Of a stretch of 64,000 bases of DNA, positions 1 to 64,000 are shown piece after piece (within the stretch, counting starts at the first letter, position 1; each line of letters opens with the position of its first letter). The notes beneath the pieces were generated by a model that worked only from the letters and a program-made list of their open reading frames with translations, searched no databases and was not told the origin of the DNA. The stretch comes from Verrucomicrobiia bacterium (lineage in GTDB: Bacteria > Patescibacteriota > Saccharimonadia > Saccharimonadales > JAGQNK01). The position numbers and the translations under genes are program-made. The stretch lies in contig DATHJY010000004.1 of the NCBI GenBank assembly GCA_035489575.1, positions 27,483 through 91,482 on the forward strand. Reading direction: 5' to 3'.

Positions 1-124
1 TAGCCAGTCCTGCTTTGGTCAGCTTGCCGACAATGCCATTATGCCGAAAAGCTTCTGGCCCACTATCTACCCCTAAGTTCTCGGCCCCTAGGTCTAAAGG
101 GATGCCTATAAGTGTCGTATCCAT
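1..124 (-). CDS. arginase/agmatinase (ureohydrolase) family protein, N-terminal fragment continuing off the window
   Basis: Reverse-strand ATG at 124-122. Translation MDTTLIGIPLDLGAENLGVDSGPEAFRHNGIVGKLTKAGLA fits the IG[IV]P.DLG...GV..GP..R N-terminal signature of the arginase family. Confidence 0.55.
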   Translation of the reverse strand, partial: MDTTLIGIPLDLGAENLGVDSGPEAFRHNGIVGKLTKAGLA

Positions 125-155
125 GGGGTGATTATAGCAAAGCCAGAGGAGGCTT

Positions 156-596
156 ATGCTTGCAAAAAATCAACCAATATGCTACAATAGTATTGTTATG
201 TCACAAACAGAAACATTAGGACACGAAGAATCCGGAGCTGGCTCATACGCTTTTGACCATGCTGCTGGCCTGGTAGACCCTGGTCAAGAAACCGATGATA
301 TACACGAAGGCAGTGCGAGCTTCCATAATACAAACCTGCACGATCAGCCCGAGGGATTTGACGAAGGAACGGGTCAGACCCGAACGGATACTATAGAAGA
401 GTGGCGGGCTGCTGGCACAGAGATCAAGGTAACTGCCGATAATACAGTATTGGTCAACGAAGCTAAGCTGGCCGAGGCGGCGCTTCTCCGCGCACAGCGA
501 CGTCTAGCTCGTCGGGCGAGCCAAGGTCAGCCGGTTGATCCAACCCAGCTGACAGACGCCGACGAGTGGATGGCAGCCAACGGCGAAAAGTGGTAA
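156..596 (+). CDS. hypothetical acidic protein
   Basis: ATG at 156 preceded by GAGGAGG (146-152). 146-aa strongly acidic product; no family recognised. Confidence 0.5.
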   Translation: MLAKNQPICYNSIVMSQTETLGHEESGAGSYAFDHAAGLVDPGQETDDIHEGSASFHNTNLHDQPEGFDEGTGQTRTDTIEEWRAAGTEIKVTADNTVLVNEAKLAEAALLRAQRRLARRASQGQPVDPTQLTDADEWMAANGEKW

Positions 597-614
597 CCAT
601 GGTATAATATCTGC

Positions 615-950
615 GTGAGAAGTGGCGGAGAATTCCAGTATCAGGTAGATATCGACGGGCTCGCAGGAGAGCCTGTTTTTGACTCTGAGCAACGGACCGA
701 CGAAGACACCAGCACGCTGGGCCTCCACTACAACAACCTGTTTGACGAAGACGAAGACAGAGGTGGTGAACTGGCAGATCCAGCTACTGGCGAGCGGTAT
801 GACAACTCTACCTACGCAGAAACTGAGGGGTTGTCTGTAATTGCCGAAGACGACCTGCCAACGGATGAACAGCCAGATATTATCGATGCCTGGCTGGCCC
901 GGCACGATCATTCTGGATCGCAGCGACCACCAGAGGCAGAAGCAAGCTAA
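615..950 (+). CDS. hypothetical acidic protein
   Basis: 111-aa ORF with a non-ATG start, D/E-rich, same strand and directly after the previous acidic ORF. Start codon uncertain. Confidence 0.4.
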   Translation: MRSGGEFQYQVDIDGLAGEPVFDSEQRTDEDTSTLGLHYNNLFDEDEDRGGELADPATGERYDNSTYAETEGLSVIAEDDLPTDEQPDIIDAWLARHDHSGSQRPPEAEAS

Positions 951-1095
951 GGCATTGCTTTATTTTATAAAATAGTATATAATAATGTAGATTGACTTAC
1001 ATACTTAGGGTATTGCTACCCCTGTAGTCATCGTTCGTTGAGATTATGGATTTGTGTGAGCAGGGAGCGCCCCAGGTCTGAGGCGTTGGCTGTTC

Positions 1096-1728
1096 ATGCA
1101 AATCTTCAGAGACAGTACAGAGGAGGGCTACCTTCTAGTGACCAAGTACTCGGATAGGGCAATCGCCCAGCAGAGATACCGGACCAACCACTCGCGGCGC
1201 AACCTGCTGCGGGACTTCACGGACGGTGAAGGCGTCAGCGGTGGTTACCACGATCAGTGGGCATTCAGTGCCATCTGTCGGGCTGACGCGGATCGCGCTG
1301 CACTGCGGTACTACCTGACTACCTGGCATCACGATGTCACCACGGGCTTCGTCCCCGGTGATGAGCTGCTGCTGGTTTCGGGCTGTTTCGACCCTTACAA
1401 GAGTGGTCACGATCCGGATCCGGACCAGGCTGAGCTCGAGGCGCTTGCCGCCGAGGACCCCTGGAGTGATTGGTCCGACTGGTACGATGAGGACTTCGAC
1501 GATGGTTTCACCATCATCGACCCCTCCGACCAGCCAGTCAACGCCCTGGCCGACAGGTTCTGGGATGCCCACGAGCTGGGACTCGACATCGACGACCCGT
1601 TCTCCGACAAGGAGGACAGCGATGACGATGACGATCTCCTGATCGACCCCGACCGCCTGATCTGGCACCCGGACGACTTCCTGGAGGCGATCGGCTGGAC
1701 TTCGGATCATGTTCGTAGCTCCTTCTAG
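1096..1728 (+). CDS. hypothetical highly acidic protein on a high-GC islet
   Basis: 210-aa ORF. Local GC is clearly above the flanks (36/60 G+C hand-counted in 1381-1440). The C-terminal half is D/E/W-rich (DPWSDWSDWYDEDFDDGF, SDDDDDLLIDPD). The overlapping ORFs in other frames look like high-GC shadow ORFs. Confidence 0.5.
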   Translation: MQIFRDSTEEGYLLVTKYSDRAIAQQRYRTNHSRRNLLRDFTDGEGVSGGYHDQWAFSAICRADADRAALRYYLTTWHHDVTTGFVPGDELLLVSGCFDPYKSGHDPDPDQAELEALAAEDPWSDWSDWYDEDFDDGFTIIDPSDQPVNALADRFWDAHELGLDIDDPFSDKEDSDDDDDLLIDPDRLIWHPDDFLEAIGWTSDHVRSSF

Positions 1729-1742
1729 GAACTAGCTAGGAC

Positions 1743-1790
1743 CGGGCGGGGAATGTTTGTTGGCCCTTGGCTGACAGCAAACCCCGCCCG
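1743..1790 (+). terminator. GC-rich hairpin after the high-GC ORF (no U-tract)
   Basis: CGGGCGGGG (1743-1751) pairs with CCCCGCCCG (1782-1790). It lies 15 nt after the stop at 1728 and has no T-run, so intrinsic-terminator function is uncertain. Confidence 0.35.
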
Positions 1791-1983
1791 CTCCGCAACC
1801 CTCCAGTCTCTATAATCTCAACGCCTTATTCATGCATTTGCCACTAAGCCCGCACACTATTTATGAAGCTTTCGGGGCTTGACACCAATTTTGTGTTTCG
1901 GATACGATACTACTTGTCGGTTAGCACTCTCAACATGCAAGTGCTAACAACTCGATTGAAAAACCATAAAATGGAGGTAATTA

Positions 1984-2250
1984 ATGGCTGTTCATATCAA
2001 TCCTTTGGCGGATTACATCGTAGCCCAGGCAGAAGCAGCAGAAACCAAGACCGCCAGCGGTCTGTATATACCTGGCGGCGCCCAGGAAAAGCCTAAAGTG
2101 GCCAAGGTTGTGGCTGTGGGCAAGCAAGTGGCCCAGGTAAAAGTAGGTGATCGTATTATTTATAAAAGCTACAGCACCACAGATGTAAAGGTAGAATCCG
2201 AAGAATACATATTGGTCAAAGAAGAAGACGTACTAGCAACTGTTAAATAG
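1984..2250 (+). CDS. groES: co-chaperonin GroES
   Basis: 88-aa product with typical GroES length and sequence (LADYIVAQ...SGLYIP...GKV.AVG...V.VGD.I.Y). GGAGG lies upstream of the ATG and groEL follows immediately. Confidence 0.95.
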   Translation: MAVHINPLADYIVAQAEAAETKTASGLYIPGGAQEKPKVAKVVAVGKQVAQVKVGDRIIYKSYSTTDVKVESEEYILVKEEDVLATVK

Positions 2251-2261
2251 GGGAGACATAC

Positions 2262-3905
2262 ATGGCAAAGAAGGTATTTTATGACGAAGACGCCCGCAAG
2301 CGGGTGTTGGGCGGGGCGCAGATTTTATATAACGCCGTAAAGACCACTATGGGTCCAAAGGGACGCAATGTAGTGATCAGCAAGGGCTACGGCAGCCCTA
2401 CGGTCACACACGACGGTGTCACAGTGGCCAAGGGTGTGGACATTGCTGATGTCGACGACGAAACGCTGGGCTACAAGGTGGGTGCTGAACTGATCAAGCA
2501 AGCTGCTAACAAGATGAACGACGTAGCCGGTGACGGTACTACTACCGTGACCGTGTTGACCTATCACATCCTGAACGAAGCCAACAAGCTGATTGCTGCT
2601 GGCCACAACCCCATGTTGCTACGCAAGGGGCTAGAAGCTGCTGCTCAGGAAGTTATTGCCAAATTGGGTGGCATGGCTGAAGACATCAAGGCCAACAAAA
2701 AGCGTGTGGCCGAGGTGGCTACTATCTCTGCTGGCGATGCTCAGATTGGCGACTTGATTGCTGGTGTTATCGACAAAGTTGGTAAAGAAGGTGTGGTTAC
2801 TGTCGAAGAGGGCCAGGGCCTAGACCTAGAGAGCGAAGTAGTCGAAGGCTTTACTTTTGATAAAGGTTTTGTCAGTGCTTATATGGTGACTGATGCTACC
2901 CGCATGGAAGCCGTATCTGATAAACCCGCCGTGGTTATCACTGACAAAAAGATTACCTCTATCCAAGAGTTTCTCCCCTTGCTGGAAAAGCTGGCTGCGG
3001 CGGGCAAAAAAGAATTGGTCCTGATTGCCGAAGACGTCGAGGGCGAGGCCCTGGGTACTTTTGTACTGAACAAGCTGAAGGGCGTGTTCAATACCGTGGC
3101 TATCAAGGCACCTTCTTTTGGTGATCGCCGCAAAGACATATTGAATGATATTGCTATCCTGACCGGTGCCGAAGTAATTACTGAAGACCGGGGCATGACA
3201 TTCGAAAACGTCGAGCTAGACGTAGTGGGTTCGGCCCGCAAAGTGATTGTGACCAAGGACGAAACGACTATCATCGAAGGTGGTGGTTCGGTTGCTGAAG
3301 TAACTGCTCGGATCAAACAGATCGCCCAGCAAGCGGCTGCCGCAACCAGTGAGTACGACAAAGAGCACCTAGACAAGCGCCGGGCCGCTTTGTCTGGCAA
3401 GGTAGCTGTCATCAAAGTTGGTGGCGCTACCGAGACCGAGATAGAAGAAAAGAAATTCCGCGTAGACGACGCTGTTGCCGCCGTGAAAGCTGCTATGGAT
3501 GAAGGCATTGTGCCCGGTGGTGGTGTAACGCTGGTTAACCTGACCACGGCTGTCACGATTACTGGCGACGATGAATCTGTCAAAGCGGGCAAGGAACTGC
3601 TGAAGCGGGCTCTCGAGCAACCCTTTAGGATTCTGCTGAGTAACTCTGGCCTGAACGCCGATGAGTGGCTGCCGCAGGTCAAGGCTGCCAAGGCCGGCCA
3701 GGGTGTGAACGTTAATAGCCCCACCAAGTTGGTTGACCTAAAGGCTGCTGGCATCGTAGACCCAGCCCGGGTAACCAAAGAGGCTGTGTTGAACGCTGTA
3801 TCTATTGCTGGCACCAGCATGACTATGGGTGCGTTGGTAGTGGATGTGCCCGAAAAAGAGACTCCTGATGCTGGTGGTGGGATGCCTGGGATGATGGGAA
3901 TGTAA
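2262..3905 (+). CDS. groEL: chaperonin GroEL
   Basis: 547-aa product starting MAKKVFYDEDAR, with the AGDGTTTVTVL motif and a GGM-type C-terminal tail (GGGMPGMMGM). Confidence 0.98.
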   Translation: MAKKVFYDEDARKRVLGGAQILYNAVKTTMGPKGRNVVISKGYGSPTVTHDGVTVAKGVDIADVDDETLGYKVGAELIKQAANKMNDVAGDGTTTVTVLTYHILNEANKLIAAGHNPMLLRKGLEAAAQEVIAKLGGMAEDIKANKKRVAEVATISAGDAQIGDLIAGVIDKVGKEGVVTVEEGQGLDLESEVVEGFTFDKGFVSAYMVTDATRMEAVSDKPAVVITDKKITSIQEFLPLLEKLAAAGKKELVLIAEDVEGEALGTFVLNKLKGVFNTVAIKAPSFGDRRKDILNDIAILTGAEVITEDRGMTFENVELDVVGSARKVIVTKDETTIIEGGGSVAEVTARIKQIAQQAAAATSEYDKEHLDKRRAALSGKVAVIKVGGATETEIEEKKFRVDDAVAAVKAAMDEGIVPGGGVTLVNLTTAVTITGDDESVKAGKELLKRALEQPFRILLSNSGLNADEWLPQVKAAKAGQGVNVNSPTKLVDLKAAGIVDPARVTKEAVLNAVSIAGTSMTMGALVVDVPEKETPDAGGGMPGMMGM

Positions 3906-3988
3906 GGTAATGAGAGACCCCGGGCGGGTCTCTCGTCGCGCGGGAAAATGTGCTCCATTTTCTCCGGCTGCTCTTCCTGGAAGCTGTC

Positions 3989-4027
3989 AAAATATCCTCG
4001 AAGTAAATTCGAGGATATTTTGTTTTT
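3989..4027 (+). terminator. rho-independent terminator of groES-groEL
   Basis: Perfect 14-bp stem AAAATATCCTCGAA (3989-4002) / TTCGAGGATATTTT (4008-4021), loop GTAAA, followed by a T-run. An additional 9-bp GC hairpin sits at 3912-3934, directly after the stop. Confidence 0.8.
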
Positions 4028-4127
4028 ATTTAACTAGCTGCAGGATGGGGGTTGTGTATTTTTATTTAATTGGCTGGGGGATAGTGGTTGTGGTTGCCTA
4101 ATTTTTTCGGGGTGGCATACTTGGCGT

Positions 4128-4937
4128 ATGGCAGAATTTCTGACTTATAGACATGAAATGGCGGTGGCGACAGAGATTGCTCGTGAAGCAGGGGTGATCA
4201 TGCTCCAGTATTTTGATGGAGATCAAGAAGAAACCGCCAAGGCTGACGGCAGCGCGTTGACCATTGCCGACACAACTATTAACAAAGTCGCTCTTGAAAG
4301 GCTTGGCGAGGCTTTTCCCAACGACGGTGTTATTGGCGAAGAGGCCAGCTCTGTGGATACCAGCCAGTCTCGGCGGTGGTACTGCGATCCTATAGATGGC
4401 ACCAAGGGCTATACGTGGGGGTTGCCATTGCCTATGTTTTCGCTGGGGCTAGCCGAAGAGGGACAACCTGTCATGGGTGTTGCCTACGATCCTTTCTTTG
4501 GAGAGCAGGGCAGACTGTATACGGGCATACCTGGCGAGGGAAGTTTTTGCAACGACAAGCTTCTGCGGGTTTCGCCGGCCGGCCTGCATATGGGGAGGGT
4601 GGCGGTCACTAGTTCTGTGCAGCGCTTAGCAGAGAGGACGCCCAAGCATGTGACTACCTTATTAGAGCACGGCGCCCGGGTTGCTAGTTTTCCTGCCGGT
4701 GTGGTCCAGAAGGCGTGCCTGGTAGCCAACGGCAGAATGGTTGGCTGCATACAGGAATTTGCGAGTCCTCATGACATAGCAGCAGTCCGGATTATTGTGG
4801 AAGAAGCAGGTGGTCGCATGACTGACTGGAACGGCGACGAGCCCAGCCTGAAGGGGCCGATGAAAGGGGTGATCATATCTAACGGCGTCATACACGATGA
4901 GTTGGTGGATATGACTGATGTACTAGAGGCGGCTTAG
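4128..4937 (+). CDS. inositol monophosphatase family protein
   Basis: 269 aa with the IMPase motifs GEE (VIGEEAS) and W.xDPIDGT (WYCDPIDGTKGY). Confidence 0.8.
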   Translation: MAEFLTYRHEMAVATEIAREAGVIMLQYFDGDQEETAKADGSALTIADTTINKVALERLGEAFPNDGVIGEEASSVDTSQSRRWYCDPIDGTKGYTWGLPLPMFSLGLAEEGQPVMGVAYDPFFGEQGRLYTGIPGEGSFCNDKLLRVSPAGLHMGRVAVTSSVQRLAERTPKHVTTLLEHGARVASFPAGVVQKACLVANGRMVGCIQEFASPHDIAAVRIIVEEAGGRMTDWNGDEPSLKGPMKGVIISNGVIHDELVDMTDVLEAA

Positions 4938-4952
4938 GACTTGAACAGGCTC

Positions 4953-5921
4953 TTAGGCGGCGACTTCGGAACTGGTGAGAGACTTGATGTTCTTGGCGTC
5001 GGCCAGGTCTCTGCTGTTAGTAAAGAAGATGATGGCCCACCGTGCGATATTGCCGCCGTGTAGTTCGCGGCCTTCACAGGCGGTGTCTACATTTATGACG
5101 TCATGCCACAAGGGTTGCAGTTCGGAGTCTGGCGAAGCTTGTCGCCATTTGAGAGAAGGAAATGCAATCCCCATACGGGGGTCACGCTCGACCATAATCA
5201 TCTCGCCGGTCTGGGGGTCTCTGGTACGGAGACCCAAGTGACTTTCGGCTAGCTGCAGTGTTCCCAGGCCTCGATCATAGTGGCCATCGGCCAACACGTC
5301 TCCCTGGCCTTTGTGGTAGAACACACCTCTCACAGGGCTATGATCCAGATCTGCTGGTGCGGTGAAATCAGATAGGTGTGGGTGAGTGAGCTCCAATGCT
5401 CGATAAAATCCCGTGATGGCTTGCTTGGCGGCGTAGTGGAGGGTTTGGGCGCGCATAAGGAGTACCAATAGCTCGGGTGGCATTGGGCCCCAGCCGAATT
5501 CTGCGTGACGTGCCTCAAGCGCGTCGCGCATACCCGGAGAATAATGAAAAAACTCCTTGGGGTCGTCTGCTATGTCGAGTCCTCGTACTTTGCTGAGGGC
5601 GTCGACCTGTATGGTGCGATTGGTGTAGCCATTGGGCTTACCGGGGTGTGGTACATTGCTGCGGTACTTATGCCACTGGGCTGCCTTGTCGGCGCGCGGG
5701 TCTAGGCGGTCAAGATTCTTGGGGTCTAGAACCATAGCGTTCATGGCCTCTGGCTCGGGGTCGGGTAGCTGGTCAGTAAAAATACCATAGGCCTCTGCAT
5801 ACGCATCTATGGCTTCCGGTGGCACATGGTGCGGGACAAGGGCATAGCCTTGGCTGAGTGTTTCGGCGTGCAGGTCTGCGCCACTTTCTCCACCCCATAG
5901 TGTGTACTGCGCACTTGTCAT
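4953..5921 (-). CDS. 2OG-Fe(II) oxygenase-like protein (tentative)
   Basis: Start moved to the ATG at 5921, which follows AAGGAGGG. A candidate HxD...H triad and distal Arg are visible (ADGHYDRGLGTLQL, LWHDVINV, ARWAIIFF), laid out as in isopenicillin-N-synthase-type dioxygenases. Confidence 0.45.
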   Translation of the reverse strand: MTSAQYTLWGGESGADLHAETLSQGYALVPHHVPPEAIDAYAEAYGIFTDQLPDPEPEAMNAMVLDPKNLDRLDPRADKAAQWHKYRSNVPHPGKPNGYTNRTIQVDALSKVRGLDIADDPKEFFHYSPGMRDALEARHAEFGWGPMPPELLVLLMRAQTLHYAAKQAITGFYRALELTHPHLSDFTAPADLDHSPVRGVFYHKGQGDVLADGHYDRGLGTLQLAESHLGLRTRDPQTGEMIMVERDPRMGIAFPSLKWRQASPDSELQPLWHDVINVDTACEGRELHGGNIARWAIIFFTNSRDLADAKNIKSLTSSEVAA

Positions 5922-6121
5922 ACTGGTGCCCTCCTTAGCTAGAGCCAGTATAACAAGTCGGTCACATGACGAAAAAGAGACCTCTTGCTTTTGAATAACC
6001 ACGAAGTGGCGCAAGGGTCTCTGTGGGGGTGTCTAGACGAGGCAATGAAGCCTACTACTCTGGTTCAAACCAGATTGGCGGAGCCTAGACGGCGTACTGT
6101 GTGCGGGTTGAGATGGTTGAC

Positions 6122-6397
6122 CTAGAGCGTAAGGCCTATGATCAGCATGACGGCAGCGAACCCAAAGCAGAAGGCGGCGAATACCAGCAGGACTTCATCG
6201 ACCTCCTCTTCGGCGGAGTCGTCTTTGCAGTCCTCGGAGGACGACTCGGAGTCGGACGATTCTTGCTGTTCGTTGGACGACGACTGCGGGGTGGGCTGGC
6301 CGTCAGCGGCCACAGGCGTGCTGGTTAGACAGAGCACGAAGACCGTGCCCAAGATGGCGAGAAGAATTCTCCTCACGTCGGTTACCTCCAGGTGCAT
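6122..6397 (-). CDS. small exported acidic Ser-rich protein with C-terminal membrane anchor (high-GC islet)
   Basis: N-terminal hydrophobic signal-like segment (RRILLAILGTVFVLCLTSTPVAA), an acidic S/E/D-rich middle and a C-terminal hydrophobic stretch (LLVFAAFCFGFAAVMLIIGLTL). The alternative GTG start at 6376 has GGAGG 8 nt upstream. Confidence 0.45.
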   Translation of the reverse strand: MHLEVTDVRRILLAILGTVFVLCLTSTPVAADGQPTPQSSSNEQQESSDSESSSEDCKDDSAEEEVDEVLLVFAAFCFGFAAVMLIIGLTL

Positions 6398-6440
6398 CCA
6401 CGGGTTTCGCCGCGGCGATTGCTTACACGAGTAGCGTAAA

Positions 6441-6469
6441 TTTTATACTATTTTTTATTCACTAGGTCA
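6441..6469 (-). promoter_or_regulatory. sigma70-type promoter for the 6122-6397 gene
   Basis: On the reverse strand: TTGACC (6469-6464), 17 nt, TATAAA (6446-6441), in an AT-rich spacer upstream of a GC-rich gene. Confidence 0.45.
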
Positions 6470-6527
6470 ATATCTGTAACGGTGGTGGCAGCTGGACTCG
6501 TCTGGCTTGGGTCTTTACACTAAGGGC

Positions 6528-6959
6528 ATGTCAGAGTGGGAACCCAGGCGGACAATTGCGTTTAGTGTTGAGTTCGAAGACAACACCACATTTGAACTGC
6601 CGACGGACTGGCAAGATGTTTTTGTGGACGAATATGGATTCAATCAACGGCGATACCCTGAAGTGGCAGACGAGCTCCGCGTGGTTACGGGAAAATACTA
6701 TGAACACAGGGCCTGGCCCAGTAAGTTTGACGGGCAACATGGCCGTGACTATGACGCCGACAATTTTTACACCCACAGGTGGGACGACGAGGCTTCGTAT
6801 GATTCTCGGAACCCTCCAGGCATGGCCGAGATTGCTCGGGCGGTTATGTACCTGGACCTCAGGGCATTACTAATGCAAAAGAACCTACAAGAGCTCGGTT
6901 CTCATGGGCTGGTGATGACTGTCGGACAGCTCACGGCGGAACTAGAAGAAGACGGCTAG
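6528..6959 (+). CDS. hypothetical protein
   Basis: ORF 6507-6959, with the ATG at 6528 (MSEWEPRR) preferred. No family recognised. Confidence 0.45.
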   Translation: MSEWEPRRTIAFSVEFEDNTTFELPTDWQDVFVDEYGFNQRRYPEVADELRVVTGKYYEHRAWPSKFDGQHGRDYDADNFYTHRWDDEASYDSRNPPGMAEIARAVMYLDLRALLMQKNLQELGSHGLVMTVGQLTAELEEDG

Positions 6960-7068
6960 AAAAGGCCGGCTGTAATCAAAATCCTTTGTAAGATGTAATT
7001 ATATTAGATAGAATATTGCCAAATGGGCCAGTTTGTACTATCGTACAAGATAAGTATTGGAGTTACCT

Positions 7069-7647
7069 ATGGCGGTTTTTAGGCGTCGAAATAATCAGAC
7101 TAATGTTCCTGCCGAGATTCAGGAGTACTACCAGACCGAACGTCGCGAACGTGCCGGTGTGGCATGGCTGCTGGCTTTGGGTACGCTTCTGGTCACTGTT
7201 CTACTGGCAGTAGGTCTGTTCTTTGGTAGCCGCTGGGTGTACCGCAAGGTTGCCAAAAACGACAAGCCCAACACCTCTGAATCTGCAGATCAAGAGAAAC
7301 AAGAACAGCAGCCAGTGGCCAATAACTCCCAGGCAGAAGCCGATCGTAAAAAGGCCGAAGAAGAAAAGAAGAAACAAGAAGAGGCCATGAAACAGGCTGA
7401 CGCCAAAGCTGCCGAGGAAAAGAAAAAGAAAGACGAAGAAGCTAAGAAACAAGCCGAAGCTCAGCGCCAGCAAACCCCAGCTGCTGCTCCAGCCCCATCG
7501 CCGCAACAGGTGGCCGGCACTCAGACTCGCAGTAACATACCCAACACCGGTGCCGAAGATACACTGGCCATATTCATGATACTGGTCATTGCTGGATACT
7601 TGATCCATCGCATTTTGATCAACGCCTCATCTGACAAGCGTCGCTAA
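7069..7647 (+). CDS. K/E-rich surface protein with LPXTG-like (IPNTG) sorting signal
   Basis: N-terminal TM/signal anchor and a charged low-complexity region (KKAEEEKKKQEEAMKQADAKAAEEKKKKDEEAKKQAEAQRQ). The C-terminus has IPNTG, then a hydrophobic stretch, then a basic tail (SDKRR), the architecture of sortase substrates. Confidence 0.6.
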   Translation: MAVFRRRNNQTNVPAEIQEYYQTERRERAGVAWLLALGTLLVTVLLAVGLFFGSRWVYRKVAKNDKPNTSESADQEKQEQQPVANNSQAEADRKKAEEEKKKQEEAMKQADAKAAEEKKKKDEEAKKQAEAQRQQTPAAAPAPSPQQVAGTQTRSNIPNTGAEDTLAIFMILVIAGYLIHRILINASSDKRR

Positions 7648-7846
7648 GAACAATAGCGACATTAGCCCCCAACAGAGAACCTCTTGCGGGGTCTGTTATA
7701 CTTATATACAAGTAGAAGAGAGTACCTTATCTTGCCGGGAGCGAAACTAACAGGGCAGCGGTCGATTGCTCGAAAGTGAACAAAAAGCGAAAACTTCCCA
7801 TATAAAACCCACAATTATTTTAAAGGGGTATAAGGAGGTGGAAACT

Positions 7847-8233
7847 ATGGTCTCATTAACGAAACAAGACCTGCAGAATGCCCTGGATGTCGCTCGCAAC
7901 CGTTTGCTCGAGCGAGTAGCCACCCGCCAGGACGTGAATTCTCTGAGGGAAACTATAAAAGTGCTGACCGTGACTCTGCAGCAGAGTCAGCAATTGCTCC
8001 GGCAAGAAGAATACCAACGAGTACAACTAGTGCGCCGAGCAGTCGCCATGGAATCTCGGATGGTTGGACTCGAAAATGAGTTGCGCCAAGTGAGGACATC
8101 GATGGTACAGCTGGCACACGCTCAGCCGGTAGAACGTATGACCGAACGAGTTATACTACAGCAAGTACAGGCCGACCCAGAGCATCGGCAAACACCCGAA
8201 CAGCGTTACTACAATCCTTCACCGGTGACATAA
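7847..8233 (+). CDS. hypothetical coiled-coil protein
   Basis: The ATG at 7847 is preceded by AAGGAGGTGG. The upstream part of ORF 7766-8233 lacks an RBS. Confidence 0.5.
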   Translation: MVSLTKQDLQNALDVARNRLLERVATRQDVNSLRETIKVLTVTLQQSQQLLRQEEYQRVQLVRRAVAMESRMVGLENELRQVRTSMVQLAHAQPVERMTERVILQQVQADPEHRQTPEQRYYNPSPVT

Positions 8234-8253
8234 GAAGGATAGCGCTCGCAAAG

Positions 8254-8287
8254 AAAAAAACCTGGCCATTTCGGCCAGGTTTTTTTC
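8254..8287. terminator. bidirectional rho-independent terminator between convergent genes
   Basis: Stem CCTGGCC (8261-8267) / GGCCAGG (8273-8279), flanked by an A-run upstream (8254-8260) and a T-run downstream (8280-8287). Confidence 0.75.
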
Positions 8288-8291
8288 TTTT

Positions 8292-8801
8292 CTAAGATTC
8301 TTTTTGGTCTTGCTGGGTGAAATAGTTTATTTCGTTGACGACGTCTAGCAGGGCTTGGGCGCGGACTTTGTCGTCGGTGATAGCTTGGGCGGCTTCGTAG
8401 GCGTCTTTGATCTTGGTGTGATCGTCGGTGGCTTGGATCATCATCATGGTCGTGCGGAACTTTTCTTCTGGAGTTTGGTCTAGGTGACCTACCAGGGGAG
8501 ATAGTTGGTGTAGGGCTTCTTGTTTGAGGCCCAACAAATCATCTGGGGCAGCAGCGGGAGCGGCGGCTGGCGATGCGGGTGCCACGGCTGGGGCCGAGCT
8601 GCTGTCTACGGTTGCAGATGCAGTGGGGTCACTTGGGGCAACCGTAGGGAGGCCTATATTAGGCTCTTGAGCTGGAGCGGCTGTAGCAGCATCTTGCTGC
8701 AGCTCCGTTATGGTAGCCGGGGCAACTGCCTGGCTGGGGTCTGGACTATACGTCTGATCTTGTTGTTGATTGTTGTCGTTATTGTGTCCGAACATTCCCA
8801 C
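8292..8801 (-). CDS. hypothetical protein (A/P-rich N-terminal half, helical C-terminal domain)
   Basis: 169-aa ORF; no family recognised. Confidence 0.5.
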   Translation of the reverse strand: MGMFGHNNDNNQQQDQTYSPDPSQAVAPATITELQQDAATAAPAQEPNIGLPTVAPSDPTASATVDSSSAPAVAPASPAAAPAAAPDDLLGLKQEALHQLSPLVGHLDQTPEEKFRTTMMMIQATDDHTKIKDAYEAAQAITDDKVRAQALLDVVNEINYFTQQDQKES

Positions 8802-8872
8802 CTCTAAAAATTACACTGCTATGTCTATAATGATGGTAGTATATACCATAACCAGAAAGAGAGGGAAGGGGA

Positions 8873-9033
8873 GAACCCATTTTATGTCCTCCCTCCAGCC
8901 TCAAACTATTCTGGTGGCACCCTTTGCCAGTTTTGCTTGTCGGTGTACTGCCGGTACGCCTTCGCACAAAACTGGCAAACTGCACTCACCACGATAGCTT
9001 TCGCTTAACAGAAGGAGGATATAAAATGGGTTC
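8873..9033 (+). promoter_or_regulatory. structured 5' leader RNA, copy 1 (RBS/start-sequestering; unassigned class)
   Basis: 20-bp closing helix 8873-8892 / 9014-9033 (one G-U) that contains the SD GGAGGA (9014-9019) and the ATG (9026). Inner 13-bp helix 8923-8935 / 8967-8979 and hairpin 8942-8960. Homologous to 26742-26904, with compensatory changes. Confidence 0.55.
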
Positions 9034-10087
9034 TGTGAGTTCCGCACTTGACGATCTAAAATACATTCATGAGCGTGATGCGCATGATGCTCTGGGGGTG
9101 GCGGAAAAGCAATGGCAGCAATTGCAGCAGGATTATGACCTTGGTGATTGGCAACCTTCACAGACGGTAGCTAATATTGTCCACTCGGGTATGGGCGGAT
9201 CAGCACTGTGGGCGCTTCTGAGCACCAGCTGGCCTGGCTACTCTGTACCGTTTGAAGTAGTCAGGGGCTACGATGTGCCCGCTTACGTAAACGAACACAC
9301 ACTGTTTATTGCCTCTAGCTATTCCGGCAATACCGAGGAAACACTGTCCGCACTCGCCCAGGCCGAAGAGAAAAAGGCGCAGATTGTTATTATCACATCT
9401 GGCGGCAAGCTAGCCGAGATTGCCACGCAAAAGAATTACCTGCTTATTGCACTGCCCAAAATTGATAAACCGCGATACGGGGCACTCTACGGCCTCAAGG
9501 GGATTGTAGCCTTGGCCGAGAAATTGCAACTGGCTGTCCAGCCCAATGCAACCGCCACCCTGAGCCAAGCGGCAGATTTCTTGCAAAACGAAATTACCCA
9601 GTGGGTGCCCATTGTTCCGGCTGCCAAGAACCAGGCCAAACAGCTGGCCCAAGAGCTTATGGGTAAGTCACCGGTTATGTATGGTGGTCCCTTGCTGGCC
9701 CAGGCAGCTCACAAGTGGAAGATCAGTTTTAACGAAAATGCCCAAAACGTCGCCTGGGAATATGCCTTTCCTGAGTTTAATCACAATGAATTTACGGGTT
9801 GGACATCTCACCCCGTTGATAAACCCTACGGAGTTATCTATTTGCGTTCCTCGTATGACAATGATCGTATCAAGAAGCGATTCGACCTGAGTGACAAACT
9901 GCTCAGCGGTCGCTGGCCGTCGCCTTTGCAGGTAGAGGCTAAGGGCGAAACACCCCTGCAGCAACTGCTGTGGACCGTTGCGCTTGGAGACTTTGTGAGT
10001 TTGTATCTGGCGCTGCTCAACGGTGTGAACCCCATTGAGGTTGGTGACAAAGATATCATTGAGCGCTTCAAGAGGGAGCTGGCATGA
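9026..10087 (+). CDS. bifunctional phosphoglucose/phosphomannose isomerase family (SIS domain) protein
   Basis: Start set at ATG 9026 (GAAGGAGGA upstream). SIS-type motifs GMGGSA and SYSGNTEET, with a PGI/PMI-type C-terminal half. The upstream part of ORF 8924-10087 is the leader RNA. Confidence 0.8.
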   Translation: MGSVSSALDDLKYIHERDAHDALGVAEKQWQQLQQDYDLGDWQPSQTVANIVHSGMGGSALWALLSTSWPGYSVPFEVVRGYDVPAYVNEHTLFIASSYSGNTEETLSALAQAEEKKAQIVIITSGGKLAEIATQKNYLLIALPKIDKPRYGALYGLKGIVALAEKLQLAVQPNATATLSQAADFLQNEITQWVPIVPAAKNQAKQLAQELMGKSPVMYGGPLLAQAAHKWKISFNENAQNVAWEYAFPEFNHNEFTGWTSHPVDKPYGVIYLRSSYDNDRIKKRFDLSDKLLSGRWPSPLQVEAKGETPLQQLLWTVALGDFVSLYLALLNGVNPIEVGDKDIIERFKRELA

Positions 10088-10530
10088 GCGATAGCTACGA
10101 CCCTAAGCAGTTTGACACATCGACCTTTTCGCAAGAACCTTATGTCCGGCGCATAGAAAAGCCTTGGGGCTATGAGTTGCACTGGGTGCCCGAAGGAAAG
10201 CCTTACATGGGCAAGATAATGCATATCAATAACGGTTGTCGACAGAGTATGCAGGCGCATGATGCCAAGCAAGAGACCTATCTCATTATGAAGGGTCGGG
10301 CTGCGGTCCTGTGGGAGAATGACAAAGGCGAACTTACTACAACCGAGCTAAAGCCTGGCTTTGGGTATACGACTTGTATTGGCCAAAGGCACCGCCTTAT
10401 AGGCATTACAGACTGCGATATCTTGGAAGCCTCAACACCAGAGATGGGGACAACATGGCGGTTGGAGGACGACTACGAGCGCCCCGATGAAACCCCAGAG
10501 CAACGAGACAAAGAACGCGCCGGCCAATAA
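10084..10530 (+). CDS. cupin-fold protein, mannose-6-phosphate isomerase type II-like
   Basis: ATGA start/stop overlap with the upstream gene. Cupin signature EKPWGYELHW...G.R.S.Q.H....E.Y....G. Confidence 0.65.
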   Translation: MSDSYDPKQFDTSTFSQEPYVRRIEKPWGYELHWVPEGKPYMGKIMHINNGCRQSMQAHDAKQETYLIMKGRAAVLWENDKGELTTTELKPGFGYTTCIGQRHRLIGITDCDILEASTPEMGTTWRLEDDYERPDETPEQRDKERAGQ

Positions 10531-10579
10531 AAACAGGAAACTGTTATTATAGAAGTAGTAATAGGGGAGTTACTATCTA

Positions 10580-11146
10580 ATGGACACAAAATTATTATTT
10601 ACTCGTGTACTCGAGCAAGTTACCGAGTGTGTACTAACGGCGGAAGTAAAACAGTTTGGCAACGCCACGCCTTGTAGCGAATGGAACCTGGGGCAGCTGC
10701 TGAACCACATGGTATATGAACTGCTGTGGATACCGGACTTGCTAGAGGGCAAGACGGTAGCAGAAATAGGCACCAAATACGACGGGGACGTACTGGGCGA
10801 CCGGCCGCAAGCGGCTTGGCAAGACGCCGCCGACGCCGCCCAGGAGGCGGTCAACAAGGCGGACCTAGCAGGCAAGGTACATTTGTCTGGTGGCGATAAA
10901 AAATCCCAAGATTACATTGCCGAAATGGCCATGGAAGTACTGGTTCATGGGTGGGATGTATCGCAGGCGTTGAATTACTCACTGGTGTTTGATCCTGGTA
11001 TCGCTCAGGCGGTCTATGACAATACATTGCCCCAAAAGGATCAGCTGCAGGCGGATGGCTCGGTTGGCCCAGAGATAGACGTACCGGAAGATGCGCCAGT
11101 TGAGGTAAAATTGCTAGGAATTATGGGGAGATCGGTAGGGTCATAA
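10580..11146 (+). CDS. DinB/MDMPI-N-like (TIGR03086-like) metal-binding protein
   Basis: The N-terminal pattern (PCSEWNLGQLLNHMV) resembles the mycothiol-maleylpyruvate-isomerase N-terminal/DinB_2 family as I remember it. Confidence 0.55.
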   Translation: MDTKLLFTRVLEQVTECVLTAEVKQFGNATPCSEWNLGQLLNHMVYELLWIPDLLEGKTVAEIGTKYDGDVLGDRPQAAWQDAADAAQEAVNKADLAGKVHLSGGDKKSQDYIAEMAMEVLVHGWDVSQALNYSLVFDPGIAQAVYDNTLPQKDQLQADGSVGPEIDVPEDAPVEVKLLGIMGRSVGS

Positions 11147-11147
11147 G

Positions 11148-11879
11148 GTGGGCTTAGGTGTCACGGATATAGCCAGCTTGGGAACTATTTTGGGGGTATG
11201 GGCTCACCCTGATGACGAGACTTTTTGCATGGGCGGGCTCATGGCTCTGGCCGCCGCCAATGGCCAGACGGTGGTGTGTATCACTGCTACCAAGGGCGAG
11301 GCGGGTAGTCAGGATGCAACTCGTTGGCCTCTCGACACTTTGGGTGGCACACGGGCCATCGAATTAACTACGGCCCTACAGATACTAGGCGCCAAGCATC
11401 ATCATTGGCTGCGACATGCCGATGGTGACTGCAGCCACGCAACTGACGAGGCCGCTCTGGCGGAGCTCATGCCGTTGGTAGAAAAGTACCAGCCAGACAC
11501 CATTATCACCTTTCCGCCCGACGGCCTGACTGGCCACGAAGACCACAAGGCAGTGTGCCACTGGGCGGGGCTGATTGCCGCTGCGGCCAAAAAGCCACCC
11601 CAAGTGTACTACGCCGTGAATACCACAGACGAAGCAAGCTACTTAAAAGAACTAGACGATAAGTTCAACTTTTTCTTCAATCTCGATCAGCCGGTTTTGC
11701 ATGACAAGGCCACCTGCGACATGGTGCTGGACTTGCCGCCAGAAATCTTTGATAAAAAATACCGCGCTTTTCAGGTTATGCCGTCACAATACGAGAACTT
11801 ATTACAAAGTTATCCTAAAGACTATCTGGCCCACGCCTTTGGTAGGGAGTCTTACATCTTGGCCAGTAAATTTAAATAG
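11148..11879 (+). CDS. PIG-L/LmbE family deacetylase
   Basis: GTG start 2 nt after the previous stop. Diagnostic AHPDDE motif (VWAHPDDETFCMGG) and a later HEDH (GLTGHEDH). Confidence 0.8.
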   Translation: MGLGVTDIASLGTILGVWAHPDDETFCMGGLMALAAANGQTVVCITATKGEAGSQDATRWPLDTLGGTRAIELTTALQILGAKHHHWLRHADGDCSHATDEAALAELMPLVEKYQPDTIITFPPDGLTGHEDHKAVCHWAGLIAAAAKKPPQVYYAVNTTDEASYLKELDDKFNFFFNLDQPVLHDKATCDMVLDLPPEIFDKKYRAFQVMPSQYENLLQSYPKDYLAHAFGRESYILASKFK

Positions 11880-12423
11880 GCTTGTCGCGGATACCGGCCA
11901 GATAGCCGATGTAGACCGACAGCAGGTGTGCGCTCAGCCAGACGATCAGTACAAGCAAGTACTTGCCAAGTGATAGCTGCACGACAGGCAGGCTAAACAG
12001 GCAGCCGCCGATGATATAGTCGGTTTGGTCAAAAGGGAACCAACTGTCACCAGGTGCAATACGGCGTTGTCGCTTGAAAAAGCTCTCTAACACGTCGGCC
12101 AGCAAGGCGCCGGCCCCAAGCAGTGGTCCGAGTAGCCACACACTTGTCGGGCGATAGTCAAACCAGCTGTGTTCGAGCGCCCACAGGCTGTGGGTGAACA
12201 GATATTTTTGCAAGCCGATGATGAGAGTAGCCAGCACGATACCAGCTATCAGGCCACGCCACGTCTTGTTGGCGCCAAACAGCCGGGTGCCTTTGTAGCT
12301 TCGGCCGCCGTCCATCGGACTCTTTAAATGCTTGAGGGCCGGAAGTTTGGCCGCAAACACCGGTGCGGCATTGGCCACCCCAGCCGGCAAAAAGAACCAC
12401 AGGGCAGATACGATGCTATCCAT
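11872..12423 (-). CDS. CarS-like CTP-transferase (CDP-archaeol synthase / DUF46 family)
   Basis: Start at ATG 12423 (MDSIVSALWFFLPAGVANAAPVFA...). The pattern P.G.AN..PV...L......P.D.G......R.FG.NKTWRG matches the CarS family as I remember it. Multi-TM. 8-nt overlap with the upstream PHP gene. Confidence 0.6.
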   Translation of the reverse strand: MDSIVSALWFFLPAGVANAAPVFAAKLPALKHLKSPMDGGRSYKGTRLFGANKTWRGLIAGIVLATLIIGLQKYLFTHSLWALEHSWFDYRPTSVWLLGPLLGAGALLADVLESFFKRQRRIAPGDSWFPFDQTDYIIGGCLFSLPVVQLSLGKYLLVLIVWLSAHLLSVYIGYLAGIRDKPI

Positions 12424-13078
12424 GCTGTTTTCCTGGGAGTATCTTTTTGCGGGTGCGGTGATACTTGGGGTACAACAGGGCCCGAATGCCCGGCCGGTCC
12501 GTGACATGTCTGGCGCTGGCTAATTCGTGTAGTAACGTGCTGGCGGTTGGTAGTTTGCTAACAGTGGTATAGGTAGCCCCCAGGCCATGGTAGCCGTGGG
12601 CGTCACTGCTTGCCGCGCCAGCTCGTTGGTTCAGGCGGGTCCAGACCACTGCCTGTTGGCTCCGGTTCTGGAAGAACGCCCGGCCATTACAGATCTCTAC
12701 GATGTCTATGTGTTCAACCAGGTCGTCAAGCATGTGGGGGCCCAAGCCCTTGCGCATAGTCTCGAAGGGGTGGGGAATATAGACCAGTCCGCTCTGATCA
12801 TGGATGGCATGCATAGTATCAGCTGGGCTGAGGCCGGCTGGCACCAGCTCTTGCAGAAACAGGCCGATAATCTCGCCCTCGCTGCTCATGATTTCTTCGC
12901 CCACGATGATAGCCTCGCCCAGGGTGTTGTGCATGTGCTTGGCAAACCCTACCTGGTTATGGTCGGTGATGGCGACGCAATCCAGCATGCCGGATTTGAG
13001 GGCCTTTATGTACTGAGCCTCAGATATGCCGCCATCTGGCGACGCCACGGAGTGGGTGTGTAGATCTATCTTAATCAT
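12416..13078 (-). CDS. PHP-domain metal-dependent phosphoesterase
   Basis: Start at ATG 13078 (MIKIDLHTHS...SPDG, ITDHN, SSDAHG motifs). ATGA overlap with the upstream gene. The N-terminal extension in the ORF track (13079-13360) lies in another frame of the transferase gene. Confidence 0.75.
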   Translation of the reverse strand: MIKIDLHTHSVASPDGGISEAQYIKALKSGMLDCVAITDHNQVGFAKHMHNTLGEAIIVGEEIMSSEGEIIGLFLQELVPAGLSPADTMHAIHDQSGLVYIPHPFETMRKGLGPHMLDDLVEHIDIVEICNGRAFFQNRSQQAVVWTRLNQRAGAASSDAHGYHGLGATYTTVSKLPTASTLLHELASARHVTDRPGIRALLYPKYHRTRKKILPGKQHG

Positions 13079-13722
13079 TTCAGTACGGCAATAATGTTTC
13101 GCAAGCGTTCTAGGGCGGTGAGCCAGGCCAGTACGGCAATAGCTGCCACAACATACAACAACCAACCGGTGAGTAATCCAAGAATGATCAGCACCATGCG
13201 GATCTCGAAACGCAACAAACCACTGCGAAAGGTCTGATTTATGGTGTGTTTGTGTCCCTTGGCAGCCAGAATAGCCTCGCCCCATGCGTTGACGTAACTG
13301 ACCAAGATGGATCCACCGCACGCTGCGGCTGCCACGGCCGCGATGGTTGCAGGCTGCCACGGCAGGCTGCTGCTTTGGCTTACTAGTAGGTAGGCAATGC
13401 CGATGTACAGGATGATCTCTTTCATGCGATCAGTGGTAGAATCCAGCAGCATGCCCACGCTGCTTTCGCGTTTTTGCAAGCGAGCCAGCTCGCCGTCGAG
13501 CGTGTCGAATAATCCAAAGACAACCAGTAGCCCGGCAGCCCACACCGGCGAATCTTGGGCAATCAACCATGCAATAGGTATATGCATACATAGCCCAACA
13601 ATGGTAACGGTGTTGGGACTGAGCTGCCCGCCGCTGACGTTGTTAAGCCCCTGGGCGATTGGTCGTACGACTCCTTTGACGAGTTTTTTGCACTGATCCA
13701 AAAAGGAATTGATTGGTTGCAT
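13075..13722 (-). CDS. CDP-alcohol phosphatidyltransferase family protein
   Basis: Motif D-G-x2-A-R-x8-G-x3-D-x3-D read directly: DTLDGELARLQKRESSVGMLLDSTTDR. Multi-TM. Confidence 0.85.
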   Translation of the reverse strand: MQPINSFLDQCKKLVKGVVRPIAQGLNNVSGGQLSPNTVTIVGLCMHIPIAWLIAQDSPVWAAGLLVVFGLFDTLDGELARLQKRESSVGMLLDSTTDRMKEIILYIGIAYLLVSQSSSLPWQPATIAAVAAAACGGSILVSYVNAWGEAILAAKGHKHTINQTFRSGLLRFEIRMVLIILGLLTGWLLYVVAAIAVLAWLTALERLRNIIAVLK

Positions 13723-13809
13723 TGACCCCTATTTTATAGAGAATTTGCCGCCAGGGCCAGTCCACTCGTTTTAGGGTCTCTCCTCTGGACTGATATACTA
13801 GGAGACATA

Positions 13810-14493
13810 ATGGCCTCGAAACAACGAGTGGGAGCGAGTTATACCAAGGTGGCACAGGCGCTGCTGATATCTAATGCTGCTTGTTTATTTTTGTTTTTAT
13901 TGCGCTCGATCGAGTCAGATAGCAGCCGCTACTGGTTTCTGATCTGGAACTTGTTCTTGGGCTGGCTGCCGCTGTGGTTTGCCTGGTGGCTGAGCCGCCG
14001 TCTCAAGAAGGGTAGTTGGTCGCGGCCGGCCAGTGTCATTCTGGCGTTCCTGTGGGTGGGTTTTTTGCCCAACAGCTTTTATTTGGTGAGCGACTTGATA
14101 CATTTGCATGCCACGGGTGAGGTGAGCTTGCTGTATGACGTAGTGATGTTCAGTTTGTTTATTTTTAACGCCTACGTGGCTGGGTTCTTGAGCCTGTACT
14201 TGGTCCACCGCGAACTCCTGAAACGGCTGACACGGTACCAGGCCCACACGGTGGTGAGTGGTGTGCTGCTGGTGTGCTGCTTTGCCATCTACTTGGGCCG
14301 CAGCTTGCGTTGGAATACTTGGGATGTGTTGATCAATCCGGCTGGTCTGTTGTTTGACGTGTCAGATCGCATTATCAATCCCGGCGCCCACCCCCAGGCC
14401 GTCGTGACCACGGCAACTTTCTTTATCTTGTTGGGCAGTATGTACACGGTTATTTGGCAGTTAGTGCAAGCCCTCCGAGCAGACAACCGCTAG
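13810..14493 (+). CDS. polytopic membrane protein, DUF1361-like
   Basis: Several TM segments. WNLFLGWLPLWFAW and FLPNSFYLVSDLIHL resemble DUF1361 signatures as remembered. Confidence 0.5.
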   Translation: MASKQRVGASYTKVAQALLISNAACLFLFLLRSIESDSSRYWFLIWNLFLGWLPLWFAWWLSRRLKKGSWSRPASVILAFLWVGFLPNSFYLVSDLIHLHATGEVSLLYDVVMFSLFIFNAYVAGFLSLYLVHRELLKRLTRYQAHTVVSGVLLVCCFAIYLGRSLRWNTWDVLINPAGLLFDVSDRIINPGAHPQAVVTTATFFILLGSMYTVIWQLVQALRADNR

Positions 14494-14527
14494 ATTTCTC
14501 TATTAAACAGGGGTAAAATAGAAGCAA

Positions 14528-16195
14528 ATGAAGCTGGACTTACAAGACGCCGTAGAAGTGGCGAGCAAAGAAGTGTTCGGTGTCGACGTGCAGGTGGTTC
14601 TGACACGGCCGGACGAACAATTTGGTGACTATGCCACCAATGTGGCTTTGCAATTGGCCAACAAGCTCAAGAAGAACCCGCGAGAAGTTGCCGAGGCTCT
14701 GGCTGACTATTTGCGCAAAAAACTGGAAACAACAGTCAGCGACATAGCGGTGGCCGGCCCGGGCTTTCTGAACTTTCGCCTGCAAGACAGCGGTTTGTGG
14801 CAGCTGGCCGAGACGCCACCAGCAAAGCGCCTGGCTGGCCAGAAGATTGTGGCCGAGTATTCTGACCCTAACCCTTTTAAGGTGCTACATGCCGGACACC
14901 TGTATACCAGTGTGGTAGGTGATGCTGTTGCTAATTTGTTAGAGCAGGCCGGGGCGGCAGTGCACCGTGTCAATTTTGGTGGTGATGTTGGACTGCACGT
15001 GGGCAGATCTATGTGGGCTATCGTGGGACGGCTGGACGGCGAACACCCCGAGAAACTGAATGATGTACCAGAGGACAAGCGGGCTGAATGGATGGCCGAG
15101 GCTTATGTGCAGGGAACCCAGGAGTACGAAGAGAGCCAGTTTGCCAAACAGGAGATCATCAAGCTGAATAAGCGAGTGTATCAGCTGCATACTGACAACG
15201 ACCACCAGTCGCCTTTTGCACAAATCTATTGGACGACCCGGCAGTGGAGCTATGACTATTTTGATAAGTTTTATGATCGTATTGGGAGTCACTTCGAACG
15301 CTACTATCCAGAGAGCACTGTTTCTACTATTGGCCTAGAGACTGTAAGGGGTCACATTGGCCAAGTATTTGAAGAGTCCAAGGGCGCCATTGTGTTCAAG
15401 GGCGAAAAATTTGGTCTGCACACGCGAGTATTTATCAATTCCGAAGGCATCCCCACCTACGAGGCCAAGGATGTTGGGCTGATTATGCAAAAATGGGAAG
15501 ACTATCACTTTGATCGCTCTGTGGTGATCACAGGTAATGAGCAGTTGCAATACATGGAGGTTGTCCTAAAAGCAGTAGAGCAGTTTGCGCCAGCCTTGGC
15601 CCAGGGCACCACCCATATGACGCATGGCATGGTAAAGATGAAGGGCGGGGTAAAGATGAGCTCACGCAAGGGCAACATCTTGCGCGCAGTCGAAGTGCTC
15701 GATGCGGCTGCCGTGGCCAATAAAACCCTTACCGGTAACGAGGACGAGCAGGTGGTGCTAGCCGCCGTTAAGTACGCTTTTCTCAAGCAGCGCCTGGGCG
15801 GTGACATTATCTATGACCCAGAAGAGTCGGTGGCTATCGAGGGCAATTCTGGCCCCTATATCCAGTATGCCCATGCCCGGGCTCGGAGCATCTTGGCTAA
15901 GGTCAAAGATCAGTCGACCGCTCACGATGGGCCGCTGGAAGCCGATGAGCGCAGTCTGCTGCGAAAAATCAGTGAATACCCAGAGGTCACCCAGAAGGCT
16001 ACGGACGAGCTCATGCCGCATCATATCTGTACCTACTTGTATGAATTGGCCCAGACCTTTAACCGATTTTATGAAAAAAACCGGGTGCTGGATGATCCGC
16101 GCCAGGCTATTCGTCTGCAGCTGGTCAGTGACTACGCAAAGACACTTAAAAATGGCCTGAGCCTACTCAGTATCGACGCTCCCAGCAAAATGTAG
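14528..16195 (+). CDS. argS: arginine--tRNA ligase
   Basis: 555 aa with a class I HIGH-type motif (LHAGHLYT), the KMSSRKG variant of KMSKS, and an ArgRS-type N- and C-terminus ending in M. Confidence 0.95.
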   Translation: MKLDLQDAVEVASKEVFGVDVQVVLTRPDEQFGDYATNVALQLANKLKKNPREVAEALADYLRKKLETTVSDIAVAGPGFLNFRLQDSGLWQLAETPPAKRLAGQKIVAEYSDPNPFKVLHAGHLYTSVVGDAVANLLEQAGAAVHRVNFGGDVGLHVGRSMWAIVGRLDGEHPEKLNDVPEDKRAEWMAEAYVQGTQEYEESQFAKQEIIKLNKRVYQLHTDNDHQSPFAQIYWTTRQWSYDYFDKFYDRIGSHFERYYPESTVSTIGLETVRGHIGQVFEESKGAIVFKGEKFGLHTRVFINSEGIPTYEAKDVGLIMQKWEDYHFDRSVVITGNEQLQYMEVVLKAVEQFAPALAQGTTHMTHGMVKMKGGVKMSSRKGNILRAVEVLDAAAVANKTLTGNEDEQVVLAAVKYAFLKQRLGGDIIYDPEESVAIEGNSGPYIQYAHARARSILAKVKDQSTAHDGPLEADERSLLRKISEYPEVTQKATDELMPHHICTYLYELAQTFNRFYEKNRVLDDPRQAIRLQLVSDYAKTLKNGLSLLSIDAPSKM

Positions 16196-16197
16196 GA

Positions 16198-17007
16198 CTA
16201 CCAAACATCCGGATCATCATCACTTGGCTTGGCGAATGGCATTGGTGCTTCGCCAGGGTCTCCGGCAAGTACGGGGTTATTCTGAGGCCTTTCATATGTA
16301 GGGTGTTCATCTTGGTACAGTGACTCCACGGAAATGTCTGTATCACCAGCCTCATTGGTTTGCTGTGTGAATACCGCAGGGGCTTCGTCCCAGGAAAGGA
16401 AGGTAACCTCGGGGTGGCGCTCGCGGAGGATATCGAGCGTTGAGGCATACTCTTCACCGGTCACTACGTATGAAATGCCATCAGCTGCGAGCTTTTTGTC
16501 CTTTTCGGCAACCACAATGAATCCTCCCGAGGTAAGTGGCCTGTCGGCACCTACTGCGCTCCCATTTTCTGGGTCATCGATAAATCCCATTGAATAAAGC
16601 ATGGGTTTGTCTGGATCGATCCCTCCTGTCAGCAGCCTATCAAGCGCTACTACGGGGTCGTATTTGTTGGCTATGCCGTGAGCGTCATAGTGTGTACCTA
16701 CTTCTGAGGGTGTGTGGGTCAGTGCCCAGCCCAGGCCCTCGCCACCGGCGTGTACGGGTAGGTGTCCTAGCCCAAGCTCTTCCCCCACCTGTCGCAGTGT
16801 ATCTACTCTTGCAAACCCAATGGCTGCTAATTCAGGATCGGCATAGCTTGTTTCTTGTTGCCAGTCTGGGTACTGTCTATTTAAGTCCTCTACGGTAAAT
16901 TGTTCCACCGTGTCATAGGTGGGGATGGGAACGGGCTTATCAAGTAAATCCTCAGCCCCCTCGGCGGGACCGAGGTCAGTTGGGTTAGGGTGTGGGCCTT
17001 CAATCAT
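16198..17007 (-). CDS. hypothetical acidic protein
   Basis: 269-aa ORF with its own promoter at 17044-17072. No family recognised. Confidence 0.5.
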   Translation of the reverse strand: MIEGPHPNPTDLGPAEGAEDLLDKPVPIPTYDTVEQFTVEDLNRQYPDWQQETSYADPELAAIGFARVDTLRQVGEELGLGHLPVHAGGEGLGWALTHTPSEVGTHYDAHGIANKYDPVVALDRLLTGGIDPDKPMLYSMGFIDDPENGSAVGADRPLTSGGFIVVAEKDKKLAADGISYVVTGEEYASTLDILRERHPEVTFLSWDEAPAVFTQQTNEAGDTDISVESLYQDEHPTYERPQNNPVLAGDPGEAPMPFAKPSDDDPDVW

Positions 17008-17043
17008 TTTTTTATTTCGCGCTGCGCTGCATTTAGTAATTTT

Positions 17044-17072
17044 ATATTAGCACAAATATATTAAAAAGTCAA
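17044..17072 (-). promoter_or_regulatory. sigma70-type promoter
   Basis: On the reverse strand: TTGACT (17072-17067), 17 nt, TAATAT (17049-17044). Nearly identical over ~29 nt to the promoter at 20410-20438. Confidence 0.5.
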
Positions 17073-17148
17073 TTATCGCTCTCTGTATGTCCCGCTTGTG
17101 AGCGAGGGGGTGTACAATCAATGTACGCGGTTTTAGAAGGAGTATCAC

Positions 17149-18366
17149 ATGCTAGAGACTGCCCAAACGATGATTCGTCGGGTTGGTAAAAAATTGGGTT
17201 TTGACGAAGAAGAAATAAATCAATTGCTCAAGGCCAACGCCGAACATGAGTTCGAGATAGAACTGAGTACCGGAACCAAGCACAAAGCTTATCGGGTGCA
17301 GCACAATAACGCCCTGGGTCCTTACAAAGGTGGCGTACGCTTTCATCCAGAGGTCAATCTGGACGAGGTGCGAGCCTTGGCTACGCTGATGTCTCTCAAG
17401 ACTGCTGCAGTAGGTTTGCCACTTGGTGGCGGCAAGGGTGGCGTGGCAGTGAACCCCAAAGAGTTATCCAAAGCAGAGCTAGAAGAACTGGCCCGCAAAT
17501 ATTCGGCATATTTATCACCACACATTGGACCAGACAAGGACGTGCCGGCACCAGACGTGAACACCAACGCTACTATCATCGACTGGATGGTGGACGAGTT
17601 CGAGAAAGTGACGGGCGATACCTCCCATGCCAGCTTTACCGGCAAGTCGTTGGGTAACGGCGGTAGTCTGGGGCGCGAGGCGGCAACTGGCCGCGGCGGC
17701 GTGATTGCGCTGCGCGAAGTGTTGAAGCAGCTCGGAAAGGGCAGTCAGGCTATCACGGTGGCTGTCCAGGGGTTTGGCAACGTCGGATCGTTCTTTGGCA
17801 CCATAGCCGAGGACGATCATCCACAGTGGCAGCTGGTAGCGGCAACTGACTCTACAGGCGGCCCTTACAAAGAGGCTGGTTTGCACGCCACAGAAGTCGA
17901 TACCTACAAGAAAAACATGGGTTCGCTCAAGGACTTTGCGGCTGATGGTGTGCGTATCATTACCAACGACGACTTGGTGGGTCTAGAAGTAGACGTACTG
18001 GTGCTTGCGGCACTGGGTGATGTAGTGACCGAGTCTACTATGCACAGCGTCAAAGCAAAAATCATCCTAGAGTTGGCCAACGCCCCGGTCAATGAGCAGG
18101 CTTATCACTACCTAACAGACCAAGGGGTGCTGGTTATCCCAGATGTGCTGGCCAATTCTGGTGGCGTAATTGTTAGCTACCTAGAGTGGGTGCAGAACCG
18201 TACTGGCGAACACTGGAGCGAAGAAAAAGTGAACACAGAACTTGAGCGCTACATGGTTACGGCTATCAAAGACGCCTATCAGTACGCTATAAAAGAGGAA
18301 GTGTCCCTGAAAGAGGCTGCTTTTGCCCTAGCACTGCAACGTATACGGAGTGAAAAGAGGAGCTAA
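17149..18366 (+). CDS. gdhA: Glu/Leu/Phe/Val-family glutamate dehydrogenase
   Basis: GPYKGGVRFHP and the catalytic-Lys loop LPLGGGKGGV; 405 aa; AAGGAG upstream. Confidence 0.9.
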   Translation: MLETAQTMIRRVGKKLGFDEEEINQLLKANAEHEFEIELSTGTKHKAYRVQHNNALGPYKGGVRFHPEVNLDEVRALATLMSLKTAAVGLPLGGGKGGVAVNPKELSKAELEELARKYSAYLSPHIGPDKDVPAPDVNTNATIIDWMVDEFEKVTGDTSHASFTGKSLGNGGSLGREAATGRGGVIALREVLKQLGKGSQAITVAVQGFGNVGSFFGTIAEDDHPQWQLVAATDSTGGPYKEAGLHATEVDTYKKNMGSLKDFAADGVRIITNDDLVGLEVDVLVLAALGDVVTESTMHSVKAKIILELANAPVNEQAYHYLTDQGVLVIPDVLANSGGVIVSYLEWVQNRTGEHWSEEKVNTELERYMVTAIKDAYQYAIKEEVSLKEAAFALALQRIRSEKRS

Positions 18367-18369
18367 TAC

Positions 18370-18810
18370 ATGGAGAAAAAAGGCAAACAACCATACCAAG
18401 ACACCCCGGTAACCATCGCCGCCAAATCAGCTGGCGCTAAGGGCGCGGCTACCGCCCGGCGCCACCTACTGGAGCGCTTGGGCCTGGATAGGCACATCAA
18501 TGGTTTTTCTAATTTCTTGCGGGAACAAGGGGTCATCGGCCTGGCTGTTGGACTGGTGTTGGGGGTGCAGGTAAAGGCTGTGGTGGACCAGTTAGTTGCC
18601 AGCTTTGTGAACCCTGTCATTGGCCTACTGCTACCTGGCAGTGGTGGTCTGGCGGAGAAGACCTATACGATGTCAGTCGGGGGCAAGCACGCTGTATTTG
18701 CCTATGGTTCATTTATTGCTGTGATGATTAGCTTCACTACCGTTGCCGCAGTGGTGTACTTTGGGGTCAAGGGTTTGCAACTAGACAAGTTAGACAAAAA
18801 TAAGTCCTAA
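18370..18810 (+). CDS. mscL: large-conductance mechanosensitive channel
   Basis: F..FL...GVIGLAVGLVLG....VV..LV..F..P.IG pattern and typical size. Confidence 0.85.
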   Translation: MEKKGKQPYQDTPVTIAAKSAGAKGAATARRHLLERLGLDRHINGFSNFLREQGVIGLAVGLVLGVQVKAVVDQLVASFVNPVIGLLLPGSGGLAEKTYTMSVGGKHAVFAYGSFIAVMISFTTVAAVVYFGVKGLQLDKLDKNKS

Positions 18811-18825
18811 AGAGCGGAGGAAGGT

Positions 18826-19221
18826 ATGCAACTGAGCGAAGAAGAGTGGAAGAAAAAGCTTTCTCCCGAACAATACGAGGTGCTGCGCAACAAGGGCACT
18901 GAGGCACCGTTCAGCGGCAAGCTTTTGCAGAATAAAGAAACAGGCTCCTACGCTTGCGCGGCCTGTGGCAGGGTGCTGTTCATGAGTGATAGCAAGTACG
19001 AATCAGACGTTCCGGGGCTCGCGGGCTGGCCCAGTTTTTCAGAGGTAGCCAAGAGTGACGCTGTTGAACTAAAAGACGACAACAGTTTGGGTATACATCG
19101 GGTAGAAGTAACCTGCAAAAACTGCGGCAGCCACCTGGGCCATGTGTTCGACGACAACACTTCGCCCACGAACCAGCACTACTGTATAAATTCCTGTGCC
19201 CTGGATTTTAGGCCGCAATAG
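18826..19221 (+). CDS. msrB: peptide-methionine (R)-S-oxide reductase
   Basis: Two CxxC pairs (CAACG, CKNCG) and the GWPSF / HLGHVFDD motifs. Confidence 0.95.
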   Translation: MQLSEEEWKKKLSPEQYEVLRNKGTEAPFSGKLLQNKETGSYACAACGRVLFMSDSKYESDVPGLAGWPSFSEVAKSDAVELKDDNSLGIHRVEVTCKNCGSHLGHVFDDNTSPTNQHYCINSCALDFRPQ

Positions 19222-19247
19222 CCTCATCGGTAGGCTGTGCTTGTTCG

Positions 19248-19883
19248 TCAATGTAGGTGCCTCTGATTTTTTCGGCTACCCGCGCTACGCCTTGTAGGCT
19301 GTTGGTGACGTATTCTTTTGCGGTTTCGGCGGTAAATTCTCCCAAGGTGTCGGGTTTGGCGGCGGCCCGGTGGCGCCAGTTGTAGTTGAGTAAGTTCAAT
19401 ACCACCTTCAAACTGCAGGATTCCTGTGATAGCGTTCAGTTGTTCGAGTGTGAGCTGTGGAATCATCGCATCCACATCTTCGCTGTACCGAACAGACAAT
19501 TCTAGTATTTCTTCTATGCGTTCATCGCACGGAATATCAGGCTCGGCAACAGCGTAGGTTATCAGGTCCATATAGTTAGCGCTATCACTGAATGCATCGA
19601 TTTTTCCAGTGCCATTCTGACCAAGTACATCCCGACCCGGTCCAAAAGGGGCATAAGGGTCGGCCCACGGGTTCTTGTCGGTGGCTGACTCTCCGGGAAG
19701 GAGTAGCACTGGCTCTTTTACTTCCTCTCTAGCATGACGTTGCCGCCAGGCTTGCTCATGCCAGCTTGCTTCGGTCATCAAATCTTGAGCTTCTCTGGGC
19801 ATGAGGGCCATGTTGCCTAAGTGAAATTCGCCGTAGTCATGGCCCCAATATTTTTTTTCGCCCTCAGAACGCTGAAATTGCAT
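19248..19883 (-). CDS. hypothetical protein, 3' end probably frameshifted
   Basis: The ORF tail turns into R/K/Q-rich nonsense after ...ILQFEGG. A sensible continuation (KVVLNLLNYNWRHRAAAKPDTLGEF...) runs in the +1 frame to 19208. See findings. Confidence 0.4.
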   Translation of the reverse strand: MQFQRSEGEKKYWGHDYGEFHLGNMALMPREAQDLMTEASWHEQAWRQRHAREEVKEPVLLLPGESATDKNPWADPYAPFGPGRDVLGQNGTGKIDAFSDSANYMDLITYAVAEPDIPCDERIEEILELSVRYSEDVDAMIPQLTLEQLNAITGILQFEGGIELTQLQLAPPGRRQTRHLGRIYRRNRKRIRHQQPTRRSAGSRKNQRHLH

Positions 19884-20050
19884 AATAGGCCACTCGTTAC
19901 TTCCGATACTGCCAAGCCATACTTTGGTATTTTCTGGATTAACGACATTGCCGGCTGTGGGTGCCTCTACTAGCGTTGCGGCGTGTATATTTTCTCCTGC
20001 CAGGACGGTTTCGGCGAGTGTCTGATGGATGTCTGCTAGTGTTTCTAGGC

Positions 20051-20383
20051 TTACGGAGTCAACACGTACTTACCTTCGTTTTCCGGGTCGGGGACGAGGC
20101 GCTGACCGTATACACCCGCTACCCAGGCTTTATGAGGTTCGGCAACGACGTAGCCCTCCCCCTGCCTTTCGATACCCAGAATCTCTGGTTTGGTTGCCGC
20201 GCCCCTGGGCTGTTCCCAAAGGGCAGGGTCGGCAAACTGGGTCTCGATAAGCTCCTCGACACCATTTCCCGTATGTTCATAGATACTCTCTGGCTGCGCG
20301 GCCTGTGTGTCAGAAAATTCACCTCCTGGGGCGTGCATCTCTTGGGAGTGGGGTGAGCCTTCTTCTACCATGCTGCCGATCAT
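20051..20383 (-). CDS. hypothetical protein (possibly the 5' segment of a disrupted larger gene)
   Basis: Start moved to ATG 20383 because 20410-20438 is a promoter. The frame downstream of the stop stays open, without a start codon, up to the next ORF. Confidence 0.4.
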   Translation of the reverse strand: MIGSMVEEGSPHSQEMHAPGGEFSDTQAAQPESIYEHTGNGVEELIETQFADPALWEQPRGAATKPEILGIERQGEGYVVAEPHKAWVAGVYGQRLVPDPENEGKYVLTP

Positions 20384-20409
20384 TTTGTTTTTGCGGAATA
20401 TTGCTATAA

Positions 20410-20438
20410 ATAATAGCACAAAATATGGTAAAAGTCAA
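20410..20438 (-). promoter_or_regulatory. sigma70-type promoter
   Basis: On the reverse strand: TTGACT (20438-20433), 17 nt, TATTAT (20415-20410). Confidence 0.5.
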
Positions 20439-20480
20439 TAATCTGAGATCGCTCGACCCAGAGGAGCTACTGGGTCTGGT

Positions 20481-20882
20481 CTATGGGGTAAAGGTGTAGT
20501 TCTGGCAGACGTGGTTATTGTTGGTGCAGATTTTCAGCTCGCTTTTTACCAACGAAACGCCGGGTGCGAACGCAGTGTACTTGTTTTGGATTGAGTCGAT
20601 TTTGCAAGTATTGGTTACATGCAGGTCCTTCCCGCAGTTCGTAGAAGAGCTTGTAGAGGAGGTGACACGGGTAAAAGTTTTTGAACCACATGAGTCGTAC
20701 ACATCTTGATACACCGAATAGGCATTGGCGTACCAGCCGTGAGTATACTTAACGGCGCAGTCGCCTATCCAAAAGGACTTCTCTTGGTTTGGCGGTAGCG
20801 TCAGAGCGCTTGCGCGTGCTGGGCTGAAGGCCAGAATAGACAAAAATATACCAGCACTTAGGAATAATGCTTTTAGCTTCAT
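20481..20882 (-). CDS. small secreted Cys-containing protein
   Basis: ATG at 20882 preceded by GGAAGGAGG. Signal peptide MKLKALFLSAGIFLSILAFSPARASA. The mature part contains eight Cys. Confidence 0.6.
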   Translation of the reverse strand: MKLKALFLSAGIFLSILAFSPARASALTLPPNQEKSFWIGDCAVKYTHGWYANAYSVYQDVYDSCGSKTFTRVTSSTSSSTNCGKDLHVTNTCKIDSIQNKYTAFAPGVSLVKSELKICTNNNHVCQNYTFTP

Positions 20883-21038
20883 GATTTCCTCCTTCCAGAA
20901 AATGTTGTATGGAGCTACCTTACGCTCATCATAGGGCGGGGGATAGTGTATTTTTTGACAACACCAGCGCATATAAGCATACATATTTTTTAACTTTAAG
21001 CACTATTTGGCGGGACAAGATTACCTCTGTTCAGCGTA

Positions 21039-21067
21039 TTGACTTTTAGTCAAAAAAATGCTAGTAT
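21039..21067 (+). promoter_or_regulatory. sigma70-type promoter
   Basis: TTGACT (21039-21044), 17 nt, TAGTAT (21062-21067). The ORF-track start at 21039 is this -35 box. Confidence 0.5.
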
Positions 21068-21092
21068 TGTAAAAGATAAACCAAAAAACAAA

Positions 21093-22514
21093 ATGAACGC
21101 AGAATCAGCAGCATCACCCCAAGAAACAAACATCGAATCGCATGATGCATTTGACCAGGCCCTGCATGGGTTGGCGGCTGAGCTGCCAGAACTGGCCGAC
21201 GCAGAAGAGCAGATCTCTGACTATGGGGCAGAGCTTATTACTGATCTGGGCATCCGCCCAGAACTTTTTGAAGAAAAGGCGCACACCGTTTTCTTTGCCG
21301 CCCTGGCACAACGCTCGGCTGGGCTGGAAGACAGAAGGCCTGGCATGTCTGTGGCCGACTATATGGCCGAGAAAGAATTTATCACCGATGCTGTCTTGTT
21401 GTTGGCCCGGGACAAGTCGGACTACTACGATCAGACTAAAGATCTTATAAATAGTGAAGAGGATGAGCACCCCAATGAAAAAAGCGTGTACGATCGTTAC
21501 ACGAACGTACAGGTGAGCCAGGAGCTACAAGAGGCAATTGATACCGGAGGTTTACTGGACGCGGTGAAGTCCCGGCTGAGTATTACTGCGGACACAGAAG
21601 ACGAATTTGAGGTGCGTGTTCTAAATGTGGCCAGCGACTACGCACTGTCTGGCATGCGACCAGCTGCACCTCCAGAGTTAGAGGGCAAGCCTTACAATGC
21701 GCCAGAGTGGCAGGCCTGGGATGCGGACAAGCAGGCCTCGGCACAATACCACGCCGACATGAAACAAAAGGGTGATGCCTTTGCGAAAGAATTGGGCTTT
21801 GGTGAACTTGGCCTGGCCTGGGCCACTACCATAGACGACAAAAAGACTCTGGTTGTCCCGTTGCCGGTAGCCGAGAAGATCATGTACCGCAATGAAGGGC
21901 GAGCGAGCTACTACGCTGAAGATGCATGGGAGCGAGACTTTGCTATCCTGGAGCATGAATATACGCATACGCAGGGTGGACTAAACCTGGACAGCGGAGT
22001 GGTCTATGGCATTGGTGCCGAAGAGCTGCGGGCTGAACATTTCTCTGGCGACAAGAACGGATATATGGATATTAAGGGCTTCTTTATTGACCTGCGGATT
22101 GTGACTGGCCTGGACGTGAAGCCTTATTTCGACCGGCAGCCAAAAGGCGGGGACGCTGGGGAGTTTTACACTATGGTGGCACAAGAGTTGGGCTTGCAGA
22201 ATACGCTAGAGCTCGCGCTGACTACCCCAAAAGGCTACGTCAGCGATAGCCGGAAACTGCAACAACATGCCGCACAACATCTAGGTGGTCTCGACGGCTT
22301 GACGGAGCGGCTCTATAACCAGGCGCTGGAAGATCCAGGAAGAACCGAGAAAATGGACGAACGCCTCGAGAGGGCAGCCCAAATAGGCGCAAAAGGATCG
22401 TCATTTGAAGGGTGGGCAGCTTACCGCAAAGACAGTCTTGATCTAAAGTTTATAACCGAAAAAATCGAAGAGCGCGTGGCGCGTACTCGGACCCAGGAAA
22501 AGATCGCCGCCTAG
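21093..22514 (+). CDS. hypothetical protein with HExxH motif (putative zinc metallopeptidase)
   Basis: ATG at 21093 downstream of the promoter. A single HEYTH motif (FAILEHEYTHTQGG); no other family signature recognised. Confidence 0.5.
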   Translation: MNAESAASPQETNIESHDAFDQALHGLAAELPELADAEEQISDYGAELITDLGIRPELFEEKAHTVFFAALAQRSAGLEDRRPGMSVADYMAEKEFITDAVLLLARDKSDYYDQTKDLINSEEDEHPNEKSVYDRYTNVQVSQELQEAIDTGGLLDAVKSRLSITADTEDEFEVRVLNVASDYALSGMRPAAPPELEGKPYNAPEWQAWDADKQASAQYHADMKQKGDAFAKELGFGELGLAWATTIDDKKTLVVPLPVAEKIMYRNEGRASYYAEDAWERDFAILEHEYTHTQGGLNLDSGVVYGIGAEELRAEHFSGDKNGYMDIKGFFIDLRIVTGLDVKPYFDRQPKGGDAGEFYTMVAQELGLQNTLELALTTPKGYVSDSRKLQQHAAQHLGGLDGLTERLYNQALEDPGRTEKMDERLERAAQIGAKGSSFEGWAAYRKDSLDLKFITEKIEERVARTRTQEKIAA

Positions 22515-22515
22515 G

Positions 22516-23253
22516 CTACAGACCGAAGAATTCTTCCATAGTTTGGCCGGTTTTTTTCAGTTCGGCAGCTAGTTCGGGGCCAACATAGCGGAGGTGCCAA
22601 GGTTCATAACTGTAGCCAGTTTTGTTTTCTTTGCTCTGAAGGTAGCGAATGGTAAAGCCGTATTCGTGGGCGTGCTGGGCAACCCACTGACCCTCGGGCG
22701 TATCAGCAAAGCAGATGTCTATCTCGCACTTGCGGTTAGTGGCGCCGATGTCTAAGGACAAGCCGGTCTGGTGCTCGCTGGTGCCAGGTTTTGCGCTGAC
22801 TTTGTCGGCCTCGGCCTGCCCAAGCTGTTTGACATTTTGAGCATAGACGGTTTGTTGCAAATCATAACTGCGATAGCCACTGGCCAGCAGCAAGTTGACG
22901 CCGTTTTGTTTGGCGGCAGCCACCAGCTGTTGGAGTGGGACGGCAATTTTTTGACTGACCCGGCGTTCGTCAGTGCCTGCGCCGCTTCGAATAGGGATGT
23001 CGGGTATGACTAGGTCGTCTGGTGCGTACGAGTTACCGACCGGACGGGACTTGTTGACGACCCACCAGATGCTGCCGGCCTGGTCGAGTGAGTGCTGCGA
23101 TTTGTTAAAGCCAGATTGCTGCGCGTTGGTAGGGCTTTCTTTTGTGTCCTCTGCTGTTTTTACCCTTTTGCCGATGGCCACAAGGCCGGCAATTATCAGG
23201 GCAACGATTATCAAAACGATGATCAATTTTTTCTTGGAGGGTTTTTCAGACAT
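22516..23253 (-). CDS. D-alanyl-D-alanine carboxypeptidase, M15B/VanY family
   Basis: N-terminal TM anchor. SGYRSY, SEHQTGL..DI and EPWHLRYVG motifs. Confidence 0.85.
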   Translation of the reverse strand: MSEKPSKKKLIIVLIIVALIIAGLVAIGKRVKTAEDTKESPTNAQQSGFNKSQHSLDQAGSIWWVVNKSRPVGNSYAPDDLVIPDIPIRSGAGTDERRVSQKIAVPLQQLVAAAKQNGVNLLLASGYRSYDLQQTVYAQNVKQLGQAEADKVSAKPGTSEHQTGLSLDIGATNRKCEIDICFADTPEGQWVAQHAHEYGFTIRYLQSKENKTGYSYEPWHLRYVGPELAAELKKTGQTMEEFFGL

Positions 23254-23295
23254 GTTTGTAGTATACCGTGTGGCTCAACGTATAATATCGATTGT

Positions 23296-24084
23296 ATGAA
23301 TGCCTACAAGCTCCACGTATTCGAGCGCGGCCAGGGCCGGCCGGTTATTTTATTACACGGGGTATTGTCTACGCATCGGTACTGGGACAGTGTGGTGGAG
23401 ATGCTCGAGCCCAGGCGGCAGCTGCTGGCCCCAGACTTGCTGGGTTTTGGGGCTTCGCCAAAGCCCCGACGTGCCGCCTACAGCCCAGAGCAAATGGTTG
23501 CCTGTCTAGAGGAGACGTTTCGGCGATATCACTTCAAGCAGCCTCCGGTGCTGGCCGGGCATTCTTATGGTGCCAACATCGCCTTGCTGTGGGCGCTGCA
23601 CCGGCCCGAGCGGTTCTCTGGCTTGGTATTGTCGGCTCCCTTATTTTTCGAAAAAGATTTGTTACACCAGCAGCTGGCAACCATAGCGCTGGAAGGCAAG
23701 TGGCTCACCAGCAAGGCCTTGGCCAGGATGGTGGCCTTTGGCCTGAGCCTATCAGGCCTGGTGCCTACGCGGCTTGCCATGCGGGCGGCGCATGATCGTC
23801 CCCGGTCTGTTATAGAAGATGTCACCAGCCAGCGCTTTTATGTTTTTCGGAGAATGCAAAAGCACCCCTTGTACCGTCAGGAGGTTGTGGCCGATATACA
23901 AAAAATCCACATACCCACCCGAATCTTGCTTGGCGACAAAGACCTCATTGCCAGTCGGGCTATCGTGGACCTAGAAACGGTGTGCCAGACTAATACTATG
24001 TGCCGGGTGCAGGTGCTGCCGGGCTCTCACCAAGTGCTCCTAGAACACCCTGAAGTAGTAGCCAAAACAATTTTGTCGGTATGA
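23296..24084 (+). CDS. alpha/beta hydrolase
   Basis: ATG at 23296 after TATAAT (23280-23285). HG oxyanion motif (ILLHGV) and nucleophile elbow GHSYG. Confidence 0.8.
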   Translation: MNAYKLHVFERGQGRPVILLHGVLSTHRYWDSVVEMLEPRRQLLAPDLLGFGASPKPRRAAYSPEQMVACLEETFRRYHFKQPPVLAGHSYGANIALLWALHRPERFSGLVLSAPLFFEKDLLHQQLATIALEGKWLTSKALARMVAFGLSLSGLVPTRLAMRAAHDRPRSVIEDVTSQRFYVFRRMQKHPLYRQEVVADIQKIHIPTRILLGDKDLIASRAIVDLETVCQTNTMCRVQVLPGSHQVLLEHPEVVAKTILSV

Positions 24085-24158
24085 CCCACCTCATCTGGGA
24101 CATCAGTTTTGGCGAATGAATCACTAAAACTGGTGGCAGTTTTAGTGAACAGGGTATA

Positions 24159-24728
24159 ATGCAGGCAATGAGCCAGATAGATAAAGACCGTATACCTACC
24201 AAGCTACTCTGGGTGGATTTAGAGATGACCGGCCTGGATTCGCACCAGGATGTATTGCTAGAGATTGCTGCCGAGATCACCGATTTTGAGTTCAAGACCG
24301 TTGCTTCGTACGAGGCGCGTATTCGTCAGGACCGCGAAAAAGTCATAGAACGCATGCAAAAAAACGTCTGGTGGCGCGATTACCCGGAGAACCGAGACCA
24401 GTTTATCAATCGCTTGGGCGAGGGTAAGGAGCCTATCCAGGTCGAGCAAGAGATGGTTTCTTTGATACAAAAACACTTTGGTGACGAGCCAGCTGTGCTG
24501 GCCGGCAATTCCATACATAACGATCGTGACTTTATAAAGTTCTGGATGCCACAGTTAGATCTCAAGCTACACTATCGCATGTTAGATGTCAGCAGCTTTA
24601 AGGTACTCATGCAGGGCATGCACGGCGAGGTGTTCGAAAAGCAAGATGTACATCGGGCGTTTGATGATATTCAGGCCTCGATTGCCGAGCTCCAGCACTA
24701 CCTGGAGTGGTTCAGGGAAAACGCCTAA
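24159..24728 (+). CDS. orn: oligoribonuclease
   Basis: DEDDh exonuclease motifs WVDLEMTGL, NSIHNDRDF and HRAFDD; typical Orn length. Confidence 0.9.
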   Translation: MQAMSQIDKDRIPTKLLWVDLEMTGLDSHQDVLLEIAAEITDFEFKTVASYEARIRQDREKVIERMQKNVWWRDYPENRDQFINRLGEGKEPIQVEQEMVSLIQKHFGDEPAVLAGNSIHNDRDFIKFWMPQLDLKLHYRMLDVSSFKVLMQGMHGEVFEKQDVHRAFDDIQASIAELQHYLEWFRENA

Positions 24729-24877
24729 CCTTCTCACGTTTATTTGACCTACACGGTGTTTTATCTGTAACGGCTGTGTCAATTAACAGGGAATGTTTGC
24801 AGTGGTCAGGCTTATATTTTAGAATAAGAGTAATAGGTGGGACCTTATCAAACATAGAGGAGTGAGTATAGGCGCGA

Positions 24878-25291
24878 ATGGAGTTCGGACAGCCACCAAA
24901 TAAGCCCGAGAAGCGGGATCACCTCATCAGCATGAGGTTGGATAAGGGTGAGGCTAAAGTCTTCCGATATTCGTGTAGGTCCCTGCTGAGTTCTCTTGAG
25001 CAAGATTCTGATGATTACGACGCCTGTCAGGCGATTGTAGATACTAGTCCTGGCGCGCTTGAGGTCTACCTGAGTGAGGATAATCACGCTTTGTTTGTCT
25101 ACGGTTTGGCTCGCTATGCCAGAGACGTTATGACCTACATAGAGAGTGCGATGCTCCACGACCTGGCGTTTGACCCACAGATGACCGTGAGGTACCAGCA
25201 GGCTAATCGCATGGCCCAGCAAATTGCCGAAGAAGGAGAGGTGGCGCTCTTTCGACAAACTATTCCAATGTCACCAGAGGATATTCTATGA
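24878..25291 (+). CDS. hypothetical protein
   Basis: 137-aa ORF whose stop overlaps (ATGA) the start of the next gene. The opposite-strand ORF 24848-25258 is judged a shadow. Confidence 0.45.
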   Translation: MEFGQPPNKPEKRDHLISMRLDKGEAKVFRYSCRSLLSSLEQDSDDYDACQAIVDTSPGALEVYLSEDNHALFVYGLARYARDVMTYIESAMLHDLAFDPQMTVRYQQANRMAQQIAEEGEVALFRQTIPMSPEDIL

Positions 25292-25611
25292 ATCATAAAA
25301 CAGTCGAAACATATGTACTCAGCATGCCGCATGCCAAGCTAGACTATCCGTTTGGTGAAGGGGTGGCTGTCTATAAAGTGCATGACAATATGTTTGCTCT
25401 CATTGCTGAGGGGAAGGATCCGATTCGTATTAGCCTAAAGTGCGATCCGGTCCTGTCAAAAGTTTTGCGCGACAAATACACCGAGGTCATGGAAGGCTAC
25501 CACCTGAACAAAAAACACTGGAATACTATTATTTTGGCAGGGCAATTGCCCTGGGAAGAAGTGCAGGGACTCATCCGGCACAGCTACGACCTCGTCGCAA
25601 AAACCAAGTAA
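25288..25611 (+). CDS. MmcQ/YjbR family DNA-binding protein
   Basis: 107 aa. The pattern ..YPFG......YKV..KMFA.......I.LKCDP.........Y....GYHLNKKHWNT is typical of YjbR-like proteins. Confidence 0.75.
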   Translation: MNHKTVETYVLSMPHAKLDYPFGEGVAVYKVHDNMFALIAEGKDPIRISLKCDPVLSKVLRDKYTEVMEGYHLNKKHWNTIILAGQLPWEEVQGLIRHSYDLVAKTK

Positions 25612-25870
25612 TTTTCTACTCATCTATAGCTTTTATCTCCACGCCGACTCTTTGTGGAGGGGCTTCCATACACACCCCCAGACAGGCGGTCATAAAAACA
25701 TGACTGTCCAACTAGAACTGACTGTCCGGCTCCTGTGGAACTCACCCCGACAAGTCGGGGCTCAAACAGTCCTCGGAGCGCGGGCAATCACTCCTAGCCG
25801 CCCAATCAGTTTTTCGTAACCGCCTGGCGGAGGGCGGAGGGGGAAGCACATGTATGAGAGGGGTGGATTA

Positions 25871-26461
25871 CTATTCTGGGGCGACGCCTATGAGTAGGCT
25901 GGCGTTTTTGTATTGGGTGGAGAGCGTTGCTTTTAGTTTTGTGTTGGTTGTGAGGTCGTAGGTGGATTTGACGCTTTTTTGGTAGGCGACTAGTTCGTCT
26001 TGGAGCTCTTTTAGAAAGACTTCGTCAAAGCGGTTGTTTTGTTGGGCGTTGGTGAAAAGCTGGTCGGTTTTGGCGTTCTTGCCGCCGTTCAGGAGCTTGC
26101 TAGGGGTTTTTACTTTTTGGCTGTTCAGCGTTGACTTAAGAGACGATAGATCGCTAGTTATGCTGAGGCTGGTGGTCCTGGCGAGGTTTTTGGCATTGTC
26201 GTCGCGTGATTGTTTTAGCCCGACTTCTGCAACGCGGATTAGCTCGGTTTGCTGCTGAACGACTTTAACCAGTTGCTCTTTGTTGTCGGGCGCGCCTGCA
26301 AATAGAACCATGTAGATAATAAATGGGACAAGCAAAACGGCCAGACCTATTATGGCGTATATGAACATCTTGTTTGATGACCCGCTCTTGATCGAGAACT
26401 TGGGTTTGGGGCCGTTCGGAGAGCCCATAATAAAATCGTACTGGTTTTGCTGTTGCTGCAT
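25871..26461 (-). CDS. membrane-anchored hypothetical protein
   Basis: Q-rich N-terminus, a single TM (MFIYAIIGLAVLLVPFIIYMVLF) and a polar extracytoplasmic domain. An extended -10 (TGGTACAAT) lies just upstream on the reverse strand. Confidence 0.55.
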   Translation of the reverse strand: MQQQQNQYDFIMGSPNGPKPKFSIKSGSSNKMFIYAIIGLAVLLVPFIIYMVLFAGAPDNKEQLVKVVQQQTELIRVAEVGLKQSRDDNAKNLARTTSLSITSDLSSLKSTLNSQKVKTPSKLLNGGKNAKTDQLFTNAQQNNRFDEVFLKELQDELVAYQKSVKSTYDLTTNTKLKATLSTQYKNASLLIGVAPE

Positions 26462-26498
26462 TACTTGTTATTGTACCAGCCCCACGGCCTATAGTCCG

Positions 26499-26646
26499 CG
26501 CAAAACAAAACCTGTGAATTTAGGGTGATGATCCAAGTGAGCTAGAACTGTTTGGGCCGAGTGAGGCGTATCCATTGATACGGTGAGCGAGGCATGGGCA
26601 GTTCTGGCCGCTTGGGCACAGCCTAAAACGCAGGTTTTGTTTTGTG
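26499..26646 (+). ncRNA. candidate rod-shaped structured RNA (6S-like architecture; unassigned)
   Basis: 18-bp closing helix 26499-26516 / 26629-26646 with two G-U pairs that work only on the + strand. Further helices follow (TTTAGG/CCTAAA, AGAACTG/CAGTTCT), then two ~16-nt unpaired strands around a terminal 6-bp hairpin CGTATC-CATT-GATACG. Confidence 0.3.
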
Positions 26647-26741
26647 GGGGCTATGCGCACCGCATTAGCTCTTTGGAGCGAGGGTCATGTCAGAGTGCTT
26701 ATGCTATGACGTTTGCCAGAGAAGCTATACTCTAAGAGAGT

Positions 26742-26904
26742 GAAGCTACCTTATGTCTCCCCTCCAGCCTCAGCACACTCTGGCGGTGCCCTTCGCCAGT
26801 TTTGCTTGTCAGCGTACCTACGGGTACGCTTCCGCACAAGAACTGACAAATGGCACTCACCAGAGTATTCTTCACTTAACAGAGAGAAGACATAAGGTAG
26901 CTTC
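26742..26904 (+). promoter_or_regulatory. structured 5' leader RNA, copy 2 (upstream of dnaG)
   Basis: Perfect 17-bp closing helix 26742-26758 / 26888-26904, ending 2 nt before the dnaG ATG. Hairpin 26811-26830. Aligns with 8873-9033 throughout. Confidence 0.55.
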
Positions 26905-26905
26905 T

Positions 26906-28648
26906 ATGGACGCTGTCGAAGAGGTTAAAAGCCGGTTGGCTATAGAGGACGTGTTGGGTGAATACATGACCCTCAAGCGCTCGGGTCGTAACTATAAAGG
27001 CCTCAGTCCTTTTACGGCCGAAAAATCCGCTAGCTTCATGGTTAGTCCAGAAAAACAGATCTGGCATGACTTCAGTAGTGGCAAGGGCGGGGACATGATC
27101 AGTTTTGTCATGGAGGTGGAGGGATTGGACTTCAAGGCAACCTTAGAGCTGTTGGCTCGTAAGGCCGGCGTAGACCTGAGCCAGTACCAAACCGGGCGAA
27201 ATGCTGACACGTCCAAACTAAAAGAGCGTCTGTATGAAGCGCACGAGCTGGCTACTAAGTTTTATCAAACGCAGTTCACTCGTAACCAGGGTGCTTTGCG
27301 ATACGTGCTGGAAAAGCGAGCTTTTAGCAAAAAGGTGGTGTTGGCTTTTCGTCTTGGTTATTCGCCCAATAACGGCACGGCGCTCATGGATTTTATGAAA
27401 AAAAAGGGCTTTAGCGAGGACGAACTGCAAAAGGCCGGGCTGGCCACCAAGCGCTACCGCGGCCTGGGCGATATGTTTCGTGGACGGCTGCAGATTCCCC
27501 TCATGGATGCGCAAGGCAGGGTGGTGGGCTTTACGGCTCGCTTGCTCGAGGACATACCGAATGCCCCCAAATACCTGAACACGCCCCAGACAGTACTGTA
27601 TGACAAGGGCCGGCATGTCTATGGACTGCATCTTGCAAAAGAAGGTATCCGCAAGAATGGCTATGTGGTGGTAGCCGAGGGCAACCTGGATGTTATCGCC
27701 AGCCACCAGGCAGATATCACGCAAGTGGTAGCCACGGCCGGTACGGCTCTGACAGAGATGCACCTGAAGGCCCTCAATCGTTTTACGGGCGATATCCGGC
27801 TGGCTTTTGACCAGGACCGTGCGGGGTTGGCTGCCACTGAACGCGCCATTCCCATTGCCAGCAAAGTGGGTGTGACACTGAGTATGATCACCATTCCGGA
27901 AGGCAAAGACCCAGACGAGCTGGTCAAGAAAGACCCTGACGCCTGGCGCAAAGTTATAGAAAATCACCAGTATGCGGTGGACTGGCTTATTGAACGTATC
28001 GGTGGCCAACTTGACCTAGAGAGTGCAGTGGGCAAGCGCCAGTTCAGCGATGTGGTTCTGCGGGTGGTTCGGCAGCTACCAGACCAGGTAGAGCAAGATC
28101 ATTACCTAGGGGTACTGGCCAAGCACATTGGTGCCAGTAAGCAAGCTCTAGAGCGCAAACTACAGGGGGGCGAGGAGCCAAGGACTCGTCTAAAAGCCAT
28201 CAAAGCCGACATAAAAATGGACAAGCAGGCCATTGATCAACTGAAGACCCAAAACCAGCTGCTGTGCCTCACGCTCATGCAGCCCGCTGTCCGTCATTAC
28301 CTGAAGCCGATTACCTACGACATGTTGTCAGACGAGTCGGCTCACCAATTGCTGCGCTTCTTGCAGGACAACCCACAGTTTGCGGGGGATCCCAAAGAGA
28401 GCGAGGCATTGAGAGATATTGCAGATTATGTTAAAATCCTAAGTCTACAGTTCGATGAATTATATCGACAACACGAGCTATTGGAGCTTCGTAACGAAGC
28501 CGCTCGGTTGCAAGAAAAGCTGATAAAACAATACGTTCACGACAAAAAACAGCCTCTGATCGAAGCCATGCGTACCGCAAACGAATCAGAGTCGCAAAAA
28601 CTACTCGAGCAAGCAAAAGAACTCGATAATCTACTTAAAAAGTTATAA
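26906..28648 (+). CDS. dnaG: DNA primase
   Basis: Start set at ATG 26906 ([21 protein letters not shown] is a typical primase N-terminus). Zinc-ribbon region, TOPRIM motif ([10 protein letters not shown]) and a DxD region. The 51 upstream codons in the ORF track are the leader RNA. Confidence 0.93.
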
Positions 28649-28662
28649 GAGGCATACTATTT

Positions 28663-29847
28663 ATGGTGAAGAAAAAAGCTACCCCAAAGGTTACTACCAG
28701 AGCTACTGCAAACGCTACAACCAAGGCTGACGCAAAGAAAACGACCCCTGTTGATCCAGAGTTGGTCAAGGCTCAGAAAGAGCTTCTGGCAAAGGCCAAA
28801 AAGGACGGCAAGATAGCTCAGCGAGATATCTTTGCTGCTATTCCAGATACGGCGGCAAATGCCGAAGTTCTAGATGAGTTATACACCGAGTTGGCAGACG
28901 CCAACTTACAGGTGACTGAACCAGGCACGCCAACCGCGGCCCTGACCGATGATTGGGCGCCTGAGGGCGATGAAGAGGAAGAAGTAATACTGAGTGAGCA
29001 AGTGTACCTAGACGACATTGCCGATGACTCAGTACGTTTGTACCTGCGTGAAATTGGTAAAATTCCACTGCTGAACGCCGAAGAAGAACTAGCCCTGGCC
29101 CAAAAAGTAGTCGCTGGTGACAAGCGCGCCAAGGACAAGATGGCTGAGGCCAACATGCGCCTGGTTGTGTCTATTGCCAAGCGCTATGTGGGCCGCGGTC
29201 TAGACTTGTTGGACCTGATCCAAGAAGGCAACACTGGCCTGCTACGTGCGGTTGAAAAGTTTGACCCAGATAAAGGGTTCAAATTCAGTACCTACGCCAC
29301 CTGGTGGATTCGCCAGGCTATTACCCGTGCTATTGCCGACCAAGCCCGTACTATTCGTATCCCCGTGCACATGGTAGAGACCATCAACAAATTGTTGCGT
29401 ACCCAGCGTCGCCTGACCCAAGAATACAACCGCGAGCCTACCAACGAAGAGATCGCCAAGGCTATGGAAATCGACGTGGACAAGGTAGAGCACATCATGA
29501 AGATCAAGCAAGATATATCTAGTCTGGACGCCAGTGTGCGTGACGATGAAGAAGACTCGGTACTGGCAGACTTTATCGAAGACGAAGACACCATCAGTCC
29601 CGAAGAATCAGCTACCAACCAGTTGCTGAAAGAACACGTCAAAGACATGTTGGGCAGTCTTACTGAACGTGAACAAAAGATCTTGAAGCTGCGCTTTGGT
29701 CTAGAGGATGGCAAGAGCCATACCCTAGAAGAAGTTGGCCAAGAATTCAGCGTCACCCGTGAACGCATCCGCCAGATAGAAGCCAAGGCTCTGGCCAAAC
29801 TGCGTAAGCACAAAGACAGCAAAAAACTCCACGACTACATTAAGTAG
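28663..29847 (+). CDS. rpoD: RNA polymerase sigma factor, primary (sigma-70)
   Basis: Regions 1.2-4 are recognisable: [37 protein letters not shown], and region 4.2 [21 protein letters not shown]. Confidence 0.95.
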
Positions 29848-29894
29848 ACTGCGCTACGCGGTCCTCATTGCAAGGCTCTGGCAGGCAAAGCATT

Positions 29895-30047
29895 CTAGTG
29901 AAGTGACAGAGTAGTTACGAGCTTTGTCCGTCCGTCCTTGTGGTACACGTCGAGGTGTCCGAGGAAGGTGAGCGGCTTCACATCCAGCTGCTCTGGCAGG
30001 ACCACGGTGACTCCCGTAGGGGTTCCGTGCGCAGCTAGGGTAGGCAC
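29895..30047 (-). CDS. possible 50-aa small protein on a GC-rich patch
   Basis: Below the ORF-track cut-off. GTG at 30047 with GGAGGAG 11 nt upstream and an AT-rich TTGTAT-17-ATATAA promoter-like sequence. Translation VPTLAAHGTPTGVTVVLPEQLDVKPLTFLGHLDVYHKDGRTKLVTTLSLH. It could equally be a gene remnant. Confidence 0.25.
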   Translation of the reverse strand: MPTLAAHGTPTGVTVVLPEQLDVKPLTFLGHLDVYHKDGRTKLVTTLSLH

Positions 30048-30150
30048 GTCTTTTTTTGCTCCTCCGTTGTCTGGGAACTATTCTGGCAACGCAAGTCTAC
30101 TTGCTTATATATAATAATTTTATAAAAATACAAGAATACCTAAATGTCAC

Positions 30151-30765
30151 TCAGGAGGTTTCAGCTGCCTGACCATCGGACCGGTCGGGGTGACCCACGC
30201 TCTTTCCGGGCTGAAACTTTACTAAGCCAAAAAGGGTGACGTAGAGTATCAGAATATACAACGAAAAGCCTGATGCTTCCAAACTCCAGGTGCTTAGCGT
30301 CAGCAGGGTGATGGCGGCGCTGATGGCGAAGAGCATAAACAAAAAAGGACTCTCCGAACGGGGGTCTTTATAGGCTTTGATCAGGGTAGGGGTGGCAGCC
30401 AGGCCGTCGGCCGTGATGCTCAGGGCTACCGCCACCGCACCGCTACCAGTAAGCTGCCATAAAATAAGTGCCGCAACCGAGGCGCCACCACATATCAGGT
30501 CAAACCGTGAAGGCCTGAACTGGCCCTTTTTTAGCCCGGCGATAAAAACGGCCAGGGGGCACAAGCCTACCATCAGGGTCAAGAAAGCGGCCGGTCCCAC
30601 GCCAGCTTCTAGCTGGGCGGCGAAGGCTATCATGGGCGCCACGGACCACAAGAACCATGTCACCAGGTTGGGTCTGGTGTCGCTCTGGTACATATCTTTG
30701 ATGTAGGCGTAAGCGCCCCACACAATCAACAGCACAGCCAGGTACATAAACCGTTCGTCAATCAT
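30151..30765 (-). CDS. polytopic membrane protein, unknown function
   Basis: 204 aa with about six hydrophobic segments. No family recognised. Confidence 0.55.
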   Translation of the reverse strand: MIDERFMYLAVLLIVWGAYAYIKDMYQSDTRPNLVTWFLWSVAPMIAFAAQLEAGVGPAAFLTLMVGLCPLAVFIAGLKKGQFRPSRFDLICGGASVAALILWQLTGSGAVAVALSITADGLAATPTLIKAYKDPRSESPFLFMLFAISAAITLLTLSTWSLEASGFSLYILILYVTLFGLVKFQPGKSVGHPDRSDGQAAETS

Positions 30766-30772
30766 ATGGTAT

Positions 30773-31327
30773 CTATAATTGCGCCAGAATTTGGTCGAGT
30801 TTATCAGTCAGTATTTTTTGGGTACTGTCGTTTACCAGGGTGTAGTCGGCGTTGGCAATGGGGCCGCCTTTTTCGATGTTTTCTATCTCTGCGTATTCGC
30901 GTGAGGTGACTTGTTCGTCGGTCAGGGGCCGTTCGGATCGGCTAGCCAGCCGGTCGTGGCGCAGTTTGCGGGGAGCAACTACCGCAATAGTAATGGCGTT
31001 TTCGCCGAAGTGTTCCTTGAAAATCTTGTATTCGGTCCAGCTGTACAGACCGTCGGCTACCACTTTGTCGTGGCCTTCGGTAAAAAACTGCTCTATCTGG
31101 GGAATAATACGCTTGGCGTAGGCACCTTTGCCTTCGGTAGCACGTATTTCTTCACGGACGTTGCGTTCGTTTGCTTCGGTGACTTCCAGGCCTCGGCGAA
31201 TAACTTCGTCGATGGTGATACCACCAAAATACACACTGGGGACATCCTGCGACTCTAGGTGATCAACAAGCATACTCTTGCCAGCGCCCGGCATGCCCAC
31301 CAAAACAATAACTTTTTTATCCTGCAT
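30773..31327 (-). CDS. P-loop nucleotide/nucleoside kinase-like protein (dephospho-CoA kinase / UPF0200-like)
   Basis: Start at ATG 31327 (MQDKKVIVLVGMPGAGKS, Walker A). Overall layout resembles small archaeal-type kinases. The N-terminal extension in the ORF track overlaps the divergent gene. Confidence 0.6.
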   Translation of the reverse strand: MQDKKVIVLVGMPGAGKSMLVDHLESQDVPSVYFGGITIDEVIRRGLEVTEANERNVREEIRATEGKGAYAKRIIPQIEQFFTEGHDKVVADGLYSWTEYKIFKEHFGENAITIAVVAPRKLRHDRLASRSERPLTDEQVTSREYAEIENIEKGGPIANADYTLVNDSTQKILTDKLDQILAQL

Positions 31328-31355
31328 AGGGGGTATTATACTTAAAGTAAATATT

Positions 31356-32462
31356 ATGAGCACTAAAAATACCGCTAAAAGTGATAAAAAGGTCTTTGCC
31401 ACAAAGCTGAGCGCCTACAAAAAATTGCTAGATGCTGATATTGCGGCTTATACCAAGACCGTAGAAAAGAGTACGCTGCAGCAGTACGGTAGCCAGGCCC
31501 GGCTGGCAACAGATGCCTATCTTAGCCTGCTGGGCCGCGGTGGCAAGCGTATTCGCGGGGCATTGACTATGGTGGGCTACGAAATGAGTGGCGGCCGCGA
31601 TCAGAAAATGATCGTGCAGGCTGCTCGGGCTATCGAAATGATGCATGCCTACATACTGATCATCGATGACATTCAAGACCGCAGCCTGACCCGTCGCGGT
31701 GGCCCGACTGCCCATATGCAACTGGCTGATTATCATCGCAAACACCAGCTGGCAGACGACCCTGATCACTTTGGTATTTCGTTAGCACTCAACAGCGCGC
31801 TGTTGGCAGGGCACATGGCCAACACTATTCTGGCCAACCTACCGGGTGCCACAGAGAACGCGCGGCTAAAAGCAGTCAGTATCATGAATGACACCATGGC
31901 CACTACGGCTCATGGGCAGACAAACGACATCATGAACGAGGTGGTTGATACGGTTGATCTGCAGCAGGTAGACGATGTCCTAAAGTGGAAAACGGCACAT
32001 TATACTTTCTTAAACCCTTTGTACATTGGTATGGTGCTGGCCGGAGCTGGTGACGACGCTACAGACGCTATCACCGACTATGCCATGAGCGCTGGCCGCG
32101 CCTTTCAGATCACAGACGATATACTTGGTGTATTTGGGACTGAGTTCGATAGTGGCAAGAGTCCGCTGGATGATATACGAGAAGGCAAGCGGACAGTTCT
32201 GACTGTCTATGCCCTAGAGCACACCCAAAACGCCAACAAGAATTTTTTGATACACATGCTGGGTAACCAAAAACTGACACCGGCAGAATTTAGACGCTGC
32301 AAAGACATATTGGTAGACTGTGGCGCCCTGGTCTATGCAAAAGAAGTGGCAGCCGACCATGTTCAGGCGGCGCTGGTAGCCCTAGATGCTGTCCGGGGTA
32401 GTGCAGAGGGCAAGCGGTTTTTGCGGGGATTGGCAGAATACCTACTGGTTCGAACATCGTGA
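31356..32462 (+). CDS. polyprenyl (geranylgeranyl-type) diphosphate synthase
   Basis: First and second aspartate-rich motifs read directly: ILIIDDIQDRSLTRRG and FQITDDILG. Confidence 0.85.
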   Translation: MSTKNTAKSDKKVFATKLSAYKKLLDADIAAYTKTVEKSTLQQYGSQARLATDAYLSLLGRGGKRIRGALTMVGYEMSGGRDQKMIVQAARAIEMMHAYILIIDDIQDRSLTRRGGPTAHMQLADYHRKHQLADDPDHFGISLALNSALLAGHMANTILANLPGATENARLKAVSIMNDTMATTAHGQTNDIMNEVVDTVDLQQVDDVLKWKTAHYTFLNPLYIGMVLAGAGDDATDAITDYAMSAGRAFQITDDILGVFGTEFDSGKSPLDDIREGKRTVLTVYALEHTQNANKNFLIHMLGNQKLTPAEFRRCKDILVDCGALVYAKEVAADHVQAALVALDAVRGSAEGKRFLRGLAEYLLVRTS

Positions 32463-33217
32463 AAGCCCCAACAGCTCAACTGGCTATAGATATCCTGAAG
32501 CCACTCGTAGCGGAATTGGGTCCAGCCCAGGCTGCCTTTTGGGTAACTCCTACTATGGTGCTGACTCTGTCTGGAGCCCGGGGCATTGCCGACGGCGTGT
32601 TCTATACCAACGATGTCACTCTGCAGGCCAAGTGGCAGCAAGAACTGCGCGCGGCACTGAAAATTTTCGACAAGACACGGCCAGAACCGATGATAGTTGT
32701 GGGTTCGCACACTAACCCCATGGGCCGAGTCTATGTATCTTACGACGTCTTGTTTGTGCCGGGGCTAGAGTATGCTCTGCACCAGACAAAGCTACTAAGC
32801 GATGCCGACAAGATAAAACTACTGCACGGACCCATAGACAATGAGTCGCTGGGGGTAATGACCAAGCTCCTCAAACATCACCCTGACACCAAAGAGTTTG
32901 ACGAAGAGTTTCTGGGGCATGTGGCCACGGGCATTTTGCTGGGTTATCCAGACCAAGCAATCGTGGGCGCCCTAAAGGCCCGTTTGCAGGGAGCTAGCTT
33001 TGTTCCGTTTGCCCACATCAAATATGCCGATTTTTACCACTGCCCTCAGCCGATATATGAGCGCCCGGACGACTTAAAGAATAACGTCAGTATCAAAAAG
33101 CACGAACAAGACTGGTCGAAGCTGCTCAAAGATTTTTATACGTCTGACTTTCATAAAGACCTGGCCAAAGACCCGGCATTTATGGAAAAAGCCAAGCAGA
33201 TCGGGCTCACTACATGA
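32459..33217 (+). CDS. hypothetical protein, translationally coupled between two isoprenoid enzymes
   Basis: GTGA start/stop overlap with the prenyl synthase. 252 aa; no family recognised. Confidence 0.5.
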   Translation: MKAPTAQLAIDILKPLVAELGPAQAAFWVTPTMVLTLSGARGIADGVFYTNDVTLQAKWQQELRAALKIFDKTRPEPMIVVGSHTNPMGRVYVSYDVLFVPGLEYALHQTKLLSDADKIKLLHGPIDNESLGVMTKLLKHHPDTKEFDEEFLGHVATGILLGYPDQAIVGALKARLQGASFVPFAHIKYADFYHCPQPIYERPDDLKNNVSIKKHEQDWSKLLKDFYTSDFHKDLAKDPAFMEKAKQIGLTT

Positions 33218-33235
33218 AAGAAAAAGGGGTGGGAA

Positions 33236-34087
33236 GTGAGTTCTAAGTCGCTCGAGCAAACTATTTTTGAGCGGGGCAGTACAACGTATTACTTTAGTTC
33301 TAAGCTGTTTCCCAAACAGGTGCGAGAAGATGTGTTTCGGTTATATAGTTTTGTGCGAATAGCAGACGACTACGTCGACGCTGCTCCGCAAAAGACGGCC
33401 GAATTTACCGCCCTGTGCCGGGCGTGGGATCTTGCTAAGATAGACAACAAGTTTGATACCAAGAGGCTGTCCACGGACAGCCTTGATGAACGGGTTATAA
33501 AAAACATGATCTATCTGGTGCGAGAATACGAGATAGACCCGGCGTTGGTAGAAGCGTTTTTGGCATCTATGCTGGCTGACATAGACAAGAAGACTTTTAA
33601 GACGCTCGATGAATCTTTGGGCTATGTCTATGGTTCGGCCGAAGTGATTGGCCTGATGATGAGCAAAGTTTTGGGCCTGCCAGAAGAAGCGCTGCCCTAT
33701 GCCCGTTTACAGGGAAGGGCCATGCAGTGGATCAACTTTTTGCGTGACATAGAAGAGGACAATGCTCTGGGGCGCCACTATTTTCCCGCCGATGATCTGG
33801 CATTGTATCATCTGCCAAACCTCAATCACGAAACTGCCCTAGGCAACCATCAATTATTCATCGATTTTGTGCGCATGCAGCTGGCCCATTATCAGGACTG
33901 GCAAGCCCAGGCAGCAGAAGGCTACAAATATATTCCCAAACGTATCCTGGTGCCTATAAAAACCGCGGCCGAGCTGTACGCCTGGACTGCTCGGCAGATT
34001 CAGCAGAATCCGCTCAAGGTCTATGACCAAAAGATAAAACCAACCAAGCGGCACTTACTCACGGCAGCCGCCAAATCGGCAAAATAG
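33236..34087 (+). CDS. phytoene/squalene synthase family protein
   Basis: YSFVRIADDYVD and NFLRDIEEDNALGRHYFP are the two conserved Asp-rich regions of the CrtB/CrtM/HpnD family. Confidence 0.85.
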   Translation: MSSKSLEQTIFERGSTTYYFSSKLFPKQVREDVFRLYSFVRIADDYVDAAPQKTAEFTALCRAWDLAKIDNKFDTKRLSTDSLDERVIKNMIYLVREYEIDPALVEAFLASMLADIDKKTFKTLDESLGYVYGSAEVIGLMMSKVLGLPEEALPYARLQGRAMQWINFLRDIEEDNALGRHYFPADDLALYHLPNLNHETALGNHQLFIDFVRMQLAHYQDWQAQAAEGYKYIPKRILVPIKTAAELYAWTARQIQQNPLKVYDQKIKPTKRHLLTAAAKSAK

Positions 34088-34271
34088 TTAACAAAGTATT
34101 AAAAACTACTTTAAATTGCACCCTTAACTATTCAATGCATGAAATATCTTGTTGCAACGGGTGGCTATTTGCGCTTATGCTTTAACTACGCACACTAAAA
34201 TTACGAGCCGTGTTTGAGAGCCGGCTGGTGACATACAGTGTGAGACTAAACTAAATGTGGGGAGGGTGAGT

Positions 34272-34865
34272 ATGAAACTACTCAAACTAAATCCAGTGGT
34301 GCGAGCCATTGGTGTTATGGGCGCAGTGGCCGTTTTGGTCGGCGGCGTAACGTTTGCAGCACTAGCGGACGCAGCAACACTAACAGGTAATACAATCGCA
34401 ACAGAGTCGGCAAATGCCGATCTTTTGTTATATGACGGCGATAGCTTTGAGCCAACGGCTCCTGGTTTTGACTTGGCAGAGCTGAAGCCGGGTGAAGAAT
34501 CTGACAAGTTCAATTTTTACTTCAAGAACAATGGCAACGTAGATCTTGATGTAACTGCTCGTATCAATGTACTGCCAGTGTTGACTGGCCTAGACGCAGA
34601 CCAGGTGACCCTAAAGTTCTACGGCGCATGCCCAGACGTTCTGACGGTTACATTGGGACAACTAAGCGATGGCACACCAGACGCGCTGCCATGTGGTCCA
34701 CTGGTCGAAGGCGCACAAGGTGTGGGTGGCGAAGATGCTACCAATGCGGCCAACTACCAGGTGACCGTGACGGTAGACGAGGCTGTTGAGCTAGATGAAG
34801 CACCTAAAACCGTTGGTGAGTTTGACCTAACTTTTGACGGAACTGCAGTTACCGAAGAGCTGTAG
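34272..34865 (+). CDS. secreted TasA/camelysin-like protein with SipW-cognate-type signal peptide
   Basis: ATG at 34272 after GGAGGGTGA. The signal region ends ...GGVTFAALADAATLTGNTIATES, resembling the ..TFA.F.D....GNTF.AG.. motif of SipW substrates. A SipW-type peptidase is encoded immediately downstream. Confidence 0.55.
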   Translation: MKLLKLNPVVRAIGVMGAVAVLVGGVTFAALADAATLTGNTIATESANADLLLYDGDSFEPTAPGFDLAELKPGEESDKFNFYFKNNGNVDLDVTARINVLPVLTGLDADQVTLKFYGACPDVLTVTLGQLSDGTPDALPCGPLVEGAQGVGGEDATNAANYQVTVTVDEAVELDEAPKTVGEFDLTFDGTAVTEEL

Positions 34866-34878
34866 GCTGAGGTAAATC

Positions 34879-35907
34879 ATGGGCAAGCTCACAAAAGTCG
34901 CCAAGATTGGCCTTTGCTCCCTGGCAGCACTGTTTGGACTGGTGCTGCTGGGGTTGAGCTTGCCGCTAAGAGGCGGACAGGCGCTGTCCATTCAAACTGG
35001 CAGCATGGAGCCGAGGCTCTCGCCCGGTGATGCGGTGTTTGTGAAACGTGTTCCTGTATCTGCGTTGCAGGTCGGGGATATTGTCACATACATTAGTCCG
35101 GCTCATCCCGAACAAACCACTACACACCGCATAGTTGATATAGCCGGTCCGGTCGGTCGGCCCACCTATCTAACTTTGAAGGGTGATGCTAACCGGACGG
35201 CAGATGCCCCCGTGTCACCCTACGCGGTTGTGGGCAAGCAGGTGGCGTCTGTGCCGTACCTGGGAAGGGTATTGGACTTTCTGCGCTCGTGGGCTGGCAT
35301 AACGTTGTTTGTGTATATGCCGGCGCTGGCGGTTGTTTTGGTAGAGGTGCGAAAATTGGTGGCCTACTACCGCAGTATGGAGCCCTATGTTTTGCCAGAA
35401 ATTCTAGCCCGGCGCAAAAAGAAGTCGACGCATCTTGTTCGTAATGCGCTGGCGGTTATGATGATGGTTGTCATTGGCAGTGTGACCGTGGCGCTACCAG
35501 TAACAGCGGCCCTAAAAGCCACAGCCACCATGACAGGCAATACTATCGCGACGGCCACACTTCCACCGCCACCCTCGGCGGTAGGCGGTCTAGCCCTGCG
35601 ACGGGTGTTTGTGGCCTGTACCTCAGAAGATCGCACAAAGGCAGACCATCTGAATATTATTCTGTATAACGCCGGCAAGACAGACTTGAATATAACAGGG
35701 TGGTACTTGCAGTCTGGAGCTACCAAGTTTTATACCTTTGCGGCAACTACCGTGTCTCATCGATCAACATTTGATTTTGCTACCCCTGTACCGCCAGGTG
35801 TCAGTTACGATAGCGGCTCGGTCAAGCTGTACAACGCTGCTGGCCAGCTGGTGGACACATCGTCGTGGAGTCACAACCCCACTGGTCGTCCTTGCCGCAT
35901 ATTGTAA
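34879..35907 (+). CDS. signal peptidase I (SipW/archaeal S26B type) fused to a second signal-peptide-like segment and a lamin-tail-like (LTD) domain
   Basis: Residues 1-165 carry GSMEP (Ser), THRI (His) and KGDAN. Residues ~167-225 read like a complete preprotein N-terminus (MEPYVLPEILARRKKKSTHLVRNALAVMMMVVIGSVTVALPVTAALKATATMTGNTIAT). The C-terminus has LTD-like NIILYNAGKTDLNITGWYL ... VKLYNAAGQLVD. Confidence 0.7.
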   Translation: MGKLTKVAKIGLCSLAALFGLVLLGLSLPLRGGQALSIQTGSMEPRLSPGDAVFVKRVPVSALQVGDIVTYISPAHPEQTTTHRIVDIAGPVGRPTYLTLKGDANRTADAPVSPYAVVGKQVASVPYLGRVLDFLRSWAGITLFVYMPALAVVLVEVRKLVAYYRSMEPYVLPEILARRKKKSTHLVRNALAVMMMVVIGSVTVALPVTAALKATATMTGNTIATATLPPPPSAVGGLALRRVFVACTSEDRTKADHLNIILYNAGKTDLNITGWYLQSGATKFYTFAATTVSHRSTFDFATPVPPGVSYDSGSVKLYNAAGQLVDTSSWSHNPTGRPCRIL

Positions 35908-35938
35908 AAAATTACAAAAGTGGCATAATCTATTGATC

Positions 35939-36709
35939 ATGATCGGTCAACTTACAGAAACAGCCCCTGGAATATATGTCCCAGACGTGCACGACGATAT
36001 AGTTGTTGCGCATAGCGACAGGCGAAACGGCAATATAGATCCACGCTTTGTAGAAGGAGACGAGTGGACTGAAGCCCGTCAGCGTCTGTTCGAGCAAGCC
36101 GGTTTGCATGCCGGCCAGGTTGCCGTTATTGGTTTTGCCAAGGGCCGAGGTCCCAGCAATGAATTTGTAGATTTGGGAGATGCCGAACCGCCCGAGAGGC
36201 CAGTGGTTACAGACGGATTGGTAACAACCCGACCAGGCGTAGGCCTGATGCTCAACCCCGCAGACTGCCTAGCCTTGGCCCTATATCATTCTGATAGACA
36301 GGTACTTATGTTGGCTCATTTAGGATGGCGCGGTATAAAGCTGGGGCTGCATACCAATATGTTGGAGTATGCCGCAGGTGAGTATGATGTGGATACGGAA
36401 CAGGCGGCAGTATACTTCAGCCCCTCGATTGGTCCGCGGTCTTATGTGGCGCCGGATGTTGACGAAGACCAGCGGAACGACCCCAAGTGGGAGGCGTTTA
36501 TCGACGAGCAAACAGATGGCTTTCATCTAGATTTTCCTGGATACGTAAAGCGGGATCTAGGCGAAGACTTTGGTATAACCCAGATCCACGACTCGGGTAT
36601 AGATGTAGGCGCAGATCCTCACCACTTCTCGTTTACGCGGCTTAAGGACGGAACCCAGGACGTCAACGGCCGCAACGGCTTTGTGGTGGCTATACGACCT
36701 GCCGTCTAG
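35939..36709 (+). CDS. YfiH/PgeF (laccase-domain, DUF152) family protein
   Basis: ATG at 35939. Motif NPADCLALALYH.....LMLAHLGWRG matches the family signature aDC.P......HAGWRG. Confidence 0.7.
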   Translation: MIGQLTETAPGIYVPDVHDDIVVAHSDRRNGNIDPRFVEGDEWTEARQRLFEQAGLHAGQVAVIGFAKGRGPSNEFVDLGDAEPPERPVVTDGLVTTRPGVGLMLNPADCLALALYHSDRQVLMLAHLGWRGIKLGLHTNMLEYAAGEYDVDTEQAAVYFSPSIGPRSYVAPDVDEDQRNDPKWEAFIDEQTDGFHLDFPGYVKRDLGEDFGITQIHDSGIDVGADPHHFSFTRLKDGTQDVNGRNGFVVAIRPAV

Positions 36710-37485
36710 TGACGGGGCAAATCTTTGTAGTAGGGCATAGCCTGCAGGCAAGTGTTCAGTAGTTGCCAGAGCTGACGAAAAGCATCAGCCACCATTGGGT
36801 TGGTAATGGTAATAGCGTGTGGTTCGACACCAAATACTATGATCAACAGGGTGTCACCGCTGGCACTCCATTCTACTGGAGCGTTGTAATCTTCTTGCCG
36901 AACCCATGTCCGGTCCATGTTGCTCCGTTTGTCGCCTTTATTTGAGGCGGTTCCAGTACTGAGGTCAGGTGTGATGCCGTAGCGCTTAACGCCATGGCGG
37001 CCAGGGGTAATACGGATATCATGCAATGTTTCAAAGCCCATTACCGGAATATCGGCTCGCGAGCGAATGAAATAGATAGATTGCAGTTGGTTGATCTGCC
37101 GGCGATAAGCATCGGCAACAGCTTGGCGGCCTGTCACTACTTGTATACTGGGCTGCTCGGTGTGGGTGTGGTAGGTGGCTAGCAGATCTTTTAGGACGGC
37201 TTTTACCGCGTCCTCACGGGCGGCGGCCAAGTTGCGTTGGTCGGCTACTAGGTTACCGAGCGCCATCGGGTTGCCTGGTTGATAGGTGGCTTTTTTGGTT
37301 GACTCGTCCTTGATGGCAAGCCCAAGTTCTACAAGTTTATCCAGCAGTTTATAGGCATTGGTGCGGGTTATCTTGAGATTCTGGGCGGCCTGGGGCGGGG
37401 TAACGCCCCCGGTTTGGAGTAACAGGGCATAGGCCTCCGCCTGAGGGGCGGTTAAGCCGGTTGCGATCAATTTCTCTGGGGCCAT
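36706..37485 (-). CDS. TrmB-family transcriptional regulator
   Basis: Start at ATG 37485. N-terminal winged-helix region LTAPQAEAYALLLQTGGVTPPQAAQNLKITRTNAYKLLDKLVELGL is typical of TrmB-like HTH. Confidence 0.7.
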   Translation of the reverse strand: MAPEKLIATGLTAPQAEAYALLLQTGGVTPPQAAQNLKITRTNAYKLLDKLVELGLAIKDESTKKATYQPGNPMALGNLVADQRNLAAAREDAVKAVLKDLLATYHTHTEQPSIQVVTGRQAVADAYRRQINQLQSIYFIRSRADIPVMGFETLHDIRITPGRHGVKRYGITPDLSTGTASNKGDKRSNMDRTWVRQEDYNAPVEWSASGDTLLIIVFGVEPHAITITNPMVADAFRQLWQLLNTCLQAMPYYKDLPRH

Positions 37486-37513
37486 ATCTAAAATTCTAGC
37501 ACAAAACAGGAAA

Positions 37514-37536
37514 AATGTGAATACTATATTCACATT
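37514..37536. promoter_or_regulatory. perfect 10-3-10 palindrome, candidate operator in the divergent promoter region
   Basis: AATGTGAATA cta TATTCACATT lies between the TrmB-like gene start (37485) and the consensus promoter at 37584. Confidence 0.4.
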
Positions 37537-37583
37537 AGTAATATGCTAAAGTGTTATAATTGACTCAGTACGTGAAAGATGTA

Positions 37584-37612
37584 TTGACATATAAGTAAAT
37601 TTTTAGTATAAT
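37584..37612 (+). promoter_or_regulatory. consensus sigma70 promoter
   Basis: TTGACA (37584-37589), 17 nt, TATAAT (37607-37612). Confidence 0.6.
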
Positions 37613-37712
37613 ACTGCCTGTTTTGTTGAGATATTCGGCGGAACGTTCGTTTCAGACAGACTACACTGATTGGCCCCACATGTCAGTTGGTGACCACGAC
37701 GAAAGAGGAGTC

Positions 37713-38075
37713 ATGATTTTCATCGATTACCAGAACGGCGTTCGGGTTTCGGGCCTTCCCAAGATCGATCGCCTCGTCGAACGGCTCAGTGCTGCCCTCT
37801 TGGCCACCGGCACGCCCGGCAGCTTCGAGCAGACCAAGCCCAACGAGGCCATCTACAAGTACGACAGTGGGAAGTCGCTGACGCCCGAGGCAATCGCTCT
37901 GCGCATCCACGCCATGGTCAAGCTGGTGCTGGGCCCCGACACCGAGGTTGAGTACCGCGCTAACGACGATCGCCAGCTCATCATCAAGGCTGATGGCAGT
38001 CAATGGACGCATCGCGACGCCAGTGGCATGTGGTACTTGGACGACAAAGACCCCATCGGCTACCACTGCGAGTGA
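37713..38075 (+). CDS. hypothetical protein on a high-GC islet
   Basis: ATG at 37713 preceded by AGAGGAG. 120 aa, G/C-rich third positions, no family recognised. Confidence 0.45.
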   Translation: MIFIDYQNGVRVSGLPKIDRLVERLSAALLATGTPGSFEQTKPNEAIYKYDSGKSLTPEAIALRIHAMVKLVLGPDTEVEYRANDDRQLIIKADGSQWTHRDASGMWYLDDKDPIGYHCE

Positions 38076-38081
38076 GGACAT

Positions 38082-38124
38082 GACGGGTGCGTGCTAGTGC
38101 TATATGTGCGACCACGCACCCGTC
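38082..38124 (+). terminator. strong GC hairpin after the high-GC ORF (no U-tract)
   Basis: Perfect 12-bp stem GACGGGTGCGTG (38082-38093) / CACGCACCCGTC (38113-38124). Confidence 0.45.
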
Positions 38125-38173
38125 ACCCCACCCCACTAGTCTGTCTGAAACATTTCACTCTTCTGATGCGCCA

Positions 38174-38337
38174 AGAGCCTGTTCCAGATCTCCAATTCCG
38201 CCCCAAAACCGCCCATTCCGGTAACAATCCGCCCTGGTTTCTGAGCCGTAACTATGGTTACGCCTCAAAACCCAGAACGAATTCTTTCTCGAAATGGATC
38301 GATTTTGGGATCGGAAGCGAGATCTGGAACAGGCTCT
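38174..38337. repeat. long inverted repeat enclosing ~90-125 nt (MITE-like element or large RNA stem)
   Basis: Perfect 19-nt arms AGAGCCTGTTCCAGATCTC (38174-38192) / GAGATCTGGAACAGGCTCT (38319-38337). Pairing extends inward (TTCCG/CGGAA, CCCAAAA/TTTTGGG). Confidence 0.5.
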
Positions 38338-38407
38338 AACCAGCGAAGTCAGGACTGACGAGCCGAAAACGGCGAAAGTGATAACAATGAATAAAGAAGG
38401 ATCATAT

Positions 38408-38710
38408 ATGGAGTCACCGGCCCCAAAGAATGCAGCCAAGCGATTGTCTCTATCGACAGGGAAGTATGTGCTTGCTCCTGCCAATCGGCTGCGGCTTATT
38501 GAGCTTGCCGAACAGAGAGGACCAGGTGACCCGCGGTTTGTATCATTTAGCTTACAGTCAGGACTGGAGGTGACGGCGTGGTATGTGGGGAAAACAGAGC
38601 TACCAGATGGCAGCACGGCCCTCCGCTATCACGTGCAGACAGAGGAGAGTAAGGTTTTACCAGCCCTCCTGGACAACGATGAGCCACTATTAGAAATTAT
38701 AAAAAACTAG
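38408..38710 (+). CDS. hypothetical protein (first gene of a four-gene operon)
   Basis: ATG at 38408 preceded by AAGAAGGA. The upstream part of ORF 38294-38710 overlaps the inverted repeat. The opposite-strand ORF 38155-38616 is not favoured. Confidence 0.4.
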   Translation: MESPAPKNAAKRLSLSTGKYVLAPANRLRLIELAEQRGPGDPRFVSFSLQSGLEVTAWYVGKTELPDGSTALRYHVQTEESKVLPALLDNDEPLLEIIKN

Positions 38711-38720
38711 GAGAAAAGAC

Positions 38721-39749
38721 ATGGAATCACGAACACCCAACGACAAAGACCCCCAAGCGTTATTGGAGGCGGCCGGCAATCCTGGCGGTGTAGCTTACGA
38801 GATCGCGTCGGAACTTATAGAGTCTGACGTTACGCTTGAAAGTCCGGCAGAGGTGTGGGAAGTGATCCTTCCACGGCGGGGAGCAGTCGAGACACCGCGC
38901 TGGCAACTCAACGAGGAAGCCCCCGGGCGACTCAAGGAGCTGGTTGCCGAACGTTCAGATGAGGTTATGGCTTTGGCGGACGGTTTGCGCCTGCGCCTGC
39001 CTGATTCGTTTCCCGAAAAAGACATAGAAGCCCTCCGGGCCGCCAATCCCGAGGATATCTTGGCTGCGGTAGAACCCGGGGCCAACGAGACGGCCGCCAA
39101 GCGTGGCCAGGTGCTTGCCCAAGCCCTTGAGCAAGCAGAAGTTCCGCTGGACGTCCCTATGTTCTTTGTGGCGACCGATGAATACAAGGTGCCCGTACTC
39201 AGGGCTGATGGCACGCCCAACCCCGAGCAAGCCAAAGCGCGGGCAGTAGCCGATGACTTGCCAGAGGGCGACCTGACGCAGCACCAAATTACCTGCGGTA
39301 CACAAGTAAGATTGGGCTACCGCGTGGCGCAAGAATTCACTGTGCCTGACGTTGGCACTTTTATCGAATACCAAAAAGAAGGTGAACGCGATCGCATAGT
39401 CGTGAAGCCGGCACAGATTGGCAGCGAGGGCGGAACGGTTGCTGGCCTGCTGGCGATCAATCACGTCTATCATGCACTTGAGGACGCCCAGCTGGTACTT
39501 GGCACCAACGGACAATACCGTGAGAAGCTAGCCCTGCAGGGTCAGCTGGCCGCTATCAAGGCTGGAAGCGAATTGGCCCAGGATCCAATTGTGTTTGGAG
39601 ATGAGGCTGGGCTAGAGGTGCCACACCCCGACGCCGAGGGCAATATTGTTACCTTTACCACAGCCGCGCGTGGCGAAGTCGCTTACATAAAAGAAGTAGC
39701 TGCGGCCGGCAAGGTCAGAATAGAAATCGAAGAAGCCCGCGCGGCTTAA
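38721..39749 (+). CDS. hypothetical protein
   Basis: 342 aa with AGGAGA upstream; no family recognised. Confidence 0.55.
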   Translation: MESRTPNDKDPQALLEAAGNPGGVAYEIASELIESDVTLESPAEVWEVILPRRGAVETPRWQLNEEAPGRLKELVAERSDEVMALADGLRLRLPDSFPEKDIEALRAANPEDILAAVEPGANETAAKRGQVLAQALEQAEVPLDVPMFFVATDEYKVPVLRADGTPNPEQAKARAVADDLPEGDLTQHQITCGTQVRLGYRVAQEFTVPDVGTFIEYQKEGERDRIVVKPAQIGSEGGTVAGLLAINHVYHALEDAQLVLGTNGQYREKLALQGQLAAIKAGSELAQDPIVFGDEAGLEVPHPDAEGNIVTFTTAARGEVAYIKEVAAAGKVRIEIEEARAA

Positions 39750-39762
39750 AAGGAACAAATGC

Positions 39763-40512
39763 ATGTCCAGTGAAGTCTTATCCAACCCCAACCACGCCCC
39801 TCTGAGTGACAGTGAAGTTGAGCTGCGCGAGCGGCTGTTAGAAGTTGGATTTCAGATTATAGAAGATGCACCACAAAACCATGTCTCGTACGACATCGAG
39901 GGTGATGGCGAGGCTTTTGCCCTGGGCAGTATCTTCTCATGGGGAGGCGTGGCACCAAGTGGTGACACCTTCTACGACGAACTCAGGCCGCTCTTTCCAG
40001 ATAAATTTACTCCAAGCCGCCGACAGTTCTGCGAAGACCACGGGCTGGGAGTAGAGCGATTGATGGACGAGGGCACCGATCCTCAAGAGGCAACAGAAAA
40101 GCTCGTAACATGGTTGAACGAACAGACAGAAAAGACCGGTAAAAAGCCACTGATGGTCGGGCAGGCGATTGCCTGGGACTACAGTATGACCCACGCTTAC
40201 TTTGCCAACTATGGCATAGACGATCCTTTTGGCCGCACGCCCAAGCCGCTCGATATCTGTGGCGAGGCTTTTGCGGGAGTTGCTGGCTATGACATGAAGC
40301 AGACGGGTAAGGAAGACTTTCCGCGGTTCATCTGGCCGGACCAAGAGTTTCCGCATCAGGCATTAGAAGATTCCAAGATACAAGGCGTACTGCATGCCGG
40401 GGTGCTAGCCCTAGATGCGACCCTGCGCAATTCGGACCTAGCCCAAGACCTTGGGCTAGAGCCAGCCCTGCGGGCCCGCGGGTTTGAGGCTATGGCTAAC
40501 CAAATTAGGTAA
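39763..40512 (+). CDS. DEDDh-type 3'-5' exonuclease-like protein
   Basis: Candidate Exo I (SYDIEGDG), Exo II (AIAWDYSMTHAYF) and Exo III (FPHQALEDS) motifs in the correct order. Confidence 0.55.
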   Translation: MSSEVLSNPNHAPLSDSEVELRERLLEVGFQIIEDAPQNHVSYDIEGDGEAFALGSIFSWGGVAPSGDTFYDELRPLFPDKFTPSRRQFCEDHGLGVERLMDEGTDPQEATEKLVTWLNEQTEKTGKKPLMVGQAIAWDYSMTHAYFANYGIDDPFGRTPKPLDICGEAFAGVAGYDMKQTGKEDFPRFIWPDQEFPHQALEDSKIQGVLHAGVLALDATLRNSDLAQDLGLEPALRARGFEAMANQIR

Positions 40513-40530
40513 TGAAGAGGAGGCAAGAAC

Positions 40531-40758
40531 ATGGCAAAAGAAGGATTTTCTGAAGCTACAGAGGGATTGCTGCACGAAGTAGATGAACACTCTCGCCGAG
40601 TGTTGCTTGGTGATTTCAGATTTAGCTCTATTCCAGAGGCAGAGCGTACCGGACTTGACGAAGAGACTACCGTCGTTGCACGGGGTGAAGACTGGACACA
40701 GTACAGCGATGGGGAAGTACTATACTGGGACGACGGTATCCCATTCTATCTAGAGTAG
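40531..40758 (+). CDS. small acidic hypothetical protein
   Basis: 75 aa, with GAAGAGGAGG upstream of the ATG. Confidence 0.45.
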   Translation: MAKEGFSEATEGLLHEVDEHSRRVLLGDFRFSSIPEAERTGLDEETTVVARGEDWTQYSDGEVLYWDDGIPFYLE

Positions 40759-40763
40759 AACAT

Positions 40764-43580
40764 CTAAGACGTCTTTTCTTGGAGCAGGTTCAAAACATGG
40801 TCACGGGTGTGGCCATGTTTTTTGCTGTAGCGTTGTATTTCGCGGATAGCCAAAAATGTGCTGGCAGCGCCCAGGGCAAGCAGCCAGTCTACAACGTCCA
40901 AAGGTCCGGTGCGGAAGTAAGGTGACAAAAGTGGGCTGTAGATAATAGCCACAATACAGAGTGTTGAGCCAGCAAAGGCAATCCACAGCTGCTTGTTATG
41001 GAACTGGTAGCGGGTAAAGAAGCCCTTGCTACTGCGTCGCTGCAAGATGTTGGCAAACTGACACAGCACGATGGTCAGGTAGGTGACGGTCGTGGCTTGT
41101 AGGTGAATAAGCGAATTTGTGTCCAGTGCGGTCGGGTCGACACCCCGGCGAATAATGGCGAACAAATAATTGGCAAACGCCAGGCTGCCGATGATCAGTC
41201 CGCAGATGATCAGATCCTGGATAGAACCACGGTTGAGGATGTGCAGGCGTGGGTTACGGGGCTGTTCTTTCATGACCTCGTGGTCGGCCTTGTCCCAGCC
41301 CAGGGCGGCAATAGGGAACAGCTCGGCTATCAGGTCAATGGCCAGAATTTGCATGACAGACAGGGCCAACGGCACACCCAGAATAGCCGCAGCTGCCAGA
41401 CTGGTCAGGTTCACCACCAGCTCGGCCAAGTTGCTGGTAAAGCAGCTGAGGGTGCCTTTTTTGATGTTCTGAAAAATAGTGCGGCCTTGCTGCACGGCAC
41501 CCACCAAGGTATGAAAACTATCGTCTAGCAGGACGATCTCGGCAGATTGTTTGGCGACATCGGTGCCGGTGATGCCCATGGCTACGCCAATATCGGCCCG
41601 CTTGAGTGCTGGGGCGTCGTTGATGCCATCGCCCGTAACGGCCACGATGTGGCCACTGTTTTTGACCAGCCCCACGATACGCAGCTTGTCCTCTGGGCTG
41701 ACTCGACTAAAGACCATGCCGCCGCGGATAGCCAGACCCAACACTTGCTCATCGGTGAGGTGTCGCAGTTCTTCGCCGGTGATAACCTTGATATCTTCTG
41801 GTTTGTCAGCTAATTTGGCTTTGACTGCAATAGCCTGAGCGGTGGTAGCAAAGTCGCCGGTAATAATAGCTACCCGGATGTTGGCGGCTCGGGCAGCAAC
41901 CATGGCCTCGGCTACGTCTTCGCGGATGGGGTCTATCATAGACACCATACCCAGGTACACCATGCGATCCTCGGCGTCCTCCATCTTTAGTGACTTTGGG
42001 TTAGTTTTGTCGGGCAGTAAGCGGTAGGCCAGGGCCAGGTTGCGCATGGCAGCGGTGGCTTGGCGCTGATGTGTGGCCAAGATGTCTTTGCGTTCTTTGG
42101 CGGTTAGCTTGCGGATATGGCCGTGATCCCATACGTCGTCACAGTGTTCTAGAATGCTTTCCGGCGCACCTTTGGCAAATAAAAAGAGTTGTTTGTCAGG
42201 ACCGTACTGCCTGACAGAACTCATGCGCTTGCGGGCAGAGTCAAAGGCAAATTCTTTGAGTTCCGGGTAGGCATGGTCTAGTTCGATGGGATTCAGGCCG
42301 GCCTTGTTGGCGAGGGTGATCAAGGCACCTTCGGTGGGATCGCCTATGACATACCAGCCGGCGTGTTGGTCGTCTGGCGCGCTGACGCGGGCATTGCTGG
42401 CAAAGGTGCCTGCCAAAAAGAATAACTCGAGGTCTTTCAGTGTCTGAGCTGCCAGGGGTTTGCTCTTGGCGTCTGTCACATGCCCATTTGCTATGTAGCC
42501 GCCACCAGTAACGGGGTACTGGTTCTTGCCGATGAACAGTTGCTCTACGGTCATCTCGTTCTTGGTCAGTGTGCCGGTTTTGTCAGTACAGATAATGCTG
42601 GTGGCGCCCAGGGTTTCTACGGCGGACAACTTTTTGACCAATGCTTTGGCTTTCACTAGCTTGTCGGCAGCTTGGGCCAGGGAAGTGTTGATCTCGGCCG
42701 GTAGCCCTTGGGGAATGAGCGAGCTCGCAATACCGATAGCAAACAGCAGGGCTTCTTTGATGCCCAGGTCTGCCTGGATGGCAATTGGCAACAAAATGGT
42801 ACACAGCACCATGGTGCCCTGGGTGACGCGCTTGGCCACGTGGTTGAGCTCGCGCTGCAAGGGGCTGAGGTCGCTCGTAACATCTGCACTCAGGGAGGCA
42901 ATGCGTCCCAGCTCGGTCTGCATGCCAGTGCCAATGACCACACCATAGCCATGGCCCAGGGCTACGGTAGTGCCCATGAACACTATGTTGTGTCGGTCGC
43001 CCAGTTCGACATGGCTAGCAATGGCGTGGGTGAATTTGCGCGACGGCTGGCTTTCGCCGGTTAGGGCAAAGTCGTTGGTGGCTAGTTCAGATTCTTCTAT
43101 CAGGCGTAGGTCTGCCGGCACTGAGTCGCCCTCTTCTATATAAACAATGTCACCAGGCACCAGGGTAGTGGCGTCGATCTCTGTCAGTTTGCCTTCGCGC
43201 AGGGCTTTGGCCCGGGTGACTACCAGCTTTTCCAGGCTGTCCATCAGTTTCTCGGCTTTGAACTCTTGTGTAAACCCAATCAGGGTATTCAACATGACTA
43301 GAGCCAGTAGGATAATACCGGTGCGGCGGTCGCCCAAAACCGTAAAGGCCAGGAGGCTGCTTGTCAGCAGCAGAACAATCATGAGGTCTTTGAACTGGCG
43401 TATGTATTTGCGCCAGGCAGGGTCTTTGTGGGCCTGGGCCAGACGGTTATAGCCGTATTGGTCTAGGCGGCCAGTGGCGTCCTTGTTGGTCAGGCCTTTT
43501 GCCGTGGTCTGTAGTTGCTTTAATACGCCACTCACCTCGAGCCGGTAGAACGACAGCTTGTCTTCTGGTAGAGAACTCAT
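40764..43580 (-). CDS. P-type cation-transporting ATPase (type II, Ca2+/Mg2+-like)
   Basis: 938 aa with the phosphorylation motif ICTDKTGTLT, TGES (LTGES), the hinge TGDGINDAPALK and ~10 TM segments. Confidence 0.93.
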   Translation of the reverse strand: MSSLPEDKLSFYRLEVSGVLKQLQTTAKGLTNKDATGRLDQYGYNRLAQAHKDPAWRKYIRQFKDLMIVLLLTSSLLAFTVLGDRRTGIILLALVMLNTLIGFTQEFKAEKLMDSLEKLVVTRAKALREGKLTEIDATTLVPGDIVYIEEGDSVPADLRLIEESELATNDFALTGESQPSRKFTHAIASHVELGDRHNIVFMGTTVALGHGYGVVIGTGMQTELGRIASLSADVTSDLSPLQRELNHVAKRVTQGTMVLCTILLPIAIQADLGIKEALLFAIGIASSLIPQGLPAEINTSLAQAADKLVKAKALVKKLSAVETLGATSIICTDKTGTLTKNEMTVEQLFIGKNQYPVTGGGYIANGHVTDAKSKPLAAQTLKDLELFFLAGTFASNARVSAPDDQHAGWYVIGDPTEGALITLANKAGLNPIELDHAYPELKEFAFDSARKRMSSVRQYGPDKQLFLFAKGAPESILEHCDDVWDHGHIRKLTAKERKDILATHQRQATAAMRNLALAYRLLPDKTNPKSLKMEDAEDRMVYLGMVSMIDPIREDVAEAMVAARAANIRVAIITGDFATTAQAIAVKAKLADKPEDIKVITGEELRHLTDEQVLGLAIRGGMVFSRVSPEDKLRIVGLVKNSGHIVAVTGDGINDAPALKRADIGVAMGITGTDVAKQSAEIVLLDDSFHTLVGAVQQGRTIFQNIKKGTLSCFTSNLAELVVNLTSLAAAAILGVPLALSVMQILAIDLIAELFPIAALGWDKADHEVMKEQPRNPRLHILNRGSIQDLIICGLIIGSLAFANYLFAIIRRGVDPTALDTNSLIHLQATTVTYLTIVLCQFANILQRRSSKGFFTRYQFHNKQLWIAFAGSTLCIVAIIYSPLLSPYFRTGPLDVVDWLLALGAASTFLAIREIQRYSKKHGHTRDHVLNLLQEKTS

Positions 43581-43618
43581 ATCCGTCAGTAAGTATACAG
43601 TAACAAAGCATAACCAAA

Positions 43619-43647
43619 TTGACTTAAATGCTAATGTTTGTTATAAT
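43619..43647 (+). promoter_or_regulatory. consensus sigma70 promoter upstream of polA
   Basis: TTGACT (43619-43624), 17 nt, TATAAT (43642-43647). This implies a ~170-nt leader before the polA ATG. Confidence 0.5.
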
Positions 43648-43824
43648 ATACTCAACAAACTGAAACAAAATGTATGATCATAAGAGACGTCGTCCCGCAG
43701 CAGAGCGCAGGTCCATAAGGCATATTCCGGCAAACATAACCCTGACCTAGACTAGCCTACAGAACACCTGGTTTTTCAGGGTAGCCGGGTATACACCCCT
43801 TGCGGAACGGGTATACTGGTATAT

Positions 43825-46455
43825 ATGAACAGAGTGACCGGTAAGAAGGTGTTGGCGGTTATAGACGGTAAGTCAGTATTTTACCGCGGCTACTATGCCA
43901 TGCCAGGCCTCAGTACCAAAGAGGGGACACCCACTGGCGGCGTCTACGGCTTTGCGGTCATGGCGCTCCAAGTTATTAAGCAAATAGATCCAGAATATGT
44001 GGCCGTGGCGTGGGACAAGCCCAAGACCAACATTCGCCGCCGGCTGGAACTCTACCCCGCCTACAAGGCCGGTCGCAAACCCGCTCCACCTGATTTTCAT
44101 GTGCAGATTCCTTTGTTGCATGATTTGCTAGAAGCCTTCGGTTGGCCGTTGTACGAGTTTGACGACTACGAGGCCGACGACATCATGGGCACGCTGGCAG
44201 TGCAGGCCAAAGAACAAGATATAGAGACCATGCTGATCACTTCTGACCTGGACATGCTGCAGCTGATCAATCCGTTGGTCCATGTCTATGCCCTCAAGAA
44301 GGGGCTGAGCAATATCGAACTATACAGTCCCGAAAGTTTTCAGGCCAAGTACGGTATTCGTACCGACCAATTCCTAGACCTCAAGGCTCTTAAGGGCGAT
44401 AGCTCGGACAATATTCCAGGCGTACCTGGTATTGGCGAGAAGGGCGCGCTTGATCTGCTCAAGCAGTTCGAAACGCTAGACGGTGTCTACGAAAACCTGG
44501 CCCTTATAAAAGACAGCACTGCCAAAAAATTAGAGGCTGGCAAAGAATCTGCCTATCTCAGCAAAAAGCTGGCAGACATCTGGACTAATGCACCAGTTAC
44601 GCTGGATCTAAAAGAGGTAGACGGTAGCAAGTGTGACCCCGTCCGCGTTCGCCAGACATTGGAAAAACTCGAGTTCCGCACACTTGCTCAGCAACTGCCC
44701 AAGTATATGCATGTTCCAGAAGAGCAGGGTGGTCCCAAAGAAACCGCCAAGCTGGTCGTGGGTGACCACACCGTCATAGATTCCAAAGCGGCCCTAGAAA
44801 AACTGACCCTGCCCAAGGCTGACGAGTTGGTGCTGTACAGCATTAGTTCTACTCCGCATGGCCGTGAACCGGTCAGCCTGACCGTGTCGCCAGACCCTAA
44901 GACCGTTATTACTTTTGACCTAACCGCCATGGACGATGCCGACGTAGGCAACAAGCTGCGTGACTATATAGAAGGTGCCAAACTGGTTGGCTACAATCTC
45001 AAAAACAGTCTGCAACTTCTAAAAACCCTTGGTATCCAGGCGGGGCAGATTCAGCACGATGTGCTGATTGGCGCATTCCTGATCAATTCACTCCGGCGCG
45101 AACAAACCTTGGGTGAATTGGCGGCTGCAGATCTGAACATCCATTTGCCAGAAGACGAAGACACAGCCACGGCCGACATTATCGCCGTTATTCGCGGGCT
45201 GCATGTCCAGCAACAAAAAGATCTGACCAAGATGCCCAAGGTGGCTCAGCTAGCTCAGGATGTGGAGTGGCCTATCATATCGGTGCTGGCCGACATGGAA
45301 TACGAGGGCATCCAGCTAGATACCAACTACTTGGTGCGCATGAGCGACCAGATCAATGACATGATTAGCGACCTCGAACAGCAGATATACGGCCATGCCG
45401 ATAACGAGTTCAACATCGGCTCGCCCGCCCAGCTGGCAGATATTTTGTTCAATACCTTGCAGCTGCCCACCCAGGGCATCAAAAAGGGTAAAACTGGGTA
45501 CTCCACGGCCGCGACCGAACTGGACAAGCTGCGCCCGGTGCACCCCATTATCGACCTCATTACCCAGTGGCGCGAAGTGTCCAAGCTGAAGAATACCTAT
45601 GTAGATACGCTGCCCAAGCAAGTAGACGACAACTCCCGGCTGCACACTACCTACGCCCTGACGGTTGCGCAAACTGGACGGCTCAGCAGTAACGAACCCA
45701 ATTTGCAGAACATTCCGGTACGGACAGATCTGGGCAAGCAAATCCGCACTGCTTTTGTAGCCGGGCCAGGGAACCTGTTGGTTAGTGCCGACTATTCCCA
45801 GCAAGAGCTGCGCCTGGCGGCCTACCTAGCTGACGACCAAGAACTAATAGATCTGTTCAACCGCGACGTAGATGTGCACACCGCCACAGCCGCCGAGGTC
45901 TATGGTCGGAAGCCCGAAGACGTCACCAAGAACATGCGCCGCGACGCCAAAGTGGTTAACTTTGGGGTTATGTACGGTCTGAGCACTCACGGCCTGGTAG
46001 CGGCTACGGGCATGACCTACGAACAAGCCGGCCACTTCATAAAGAAATATTTCGAGGTCCGGCCCAAGCTGCTTGCCTACATAGAATCAGTCAAAGAACA
46101 GGCCAAAAAAGACGGCTATACCGAAACCATCATGGGCCGCCGCCGGCCAACCCCAGACGTACACAGCAGCAACTTCATGGTGCGCGAAGCCGCTATTCGA
46201 GCGGCTGTAAATATGCCGTTCCAGGGCAGTGCCGCCGACCTGACCAAACTAGCTATGGTGCGTATCCAGCAGCAGCTAAAGAGCACCGACTGCAAGATGT
46301 TGCTGCAAATTCATGACTCAGTTATTGTCGAATGCCCAGAGGCCGAAGCCGACCGGATAGCAAAATTGCTCAAGAGTACCATGGAGGGCGCCCAGCAACT
46401 GCCGGTCAAACTAACCGTAGACACCTCCGTAGGAAAAAACTGGGGCGAGTTGTAG
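43825..46455 (+). CDS. polA: DNA polymerase I
   Basis: 876 aa with a 5' nuclease domain (GVYGF, SSDNIPGVPGIGEK), a central domain, and polymerase motifs A (LLVSADYSQQELR), B (RRDAKVVNFGVMYG) and C (QIHDS). Confidence 0.97.
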   Translation: MNRVTGKKVLAVIDGKSVFYRGYYAMPGLSTKEGTPTGGVYGFAVMALQVIKQIDPEYVAVAWDKPKTNIRRRLELYPAYKAGRKPAPPDFHVQIPLLHDLLEAFGWPLYEFDDYEADDIMGTLAVQAKEQDIETMLITSDLDMLQLINPLVHVYALKKGLSNIELYSPESFQAKYGIRTDQFLDLKALKGDSSDNIPGVPGIGEKGALDLLKQFETLDGVYENLALIKDSTAKKLEAGKESAYLSKKLADIWTNAPVTLDLKEVDGSKCDPVRVRQTLEKLEFRTLAQQLPKYMHVPEEQGGPKETAKLVVGDHTVIDSKAALEKLTLPKADELVLYSISSTPHGREPVSLTVSPDPKTVITFDLTAMDDADVGNKLRDYIEGAKLVGYNLKNSLQLLKTLGIQAGQIQHDVLIGAFLINSLRREQTLGELAAADLNIHLPEDEDTATADIIAVIRGLHVQQQKDLTKMPKVAQLAQDVEWPIISVLADMEYEGIQLDTNYLVRMSDQINDMISDLEQQIYGHADNEFNIGSPAQLADILFNTLQLPTQGIKKGKTGYSTAATELDKLRPVHPIIDLITQWREVSKLKNTYVDTLPKQVDDNSRLHTTYALTVAQTGRLSSNEPNLQNIPVRTDLGKQIRTAFVAGPGNLLVSADYSQQELRLAAYLADDQELIDLFNRDVDVHTATAAEVYGRKPEDVTKNMRRDAKVVNFGVMYGLSTHGLVAATGMTYEQAGHFIKKYFEVRPKLLAYIESVKEQAKKDGYTETIMGRRRPTPDVHSSNFMVREAAIRAAVNMPFQGSAADLTKLAMVRIQQQLKSTDCKMLLQIHDSVIVECPEAEADRIAKLLKSTMEGAQQLPVKLTVDTSVGKNWGEL

Positions 46456-46567
46456 CAAACTCAACCTAAGGCAACTGTTTAAGTATAAACAAGCATAAGC
46501 ATAATATTAACAGATACAAATGCGACTTATTGTTTAAGTCAAAGTAAAGATGTAGTAAACTTGATAT

Positions 46568-47740
46568 ATGTTAAAGCCGATAAGATTACCTGAGCCCAAG
46601 TTTACTTCTCCACTTGTCATTTCTATATGGGAGTTGGAGAAGCTTCGATACGATGGTTTCGAGGCAACGACGCCGCCTTGGCTCTTCTTTGATTTAAAGC
46701 AAATCATGCATCTACTCGAGAGCGTTCTGTCGGTACGCATAGAGGGCAATAGGACTACTTTGTACAGTGCAGTTGAGGATGTCATAGAGGGACAAAAGCC
46801 TACCTCTGACGAGCAAGTCATAGAGTGGCGCAACGTGCAGAAGGCGATAGAATTTATCGAACAGAATGCGAAACAAAGAAAAATAGACAGAGCATTTTTG
46901 AGCGAATTGCACAAGATAGTGGTTGCCGATCTCTCACCCTCAAATGAAGGGAGTAGGTCACCGGGGGTGTTCCGAAGGGGTAAGGTTAAGATTGATAAAT
47001 CTGCGTATTCACCACCTGACCCTGTCCAGGTGACTGAGCTGATGGACGAACTCTTTGAATTCATTGACTCAGAGATAGCAGGTAATCAAGACCTTCTAGT
47101 GACGGCGATCGCACATCATCGCTTCGAGGCAATACACCCTTTCGATAACGGCAACGGTAGAACTGGGCGCCTGTTAACGTATGCCATGCTGACCAAGCAA
47201 AGGTTTATAGATACAGATGGGCTAAGGCTTCTGAACCCTTCCGCAATCTTTGGGGTGGACAGAAGGCACTACTTCCAGATGCTTTCTTCGGCCGACACAG
47301 GTACCGACGACGGGCTGCTGGGTTGGTGTGAGTACGTTGTCAATGGAATAAAGGCGGAAGTATCAAGAATTGATAAACTAATGGACTTCGAGTTTGTTAA
47401 GCGCTTGATTCTGGGTCCATCCATAAAAAATGCAACCGAAAAGGGAATCTTAAGCAAAAAAGAAAAAGGAATATTAGAAATTGCCATCGAGAAGGAGCGA
47501 TACTTCCAGGCAGGTGATGTTATGCATCTGTACGGTGCAAGTCAGTCTGCGAGAACTATGACGTCTAGGGCCCTCAAGAAAATGAGAGACCAAAATTTGA
47601 TTTTAGCTCTTCCGAATAAGAAGCAGCAGTACGTTCCAAGGTTTTTCAACAATCTGTTACTGCGTGGGGTGATGCAACAACTGAACGAGCAAAAGGTCCT
47701 TCCACTGAGTTTTAGTGCATCAGATCTCGATAAGGAATAA
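46568..47740 (+). CDS. Fic family protein with N-terminal inhibitory-helix motif
   Basis: Fic motif HPFDNGNGRTGR read directly. The upstream SVRIEGN fits the (S/T)xxxE(G/N) auto-inhibition motif. The local sequence is visibly more AT-rich than its neighbours. Confidence 0.85.
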   Translation: MLKPIRLPEPKFTSPLVISIWELEKLRYDGFEATTPPWLFFDLKQIMHLLESVLSVRIEGNRTTLYSAVEDVIEGQKPTSDEQVIEWRNVQKAIEFIEQNAKQRKIDRAFLSELHKIVVADLSPSNEGSRSPGVFRRGKVKIDKSAYSPPDPVQVTELMDELFEFIDSEIAGNQDLLVTAIAHHRFEAIHPFDNGNGRTGRLLTYAMLTKQRFIDTDGLRLLNPSAIFGVDRRHYFQMLSSADTGTDDGLLGWCEYVVNGIKAEVSRIDKLMDFEFVKRLILGPSIKNATEKGILSKKEKGILEIAIEKERYFQAGDVMHLYGASQSARTMTSRALKKMRDQNLILALPNKKQQYVPRFFNNLLLRGVMQQLNEQKVLPLSFSASDLDKE

Positions 47741-47743
47741 TGT

Positions 47744-48292
47744 GTGAAAAAGATTCTTTTTATAACTGAAAACGAGCGAAAGATTTGGCAGGCGCAGAGT
47801 ACGCTGGAGCCTTTTGGTATTGTGGTCGAGGCCCAAAAGCTAGATATCCAGGAAATCCAGGCGCTTGATCCGTTGGACATTGCTGACGCAAAGGCCCGGA
47901 CGGCCTACGAGCATTTCAAAAAGCCGTTGGTGGTCTGCGATCATGCCTGGAGCATCCCGGCGCTCAAGGGCTTTCCGGGCGGGTATATGAAGGACGTGAA
48001 TAAGTGGCTGGTCGAAGACGATTGGCTGGCACTACTGGCAGATAAAAAAGACCGCTCGATCATTTTGACCGAGACGGTCGTTTTTATAGACGGCGACACC
48101 ACTAAGCACTTTTCGGTCGAGTTTCCGGCACATTTTATTCATGAGGCTCATGGCAGTACCAACGGTCACCCCTGTGAAAGGATAGTTGCCTTTGATGGAT
48201 TTACCGAAACTATCACCCAGCGCATAGATGCTGGCCAGCACGCCCGTGATATGAGCAAATCGGCCTGGCAAGAATTTGGCCGGTGGTACTAG
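47744..48292 (+). CDS. Ham1/ITPase-like non-canonical NTP pyrophosphatase (divergent)
   Basis: GTG start 4 nt after the Fic stop. KILFITENERK and ...ADAKARTAY....PLVVCDHAWSIPALKGFPGGYMK are laid out like the Ham1 family, but the DDSGL motif is replaced. Confidence 0.5.
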   Translation: MKKILFITENERKIWQAQSTLEPFGIVVEAQKLDIQEIQALDPLDIADAKARTAYEHFKKPLVVCDHAWSIPALKGFPGGYMKDVNKWLVEDDWLALLADKKDRSIILTETVVFIDGDTTKHFSVEFPAHFIHEAHGSTNGHPCERIVAFDGFTETITQRIDAGQHARDMSKSAWQEFGRWY

Positions 48293-49353
48293 CAGGGCTG
48301 AGTAGGGGCCTGAGAACCGTTGCCTACTTTTTGCTGAATCCAACTGCTGGCAGCGTCAAAGAAGACGTGAGCATTGGGGTGCAAATTCAGGTTGTGGCCA
48401 GCTACTGGCTGCACCATAGCTTCTAGACAGGCGCTGGTGTCGTAGTGGCTGCTCTCGCGGGCCAGAATGTCTGCTGCCGAATTGCACTGAAGACCTCCGC
48501 TACAGTACACGTTGTCCTCGGCACCCATGGCCAACAGGACGGGCACATGGATCTGAGTGGTAAAGCCGGGCAGCAGTGGTACAAAGAAGCTATTGAGATC
48601 ATCAGTCGATACGGTGCCTTTTAGCTGTTCATCTACCTTGACGGCCTTGGGTTTGGCAAAGTCGGTGTTAAAGAAAATACTGCCGGCACCTGGTTTGGTC
48701 GTGAAGTAACCCGCTATGCCAGGTTTGTTAGCAAACTTAGGGTCCTCGCTGGCTGGGTAGAGTAGGTTTGTGAACTCCTCTACGGGCAAGGCTCCGTCAT
48801 GCAAAATACCCGACAGAATCACGCCATCGACATCAGCATAGGTTGCCGATTCGTACATAGCAACGGCTCCACCAGATGATTGTCCAACTAGTACGACCTT
48901 GGAAAACGACGTACCGTTCAGGCTGCCGTTACGGAGTTTCTGTACAATCTGGTGCAAGGTGTGGGCGTTGGACTGCACGGTTACCTGGTCGGCTGGTGGT
49001 CGGTCGCTGGGGTCAGCACCAAAGGTGTTAAAGGCAAAAGTCACAAAGCCCTTGTTGGTCTGATCTAGCACATACGAATGCTTTTGCGGTTGGTAAGGAA
49101 AATCCCAGTATTCTTTAGATGACGTAGTGCCATGGCCCAGAACTTGAACGGTCTTGCCCTGCGGAGATCCCCGATAGCATAGGTCACCTACGATGCTATA
49201 TGTGGTGGGGTCGCTTGCAGAGAGTGTTACGGCAATGGTTTTTGATTCGCAGTGCGGTTTGGGCAGGGCCGACGCCTTGCTGGGGACAAGCCCCGCCAGG
49301 GTCACCAGACCCAATACGGCCATAGCAAAGCCACTTGCTCTTTTTATTGTCAT
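48289..49353 (-). CDS. secreted alpha/beta hydrolase (esterase/lipase-like)
   Basis: Signal peptide (MTIKRASGFAMAVLGLVTLAGLVPSKASA). Nucleophile elbow GQSSG. Confidence 0.7.
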   Translation of the reverse strand: MTIKRASGFAMAVLGLVTLAGLVPSKASALPKPHCESKTIAVTLSASDPTTYSIVGDLCYRGSPQGKTVQVLGHGTTSSKEYWDFPYQPQKHSYVLDQTNKGFVTFAFNTFGADPSDRPPADQVTVQSNAHTLHQIVQKLRNGSLNGTSFSKVVLVGQSSGGAVAMYESATYADVDGVILSGILHDGALPVEEFTNLLYPASEDPKFANKPGIAGYFTTKPGAGSIFFNTDFAKPKAVKVDEQLKGTVSTDDLNSFFVPLLPGFTTQIHVPVLLAMGAEDNVYCSGGLQCNSAADILARESSHYDTSACLEAMVQPVAGHNLNLHPNAHVFFDAASSWIQQKVGNGSQAPTQPC

Positions 49354-49485
49354 GCCAAAACTCCTTATGGTTATTTACGCATGTAATATATCGAATGCGT
49401 AGTCTTTTTCTGACAAGGATTCTCACTTTTTAAAGAATTTTGTTTTTCTGGTCTGCGTTTTTTGTAGGATGGTATAGTAGCACCC

Positions 49486-50058
49486 ATGAGTGATACACAG
49501 ACAAGTCAGGGTGATATTGTTTTTCGGGGTAAATTATTCGAGGTCGTGCAGACCAAACAGCCAGATGGCCGAGTCTTTGAGCTGGCCCGTCGGGCACCGG
49601 GTGTTCGTATCATTGTGGCCGACAAACAAAAGCGCCAGCTGCTACTAACCAAAGAGTTTCGGACCGAGCTGAACGATTGGGACCACCGTCTGCCGGGCGG
49701 AAAAGTGTTTGATACGTTGGCCGAGTATGACAAATTTCGGGAAAGCGGCGCAGACATTGCGGTACCAGCGCTGGCCAAGGTAAAAGGCGAGGGTGCTGAA
49801 GAAGCAGGCTTGGATATCCGTGACGCCAAGCTGTTCAAGAAATCTACCTTGGGTGCCACGGTAGAGTGGGACCTGTTTATTTTTGAGGCTATAGACTGGC
49901 GGCCACACGCCGATGGCCAGCAGTTAGAGGCTGGCGAACAAATAGAAGCCGATAACTGGTTTGGCTACGACGAGGTAAAAACAATGATACTAGCGGGCCA
50001 CATGGCCGAAGACCGCGTGGCACTGATACTGCTGCAGTGGCTTTCTTTGCAAGGATAG
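49486..50058 (+). CDS. NUDIX hydrolase-like protein
   Basis: An ADP-ribose-pyrophosphatase-like N-terminal strand pattern and a degenerate Nudix box (LPGGKV ... GEGAEEAGL) interrupted by an insertion. Confidence 0.5.
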   Translation: MSDTQTSQGDIVFRGKLFEVVQTKQPDGRVFELARRAPGVRIIVADKQKRQLLLTKEFRTELNDWDHRLPGGKVFDTLAEYDKFRESGADIAVPALAKVKGEGAEEAGLDIRDAKLFKKSTLGATVEWDLFIFEAIDWRPHADGQQLEAGEQIEADNWFGYDEVKTMILAGHMAEDRVALILLQWLSLQG

Positions 50059-50069
50059 GGTGCAAAGGG

Positions 50070-50792
50070 ATGAGCCTCTTAGAGCAAGCCACTAGCGTAG
50101 AGCAATACAATACCGCCGATATGGACTGGGAGGCAGAAGGCAATCCCGACTCACCTGTTCGCCAATTTTTGGGCCGAGTTATAGGCATCACTCCTATTGA
50201 TGTCGAGGCGGCTGATGTGCTGGATGTAGGCTGTGGCTCTGGGTGGTTTTTGCAGCGTTGCGCGCAGCTAGACGCGTATAGCTTGGTTGGCGTGGAGCCA
50301 TCCAGATACGCTGAAATGGCTACCAGGCTTGTTCCTCGGGCTACCATTTATAATCAAACCTTCGAGAGCTTTGCTACCGAGGAGTCGTTTGACCTGGTAA
50401 GTATGATAATGTCCACCGAGCATCTAGCAGATCTTGAAGACGCTTTTTTGAGGAGTCGGCTGCTTCTCAGGGCTTCATCAATGTTGCTGGTTGTGGCGGG
50501 CGACTACGATGCTTTCCGGGCACCGCGATTTGACTACACGATAACCGAAGAAATAAAGCAGCCAGGCAAAGAGGCTGTTGTTCGGGTAGAGCGGCCTTCG
50601 AGTTTTGGCACCACAACCGACATTCTTCGAACAGTAGATTACTGGAGCGAAACTGCGGAAGAGTCAGGCTTTAAAGTTGCAGACCACCAACCGGTGTTTG
50701 CAGATGACCAACTTGTAGAAGCTATTCCAAAGTACGAGATATACAAAGAAACACCAGTGATGCAATTATTCAGATTTAAGAAAGAGCCATGA
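50070..50792 (+). CDS. class I SAM-dependent methyltransferase
   Basis: ATG at 50070. Motif I is VLDVGCGSGWF. Confidence 0.7.
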   Translation: MSLLEQATSVEQYNTADMDWEAEGNPDSPVRQFLGRVIGITPIDVEAADVLDVGCGSGWFLQRCAQLDAYSLVGVEPSRYAEMATRLVPRATIYNQTFESFATEESFDLVSMIMSTEHLADLEDAFLRSRLLLRASSMLLVVAGDYDAFRAPRFDYTITEEIKQPGKEAVVRVERPSSFGTTTDILRTVDYWSETAEESGFKVADHQPVFADDQLVEAIPKYEIYKETPVMQLFRFKKEP

Positions 50793-50802
50793 GGCCACTG
50801 TG

Positions 50803-51435
50803 CTAAAAAGGCGACGAGCGTTTGGTCGCGGTAATGACCGCGAACCCACCATCTGAGACGAGGTATGAGTGGCCTACGGCAAACCCAGCGTTTTGCAGTT
50901 CTTGCTCTAGGTCAGGGATCTGCCAGTATTTAAAATATCGTTTGCCGGACAGGCCTTTTTCGCGCCAGCCCTCAAAATCGCCCACCTTCATACCCAGGCA
51001 TAGCAGACCTTGGGACTGTAGTCCTTGATATAAATTGCTAACCGCTTGCCGGAACTGGTCAGTGTTACAGTGCAGCAAAACGGCGTTGGCTAGAATAGCT
51101 TTGTAAGTTTTTTCAGGTGGCTGGTCTAGGACGTTATAGGCCAACACGTCGTGGCCTTGTGCCTGCAGCAGGTCGCGAAAGGACTCGGCTGCGTCGCTGC
51201 GCTGCACGCGGAAGCCAGCAGCTTCTGTTCTTCGGGCGTCAGCCCCGCTGCCACTGCCAACTTCAAAAATTGTCTGGCCGGGTGGCAGCTGGTCCAAAAA
51301 ATATTCTACCCCTGGCCAGTAGGCTGCCGTCCGGTCATGATCCAACAGCTCCTTTTTATCTACGTATTCGTCTATATGCGTATTGTAGCTTTCTAGGGTG
51401 ATTCGCTGGGCCTCGGCTGGATCGATCTGTGACAT
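50803..51435 (-). CDS. class I SAM-dependent methyltransferase
   Basis: ATG at 51435 (MSQIDPAEAQ). Motif I is IFEVGSGSGADA. Confidence 0.7.
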   Translation of the reverse strand: MSQIDPAEAQRITLESYNTHIDEYVDKKELLDHDRTAAYWPGVEYFLDQLPPGQTIFEVGSGSGADARRTEAAGFRVQRSDAAESFRDLLQAQGHDVLAYNVLDQPPEKTYKAILANAVLLHCNTDQFRQAVSNLYQGLQSQGLLCLGMKVGDFEGWREKGLSGKRYFKYWQIPDLEQELQNAGFAVGHSYLVSDGGFAVITATKRSSPF

Positions 51436-51539
51436 ACCGCGTATGATAGCAGGCTTTAGAGCCTGTTGTCCCAGTGAAATAACTCGCTGCCCGGCTGCCA
51501 AAGCTGTTTCATACTGCGTGTATATTTGGAGGAATAGCT

Positions 51540-52199
51540 ATGGGGCGTTGGCTAAAAGAACATTCATTGAGTTTGGTGGTGTTTGGCTTATTTGCGGTCT
51601 TTCTTGTGGGCCACAGTATCGCCGGGTTTCGCCACTACAATGAGCAGCAGCAGATACATAGCCAGCCGGAGGTAACATATGCGGAATATGTGACTTCCGG
51701 CGATTTTGTCGAGTCGGTGTTCGAGAACTGGGAGAGCGAGTTCCTACAGATGGGCATGTATGTTTTTCTGACGGCTTTCTTGTATCAAAAGGGCTCGGCT
51801 GAATCAAAAAAGCCCTATGGCAAAGAGGCCTTTGACGCCGAACCGCGAGCTTCAAAGTATGCGCCATGGCCGGTCAAGCGCGGTGGTTGGGTACTGAAGC
51901 TGTACGAGAACTCGCTGAGTATTATCTTGCTGCTCATGTTCCTCCTGTCTTTTTGGCTGCATGCCGCGGGTGGGGCGCGGGCGACCTGTGAAGAGGACCA
52001 GGTTCACGGCCAAACCGATTGCCACACAACCACTCAGTACATGCATACGTCAAAGTTTTGGTATGAATCTTTCCAGAACTGGCAGAGTGAGTTTTTGGCC
52101 GTAGGTGCCCTGGTGGTTCTCAGTATTTACTTCCGACAAAAGGGGTCACCAGAGTCCAAGCCGGTCAATACGCCCCATAACAAAACAGGCGCACAGTAG
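51540..52199 (+). CDS. membrane protein with internal duplication (DUF6766-like)
   Basis: The two halves repeat the block NWESEFLQMGMYVFLTAFLYQKGSAESKKP / NWQSEFLAVGALVVLSIYFRQKGSPESKPV. Confidence 0.55.
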   Translation: MGRWLKEHSLSLVVFGLFAVFLVGHSIAGFRHYNEQQQIHSQPEVTYAEYVTSGDFVESVFENWESEFLQMGMYVFLTAFLYQKGSAESKKPYGKEAFDAEPRASKYAPWPVKRGGWVLKLYENSLSIILLLMFLLSFWLHAAGGARATCEEDQVHGQTDCHTTTQYMHTSKFWYESFQNWQSEFLAVGALVVLSIYFRQKGSPESKPVNTPHNKTGAQ

Positions 52200-52265
52200 C
52201 TAGTACACGACAATTAGCATAAACGACTTGTATTTTATTACCTATTGTGCCATAATAGGTCAGTT

Positions 52266-52841
52266 ATGAAATATGTTTTGGCGGTTTTAGGAGTCATTGT
52301 AGTGGCCGTTTTGGCTATTGTATTGATTACCCGTGGCCCAAGTGGCAAAAAAAATCCTGCAGCCCCTAAGAAAGTGGTGATCTCTCAGCAGGATACCGAC
52401 AGTACGTCGGCTATCTTTACCACCCAGGGCAAAGTAGTGGGCGAAGAGCAGTTTCGCGCTATTCGTATTACGGTCAGCCAGGACGAGCGTCGTCTAGAGA
52501 TATTGACCGGTTACGACGGCACGGTCTCGACCAGTCAAGTCTACCCAAACACGCCATCTGCTTATTCCGCCTTTCTGACCTCGATCGAAAAGGCCGGCTT
52601 TGGTTTGGCGCGCAAAACCACTACCACCGACCCAACCGGTGTGTGTCCTCTGGGGCGTCGATCTGTTTACGAACTCAAAGACTATGACCAAAAGCTTATA
52701 AATCTCTGGAATACTTCTTGCGGCGCAAAGATCGGCAGCTTTGGCGGGCGTGCTGCCACGGTTAATTCGCTATTTAGGGCTCAGATCCCTAAGTACCAAA
52801 GCCAGGTTAAAGGTGTTAGCCTGAGCGGCACCAACGACTAA
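52266..52841 (+). CDS. membrane-anchored hypothetical protein
   Basis: ATG at 52266 (MKYVLAVLGVIVVAVLAIVLI signal anchor). Confidence 0.5.
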   Translation: MKYVLAVLGVIVVAVLAIVLITRGPSGKKNPAAPKKVVISQQDTDSTSAIFTTQGKVVGEEQFRAIRITVSQDERRLEILTGYDGTVSTSQVYPNTPSAYSAFLTSIEKAGFGLARKTTTTDPTGVCPLGRRSVYELKDYDQKLINLWNTSCGAKIGSFGGRAATVNSLFRAQIPKYQSQVKGVSLSGTND

Positions 52842-52846
52842 CACTC

Positions 52847-53458
52847 TTGTCGGTCCAGTCTGCTAGACTAGAATCAGTGAAGACGCGCGCCATTATTTTT
52901 GATTGTTTTGGAGTACTTACCACGGATGTGTGGCGGGCTTTTCTGGACAACTTGCCGGCTGGAACGGACACCACAGAAGCGCGTCGTCTCAATCATGCCT
53001 ATGATGCCGGGCTGATCAGCTTGCAGGATTTTCTAGAAGGGGTGCAAAAAGCTACGGGCCAAAAACCCACACGTGTAGAAGAGCTCTTGGAAGGAACCGG
53101 CGAAGTTGTCAAAAACACCCGGCTGCTGGAATACATCACGCAGCTGCGGGGCCGGGGCTACAAAATTGGCATGATTAGCAACATTGCGACCAACTGGATT
53201 CGCGACACGTTCCTGAGCGCAGAAGAGCAGGCGTTGTTCGACCACATGCTTTTTAGTTACGAACTCGGCCTGACCAAGCCAGACCCGCGAATCTATCGCC
53301 TGGCGTGCGAACGTTTGGGAGTAGAGCCGGAAGAAGCGATTTTTATTGACGATATCGATCGCTACTGCGCCGCGGCTGAGGCTGAGGGTTTAGGAGCAAT
53401 TATATACACCGACTTTGGGACTGTGCAGTCCCAGCTCGAATCCTTGCTAACGGCCTAA
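52847..53458 (+). CDS. HAD-superfamily hydrolase
   Basis: Motif I variant IIFDCFGVLT (second Asp replaced, as in the DxYGT dehalogenase-type), motif II SN, and motif IV FIDDI. Confidence 0.7.
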   Translation: MSVQSARLESVKTRAIIFDCFGVLTTDVWRAFLDNLPAGTDTTEARRLNHAYDAGLISLQDFLEGVQKATGQKPTRVEELLEGTGEVVKNTRLLEYITQLRGRGYKIGMISNIATNWIRDTFLSAEEQALFDHMLFSYELGLTKPDPRIYRLACERLGVEPEEAIFIDDIDRYCAAAEAEGLGAIIYTDFGTVQSQLESLLTA

Positions 53459-53605
53459 ATATATCACACGTGATATATACGGCGGTCTTTTCGTCCCATT
53501 GTATGGTAAATGCTTGACAAGCTTGACCACCAGGTTTAGGGTGTGGGCAGGTAAATGTTTTCTCTTTGATAACCAAACTAAATACTAACTAGCAAAGGCT
53601 GTTCT

Positions 53606-53833
53606 ATGAGTTTGTATGAATATAGGGGCATGACCGTTGGGGGTGCTGCATTTGATGTTGCCGAAGCGTCTCCGGACTCTGGGGTTGCAGCCGATCTGGG
53701 CGAGCCGCTGACCGACATTAACCTTCGTGAATACGGCAGTCCCGAAGCACGCTATGCGGGCGAGGTGCCAACCGCAGATCGAGTCATCGAAGACGCACCA
53801 GTGCTTGGGCATCTCATGCTAGAGAATTTATAA
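53606..53833 (+). CDS. hypothetical small protein
   Basis: 75-aa ORF. An equally long ORF exists on the opposite strand (53585-53812). A weak TTGACA-17-TAGGGT at 53514-53542 favours the + strand. Confidence 0.25.
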   Translation: MSLYEYRGMTVGGAAFDVAEASPDSGVAADLGEPLTDINLREYGSPEARYAGEVPTADRVIEDAPVLGHLMLENL

Positions 53834-53964
53834 CAGGATCTGTACAACTAGCACGCCATCACGTATGCTAGGGGCCATTGGATGGCCTTGGCCATTCATC
53901 CAGTGCGAACACATCTTTCGAGGTGTGTTTTACATATATTAACCCCCCATGAAGGTCCAGCTTT

Positions 53965-54270
53965 ATGAGTGCAGAACACCTTATTACGTTTGCTGAGTTA
54001 CAAGAACGAATACTGGTCGCCAAGACGGCAGCGCTTATGGATTTTGAACAGTGGCAACAAGGCACGGGCGCGTTTTGGAATAACAAACCTTCCGAAGATT
54101 TGCGCTATGCTGGTTCGATAGAGCTCAGCAATGGCAAGCTCATTCCCATGCACTCGATCATAGGCTACATGGCTATGATATCCGGAGAACCAGACGTTTT
54201 TGGGTCTGACATATTTCCTGCAGCTGATGCAGCTGTAAACGAAGCGTCCCGGCCAGGGCCGAGCTCTTAA
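53965..54270 (+). CDS. hypothetical protein
   Basis: 101-aa ORF. Its 3' end overlaps the reverse-strand DUF721-like ORF by ~100 nt, so one of the two models is probably wrong or shorter. Confidence 0.3.
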   Translation: MSAEHLITFAELQERILVAKTAALMDFEQWQQGTGAFWNNKPSEDLRYAGSIELSNGKLIPMHSIIGYMAMISGEPDVFGSDIFPAADAAVNEASRPGPSS

Positions 54271-54412
54271 CTGCGATAATTATCTGCTTGGACTGCACCG
54301 TAACCTGTACGGGCTGTTGGTAGCGGTCCATGACATAGTCTTTTATTATTTGTACTTCTGGTGGTTCGGCAAAACGGCCCAGGGGCATTAGGTCGGCGAG
54401 GGAGTTAGTCAT
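54173..54412 (-). CDS. DUF721/DciA-like small protein
   Basis: 79 aa. The pattern ....V..V.V....L.IAV.SSALA..LR......L resembles DUF721 as remembered. Confidence 0.45.
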   Translation of the reverse strand: MTNSLADLMPLGRFAEPPEVQIIKDYVMDRYQQPVQVTVQSKQIIIAVKSSALAGTLRLQLHQLQEICQTQKRLVLRIS

Positions 54413-54447
54413 GCTTTCATGGTAACAGATAGGCTACAATAAAGGTC

Positions 54448-55326
54448 ATGCCCGAACTCCCCGAAGTAGAGACCGTAAAACTTGGTCTGAACCAATTGGT
54501 GATTGGCAAAAAGGTAGCCAGTGTTAATTTTAATTGGTCTAAGTCTTTTCCGAACGCTCCTGAAGATGTCCGTCAGTTTTTGGTGGGAGCTCAGCTGTTG
54601 GCAGTCAGGCGCCGAGCCAAGGTGCTGATCATAGAACTAGACAGCAAGTATTCCTTGCTCATTCACCTAAAAATGACTGGCCAGCTGGTGTTTGTAGGCA
54701 CCCAGACACGGTTTGGGGCAGGGCATCCAAATGACTCACTCATTGGCCAATTACCAGATACATCTACCCGTGTCACGTTTACATTCACGGACGGTAGCTT
54801 TTTGTATTTTAATGACCAGCGTAAGTTTGGTTGGGTCCGGCTGGTACCGACGGCCGAGATCCCCAACATAGATTTCTTTAAAAAAGTTGGGCCAGAACCA
54901 CTGGCTGCCGACTTTACGGTCGCGGCTTTTCATCAGCGATTGCTGCGACGCCCGGGCAGCGGCATAAAGGCAGTGCTGCTGGACCAGACGGTCATAGCCG
55001 GAGTGGGCAATATCTATGCTGACGAATCGCTCTGGGCAGCAAAGATCCACCCCATCACGTTGGTCCGAAGCCTCTCGGCATCTCAGACCAAAACCTTGTT
55101 TATAGCACTTCGCGACGTTCTGGAGCTATCTATTGCAAAGGGCGACAGCAGTGACAAAAACTATGTAGATGCCCAGGGCAAAAAGGGCAGCTATAGTAGC
55201 TTTGCCAAAGTCTTTCGGCGCGAAGGGCAGCCCTGCGAACGCCACCCTGATACCATGATCATAAAACTAAGAGTAGCTGGCCGCGGGACACACATCTGCC
55301 CCCAATGCCAAAAGGTGGTTATATGA
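54448..55326 (+). CDS. mutM: formamidopyrimidine-DNA glycosylase
   Basis: N-terminal MPELPEVE, an H2TH region and a C-terminal zinc finger C..C....C.QCQ. Confidence 0.93.
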   Translation: MPELPEVETVKLGLNQLVIGKKVASVNFNWSKSFPNAPEDVRQFLVGAQLLAVRRRAKVLIIELDSKYSLLIHLKMTGQLVFVGTQTRFGAGHPNDSLIGQLPDTSTRVTFTFTDGSFLYFNDQRKFGWVRLVPTAEIPNIDFFKKVGPEPLAADFTVAAFHQRLLRRPGSGIKAVLLDQTVIAGVGNIYADESLWAAKIHPITLVRSLSASQTKTLFIALRDVLELSIAKGDSSDKNYVDAQGKKGSYSSFAKVFRREGQPCERHPDTMIIKLRVAGRGTHICPQCQKVVI

Positions 55327-56135
55327 CGGTACATACTTTTCATTTTTCGGGCGAGCCTGCCCATCATCCAGACGAGGATGCTAGGGCCTGGCGTGACAAT
55401 CGATTTGCAGTGTTTGACGGTATCACGCTACTGCACCAACAGCCATACCCGGACCCATCACCCGCTGCGGCCGCAGCACAGGCTGGCTGTCAGGCGGTTT
55501 TGGATACGCCGTTAGATGCGCAGGGTCCAGAAAAAACCCTCCGACATATGGCCGCAGAGGCCAATCGGCATATCAAGCAACTCAATCAATTTCTGAACAT
55601 CACTGAACAAACGGTAGACTACCTAGCGGTGCAGTACGCTGCGGCTGTCGGAGCGTATGGGTTTATCCAGGATGATACGCTGCACTGTGCCCAGCTGAAC
55701 GATTGCGAAGTGATGGTGCTGAACAAGCAGGGTGATATCACCTTTCGGTTAGAGACTGATACCGGTCCGGTTAACGCCTACCTGCGTCATCTGCAGGATA
55801 CACACCATTTTGCTGCTAGTAGTCCCGAAGAACACCAGTATGCTCGCAAAAACGTTATCAACAATACCCAGCTGGAGTTTCAGGGTGTACCCATACGCAT
55901 GGGTGTATTTACCGGCCAGGAGGTTGCCGAGCAGTTTATAACTATCGGGCAGCATCAGCTTGCGCCAGGCGACACGGTTTTGTTCTATAGCGACGGCATG
56001 CTGCCGTTTGTTGATAACCCGGCGTTCAGGAAGTACTTGGCGACAGCCGCGGACTTCAAAGATTTAGATAGTTTTCATCGCTCCTTGGGCGGCCGGCTGG
56101 CAGAGCGTTCGCTTGTGCTCGTGCGTCCAGGGTAA
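55323..56135 (+). CDS. PP2C/SpoIIE-like phosphatase-fold protein (tentative)
   Basis: ATGA overlap with mutM. FAVFDG, VLFYSDGM and a C-terminal SLVLVR are positioned like PPM-family motifs, but several metal-binding residues could not be confirmed by eye. Confidence 0.4.
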   Translation: MTVHTFHFSGEPAHHPDEDARAWRDNRFAVFDGITLLHQQPYPDPSPAAAAAQAGCQAVLDTPLDAQGPEKTLRHMAAEANRHIKQLNQFLNITEQTVDYLAVQYAAAVGAYGFIQDDTLHCAQLNDCEVMVLNKQGDITFRLETDTGPVNAYLRHLQDTHHFAASSPEEHQYARKNVINNTQLEFQGVPIRMGVFTGQEVAEQFITIGQHQLAPGDTVLFYSDGMLPFVDNPAFRKYLATAADFKDLDSFHRSLGGRLAERSLVLVRPG

Positions 56136-56182
56136 CCATGACTCACTGAGGGTTTATATACTTATATCAAATCAAAATGTTT

Positions 56183-56243
56183 AGTGGCCCCGCTCGGTGA
56201 TATCTAGGAAATTTCCCTAGAGTTACACCGAGCGGGGGCCACT
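56183..56243. repeat. 61-nt near-perfect hairpin at the low-GC/high-GC boundary
   Basis: AGTGGCCCCGCTCGGTG (56183-56199) pairs with CACCGAGCGGGGGCCACT (56226-56243), with one extra G. There is an inner TCTAGG/CCTAGA stem and no flanking U-tract. Confidence 0.6.
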
Positions 56244-56279
56244 GCGACTAGCTAGGGGTAACCCAGCGGGACTTGGGGC

Positions 56280-56951
56280 CTACTTGAAGGCGTTGACGGG
56301 GCCGGCGTCCATCTGGACGGTGCCATCGGCACGCAGCACTGGCCGGCTCTCTGAGTTCCGTGCGCTGTAGAGCTCCAGCGCCTCGATGACCACGCCGTCG
56401 GGCGTGTTGCGGATGATGCCGGGCACGCAGGTGTAGACATTGTCGTCGTCGTTGGCGTGCTTGGCGTCGACGCCCACCTTGGTGCCCTGACCGTTGTCGA
56501 TCTCCAGCCCCACGCGGTAGCGGAAGAACGAGCCCTGACCGTTGGATCGGGCCGAGTAGGCGACGGGCAGTACAGCCACGATGTCGTCGGTCAGCCGGAT
56601 CTCCAGCGTCTCCTGGGCCTGACCGTCCGCACTGCGGCCGACGTCACCGAGATGCCGGACGGCACCGTCGGGGGTCTGGAGCTGGAAGCCCTTCTTGTCC
56701 TGCTCGGTTCCGAAGGTCGCCACCGTCTCCATGCTGCCGTCACGGTAGCCCACGAGAGCGTAGAGATCGTAGTCGGTCTTGGAGCTCCAGCTGGTGCGGG
56801 CCACGATGAGGGGGGTCTTGTCGATGCTGACCGACTGGCCCTTGCTCAGGCTGACCGCGCCGGACCGCTTGCCGAGGTCGACCGCCGGGGCAGCAGCCGA
56901 GGGGACGGGCTGGTCCTGGTCCTGGTCCTGGTCCTTTTTGAAAAATCCCAT
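56280..56951 (-). CDS. TerD-domain protein, divergent (TerA/TerZ-like)
   Basis: Start at ATG 56951. VSLSKGQSVSI, then W....DYDLYALV and HLGDVG...DG..QE.LEI, follow the TerD-fold order, but the acidic Ca-binding cluster is degenerate. Very GC-rich third positions. Confidence 0.6.
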   Translation of the reverse strand: MGFFKKDQDQDQDQPVPSAAAPAVDLGKRSGAVSLSKGQSVSIDKTPLIVARTSWSSKTDYDLYALVGYRDGSMETVATFGTEQDKKGFQLQTPDGAVRHLGDVGRSADGQAQETLEIRLTDDIVAVLPVAYSARSNGQGSFFRYRVGLEIDNGQGTKVGVDAKHANDDDNVYTCVPGIIRNTPDGVVIEALELYSARNSESRPVLRADGTVQMDAGPVNAFK

Positions 56952-57032
56952 GGGATTTCCTTTCGCTGTCATAGTCAACTCGTTTGAGTTGAGACAAATA
57001 TATAAAACTGATAAGGTGCTTACGAGAATGTA

Positions 57033-57061
57033 TTTATAAATTAACTTCTACAAATTGTCAA
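57033..57061 (-). promoter_or_regulatory. sigma70-type promoter for the TerD-like gene
   Basis: On the reverse strand: TTGACA (57061-57056), 17 nt, TATAAA (57038-57033), in an AT-rich spacer. Confidence 0.5.
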
Positions 57062-57378
57062 CTTTTTAACCTAGTGGGTACGGAAAAGAGGTCATCGCTC
57101 GGCCTACCGTCGAGGGCGAGAAGGCGAAGATCCACCATCTTTTCTGCTCCATTTCGGGTAGTCGGATGGCTTGATAGCTGCCATGCTATAAGGTAAAAAT
57201 AAACTTGAATCAAGAATATTGTTATTACTACAAGAAAATTGTAAAGAGGTTTTTTCTATGCTACACTTGGCTCTGCTTTTCGACTCAGAAAGTGAAAAAC
57301 AAGAGAGTTTTGAGGAGCATTTAAGTCCCTTAACAATTCGTTGATTCCCAAGGCAATCCTCCAAAAGGAGGGAGAGAG

Positions 57379-58524
57379 GTGTCAGACAACCCCGGTCCTA
57401 TCAGCCGACTCAAGGCTCGCGCGGCCGGTGAAGTCTCCGCCGCTCCTCTTGCAAGCCGCCTTGTGGCCGGTGCCTCTAGCCGCTACGATGCCGCCACCAA
57501 GCTTGATGAAACGCTTGCCGAAGCAGGTTTCAGTCTCCACGGTTTGTGGACACTGTCACCCGCACAACAGGCCGTCGCCCAGCTTTGGTGGTTGAGTGCC
57601 GTAGGGTGGGAGACGGCTGAGCGGTTCTTTGCTCGGCTGACGTCTGCCACACAACGGCAATTCATCGATCGCGATGGAGTGCCATGGTGCGAAGGGCTGT
57701 GTGCCGCCGCCGAGACCTATACGACCGAAGCAGTTCGCTGCCAAAGTCAGGTAGAGGTCCAGGTGTCGGTGCCCCCGCCTCAGATCAAGCAGCTCAAGGA
57801 CCTCCCCGTGACCGACGACCTTGTCGCTGGAACCTGGGCAATCCTCGAGGCCATCTACGACCGTGTGCAAGAAGACCAGACTCGCTTGCTTGGTATGAAA
57901 GTGCCCAAGCGGTTCCGGCCAGTACTGCACGAGATCGTGAAGATTGTGCACCCCAACATGGCGGTGTTCGAACATCTCAGGCAGGAGTGGGACTCAGCTA
58001 CTACAGCCAGTACTCGACTGGGTGTCGTGAACCAGGGTTTCGACCCCATTCGCGCGCTCTTCCGGGCTGGCCAAATGTGCTGGGCACCCTCCCTGACTGG
58101 CCAGGTGTACCTGCAGTGTTTGCATACCCAACCAACGCTGGAAGATCTGGAGTTCGGGTTTGACCCGTGGCTCTTGACCGATCCATTGCAGCGGAAGGCT
58201 CGCGAGCCCAAGCTGGAACACCAGCAGGAACTCACGCGTTTCTGGGAGAAGGTGACTTCCCCTGGCGATGCACGTGAGGTGGCACAGCAATTGGAGCAGT
58301 GGGTTCGTAATCGCAAGATCCGGCAGCGCTGGGGACAAGGCCAAGTCATGGTTCCGTGGCCCTCGCAGTTTCTGGTGCGATACCCAGTCTCCTACGGAGG
58401 CCGATCGTTCCAGTGCGGAGATCTTATCTCTGCTTTCGTTCTTCAACAGTCCGATAAGGACTGGCAGGTAGAGATTCGTCGAACAGGACGGGTCACGGAC
58501 TTGCTGGAACTATTCGGCCAGTAG
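57379..58524 (+). CDS. hypothetical protein, no recognisable domain (centre of the Ter island)
   Basis: GTG at 57379 preceded by AAAAGGAGGGAGAG. 381 aa. Codon third positions are only moderately G/C-biased, unlike the flanking ter genes. The overlapping alternative-frame ORFs look like GC shadows. Confidence 0.55.
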   Translation: MSDNPGPISRLKARAAGEVSAAPLASRLVAGASSRYDAATKLDETLAEAGFSLHGLWTLSPAQQAVAQLWWLSAVGWETAERFFARLTSATQRQFIDRDGVPWCEGLCAAAETYTTEAVRCQSQVEVQVSVPPPQIKQLKDLPVTDDLVAGTWAILEAIYDRVQEDQTRLLGMKVPKRFRPVLHEIVKIVHPNMAVFEHLRQEWDSATTASTRLGVVNQGFDPIRALFRAGQMCWAPSLTGQVYLQCLHTQPTLEDLEFGFDPWLLTDPLQRKAREPKLEHQQELTRFWEKVTSPGDAREVAQQLEQWVRNRKIRQRWGQGQVMVPWPSQFLVRYPVSYGGRSFQCGDLISAFVLQQSDKDWQVEIRRTGRVTDLLELFGQ

Positions 58525-58591
58525 CAAGTTCACCAACCCACGGCTGATGGGTCCTCCATCAGCAACACCCAGAAACAGGAGAGTGATACCG

Positions 58592-59197
58592 ATGGATACC
58601 GTTTCCCTCGAAAAGGGCGAGAACGTCAACCTCAGCAAGATGGTCGCCGATGCAGGTGGCACCCTGACCAAGGTCAGCGTGCGCGCCGGCTGGGATGCGA
58701 AGAGCGTCAACACCACCGGTCCGGGCTTCGACATCGACATCTCGGCGTTCGTCCTCGACAAGGACCGCAAGATCCTCAGCCAGGATCCGAGGTGGTTCAT
58801 CTACTTCAAGAACCTCGACTCGCCCGACGGCTCGGTCCACCACCACGGTGACAACCTGACGGGTGCTGGCGACGATGACGACGAGATCATCGACGTCAAC
58901 CTCGATCAGCTTCCCACCATCGCCCAGCGTTCGGTCTTCTCTGCGACGGTCTTCGAGGCTGTCAAGCGGAGCCACAACTTCGGCAACATGCAGAACGCCT
59001 TCGTCCGCGTGCTGGACGACAGCACCGGCATCGAGCTGGTGCGCTACGACCTGACCGAGGACTACGCGTCCGCCATCGGCCTCGTCGTCGGCGAGCTCTA
59101 CCTCCACGACGGCGACTGGAAGTTCCGCGCCAAGGGCGACGTCTACCCCGCCGGTCTGGCCGGTCTGTGTGCCGAGCACGGCGTGGCGGTGAAGTAG
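58592..59197 (+). CDS. terD: TerD family stress protein
   Basis: Start at ATG 58592 after AGGAGAG. VSLEKGENVNLSK, GWD......GFDIDISAFVL, the Ca-binding signature HHHGDNLTGAGDDDDEII, NAFVRV, and GELY....WKFRA.G at ~200 aa make this a canonical TerD. Confidence 0.9.
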   Translation: MDTVSLEKGENVNLSKMVADAGGTLTKVSVRAGWDAKSVNTTGPGFDIDISAFVLDKDRKILSQDPRWFIYFKNLDSPDGSVHHHGDNLTGAGDDDDEIIDVNLDQLPTIAQRSVFSATVFEAVKRSHNFGNMQNAFVRVLDDSTGIELVRYDLTEDYASAIGLVVGELYLHDGDWKFRAKGDVYPAGLAGLCAEHGVAVK

Positions 59198-59373
59198 AGC
59201 CAAGTCCAGGGATCAACACCCGCTCCACCAAGGAGCACCGGCTTTGACGCCTAGCGTCTAGCCAACCCCCTAGGGGTGGTCCTCATGCTCCAGCTCCGGC
59301 TGTGAAAACTTGGACCACCCCTTTCGACTATCTGGGCATATCCATGTCCAGAGTGTTCCATCGGGAGGAATCG

Positions 59374-59598
59374 ATGGCACTGGAAAGTGACAACACCAAC
59401 GTCAAGGACGACGACTCCGGCCTGGAGCCGAAGACCGTTGCCATCCTGGTGGCGATCGCCTTCGTCGCGGGCACGCTGTTCGGCGTGGCGATTCTGCCGC
59501 TGATCATGTGGCTGGTGAGGATCGCCTTCTGGACGGCTGTGATCATCGCGATCATCGGCCTCGTCTACAAGCTCCGGCCAGGGCGTTCCCGCTCCTAG
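59374..59598 (+). CDS. small two-TM membrane protein
   Basis: ATG at 59374 after GGAGGAA. 74 aa with an acidic N-terminus, then two hydrophobic helices. Confidence 0.5.
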   Translation: MALESDNTNVKDDDSGLEPKTVAILVAIAFVAGTLFGVAILPLIMWLVRIAFWTAVIIAIIGLVYKLRPGRSRS

Positions 59599-59694
59599 CC
59601 AACCCTCATCGTGGGGGGTGAGTCTTCGGGCTCACTCCTCACACCGAGGTATCTGGACCCGGTCAGACCTGTCGGTCTCACTCGGTCCGTAGTA

Positions 59695-59741
59695 GGGTCA
59701 ACATGATTTTTTTATTCTTCCATGTTGGCCCGCTTTTTTTA
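59695..59741 (+). terminator. rho-independent terminator
   Basis: 11-bp stem GGGTCAACATG (59695-59705) / CATGTTGGCCC (59721-59731, one G-U), followed by a T-run (59734-59740). Confidence 0.7.
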
Positions 59742-59881
59742 TTCAAAATTTGGGTATAAAAATCCCCTACAACGGGGGTACGTTTGATTATTAGTATAAA
59801 AAATTTAGTACGAGTCTTCAGCGGCAGAGCAGTGGGTGGCCCCCGAGGGCAAAAAGAGCCTTTTGGGGGCCACCGTTACTG

Positions 59882-61012
59882 CTACGCGACGTGCAAGGGC
59901 GTCGAGCTGGGGACGGCGTGGTTGCCGTCGTTGGGCTCGTCGACCTCGGGGGTCGGGGGGTTCTTCTTGGTGTGCCGACGGCTGCTGATGAAGGCGGCGG
60001 TGATGAAGCCGACGCTCAGGCTACCGGTGACCCACTCGGGGATCTCGAACCGGAGGCTCAGCAGCACACACAGCGCCAAGGCGCCGATGGCCCAGTGAGC
60101 GCCATGCTCCAGGAACCGGTACTTGGTCAGGGTCTGGTGGCGGATGACGTGAACGGTCAGCGACCGCACGTGCACCGCACCGATACCCAGACCAGCCGTG
60201 ATCAGCAGCACCTTGTCGGTGAGGGCGAACGCGCCGACGACTCCGTCGAAGGAGAACGATGCGTCCAGCATCTCCAGGTACAGGAAGCTGAAGAAGCCCG
60301 CCTTGGCGGCGTTCTTGGCCAGCTGACTGCCGTTGCTGCTTTCGTCTTCCTCGTCATTCTCGAAGACGCTGTCGAAGGCGTTGACCAGCAGGTAGACGAC
60401 CAGACCGAGCAGACCGGCGAACAGCACGGCTTCCTTGTGGTCACCACCCCAGAGTGAGGCGACGGTCAGCAGTGTGAACAGGGCGACGATCACCGACACG
60501 GTGTCCAGCTTGCCGACCTTGATGAGCGGACGCTCCAGTCGTCGCAGCCAGACGATGTCCTTGTCCTCCAGGATGAAGTTGAGGAAGATCATGAACAGGA
60601 ACGTGCCGCCGAAGGCAGCTAGCTGCGGGTGGGCGGTTTCCAGGTGCTCGGCGTAGACGTGCGGGTGGTTCAGCGCCAGGTCGATGACCTCGCCAAAGCC
60701 CAGGTGGGCGGTGAGGCTGACCAGCACGACGGGGAACACGGCTCGCATGCCGATGACTGCCACGGCGATGCCGACGGTCATGAAGATCTTCTGCCACATG
60801 GGTGACATCTTCTCCAGCACCTTGGCGTTGACCACGGCGTTGTCGAAGCTGAAGACGACCTCGATGATCACCAGAGCGGTCAGCGGCAGAAGCGCTGCTG
60901 GGCCCATGGTGACGAGGATGACACCGTACAGCACGAGAGTCGTGAGCCAGGTGAAGAAGTAGATCCTGAACATGGAGTCGGGGTTCTTGACGTGATGATG
61001 CAAGAAGCGCAT
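59882..61012 (-). CDS. DUF475 / TerC-related integral membrane protein
   Basis: Start at ATG 61012 (MRFLHHH). The repeated motifs FSFDNAVVNA and ASFSFDGVVGAFALT within a polytopic membrane protein match DUF475 as remembered. Very GC-rich. Confidence 0.7.
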   Translation of the reverse strand: MRFLHHHVKNPDSMFRIYFFTWLTTLVLYGVILVTMGPAALLPLTALVIIEVVFSFDNAVVNAKVLEKMSPMWQKIFMTVGIAVAVIGMRAVFPVVLVSLTAHLGFGEVIDLALNHPHVYAEHLETAHPQLAAFGGTFLFMIFLNFILEDKDIVWLRRLERPLIKVGKLDTVSVIVALFTLLTVASLWGGDHKEAVLFAGLLGLVVYLLVNAFDSVFENDEEDESSNGSQLAKNAAKAGFFSFLYLEMLDASFSFDGVVGAFALTDKVLLITAGLGIGAVHVRSLTVHVIRHQTLTKYRFLEHGAHWAIGALALCVLLSLRFEIPEWVTGSLSVGFITAAFISSRRHTKKNPPTPEVDEPNDGNHAVPSSTPLHVA

Positions 61013-61174
61013 CAGGTTGGTGCCTTTCTCTTTGGGAACAAGCAATCACGGCACCACCTCGCGGTGATACGGCCATTGCTTGCCCCAATATGGCGAAGAC
61101 TCGTACTTTAAATGAACGATCCCACCGAAGTGAGACCAAGGCATACAATAACATAACTCAGTAGTAAAGGCAAT

Positions 61175-61201
61175 AAAAAACCTCTGGTAGATTCCAGAGG
61201 G
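61175..61201 (-). terminator. rho-independent terminator (reverse strand)
   Basis: On the reverse strand: CCTCTGG-AATCTA-CCAGAGG followed by TTTTTT (the A-run 61175-61180 on the + strand). Confidence 0.7.
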
Positions 61202-61420
61202 CGTACGGTTCAAAAAAAAGGGGGGCAGGGGATCGCATCGGGGGTAGGGGGGTGATCAAAGATCACTGCTACGTTGATGAGATCCCCTGAGGGAGACGGC
61301 GCAATGGCCACATGCGTTGGCTTGGGCCAATGCACCGTCTCCCAGCGAGGGGTTGCCTGTCAGGCGGGTGTCGAAGCGAGTGCTACGATGCCGTGTGCCT
61401 GATCAGGCGATGAGCTGAGC

Positions 61421-61879
61421 TCAGCTGGCGAACCAGACCGGGACCTCGTCGCCGGGCAGGCTGTTCACGTCGAGCACGTCCACGTCGTCGGCGGCGGGGC
61501 CGTCGTCGTCGAGCTGGCGCAGCCAGTTGGCGACCTCGCCGTCGGGCTGGTTGTTCACCACCACGATGACGATCTTGTCGCCGTCCAGGTTGGCCACGGC
61601 GGCCTCGACGCTGGCGCGGTCGGCGGTGTTGCCGTCGCTGATGACGATCGACAGGTCGTTGCCGTCGGTGGACGCGGCGTTGCGCTTGGCGACCTCGAGG
61701 GCGCCGGCGAGGTCGGTGCCGTAGGTGATGACCGGGACGTTGCTGTCCGAGTCGAACGGGGTGTAGGCGGCGACGGCGGCGTCGGCGGCCTTCTGGACGC
61801 TGTTGTCGGCGACCTCGTCGGTCATCGAGGCGACGGTGGTGTCCGGGACGAGGACCACGACGTTGGTCTTGTTGCTCAT
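61421..61879 (-). CDS. small alpha/beta protein, vWA/TerY-like (tentative)
   Basis: Nearly every codon ends in G/C. The strand order VVVLVPDTT.ASM ... TDLAGALEVA ... IVISDGNTAD ... KIVIVVVN mimics a minimal vWA fold with a degenerate MIDAS. The longer Arg-rich ORF 61383-61988 is an out-of-frame shadow. Confidence 0.55.
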   Translation of the reverse strand: MSNKTNVVVLVPDTTVASMTDEVADNSVQKAADAAVAAYTPFDSDSNVPVITYGTDLAGALEVAKRNAASTDGNDLSIVISDGNTADRASVEAAVANLDGDKIVIVVVNNQPDGEVANWLRQLDDDGPAADDVDVLDVNSLPGDEVPVWFAS

Positions 61880-61959
61880 GCTGGAAGGTTCTCCCTCTTG
61901 GTGTCTTTTTGCCTTTTCGGGGCATTGGACGGGGTTGTTGCCACTGGTGTGACCGAATT

Positions 61960-61988
61960 ATCCTACTATACGCCAAATAATATGTCAA
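61960..61988 (-). promoter_or_regulatory. sigma70-type promoter for the vWA-like gene
   Basis: On the reverse strand: TTGACA (61988-61983), 17 nt, TAGGAT (61965-61960). Confidence 0.5.
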
Positions 61989-62099
61989 AACTTTTTTTCA
62001 AAAAAGTCCACATAATGTTATTAATGATAAAATTCTCACAATAAAGGTTATGCAAACGACAAAAAACTCAGGATGGGAGTTGTCGTATACTAGTGGTGC

Positions 62100-63014
62100 A
62101 TGATACGAGTTTTAACCGGTGACAACACTTTTACCCTCAGAAGCGAGCTAAATCGTTTGGTAGATGCTTTCGTGGCGGACTATACCGACATGGGGCTGGA
62201 GCGTCTGGACGGCGAAGAAATCAGCTACGACCGTATTCGCGAAGCGCTGCAGAGCTTGCCGTTTCTGGCATCCAAAAAAATGGTCTTGTTGCAGCGTCCC
62301 AGCGCTAACAAAGAATTTTTAGAAAAGGCCACCCAGCTATTAGACGGCGTGCCAGAGACCACAGACGTACTTATAGTCGAGCCCAAGCTGGACAAGCGGC
62401 TCAGTTATTACAAATTCCTCAAGAAAAACAGTGACTATAAAGAATTCACCGAACTGGACGAAAATGGTCTGTCGAGCTGGCTTGTACAGCAAGCCCAATT
62501 ACAGGGTTCGACCCTGAAAAAAGAAGATGCCCGTTATTTGGTGCAGCGGGTAGGGATACACCAGCAATTGCTGTCCAGCGAGCTACTCAAGCTGCTTACT
62601 TATGACCCGCAGATATCCAAGCAAACCATAGACCTCCTGACCAACCTGACGCCGCAAAGCACTATCTTTGAGCTACTAGACGCCGCACTGGCTGGCCGCA
62701 CCAAACAGGCGCTGGGACTGTACCAAGAGCAGCGGGGTATGAAGGTAGAGCCCCAGCAGATCATGGCCATGCTGGCGTGGCAACTGCACATACTGGCGGT
62801 GGTCAAGGTGGCCGGTTCGCGCGACGCCAACACCATTGCCAAAGAGGCTCGGCTGAACCCCTATGTGGTACGTAAAACCCAGGGGTTGGTCCAGCGTATG
62901 CCTCTGAGCCAAATCAAAAAACTTGTTCACCATGCCTGTATCTTGGACACTCGCCTAAAGAGTGAACCAATCGACGCCGACGAGGCCCTGCAGCACCTCA
63001 TCATGACCATCTAA
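62100..63014 (+). CDS. holA: DNA polymerase III delta subunit
   Basis: 304 aa. The N-terminal pattern (..L.G.......E...L..............E.......I.EAL.SLPF...KK.VLL) and size are typical of HolA. Confidence 0.8.
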   Translation: MIRVLTGDNTFTLRSELNRLVDAFVADYTDMGLERLDGEEISYDRIREALQSLPFLASKKMVLLQRPSANKEFLEKATQLLDGVPETTDVLIVEPKLDKRLSYYKFLKKNSDYKEFTELDENGLSSWLVQQAQLQGSTLKKEDARYLVQRVGIHQQLLSSELLKLLTYDPQISKQTIDLLTNLTPQSTIFELLDAALAGRTKQALGLYQEQRGMKVEPQQIMAMLAWQLHILAVVKVAGSRDANTIAKEARLNPYVVRKTQGLVQRMPLSQIKKLVHHACILDTRLKSEPIDADEALQHLIMTI

Positions 63015-63148
63015 CGGCAAGAACTCCAAGTTTGATCCACGTGCACCTCAAGCCAGGCGATAAATCTTCTGGTCGCCGTGCAGGGGTGTTTTGAGATTGC
63101 TACAGGTACGATCAAGATACCCATCAAAGTGACGCATCCTTGCGCAGG

Positions 63149-63508
63149 CTATTGCAGCGGATTTGATAGCTTGAGCCCCTGGATATGGTGAAAATCATCA
63201 GTATTTGCAGTCCATAGCGTAAGGTCATGCTCGAGGGCAGTAGCGGCTATTATTGAATCGCCTAAACTCATTTTTTTGTTTTGTCGCAACTTGACGGCCT
63301 GCTCAATAATAGACTGGCTTAGGTCGATATTTTCGTATGCCTCAAAGAGCCGCTGAAGCGCGCGCTGCTCTGCTGCGGTGATCTGTTGAAAACCAAGGGC
63401 CTCAATTATGCTTATTGATGCGTAGCAAGCTTCTAGCCCTTCAAGTTTGGAGATGTCGATGGACCCATTACCTGCGTAGACAAAAACGTTGGTGTCAAAA
63501 ATAACCAT
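63149..63508 (-). CDS. vapC: PIN-domain toxin
   Basis: Start at ATG 63508 (MVIFDTNVFV, first acidic PIN residue). Later D/E residues (GDSIIAATA, TANTDDF). Confidence 0.8.
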   Translation of the reverse strand: MVIFDTNVFVYAGNGSIDISKLEGLEACYASISIIEALGFQQITAAEQRALQRLFEAYENIDLSQSIIEQAVKLRQNKKMSLGDSIIAATALEHDLTLWTANTDDFHHIQGLKLSNPLQ

Positions 63509-63512
63509 ATGT

Positions 63513-63776
63513 TTAGTCTCGGCCAGGAAGCAGACGGTCTTTGCGGATTTCACGTTGCCAGGCGGCTGGGTCTTGAATAGTTTGAAAAGGCTTCAGCGCC
63601 TGGAGCTCTTTCCATAGCTGCTGAATATACTTACGGTCCTGTACTGTGTGCTTCTGGGGCAACGTGATATCTGCCTTGTCGCCTAATTTAAGCTGCGCGT
63701 GCTCAACATATGCCTTTGGCACCCGAAGGGCATATGAATTTCCCGTCTTGATCACCGTCGTTGTGTACTTATTCAT
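63513..63776 (-). CDS. vapB: AbrB/SpoVT-fold antitoxin
   Basis: KTGNSYALRVPK is the SpoVT-AbrB loop. 87 aa, ending 4 nt before vapC. Confidence 0.8.
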   Translation of the reverse strand: MNKYTTTVIKTGNSYALRVPKAYVEHAQLKLGDKADITLPQKHTVQDRKYIQQLWKELQALKPFQTIQDPAAWQREIRKDRLLPGRD

Positions 63777-63787
63777 AGTAACTACTA

Positions 63788-63833
63788 TTATAGGTACATT
63801 AATTTCTGTGTCAAACTAATTATGCTTGACACG
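63788..63833 (-). promoter_or_regulatory. vapBC promoter with overlapping inverted-repeat operator
   Basis: On the reverse strand: TTGACA (63815-63810), 16 nt, TATAAT (63793-63788). The inverted repeat GTGTCAA-N11-TTGACAC (63809-63833) overlaps the -35 box. Confidence 0.55.
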
Positions 63834-63901
63834 CTTGGTTGATAAAATGAAGCAAGCATATTGCCAAAACAGCAATAATATGCTAATGTTTATATATACT
63901 C

Positions 63902-64000
63902 ATGAACTACACTGACTCTCTTGTAGCACCAGAAGCCATCACGGCCCCAGAGACTGTGTATCATGCCAATAATCTCGAAATTATGTCTGATCTGGATAGG
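63902..64000 (+). CDS. partial ORF running off the window
   Basis: ATG at 63902, 33 codons open to the window end (MNYTDSLVAPEAITAPETVYHANNLEIMSDLDR). Too short to assign. Confidence 0.25.
   Translation, partial: MNYTDSLVAPEAITAPETVYHANNLEIMSDLDR

Follow-up and report, generated by a model that had tools for sequence, protein, structure and literature searches.

A palindromic DNA repeat of about 162 bp, which forms one long imperfect hairpin and is probably a non-autonomous, MITE-like mobile element, lies in front of the pgi and dnaG genes. The element inserts right at the beginning of unrelated genes, supplying a ribosome-binding site and start codon of its own, and it is a variant of the bacterial MITE/palindromic-repeat kind. 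The insertions show how a repeat invades the most sensitive part of essential genes such as dnaG, tyrS and pgi in a genome of about 1 Mb with almost no spare DNA, and the route of this invasion is that a replacement ribosome-binding site, start codon and stop codon are carried along.

Copies of the element in the window

The first-pass annotation described two stretches, 8873-9033 and 26742-26904, as copies of one structured leader. Both copies are real, and pairwise alignment confirms that they are homologous over their full length and contain all of the shared blocks quoted for them. However, the window (the whole 64-kb stretch of DNA analysed here) contains four copies in all, as shown by a covariance model (CM) search and an inverted-repeat scan; the two that had been missed are located at 26492-26653 on the minus strand and at 38175-38336 on the plus strand. 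The features are as follows.

8863..8873, plus strand: old pgi leader with the Shine-Dalgarno-like sequence GGGAAGGGGAG, unpaired, just 5' of the hairpin and conserved in the relatives L087 and L089
8873..9033, plus strand: copy 1 (main family), with the old pgi leader before it and the old start codon after it; CM score 155.6 bits; rod hairpin with a z-score of -8.5
8873..8892, plus strand: 5' arm of copy 1 (terminal inverted repeat) with the anti-Shine-Dalgarno (anti-SD) CCUCC; 20-bp complement of 9014-9033 with one G-T
8891..8903, plus strand: block CCCTCCAGCCTCA, which forms the 5' strand of the asymmetric internal loop and pairs through its first bases with the Shine-Dalgarno (SD) sequence
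8923-8935/8967-8979, plus strand: inner helix of copy 1, 13 bp, present on folding
8942..8960, plus strand: apical hairpin of copy 1, GTA-N-C...G-N-TAC
9004..9012, plus strand: block CTTAACAGA, 3' strand of the asymmetric internal loop, invariant in 13 of 13 copies
9014..9033, plus strand: 3' arm of copy 1 with the SD GGAGGA (9014-9019) and the new ATG (9026), then GGT TC, giving an 'MGS' N-terminus
9035..9037, plus strand: old pgi start codon GTG, now codon 4 of the annotated gene
26492..26653 (26491-26654 by inverted repeat), minus strand: copy 4 (w4B, diverged), 30 nt upstream of, and co-oriented with, a minus-strand gene starting at 26461
26726-26731, plus strand: -10-like TATACT, 8 nt before the junction GTG 26740
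26740..26895, plus strand: frame that stays open across copy 2; it begins with GTG 26740, a codon created at the junction, and ends with TAA 26893-26895, 10 nt before the dnaG ATG
26742..26904, plus strand: copy 2 (w2, main family), arms GAAGCTACCTTATGTCT and AGACATAAGGTAGCTTC; CM score 178.8 bits; 1 nt upstream of the native dnaG ATG 26906
38175..38336, plus strand: copy 3 (w3B, diverged), located between genes, 71 nt before ATG 38408; its arms GAGCCTGTTCCAGATCTC are perfect over 18 bp

Copy 4 has 24-nt arms that are 88% complementary and enclose 116 nt, and it scores 35.6 bits on the minus strand as compared to 7 bits on the plus strand. The orientation call is weakest for copy 3 (46.8 versus 34.3 bits). 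Copies 2 and 4 are separated by 88 nt and point in opposite directions, each towards its own gene. No transposase, integrase, RAYT or Y1 transposase is found among the 60 open reading frames (ORFs) of the window, nor does the window contain a tRNA or tmRNA.

Distribution and divergence of the family

A scan of 185,579 species-representative genomes with one sequence pattern yielded 24 stretches, five of which (L004, L010, L014, L015 and L018) still matched beyond the pattern, all of them in metagenome-assembled genomes (MAGs) of Saccharimonadia/Patescibacteria. A different, two-block pattern retrieved seven more copies from JGI metagenomes (L074-L076 and L078-L081). Thirteen full main-family copies from Saccharimonadia MAGs and metagenomes were aligned, and a covariance model was used together with an inverted-repeat scan to find diverged relatives. 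This adds four diverged copies of similar size and shape, namely the two in the window at 38175-38336 (plus) and 26492-26653 (minus), L081 3614-3772 and L004 5696-5857 (L004B), to give a set of 17 copies. The diverged copies are only 39-49% identical to one another and to the main family but have the length and rod shape in common and retain the apical hairpin GTA-N-C...G-N-TAC.

In the species genomes and JGI metagenomes, true copies come only from Saccharimonadia/Patescibacteria, and searches of the IMG/VR, phage and plasmid collections gave none. L010 and L015, which share 95% identity, belong to the same MAG. When 71 kb from eight related loci were searched with the CM without filters, no copy was detected, indicating that the distribution is patchy. 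No paper on MITEs or such repeats in Saccharibacteria or Patescibacteria was found in a literature search.

The main-family copies are 161-163 nt long and carry no transposase gene, their sole long frame being a read-through of about 50 codons without protein homologs. The best copies have terminal inverted repeats with arms of 17-21 bp that are perfect or nearly so, and the arms are more degraded in L075, L078 and L080. Small size, terminal inverted repeats, dispersed copies within a genome and presence or absence at orthologous sites are all features of MITEs.

Hairpin structure and compensatory base pairing

Copies 1 and 2 align end to end, and the mean column identity is 84% in the pairwise alignment and 76% in the alignment of 17 copies. 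Each is predicted to fold into a single long rod, copy 1 having a free energy of -85.7 kcal/mol and a z-score of -8.5, and copy 2 one of -75.5 kcal/mol with a z-score of -6.9; 0 of 200 shuffles are as good in either case. The closing helices are as originally described: 8873-8892 pairs with 9014-9033 over 20 bp with one G-T in copy 1, and 26742-26758 pairs with 26888-26904 over 17 bp without a mismatch in copy 2. These two helices differ at four positions on both sides. The 13-bp inner helix and the apical hairpin, which had also been proposed from copies 1 and 2, are present as well.

RNAalifold on the 13 main-family copies gives one rod of 49 pairs. Both-side changes occur in 31 of these pairs, as compared to 16.4 in shuffled alignments, and 88.7% of cells are paired, as compared to 76.9% in shuffles and 32-45% when the partners are slid; none of 500 shuffles attains any one of these values. 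The covariation claimed from two copies is therefore real, and the pairings are preserved in further homologs. The structure is thus supported by covariation, as that of a cis-regulatory leader would be, and by analogy with REPINs (PMC3116915) such covariation is equally expected of mobile hairpin DNA. The kept pairing need not reflect a riboswitch-like function, and it may be maintained by a mobilisation process that needs the folded strand, as proposed for REPINs, or by template switching within the palindrome. This calls for caution in RNA discovery: full-length covariation combined with burial of the SD sequence looks riboswitch-like, yet both are expected of mobile hairpin DNA too.

The arms vary among copies yet stay complementary, and the internal loops and the apex are conserved. 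CCCTCCAGCCTCA is identical in all 14 main-family sequences, an invariance that was largely set by the searches, since both collection scans demanded 10-13 of its 13 bases. CTTAACAGA is also invariant in the genome-scan copies, whose search did not require it, and in the asymmetric internal loop CCCUCCAGCCUCA/CUUAACAGA, the block CUUAACAGA is invariant even where the search did not demand it. The long 3' block GCACTCACCA...CTTAACAGA occurs in the window only in copies 1 and 2, with 0 occurrences expected by chance. The apical GTA-N-C...G-N-TAC is the only motif common to all 17 copies and all subfamilies, and the fourth stem pair of this hairpin covaries (C-G, U-A or G-C among the 13 aligned copies and A-U in w3B). 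Variable arms combined with invariant loops are the opposite of the classical MITE pattern, since inverted repeats bound by a transposase would show the reverse.

Filled, remnant and empty sites at pgi and dnaG

A three-way alignment at pgi captures a full element in the window, a remnant in L087 and an empty site in L089. L087, the 93%-identical relative, retains only a 34-nt remnant, GAGTTCGTTATTCTGGCTAATAGAGAGGATATGA, between flanks that are almost identical to those of the window. L089 (78%) represents a true empty site, in which the gene follows directly on the homologous leader gatggtagtatataacataacc...agagggaag, and L088 (76%) also lacks the element at pgi. The pgi orthologs with 93% and 85% identity are 350 residues long and begin MSSSLDD and VSSALDD, whereas the gene called in the window encodes a 353-residue product starting MGSVSS. 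The ortholog starts correspond to GTG 9035 right after the element, indicating that the 'MGS' prefix in the window is derived from the element. N-termini of the 'MGS...' type should hence be annotated as element-derived, with the true ancestral starts adjoining the element.

The dnaG orthologs all begin MDAVEE. In L084 (79% identity), which is syntenic (YjbR, a divergent 208-aa gene, dnaG), the intergenic region is only 39 nt long and consists of TACAAT-8nt-ATG without any element. L082 and L083 (76%) have 100 nt before dnaG, with a terminator and TACAAT-11nt-ATG and again no element, and in P0002, the closest dnaG relative (87%), the intergenic region of 62 nt is too short for the element. 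The corresponding region in the window is 444 nt long and is filled by copies 4 and 2. Thus, the element is not conserved upstream of the orthologous genes, as a riboswitch or leader would be, and it is likely to be a mobile insertion rather than a conserved regulator.

Insertion sites and orientation

The main-family copies lie approximately -3 to +19 nt from the original start codon of unrelated genes. These encode PGI/PMI, DnaG, an FtsX-like permease, a membrane protein, aminopeptidase N, MazF/PemK and TyrRS, so that the functional unrelatedness first noticed for two operons holds for the tabulated host genes. Five copies (L010, L015, L018, L075 and L081) are intragenic and lie within the first codons. 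When the element and one repeat are removed, an upstream ATG or GTG comes in frame with the gene in all five of them.

Perfect 3-bp direct repeats flank five of the 17 copies: L010 (TAA), L015 (TAA), L018 (AGT), L081 (ATT) and L004B (TAA). About 0.7 such repeats are predicted by mismatched flank pairs, in which the left flank of one copy is combined with the right flank of another, and none is seen when the boundaries are shifted by 1-2 nt. The other 12 copies have no perfect flanking repeat, four of them matching at two of three positions. The duplications TAA, AGT and ATT share no single target motif.

In w2, L010, L015, L075, L078 and L081, a -10-like hexamer precedes the old start or the start formed at the junction by 6-8 nt. 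Judged by the match to the consensus, this spacing looks leaderless.

Each of the 17 copies has the orientation of the gene downstream of it, and all 13 main-family copies lie in or at the 5' end of the mRNA. The diverged copies w4B and L004B are located upstream of the likely -10 box of their gene and hence outside the mRNA. A replication-strand bias is excluded as the cause of the uniform orientation, since copies 2 and 4 are adjacent but opposite. A mobile structured element landing next to start codons had been offered in the first-pass annotation as a fallback, and the data support it; its prediction of random orientation failed.

Three points fit a plain MITE poorly, namely the uniform orientation, the invariant asymmetric loops and the lack of a transposase among the ORFs of the window. 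In view of these, an RNA-level function and a directional insertion that recognises structure are both possible. Likewise, it is possible that an RNA-level constraint or a transcription-coupled insertion lies behind the co-orientation. If a protein partner is behind both the orientation bias and the invariant loops, the element would be a natural, portable cassette for translation control in a phylum whose regulation is almost unknown.

Translation signals carried by the element

In 10 of the 13 main-family copies, the 3' arm supplies GGAG (GAAAG in L018), followed 6-8 nt further on by ATG or GTG and then by GGTTC-like bases in the frame of the host gene. The 3' arms of w2, L074 and L080 have no start codon. 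The 5' arm is the complement of the 3' arm and includes the anti-SD CCUCC. Burial of both the SD sequence and the start codon, as originally proposed, applies to copy 1 (GGAGGA at 9014-9019, ATG at 9026) but not to copy 2, which buries only an AAGG Shine-Dalgarno and leaves the dnaG ATG at 26906, 1 nt after its end, outside the helix.

A through-frame of about 50 codons, read as CCT CCA GCC TCA, is open across the element in 8 of the 13 copies. It ends at a conserved TGA or TAA, which is 0-4 nt before the new start in most copies and 10 nt before it in w2. The through-frame is intact in all five intragenic insertions as compared to three of the eight others (Fisher about 0.04). In copy 1 this frame is broken by two 1-nt deletions, yet the helix is kept at 20 bp; a small ORF, the frame noticed in the first-pass annotation, runs instead from ATG 8884 to TAG 8997 (8884-8997), 10 nt downstream of a GGAG that arose where the old leader meets the element. 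An alternative frame without stops that runs into dnaG exists in copy 2 alone. The reverse complement also offers an open frame, a terminal stop, an SD sequence and an ATG because of the symmetry of the palindrome.

These observations can be accommodated by a translational relay, which has slightly less than an even chance of being the actual mechanism. Ribosomes would initiate at the old, often leaderless-type, start codon and then translate through the element, thereby melting the closing helix of 17-20 bp in which the new SD sequence and AUG are buried. They would terminate beside the new AUG and re-initiate there, and hence gene expression would stay tied to the original initiation signals. 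Host genes may tolerate the element because translation is relayed through it. For copy 1 at pgi, the ORF at 8884-8997, driven by the old SD sequence, would open the helix instead; alternatively, the 20-bp stem may be cleaved by RNase III, as reported for Correia elements. The logic of the relay cannot explain the orientation bias, since the reverse complement is equally equipped with frame, stop, SD sequence and ATG.

A more far-reaching version of the mobile-element reading, which we regard as unlikely, holds that the element is a self-contained mobile module for translation initiation that targets start regions in a strand-specific manner, for example at the single-stranded bubble of a leaderless promoter. 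The invariant loops and the apical palindrome would then be the putative binding site of a Saccharimonadia mobilising enzyme or RNA-binding regulator, and the copies would be transposons and portable switches at the same time, sequestering SD and AUG and placing unrelated genes under common control.

Alternative explanations for the conserved hairpin

A cis-regulatory RNA, that is, a riboswitch-like or protein-binding leader that sequesters the SD sequence and AUG in response to a global signal, and that perhaps spread by mobility before it was co-opted, is an improbable explanation. Such an RNA would account for the uniform co-orientation of all 17 copies, for the position of the 13 main-family copies in or at the 5' end of the mRNA, for the invariance of the asymmetric loop block CUUAACAGA beside variable arms, for the strong covariation and for the SD:anti-SD pairing inside a very stable helix. 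Two G-U positions kept in 8 of the 13 copies point in the same direction. However, the element is absent or decayed at the same genes in relatives with 76-93% identity, the downstream genes are unrelated, and w4B and L004B lie outside the mRNA. The U-G pairs of the apical hairpin had been taken as evidence for a plus-strand RNA, and this argument fails across the family: A-C oppositions in the helix cells of the 13 copies are at least as common as G-U pairs (41 versus 34, or 41 versus 18 without the two fixed G-U columns), so that the strand-specific signature of an RNA, in which G-U is tolerated and A-C avoided, is not seen. A search of the whole window against Rfam 15 at gathering thresholds gave no match, in agreement with the first-pass impression that no described RNA family fits, and relaxed E-value thresholds returned only miRNA and snoRNA noise at both loci. 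The reading preferred in that annotation, a leader under a global signal or an RNA-binding regulator, is not supported, in view of the absent element or 34-nt stub in relatives, the unrelated genes and the lack of any G-U over A-C bias.

It is quite improbable that the element is REPIN-like and is mobilised in folded, single-stranded form by an HUH/Y1-type enzyme or another enzyme that recognises structure, with the hairpin as the substrate and the 3-bp repeats reflecting a target preference rather than staggered cuts. Pairing that is kept along the full length while the sequence drifts, similar frequencies of G-U and A-C as expected for DNA, and an apical palindrome GTA-N-C...G-N-TAC kept in all subfamilies would all suit such a process, and compensatory changes have a precedent in REPINs (PMC3116915). 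Against it stand the perfect 3-bp repeats located exactly at the boundaries of 5 of the 17 copies, and the missing Y1 transposase among the 60 window ORFs. IS200/IS605-type and REPIN elements are not known to make flanking direct repeats. REPINs have conserved ends and a variable spacer, the reverse of the pattern found here, and the opposite orientation of the adjacent copies 2 and 4 excludes the replication-strand bias.

A small protein or leader peptide of about 50 residues (..NPFHTSPPAS..QFCSS.YL..SLNR.EI), duplicated before several genes and translationally coupled to them, is hardly credible: in its favour are a frame open in 8 of 13 copies and a stop codon that, in most of these, precedes the next start by 0-4 nt (10 nt in w2), but the frame is broken in the other 5, its start codon lies in flanking host DNA or at the junction at a position that varies among copies, the conserved blocks are invariant at third codon positions, its profile has no match among 5.8 billion proteins, and an equivalent open frame exists on the reverse complement purely from the symmetry of the palindrome. 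The element therefore has neither its own start signals for this frame nor a protein-level pattern or homologs. That the conservation is not at the protein level, as first stated on the basis of a single frame, agrees with the missing profile match and the invariant third positions, but another frame, open in 8 of the 13 copies, had been overlooked.

Several more specific candidates were rejected. A prfB-like +1 frameshift joining the through-frame to the host gene is incompatible with the varying offset between stop and restart, as the ATG of L081 comes immediately after the TAA and in frame with it, and the others have TGA-A-ATG. A bypass of the T4 gene 60 type with the 3-nt repeats as take-off and landing codons fails because the repeats are out of codon register and no stop follows the 'take-off'. 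As an integron attC site, the element would have its RYYYAAC-like CTTAAC at the wrong end and without a partner box. The arms are not inverted copies of the start of the target gene, since most arms share one consensus before unrelated genes and the empty dnaG sites reconstruct without an arm. A terminator/antiterminator switch, suggested by a CTGGYGG...GCCAG + UUUUGCUUGU hairpin in copies 1 and 2, is not kept in other copies, and an internal outward promoter (CTGACA-17-TATTCT in copy 2) has a -10 that is not conserved elsewhere.

Comparison with known systems

The mobile palindromic repeat is most readily compared with the bacterial MITEs reviewed in PMC10969869. Like these, it is small, contains no transposase gene, has terminal inverted repeats and forms a long hairpin when transcribed, and it shows dispersed copies, insertion polymorphism between relatives and, in some copies, short flanking duplications. 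Unlike MITEs, its arms vary while the internal loops and the apex are conserved; the main-family copies cluster within about 20 nt of start codons, all in the orientation of the gene, and the 3' arm supplies an SD sequence and a start codon. It also has no known parent insertion sequence. The words 'ribosome' and 'start codon' are absent from the full text of the MITE review (PMC10969869).

The Rickettsia palindromic elements are repeats of about 150 bp in a small-genome bacterium that are tolerated inside coding genes with an open frame through the repeat (PMC10969869). The element described here shares the palindromic nature, the tolerance in genes and the open frame. However, the Rickettsia elements are translated in frame within the host protein, whereas here the through-frame ends at a TGA or TAA in the 3' arm and the host gene restarts from the SD sequence and ATG of the element, in another frame in most copies. 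In addition, the element and its duplication together amount to 166 nt, which is not a multiple of 3, and insertion is restricted to the leader or the opening codons.

Correia and ERIC elements, in contrast to the co-oriented copies described here, occur in both orientations. These inverted-repeat elements of Neisseria and enterobacteria, respectively, are 100-155 bp long, similar in size to the present element, and are co-transcribed with their neighbours, so that processing of the RNA hairpins by RNase III or RNase E alters the fate of the mRNA (PMC10969869). That review does not describe them as donors of a ribosome-binding site and start codon, which the element here supplies, and no sequence similarity to them was found (no Rfam, plasmid or phage match).

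REPINs, which are REP doublets mobilised by RAYTs, are likewise mobile hairpin-forming DNA in which compensatory changes on both sides of the hairpin are common (PMC3116915). REPINs lie outside genes, with invariant ends around a variable spacer and no flanking duplications, and are accompanied by a RAYT gene. In contrast, the present element has varying ends and invariant loops, enters coding regions and is flanked by 3-bp repeats in some copies, with no RAYT in the window.

Translational coupling through a structured ribosome-binding site is found, for example, in the cistrons of phage MS2 and in synthetic bicistronic designs. The element resembles these systems in that the downstream SD sequence and AUG are locked in a helix, the other strand of which lies inside an upstream ORF that stops beside the start. 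In those systems the module is a fixed feature of an operon, whereas here it is a portable repeat through which the downstream gene would be coupled to its original initiation signals.

Additional copies of the element

The first-pass annotation recorded only two copies of the palindromic element in the window; two more are present, both of the same size and each with its own distinct arms:

26491-26654, minus strand, palindromic element, copy 4
38174-38337, plus strand, palindromic element, copy 3

The divergent dnaG intergenic region holds copies 4 and 2 back to back, and L081, another element-bearing locus, also contains two elements, with 58 nt between them. Other inverted repeats were seen in the window. 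At 8250-8290, two convergent genes are separated by a perfect 18-bp palindrome (AAAGAAAAAAACCTGGCC / GGCCAGGTTTTTTTCTTT), probably a bidirectional intrinsic terminator. An inverted repeat at 63543-63674, with 17-nt arms that are 88% complementary and separated by 98 nt, adjoins a PIN-domain gene.

Element ends and host gene starts

In L087, a 93%-identical relative, a 34-nt element remnant is located 5' of pgi (651-684), and the sole Shine-Dalgarno sequence before this gene is the element-derived GAGGA. The remnant may be the footprint of an excision, or it may have been left by a deletion that ran from one direct repeat to the other (TGGGTTC, TGAGTTC). The 3' end of the element is often resembled by the host gene's own start, as in the window and in the element-bearing loci L079 and L075:

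window 9026-9042, TGGGTTC/TGAGTTC
L079 7752-7775, ATGGAT, twice
L075 flanks, GGTACAA, twice

Insertion may favour targets that look like the element's end, or local gene conversion may account for the likeness.

Many genes in these genomes have a -10-like hexamer just 6-8 nt 5' of the start codon (flanks of copies 2 and 4 in the window, of L010, L015, L075, L078 and L081, and of L004B, the diverged copy in L004; also 1370-1384 of L084, a syntenic dnaG relative without the element), suggesting from sequence that leaderless or near-leaderless mRNAs are widespread in this Saccharimonadia lineage.

Lineage and accessory genes

The NCBI name for the 100%-identical DnaG (window 26906-28645) is 'Verrucomicrobiae bacterium', and other close matches are named 'Limnocylindria'. 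Both synteny and every one of the relatives assign the window to Saccharimonadia, so these entries look like mislabelled MAG bins. The following are ordinary accessory genes and serve as context only:

57379-61045, tellurite-resistance-type cluster
58547-59197, TerD, within the cluster
59882-61045, DUF475/TerC-family membrane protein, within the cluster
46568-47740, Fic-domain protein, outside the cluster
40764-43580, P-type cation ATPase, outside the cluster

Alternative structure and reading frame in copies 1 and 2

In copies 1 and 2, CTGGYGG..GCCAG and then TTTTGCTTGT make up an alternative hairpin resembling a terminator, which is not kept in the other element copies:

8911-8940, plus strand, hairpin in copy 1
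26780-26809, plus strand, hairpin in copy 2

Copy 2 is also crossed by a second stop-free frame, which runs from ATG 26753 directly into dnaG (26753-28648, plus strand). With this frame, a DnaG carrying an element-encoded 51-aa N-terminal extension would be formally possible, and such an extension of a host protein would liken copy 2 to an RPE.

Follow-up and report, generated by a model that had tools for sequence, protein, structure and literature searches.

The 165-nt palindromic element that abuts dnaG in the 64-kb window (the whole stretch of DNA that was analysed) is best explained as belonging to a new family of palindromic repeats that are mobile, and not as a dedicated regulator of dnaG–rpoD, a reading to which we assign a probability of roughly 0.7. 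The family would comprise previously undescribed, non-autonomous repeats of ~165 nt in Saccharimonadia (Saccharibacteria/TM7), similar in kind to MITEs, REPINs, ERIC and Correia elements. A first-pass annotation had proposed structured-RNA control of the primase and primary sigma factor operon. This proposal is unsupported, because the element is absent before dnaG in the relatives examined, occurs in dispersed copies, is gained and lost between genomes, and carries its structural signal on the strand antisense to dnaG.

Nine palindromic copies of 163–191 nt, eight of them 163–170 nt long, were collected in at least four genomes from the ~400 kb of Saccharibacteria DNA examined (Table 1). A covariance model (R1) was built from three copies, and further members were obtained using R1 and pattern scans; R1 scores of the dispersed homologues ranged from 37 to 203 bits. 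The best matches of DnaG and phosphoglucose isomerase (PGI) were from Saccharibacteria/Saccharimonadales, as was the gene order; the NCBI label is Verrucomicrobiae, which probably reflects wrong labelling or binning of the MAG.

Table 1 Copies of the repeat and other features of the loci analysed. Coordinates without a locus name refer to the window
Feature	Location	Strand	Context and support
A_dnaG, palindromic element	26741..26905	- (better-folding R strand)	Fold; R1 202.6 bits; absent from sister contig
5′ arm of A_dnaG, 17-bp perfect closing helix	26742..26758	+	Includes ATG 26753, the start of the spurious long ORF
3′ arm of A_dnaG closing helix	26888..26904	+	Covers AAGG (26893-26896); dnaG ATG 1 nt further
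Promoter-like CTGACA-17-TATTCT in 3′ half of A_dnaG	26843..26871	+	9/12 consensus positions
TATACT, -10-like hexamer	26726..26731	+	Block conserved with L026, where dnaG ATG is 8 nt downstream
Spurious 51-codon N-terminal extension of dnaG ORF	26753..26905	+	Non-coding
dnaG (DNA primase, 580 aa)	26906..28648	+	Pfam; homologues
rpoD (primary sigma-70-type factor)	28663..29847	+	Begins 14 nt after dnaG
A_pgi (163 nt)	8872..9034	-	Between divergent hypothetical gene and PGI/PMI gene; -81.3 kcal/mol, z = -8.0
Copy B (164-nt rod hairpin)	26491..26654	+ (R strand)	Same intergenic region as A_dnaG; -106 kcal/mol, z = -10.3
Copy C (164 nt)	38174..38337	-	Diverged member, intergenic; R1 42.5 bits
A_L005	L005 1414-1576		Ends at stop codon of tilS (opposite strand); R1 185 bits
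A_L013	L013 1196-1360		Between divergent yajQ and pheS; yajQ ATG inside one arm; R1 137 bits
L021 copy	L021 10302-10492		Between convergent argS and hypothetical gene; R1 81 bits
Copy D	L024 8953-9122		Same genome, ~4 kb beyond window, upstream of rpsT; R1 37.7 bits
Copy E	L026 14096-14259		Sister genome only; R1 46 bits

The element before dnaG and the start of the primase

The ends of A_dnaG were set by the homology of its termini. The first-pass annotation had described it as a second structured copy before dnaG, and the element is indeed homologous to A_pgi (78% over the first 76 nt; 84% mean column identity) and abuts the gene. The description of a 17-bp closing helix whose 3′ strand lies over AAGG holds as well: the 17 nt of complementarity are perfect, against a chance expectation of 0.09 matches, the pairing of the arms reaches ~23 nt once wobble is allowed, and AAGG would be sequestered if the whole element were transcribed. 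The dnaG mRNA would carry the complement of the better-folding strand (the R strand). For the mRNA strand, a rod-like structure of -75.5 kcal/mol (z = -6.7) was predicted from a 181-nt stretch, and none of 200 shuffles was equally stable. The rod-like hairpin reported further upstream is also real and corresponds to copy B. In a folding scan of the whole window, the repeat elements were among the strongest structural outliers. Another strongly structured segment lies just downstream of groEL (3871-4095) and contains tandem 36-nt direct repeats (4023-4058 and 4059-4094) that are 78% identical. Searches against Rfam 15 gave no match at the gathering threshold on either strand of the window, including any tRNA or other known RNA gene, and none for 26300-27000 even at E < 10.

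The long ORF 26753-28648 begins inside the element, as the ORF coordinates confirm, and its apparent primase N-terminal extension is the element read in frame. Among the DnaG homologues, all 120 that were listed match only 91–93% of the long ORF, apart from one short sequence with 80%. MDAVEE or MDVVEE was found at the start of, or within, all eight DnaG homologue sequences that were read, and residue 53 of the long ORF is the first of the Pfam zinc-ribbon domain. Homologue N-termini, coverage and domain position thus agree with the earlier assignment of the primase start to ATG 26906. The NCBI primase record (P0001) has 580 aa; a 631-aa call that includes the extension (P0241) is on record in JGI/Logan/ENA annotations. 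The extension had been judged not to be protein, and this is borne out by its lack in homologues, by stops in the matching frame of copies c1 and L013, which leave no conserved ORF, and by the missing sequence in the sister genome. A small leader peptide or uORF was rejected on the same stops; c1 additionally has two 1-nt deletions that are symmetrical in the hairpin and leave the frame unrestored. No matches were returned by a composite six-frame 'protein' query for spurious ORFs over the other copies.

Intergenic DNA before dnaG is 444 nt long in the window. It is 132 nt in the closest available relative (L026, contig SRR33471251_71, the sister contig; DnaG at least 90% identical in amino acids and in the same 90% cluster), 62 nt by gene coordinates only in the P0002 contig (DnaG 87%), ~97 nt in L001, L002 and L003 (72–74%), 104 nt in L041 (76%) and 100 nt in L042 and L043 (76%). 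The element was absent upstream of dnaG in every relative examined, and R1 with filters off detected no significant copy there in L001-L003, L026 and L041-L043. Overall nucleotide identity between the window and the sister contig is ~83%, and 70–86% across the comparison. Against this contig the window has two insertions, B and A_dnaG, in an otherwise recognisable intergenic region; B, the diverged spacer and A_dnaG form a single gap of 414 nt versus 69 nt (26491-26905).

The first-pass statement that no good promoter lies close to the element is doubtful, since TATACT ends a ~40-nt block that is nearly identical in the window and the sister contig. The dnaG start lies 6–11 nt behind a -10-like hexamer in the relatives, and a promoter-like pair (TTGCTA-17-GATACT) ends 6–8 nt before the dnaG ATG in L001, L002 and L041. 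The -10-like sites fall within L001 2950-3003, L002 2960-3003, L041 9960-10003 and L026 9960-10003. Because the hexamer is only 6–8 nt before the ATG in relatives, the sequences suggest that dnaG–rpoD mRNAs are leaderless or near-leaderless in this clade. In the window, the element is inserted between TATACT and the dnaG ATG. If transcription starts just after TATACT, the whole rod would become the 5′ UTR and the AAGG region would be buried. A transcript from the promoter-like site inside the element, if that site is active, would be without the 5′ arm and could have a short unstructured leader; the scan for this motif gave two sites versus 0.6 ± 0.9 in shuffles, which is not significant. Any effect of the element on dnaG–rpoD expression is probably incidental.

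Dispersed copies, their gain and loss, and the neighbouring genes

Copies differ strongly in sequence within one genome, and the genes adjoining them (PGI, dnaG, rpsT, pheS/yajQ, tilS and argS) share no common theme. Termini are recognisably homologous in five copies at non-orthologous sites (~TGAACTCATTKCATA...TATGMAATGAGTTCA), and the terminal helices are perfect over 15–22 bp. The most conserved segment across subfamilies is an apical stem-loop, ~GCGTAnCC-nnnn-GnTACG on the R strand. B and A_dnaG have only this apical hairpin in common and are convergent on their folded strands; the size and shape of B are family-like. The ~64 kb of L001-L003 and L041-L043 contained no copies. A metagenome scan with the 5′-half pattern gave one true and three chance matches, and a genome scan with the 3′-half pattern gave one true and 11 chance matches. 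Each collection-wide scan thus added one new copy, which points either to a modest copy number or to overly strict patterns. Two pattern scans of viral contigs gave chance matches or none, BLAST against phages and plasmids gave no match, and a limited literature search found no MITEs in Saccharibacteria. Another rod-like hairpin of ~130 nt lies between convergent genes at L041 9157-9285 (-69.9 kcal/mol, z = -5.8); its R1 match is weak (16.7 bits) and its apex is different. Long intergenic hairpins seem to be common in the Saccharibacteria genomes examined.

Comparison with the sister genome revealed turnover in both directions. All four copies of the window are missing at the orthologous site of the sister, where A_pgi has left a 34-nt remnant. 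In blastn alignments A_pgi corresponds to 162 versus 34 nt and C to 169 versus 9 nt, and E forms the reciprocal 160-nt gap, with a copy in the sister and none in the window. The next PGI relative (85% aa, gene coordinates only) has 79 nt of intergenic DNA before the gene. The empty site of B in the sister reads GGCCTACGCAC, compared with GGCCT[B]GCGCAC at the filled site; at ~83% identity the empty sites are imperfectly clean. No direct repeats flank any of the nine copies, no target-site duplication was found by empty-site comparison, and a common target motif sought among the copies was not found. The window, its specific genes included, encodes no transposase and no RAYT homologue, and no partner with matching ends was found in the window or the loci compared. 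Blocks of 0.8–1.5 kb at 16194-17108, 21000-22515 and 35894-36699 have no counterpart in the sister contig; of the ORFs in these blocks, only ORF 35738-36709 matched Pfam, through a Cu-oxidase_4 domain.

Both ends of the element carry an outward SD-like run and ATG because the closing helix is palindromic (for example, GGGAGGTATGAAATGAGTTCA). This arrangement occurs at each end of the five copies with homologous termini; A_dnaG has lost its ATG. In L013 the terminal ATG is the yajQ start, giving MSSAAQSSFDIV. A_pgi lies directly before the bifunctional phosphoglucose/phosphomannose isomerase gene, and its terminal arm holds the SD GGAGGA and ATG 9026. The PGI N-terminus has an MSS or VSS extension in the clade of the window, L020 and P0122, and MLDDLK in all other homologues. 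In this clade (9018-9043 of the window and L020 660-700), PGI begins MSS/VSS(S/A)LDDL, and the extra codons and SD match the element terminus GATATGAATGAGTTCA, which is kept by the remnant in L020. The start region in the window contains two tandem 9-mers, ATGGGTTCT and GTGAGTTCC, with candidate starts at 9026 and 9036. Judged from these sequences, it appears that PGI acquired its start codon from the repeat. Donation of translation starts by the element is thus indicated by the yajQ ATG and the PGI N-terminal extension. A co-oriented gene start follows within ~250 nt on the R strand in six of nine copies; neither strand of the L005 and L021 copies is followed by one. Given these gene starts and the use of terminal SD-ATG at PGI and yajQ, some copies are at least co-opted.

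The folded strand and alternative readings

On the mRNA-sense strand, the four type-A copies share 51 consensus pairs, and 24 of these show double compensatory change. None of 500 shuffles reached 24 and slid controls reached at most 4, and the hairpin is therefore considered to be under selection. The R strand folds better in all eight homologous copies (R versus mRNA strand: -104.6 versus -75.5 kcal/mol for A_dnaG, -87.2 versus -55.4 for A_L005 and -110.8 versus -79.4 for C). RNAalifold predicted a nearly continuous rod for this strand, with -96.6 kcal/mol and compensatory change in 35 of its 69 pairs. Mismatches were counted by aligning arm 1 to the reverse complement of arm 2, with wobble ignored when the register was set. 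The R-strand arms showed 66 G·T versus 21 A·C mismatches, or 54 versus 21 with B left out, because its orientation had been set by the same mismatch criterion; the p-value is indicative only, as the copies have common ancestry, and the direction is uniform. The R strand of the dnaG copy is the minus strand, and the selected single-stranded form is thus the strand antisense to dnaG. Around the dnaG copy, this strand showed no promoter-like site. From these two features we infer that the asymmetry reflects a propagating single-stranded form (ssDNA or RNA) and not a function at the dnaG locus.

Alternatively, the elements could be dedicated leaders that act in cis, as a riboswitch or a protein-binding RNA, and bring PGI/PMI and dnaG–rpoD under one signal by sequestering the ribosome-binding site. 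The two type-A copies of the window have their ends at a start codon or a few nucleotides from it, in the orientation of the gene, with an SD-like sequence in the 3′ arm, and the closing helix of the mRNA strand pairs anti-SD-like CCUCC/UCUC with the SD-like region at the start codon, as in RBS-sequestering leaders. Covariation is strong, the internal loops CCCTCCAGCCTCA / TTCGCTTAACAGA of the mRNA strand are apparently invariant in four copies, and a terminator-like alternative hairpin (CTGGCGGTGCCCTTCGCCAG-TTTTGCTTGT) exists in both copies. However, these 'conserved loops' are largely a G·U-containing helix on the opposite, better-folding strand, whose fold is the selected one. In contrast to a leader, the element is not conserved at orthologous genes, as seen before dnaG in all relatives examined, in the remnant before PGI of the closest relative and in the short intergenic DNA of the next one. 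Homologues downstream of tilS and between convergent genes have no gene start to regulate, the adjoining genes lack a common theme, and no Rfam family matches. The comparative data largely refute such a leader, and we regard it as very unlikely. Domestication of a copy that is mobile by origin deserves more weight and is still unlikely. The rod would then be transcribed from the TATACT promoter and would set the dnaG–rpoD level by sequestration or RNase III cleavage. With a conserved -10-like hexamer on one side of the element and the dnaG ATG on the other, read-through transcription is likely, the mRNA strand still folds stably with its perfect 17-bp helix, real start sites are provided by the termini of other copies, and Correia elements supply promoters and RNase III sites (PMC2649163, PMC10969869). 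Yet there are no signs of selection specific to this site, the insertion is found in one lineage only, the promoter-like site 26843-26871 could bypass the helix, and the constraints suggested by the strand asymmetry have nothing to do with the dnaG mRNA.

Two further readings place the function in RNA. Independently transcribed, rod-like small RNAs of ~165 nt on the R strand, either 6S-like or dsRNA/RNase III substrates with a function in trans, would agree with the G·U-specific asymmetry, the near-continuous rod on one strand, the uniform length of eight copies and the conserved apical hairpin. We consider them highly improbable: copies come and go between related genomes, unlike housekeeping RNAs, those within one genome differ strongly, the R strand around the dnaG copy has no promoter-like site, and Rfam gave no 6S or other match. 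6S RNA itself, a single conserved housekeeping gene whose rod has a large central bubble, was also rejected, because the elements occur in multiple divergent copies that vary between genomes and their R-strand rod is nearly continuous. There is an outside chance that the elements are mobile or independently expressed rod-like RNAs (SINE-like, viroid-like or dsRNA regulators) and not DNA transposons. The G·U asymmetry, the length of ~165 nt and the apical hairpin would in that case mark RNA as the functional or propagating form, and RNA-type elements would rewire translation starts in minimal Saccharibacteria genomes by providing SD-ATG cassettes for essential genes. Integron attC sites were considered, since GCTTAAC resembles RYYYAAC, and were rejected because the partner strand is not the complementary core site. 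Retron msd and bridge RNA were rejected as well, with no reverse transcriptase or recombinase gene adjacent.

Related repeats, proposed mechanism and implications

Correia elements and MITEs are non-coding, 100–200 bp long and bounded by terminal inverted repeats, and they donate expression signals (PMC2649163, PMC10969869). Correia repeat-enclosed elements (CREE) in particular form rods that are transcribed together with genes, to which they provide RNase III sites and expression signals (PMC2649163). By the criteria for MITEs (PMC10969869), the present elements are non-coding, shorter than 500 bp, bounded by terminal inverted repeats and dispersed with presence/absence polymorphism; flanking target-site duplications, a further criterion, were not observed in the nine copies and the empty sites compared, and such duplications fade with age (PMC10969869). 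An autonomous partner with the same ends, also expected for MITEs, was not found in the window or the loci compared. Like CREE in Neisseria and bacterial MITEs such as the ~190-bp QMITE2 of Coxiella, the elements are intergenic and often upstream of genes, vary in presence between related genomes and form long rods when transcribed. They differ in that target-site duplications (TA or other) and a partner IS were not found, in outer arms that covary instead of being constant, in having the apical hairpin and not the termini as the part conserved across subfamilies, and in termini that donate SD and ATG rather than (only) a promoter.

REPINs are REP doublets that form hairpins and are mobilised by RAYT Y1/HUH transposases. 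They leave no target duplications; the proposed mobile form is a single-stranded hairpin, and they would be maintained as populations inside a genome (PMC3116915, PMC3337134). The present elements resemble them as non-autonomous extragenic hairpin repeats, and the strand asymmetry would fit an ssDNA substrate. However, they are longer (~165 nt) and do not consist of two short REP units, and they have no sequence relation to REPINs or to Correia/CREE, the two kinds of repeat that they most resemble in how they work. L021 14540-15290 holds a gene for a 207-aa RAYT-like transposase of the Y1/HUH type (Pfam Y1_Tnp), with a REP-like palindrome (CTTTGCAAGG-AGAGA-CCTTGCAAAG) on both sides that is unrelated in sequence to the 165-nt elements; this locus looks like a REP–RAYT system in a Saccharibacteria genome. 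A REPIN–RAYT identity of the present family was rejected, as the window has no RAYT homologue and the RAYT-like gene is flanked by unrelated REPs.

ERIC and Rickettsia palindromic elements (RPE) are imperfect palindromes of ~100–150 bp that are co-transcribed with neighbouring genes, and RPEs can be read in frame as parts of proteins. The spurious 51-codon extension is comparable with such in-frame reading. However, no sequence similarity to ERIC or RPE exists, and the in-frame reading of the present element is an annotation artefact, since homologues start at MDAVEE. Both ERIC and RPE are named in PMC10969869.

Under the mobile-repeat explanation, the element would spread to new intergenic sites, and one copy would have been inserted between TATACT and the dnaG start codon, in an operon that was near-leaderless before. 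Compensatory change maintains the hairpin, whose fold may serve the propagation of the element itself through an ssDNA or RNA intermediate and an enzyme acting in trans, for which an HUH/Y1-type enzyme is only a guess. Any effect on dnaG would be a by-product, with AAGG sequestered in the 17-bp helix if transcription comes from upstream, or with a new promoter at 26843-26871 as the alternative. Against this explanation stand the lack of target-site duplications, of a transposase with matching ends and of perfectly clean empty sites, the low number of copies collected and the co-option of some of them; perfect helices of 15–22 bp despite ~20% divergence between copies could also reflect selection at each insertion site.

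The mobile-repeat explanation removes a tempting false positive, namely a riboswitch coupling replication and transcription capacity. It also warns of gene callers being misled, as by the 631-aa 'primase'. For the ultra-small Saccharibacteria (CPR), in which intergenic DNA is scarce, the results indicate that hairpin repeats turn over between related genomes, land at the start codons of essential genes such as dnaG–rpoD and rpsT, and can donate a ribosome-binding site and a start codon, as for PGI and yajQ. The strand asymmetry would provide a handle on how such elements propagate.
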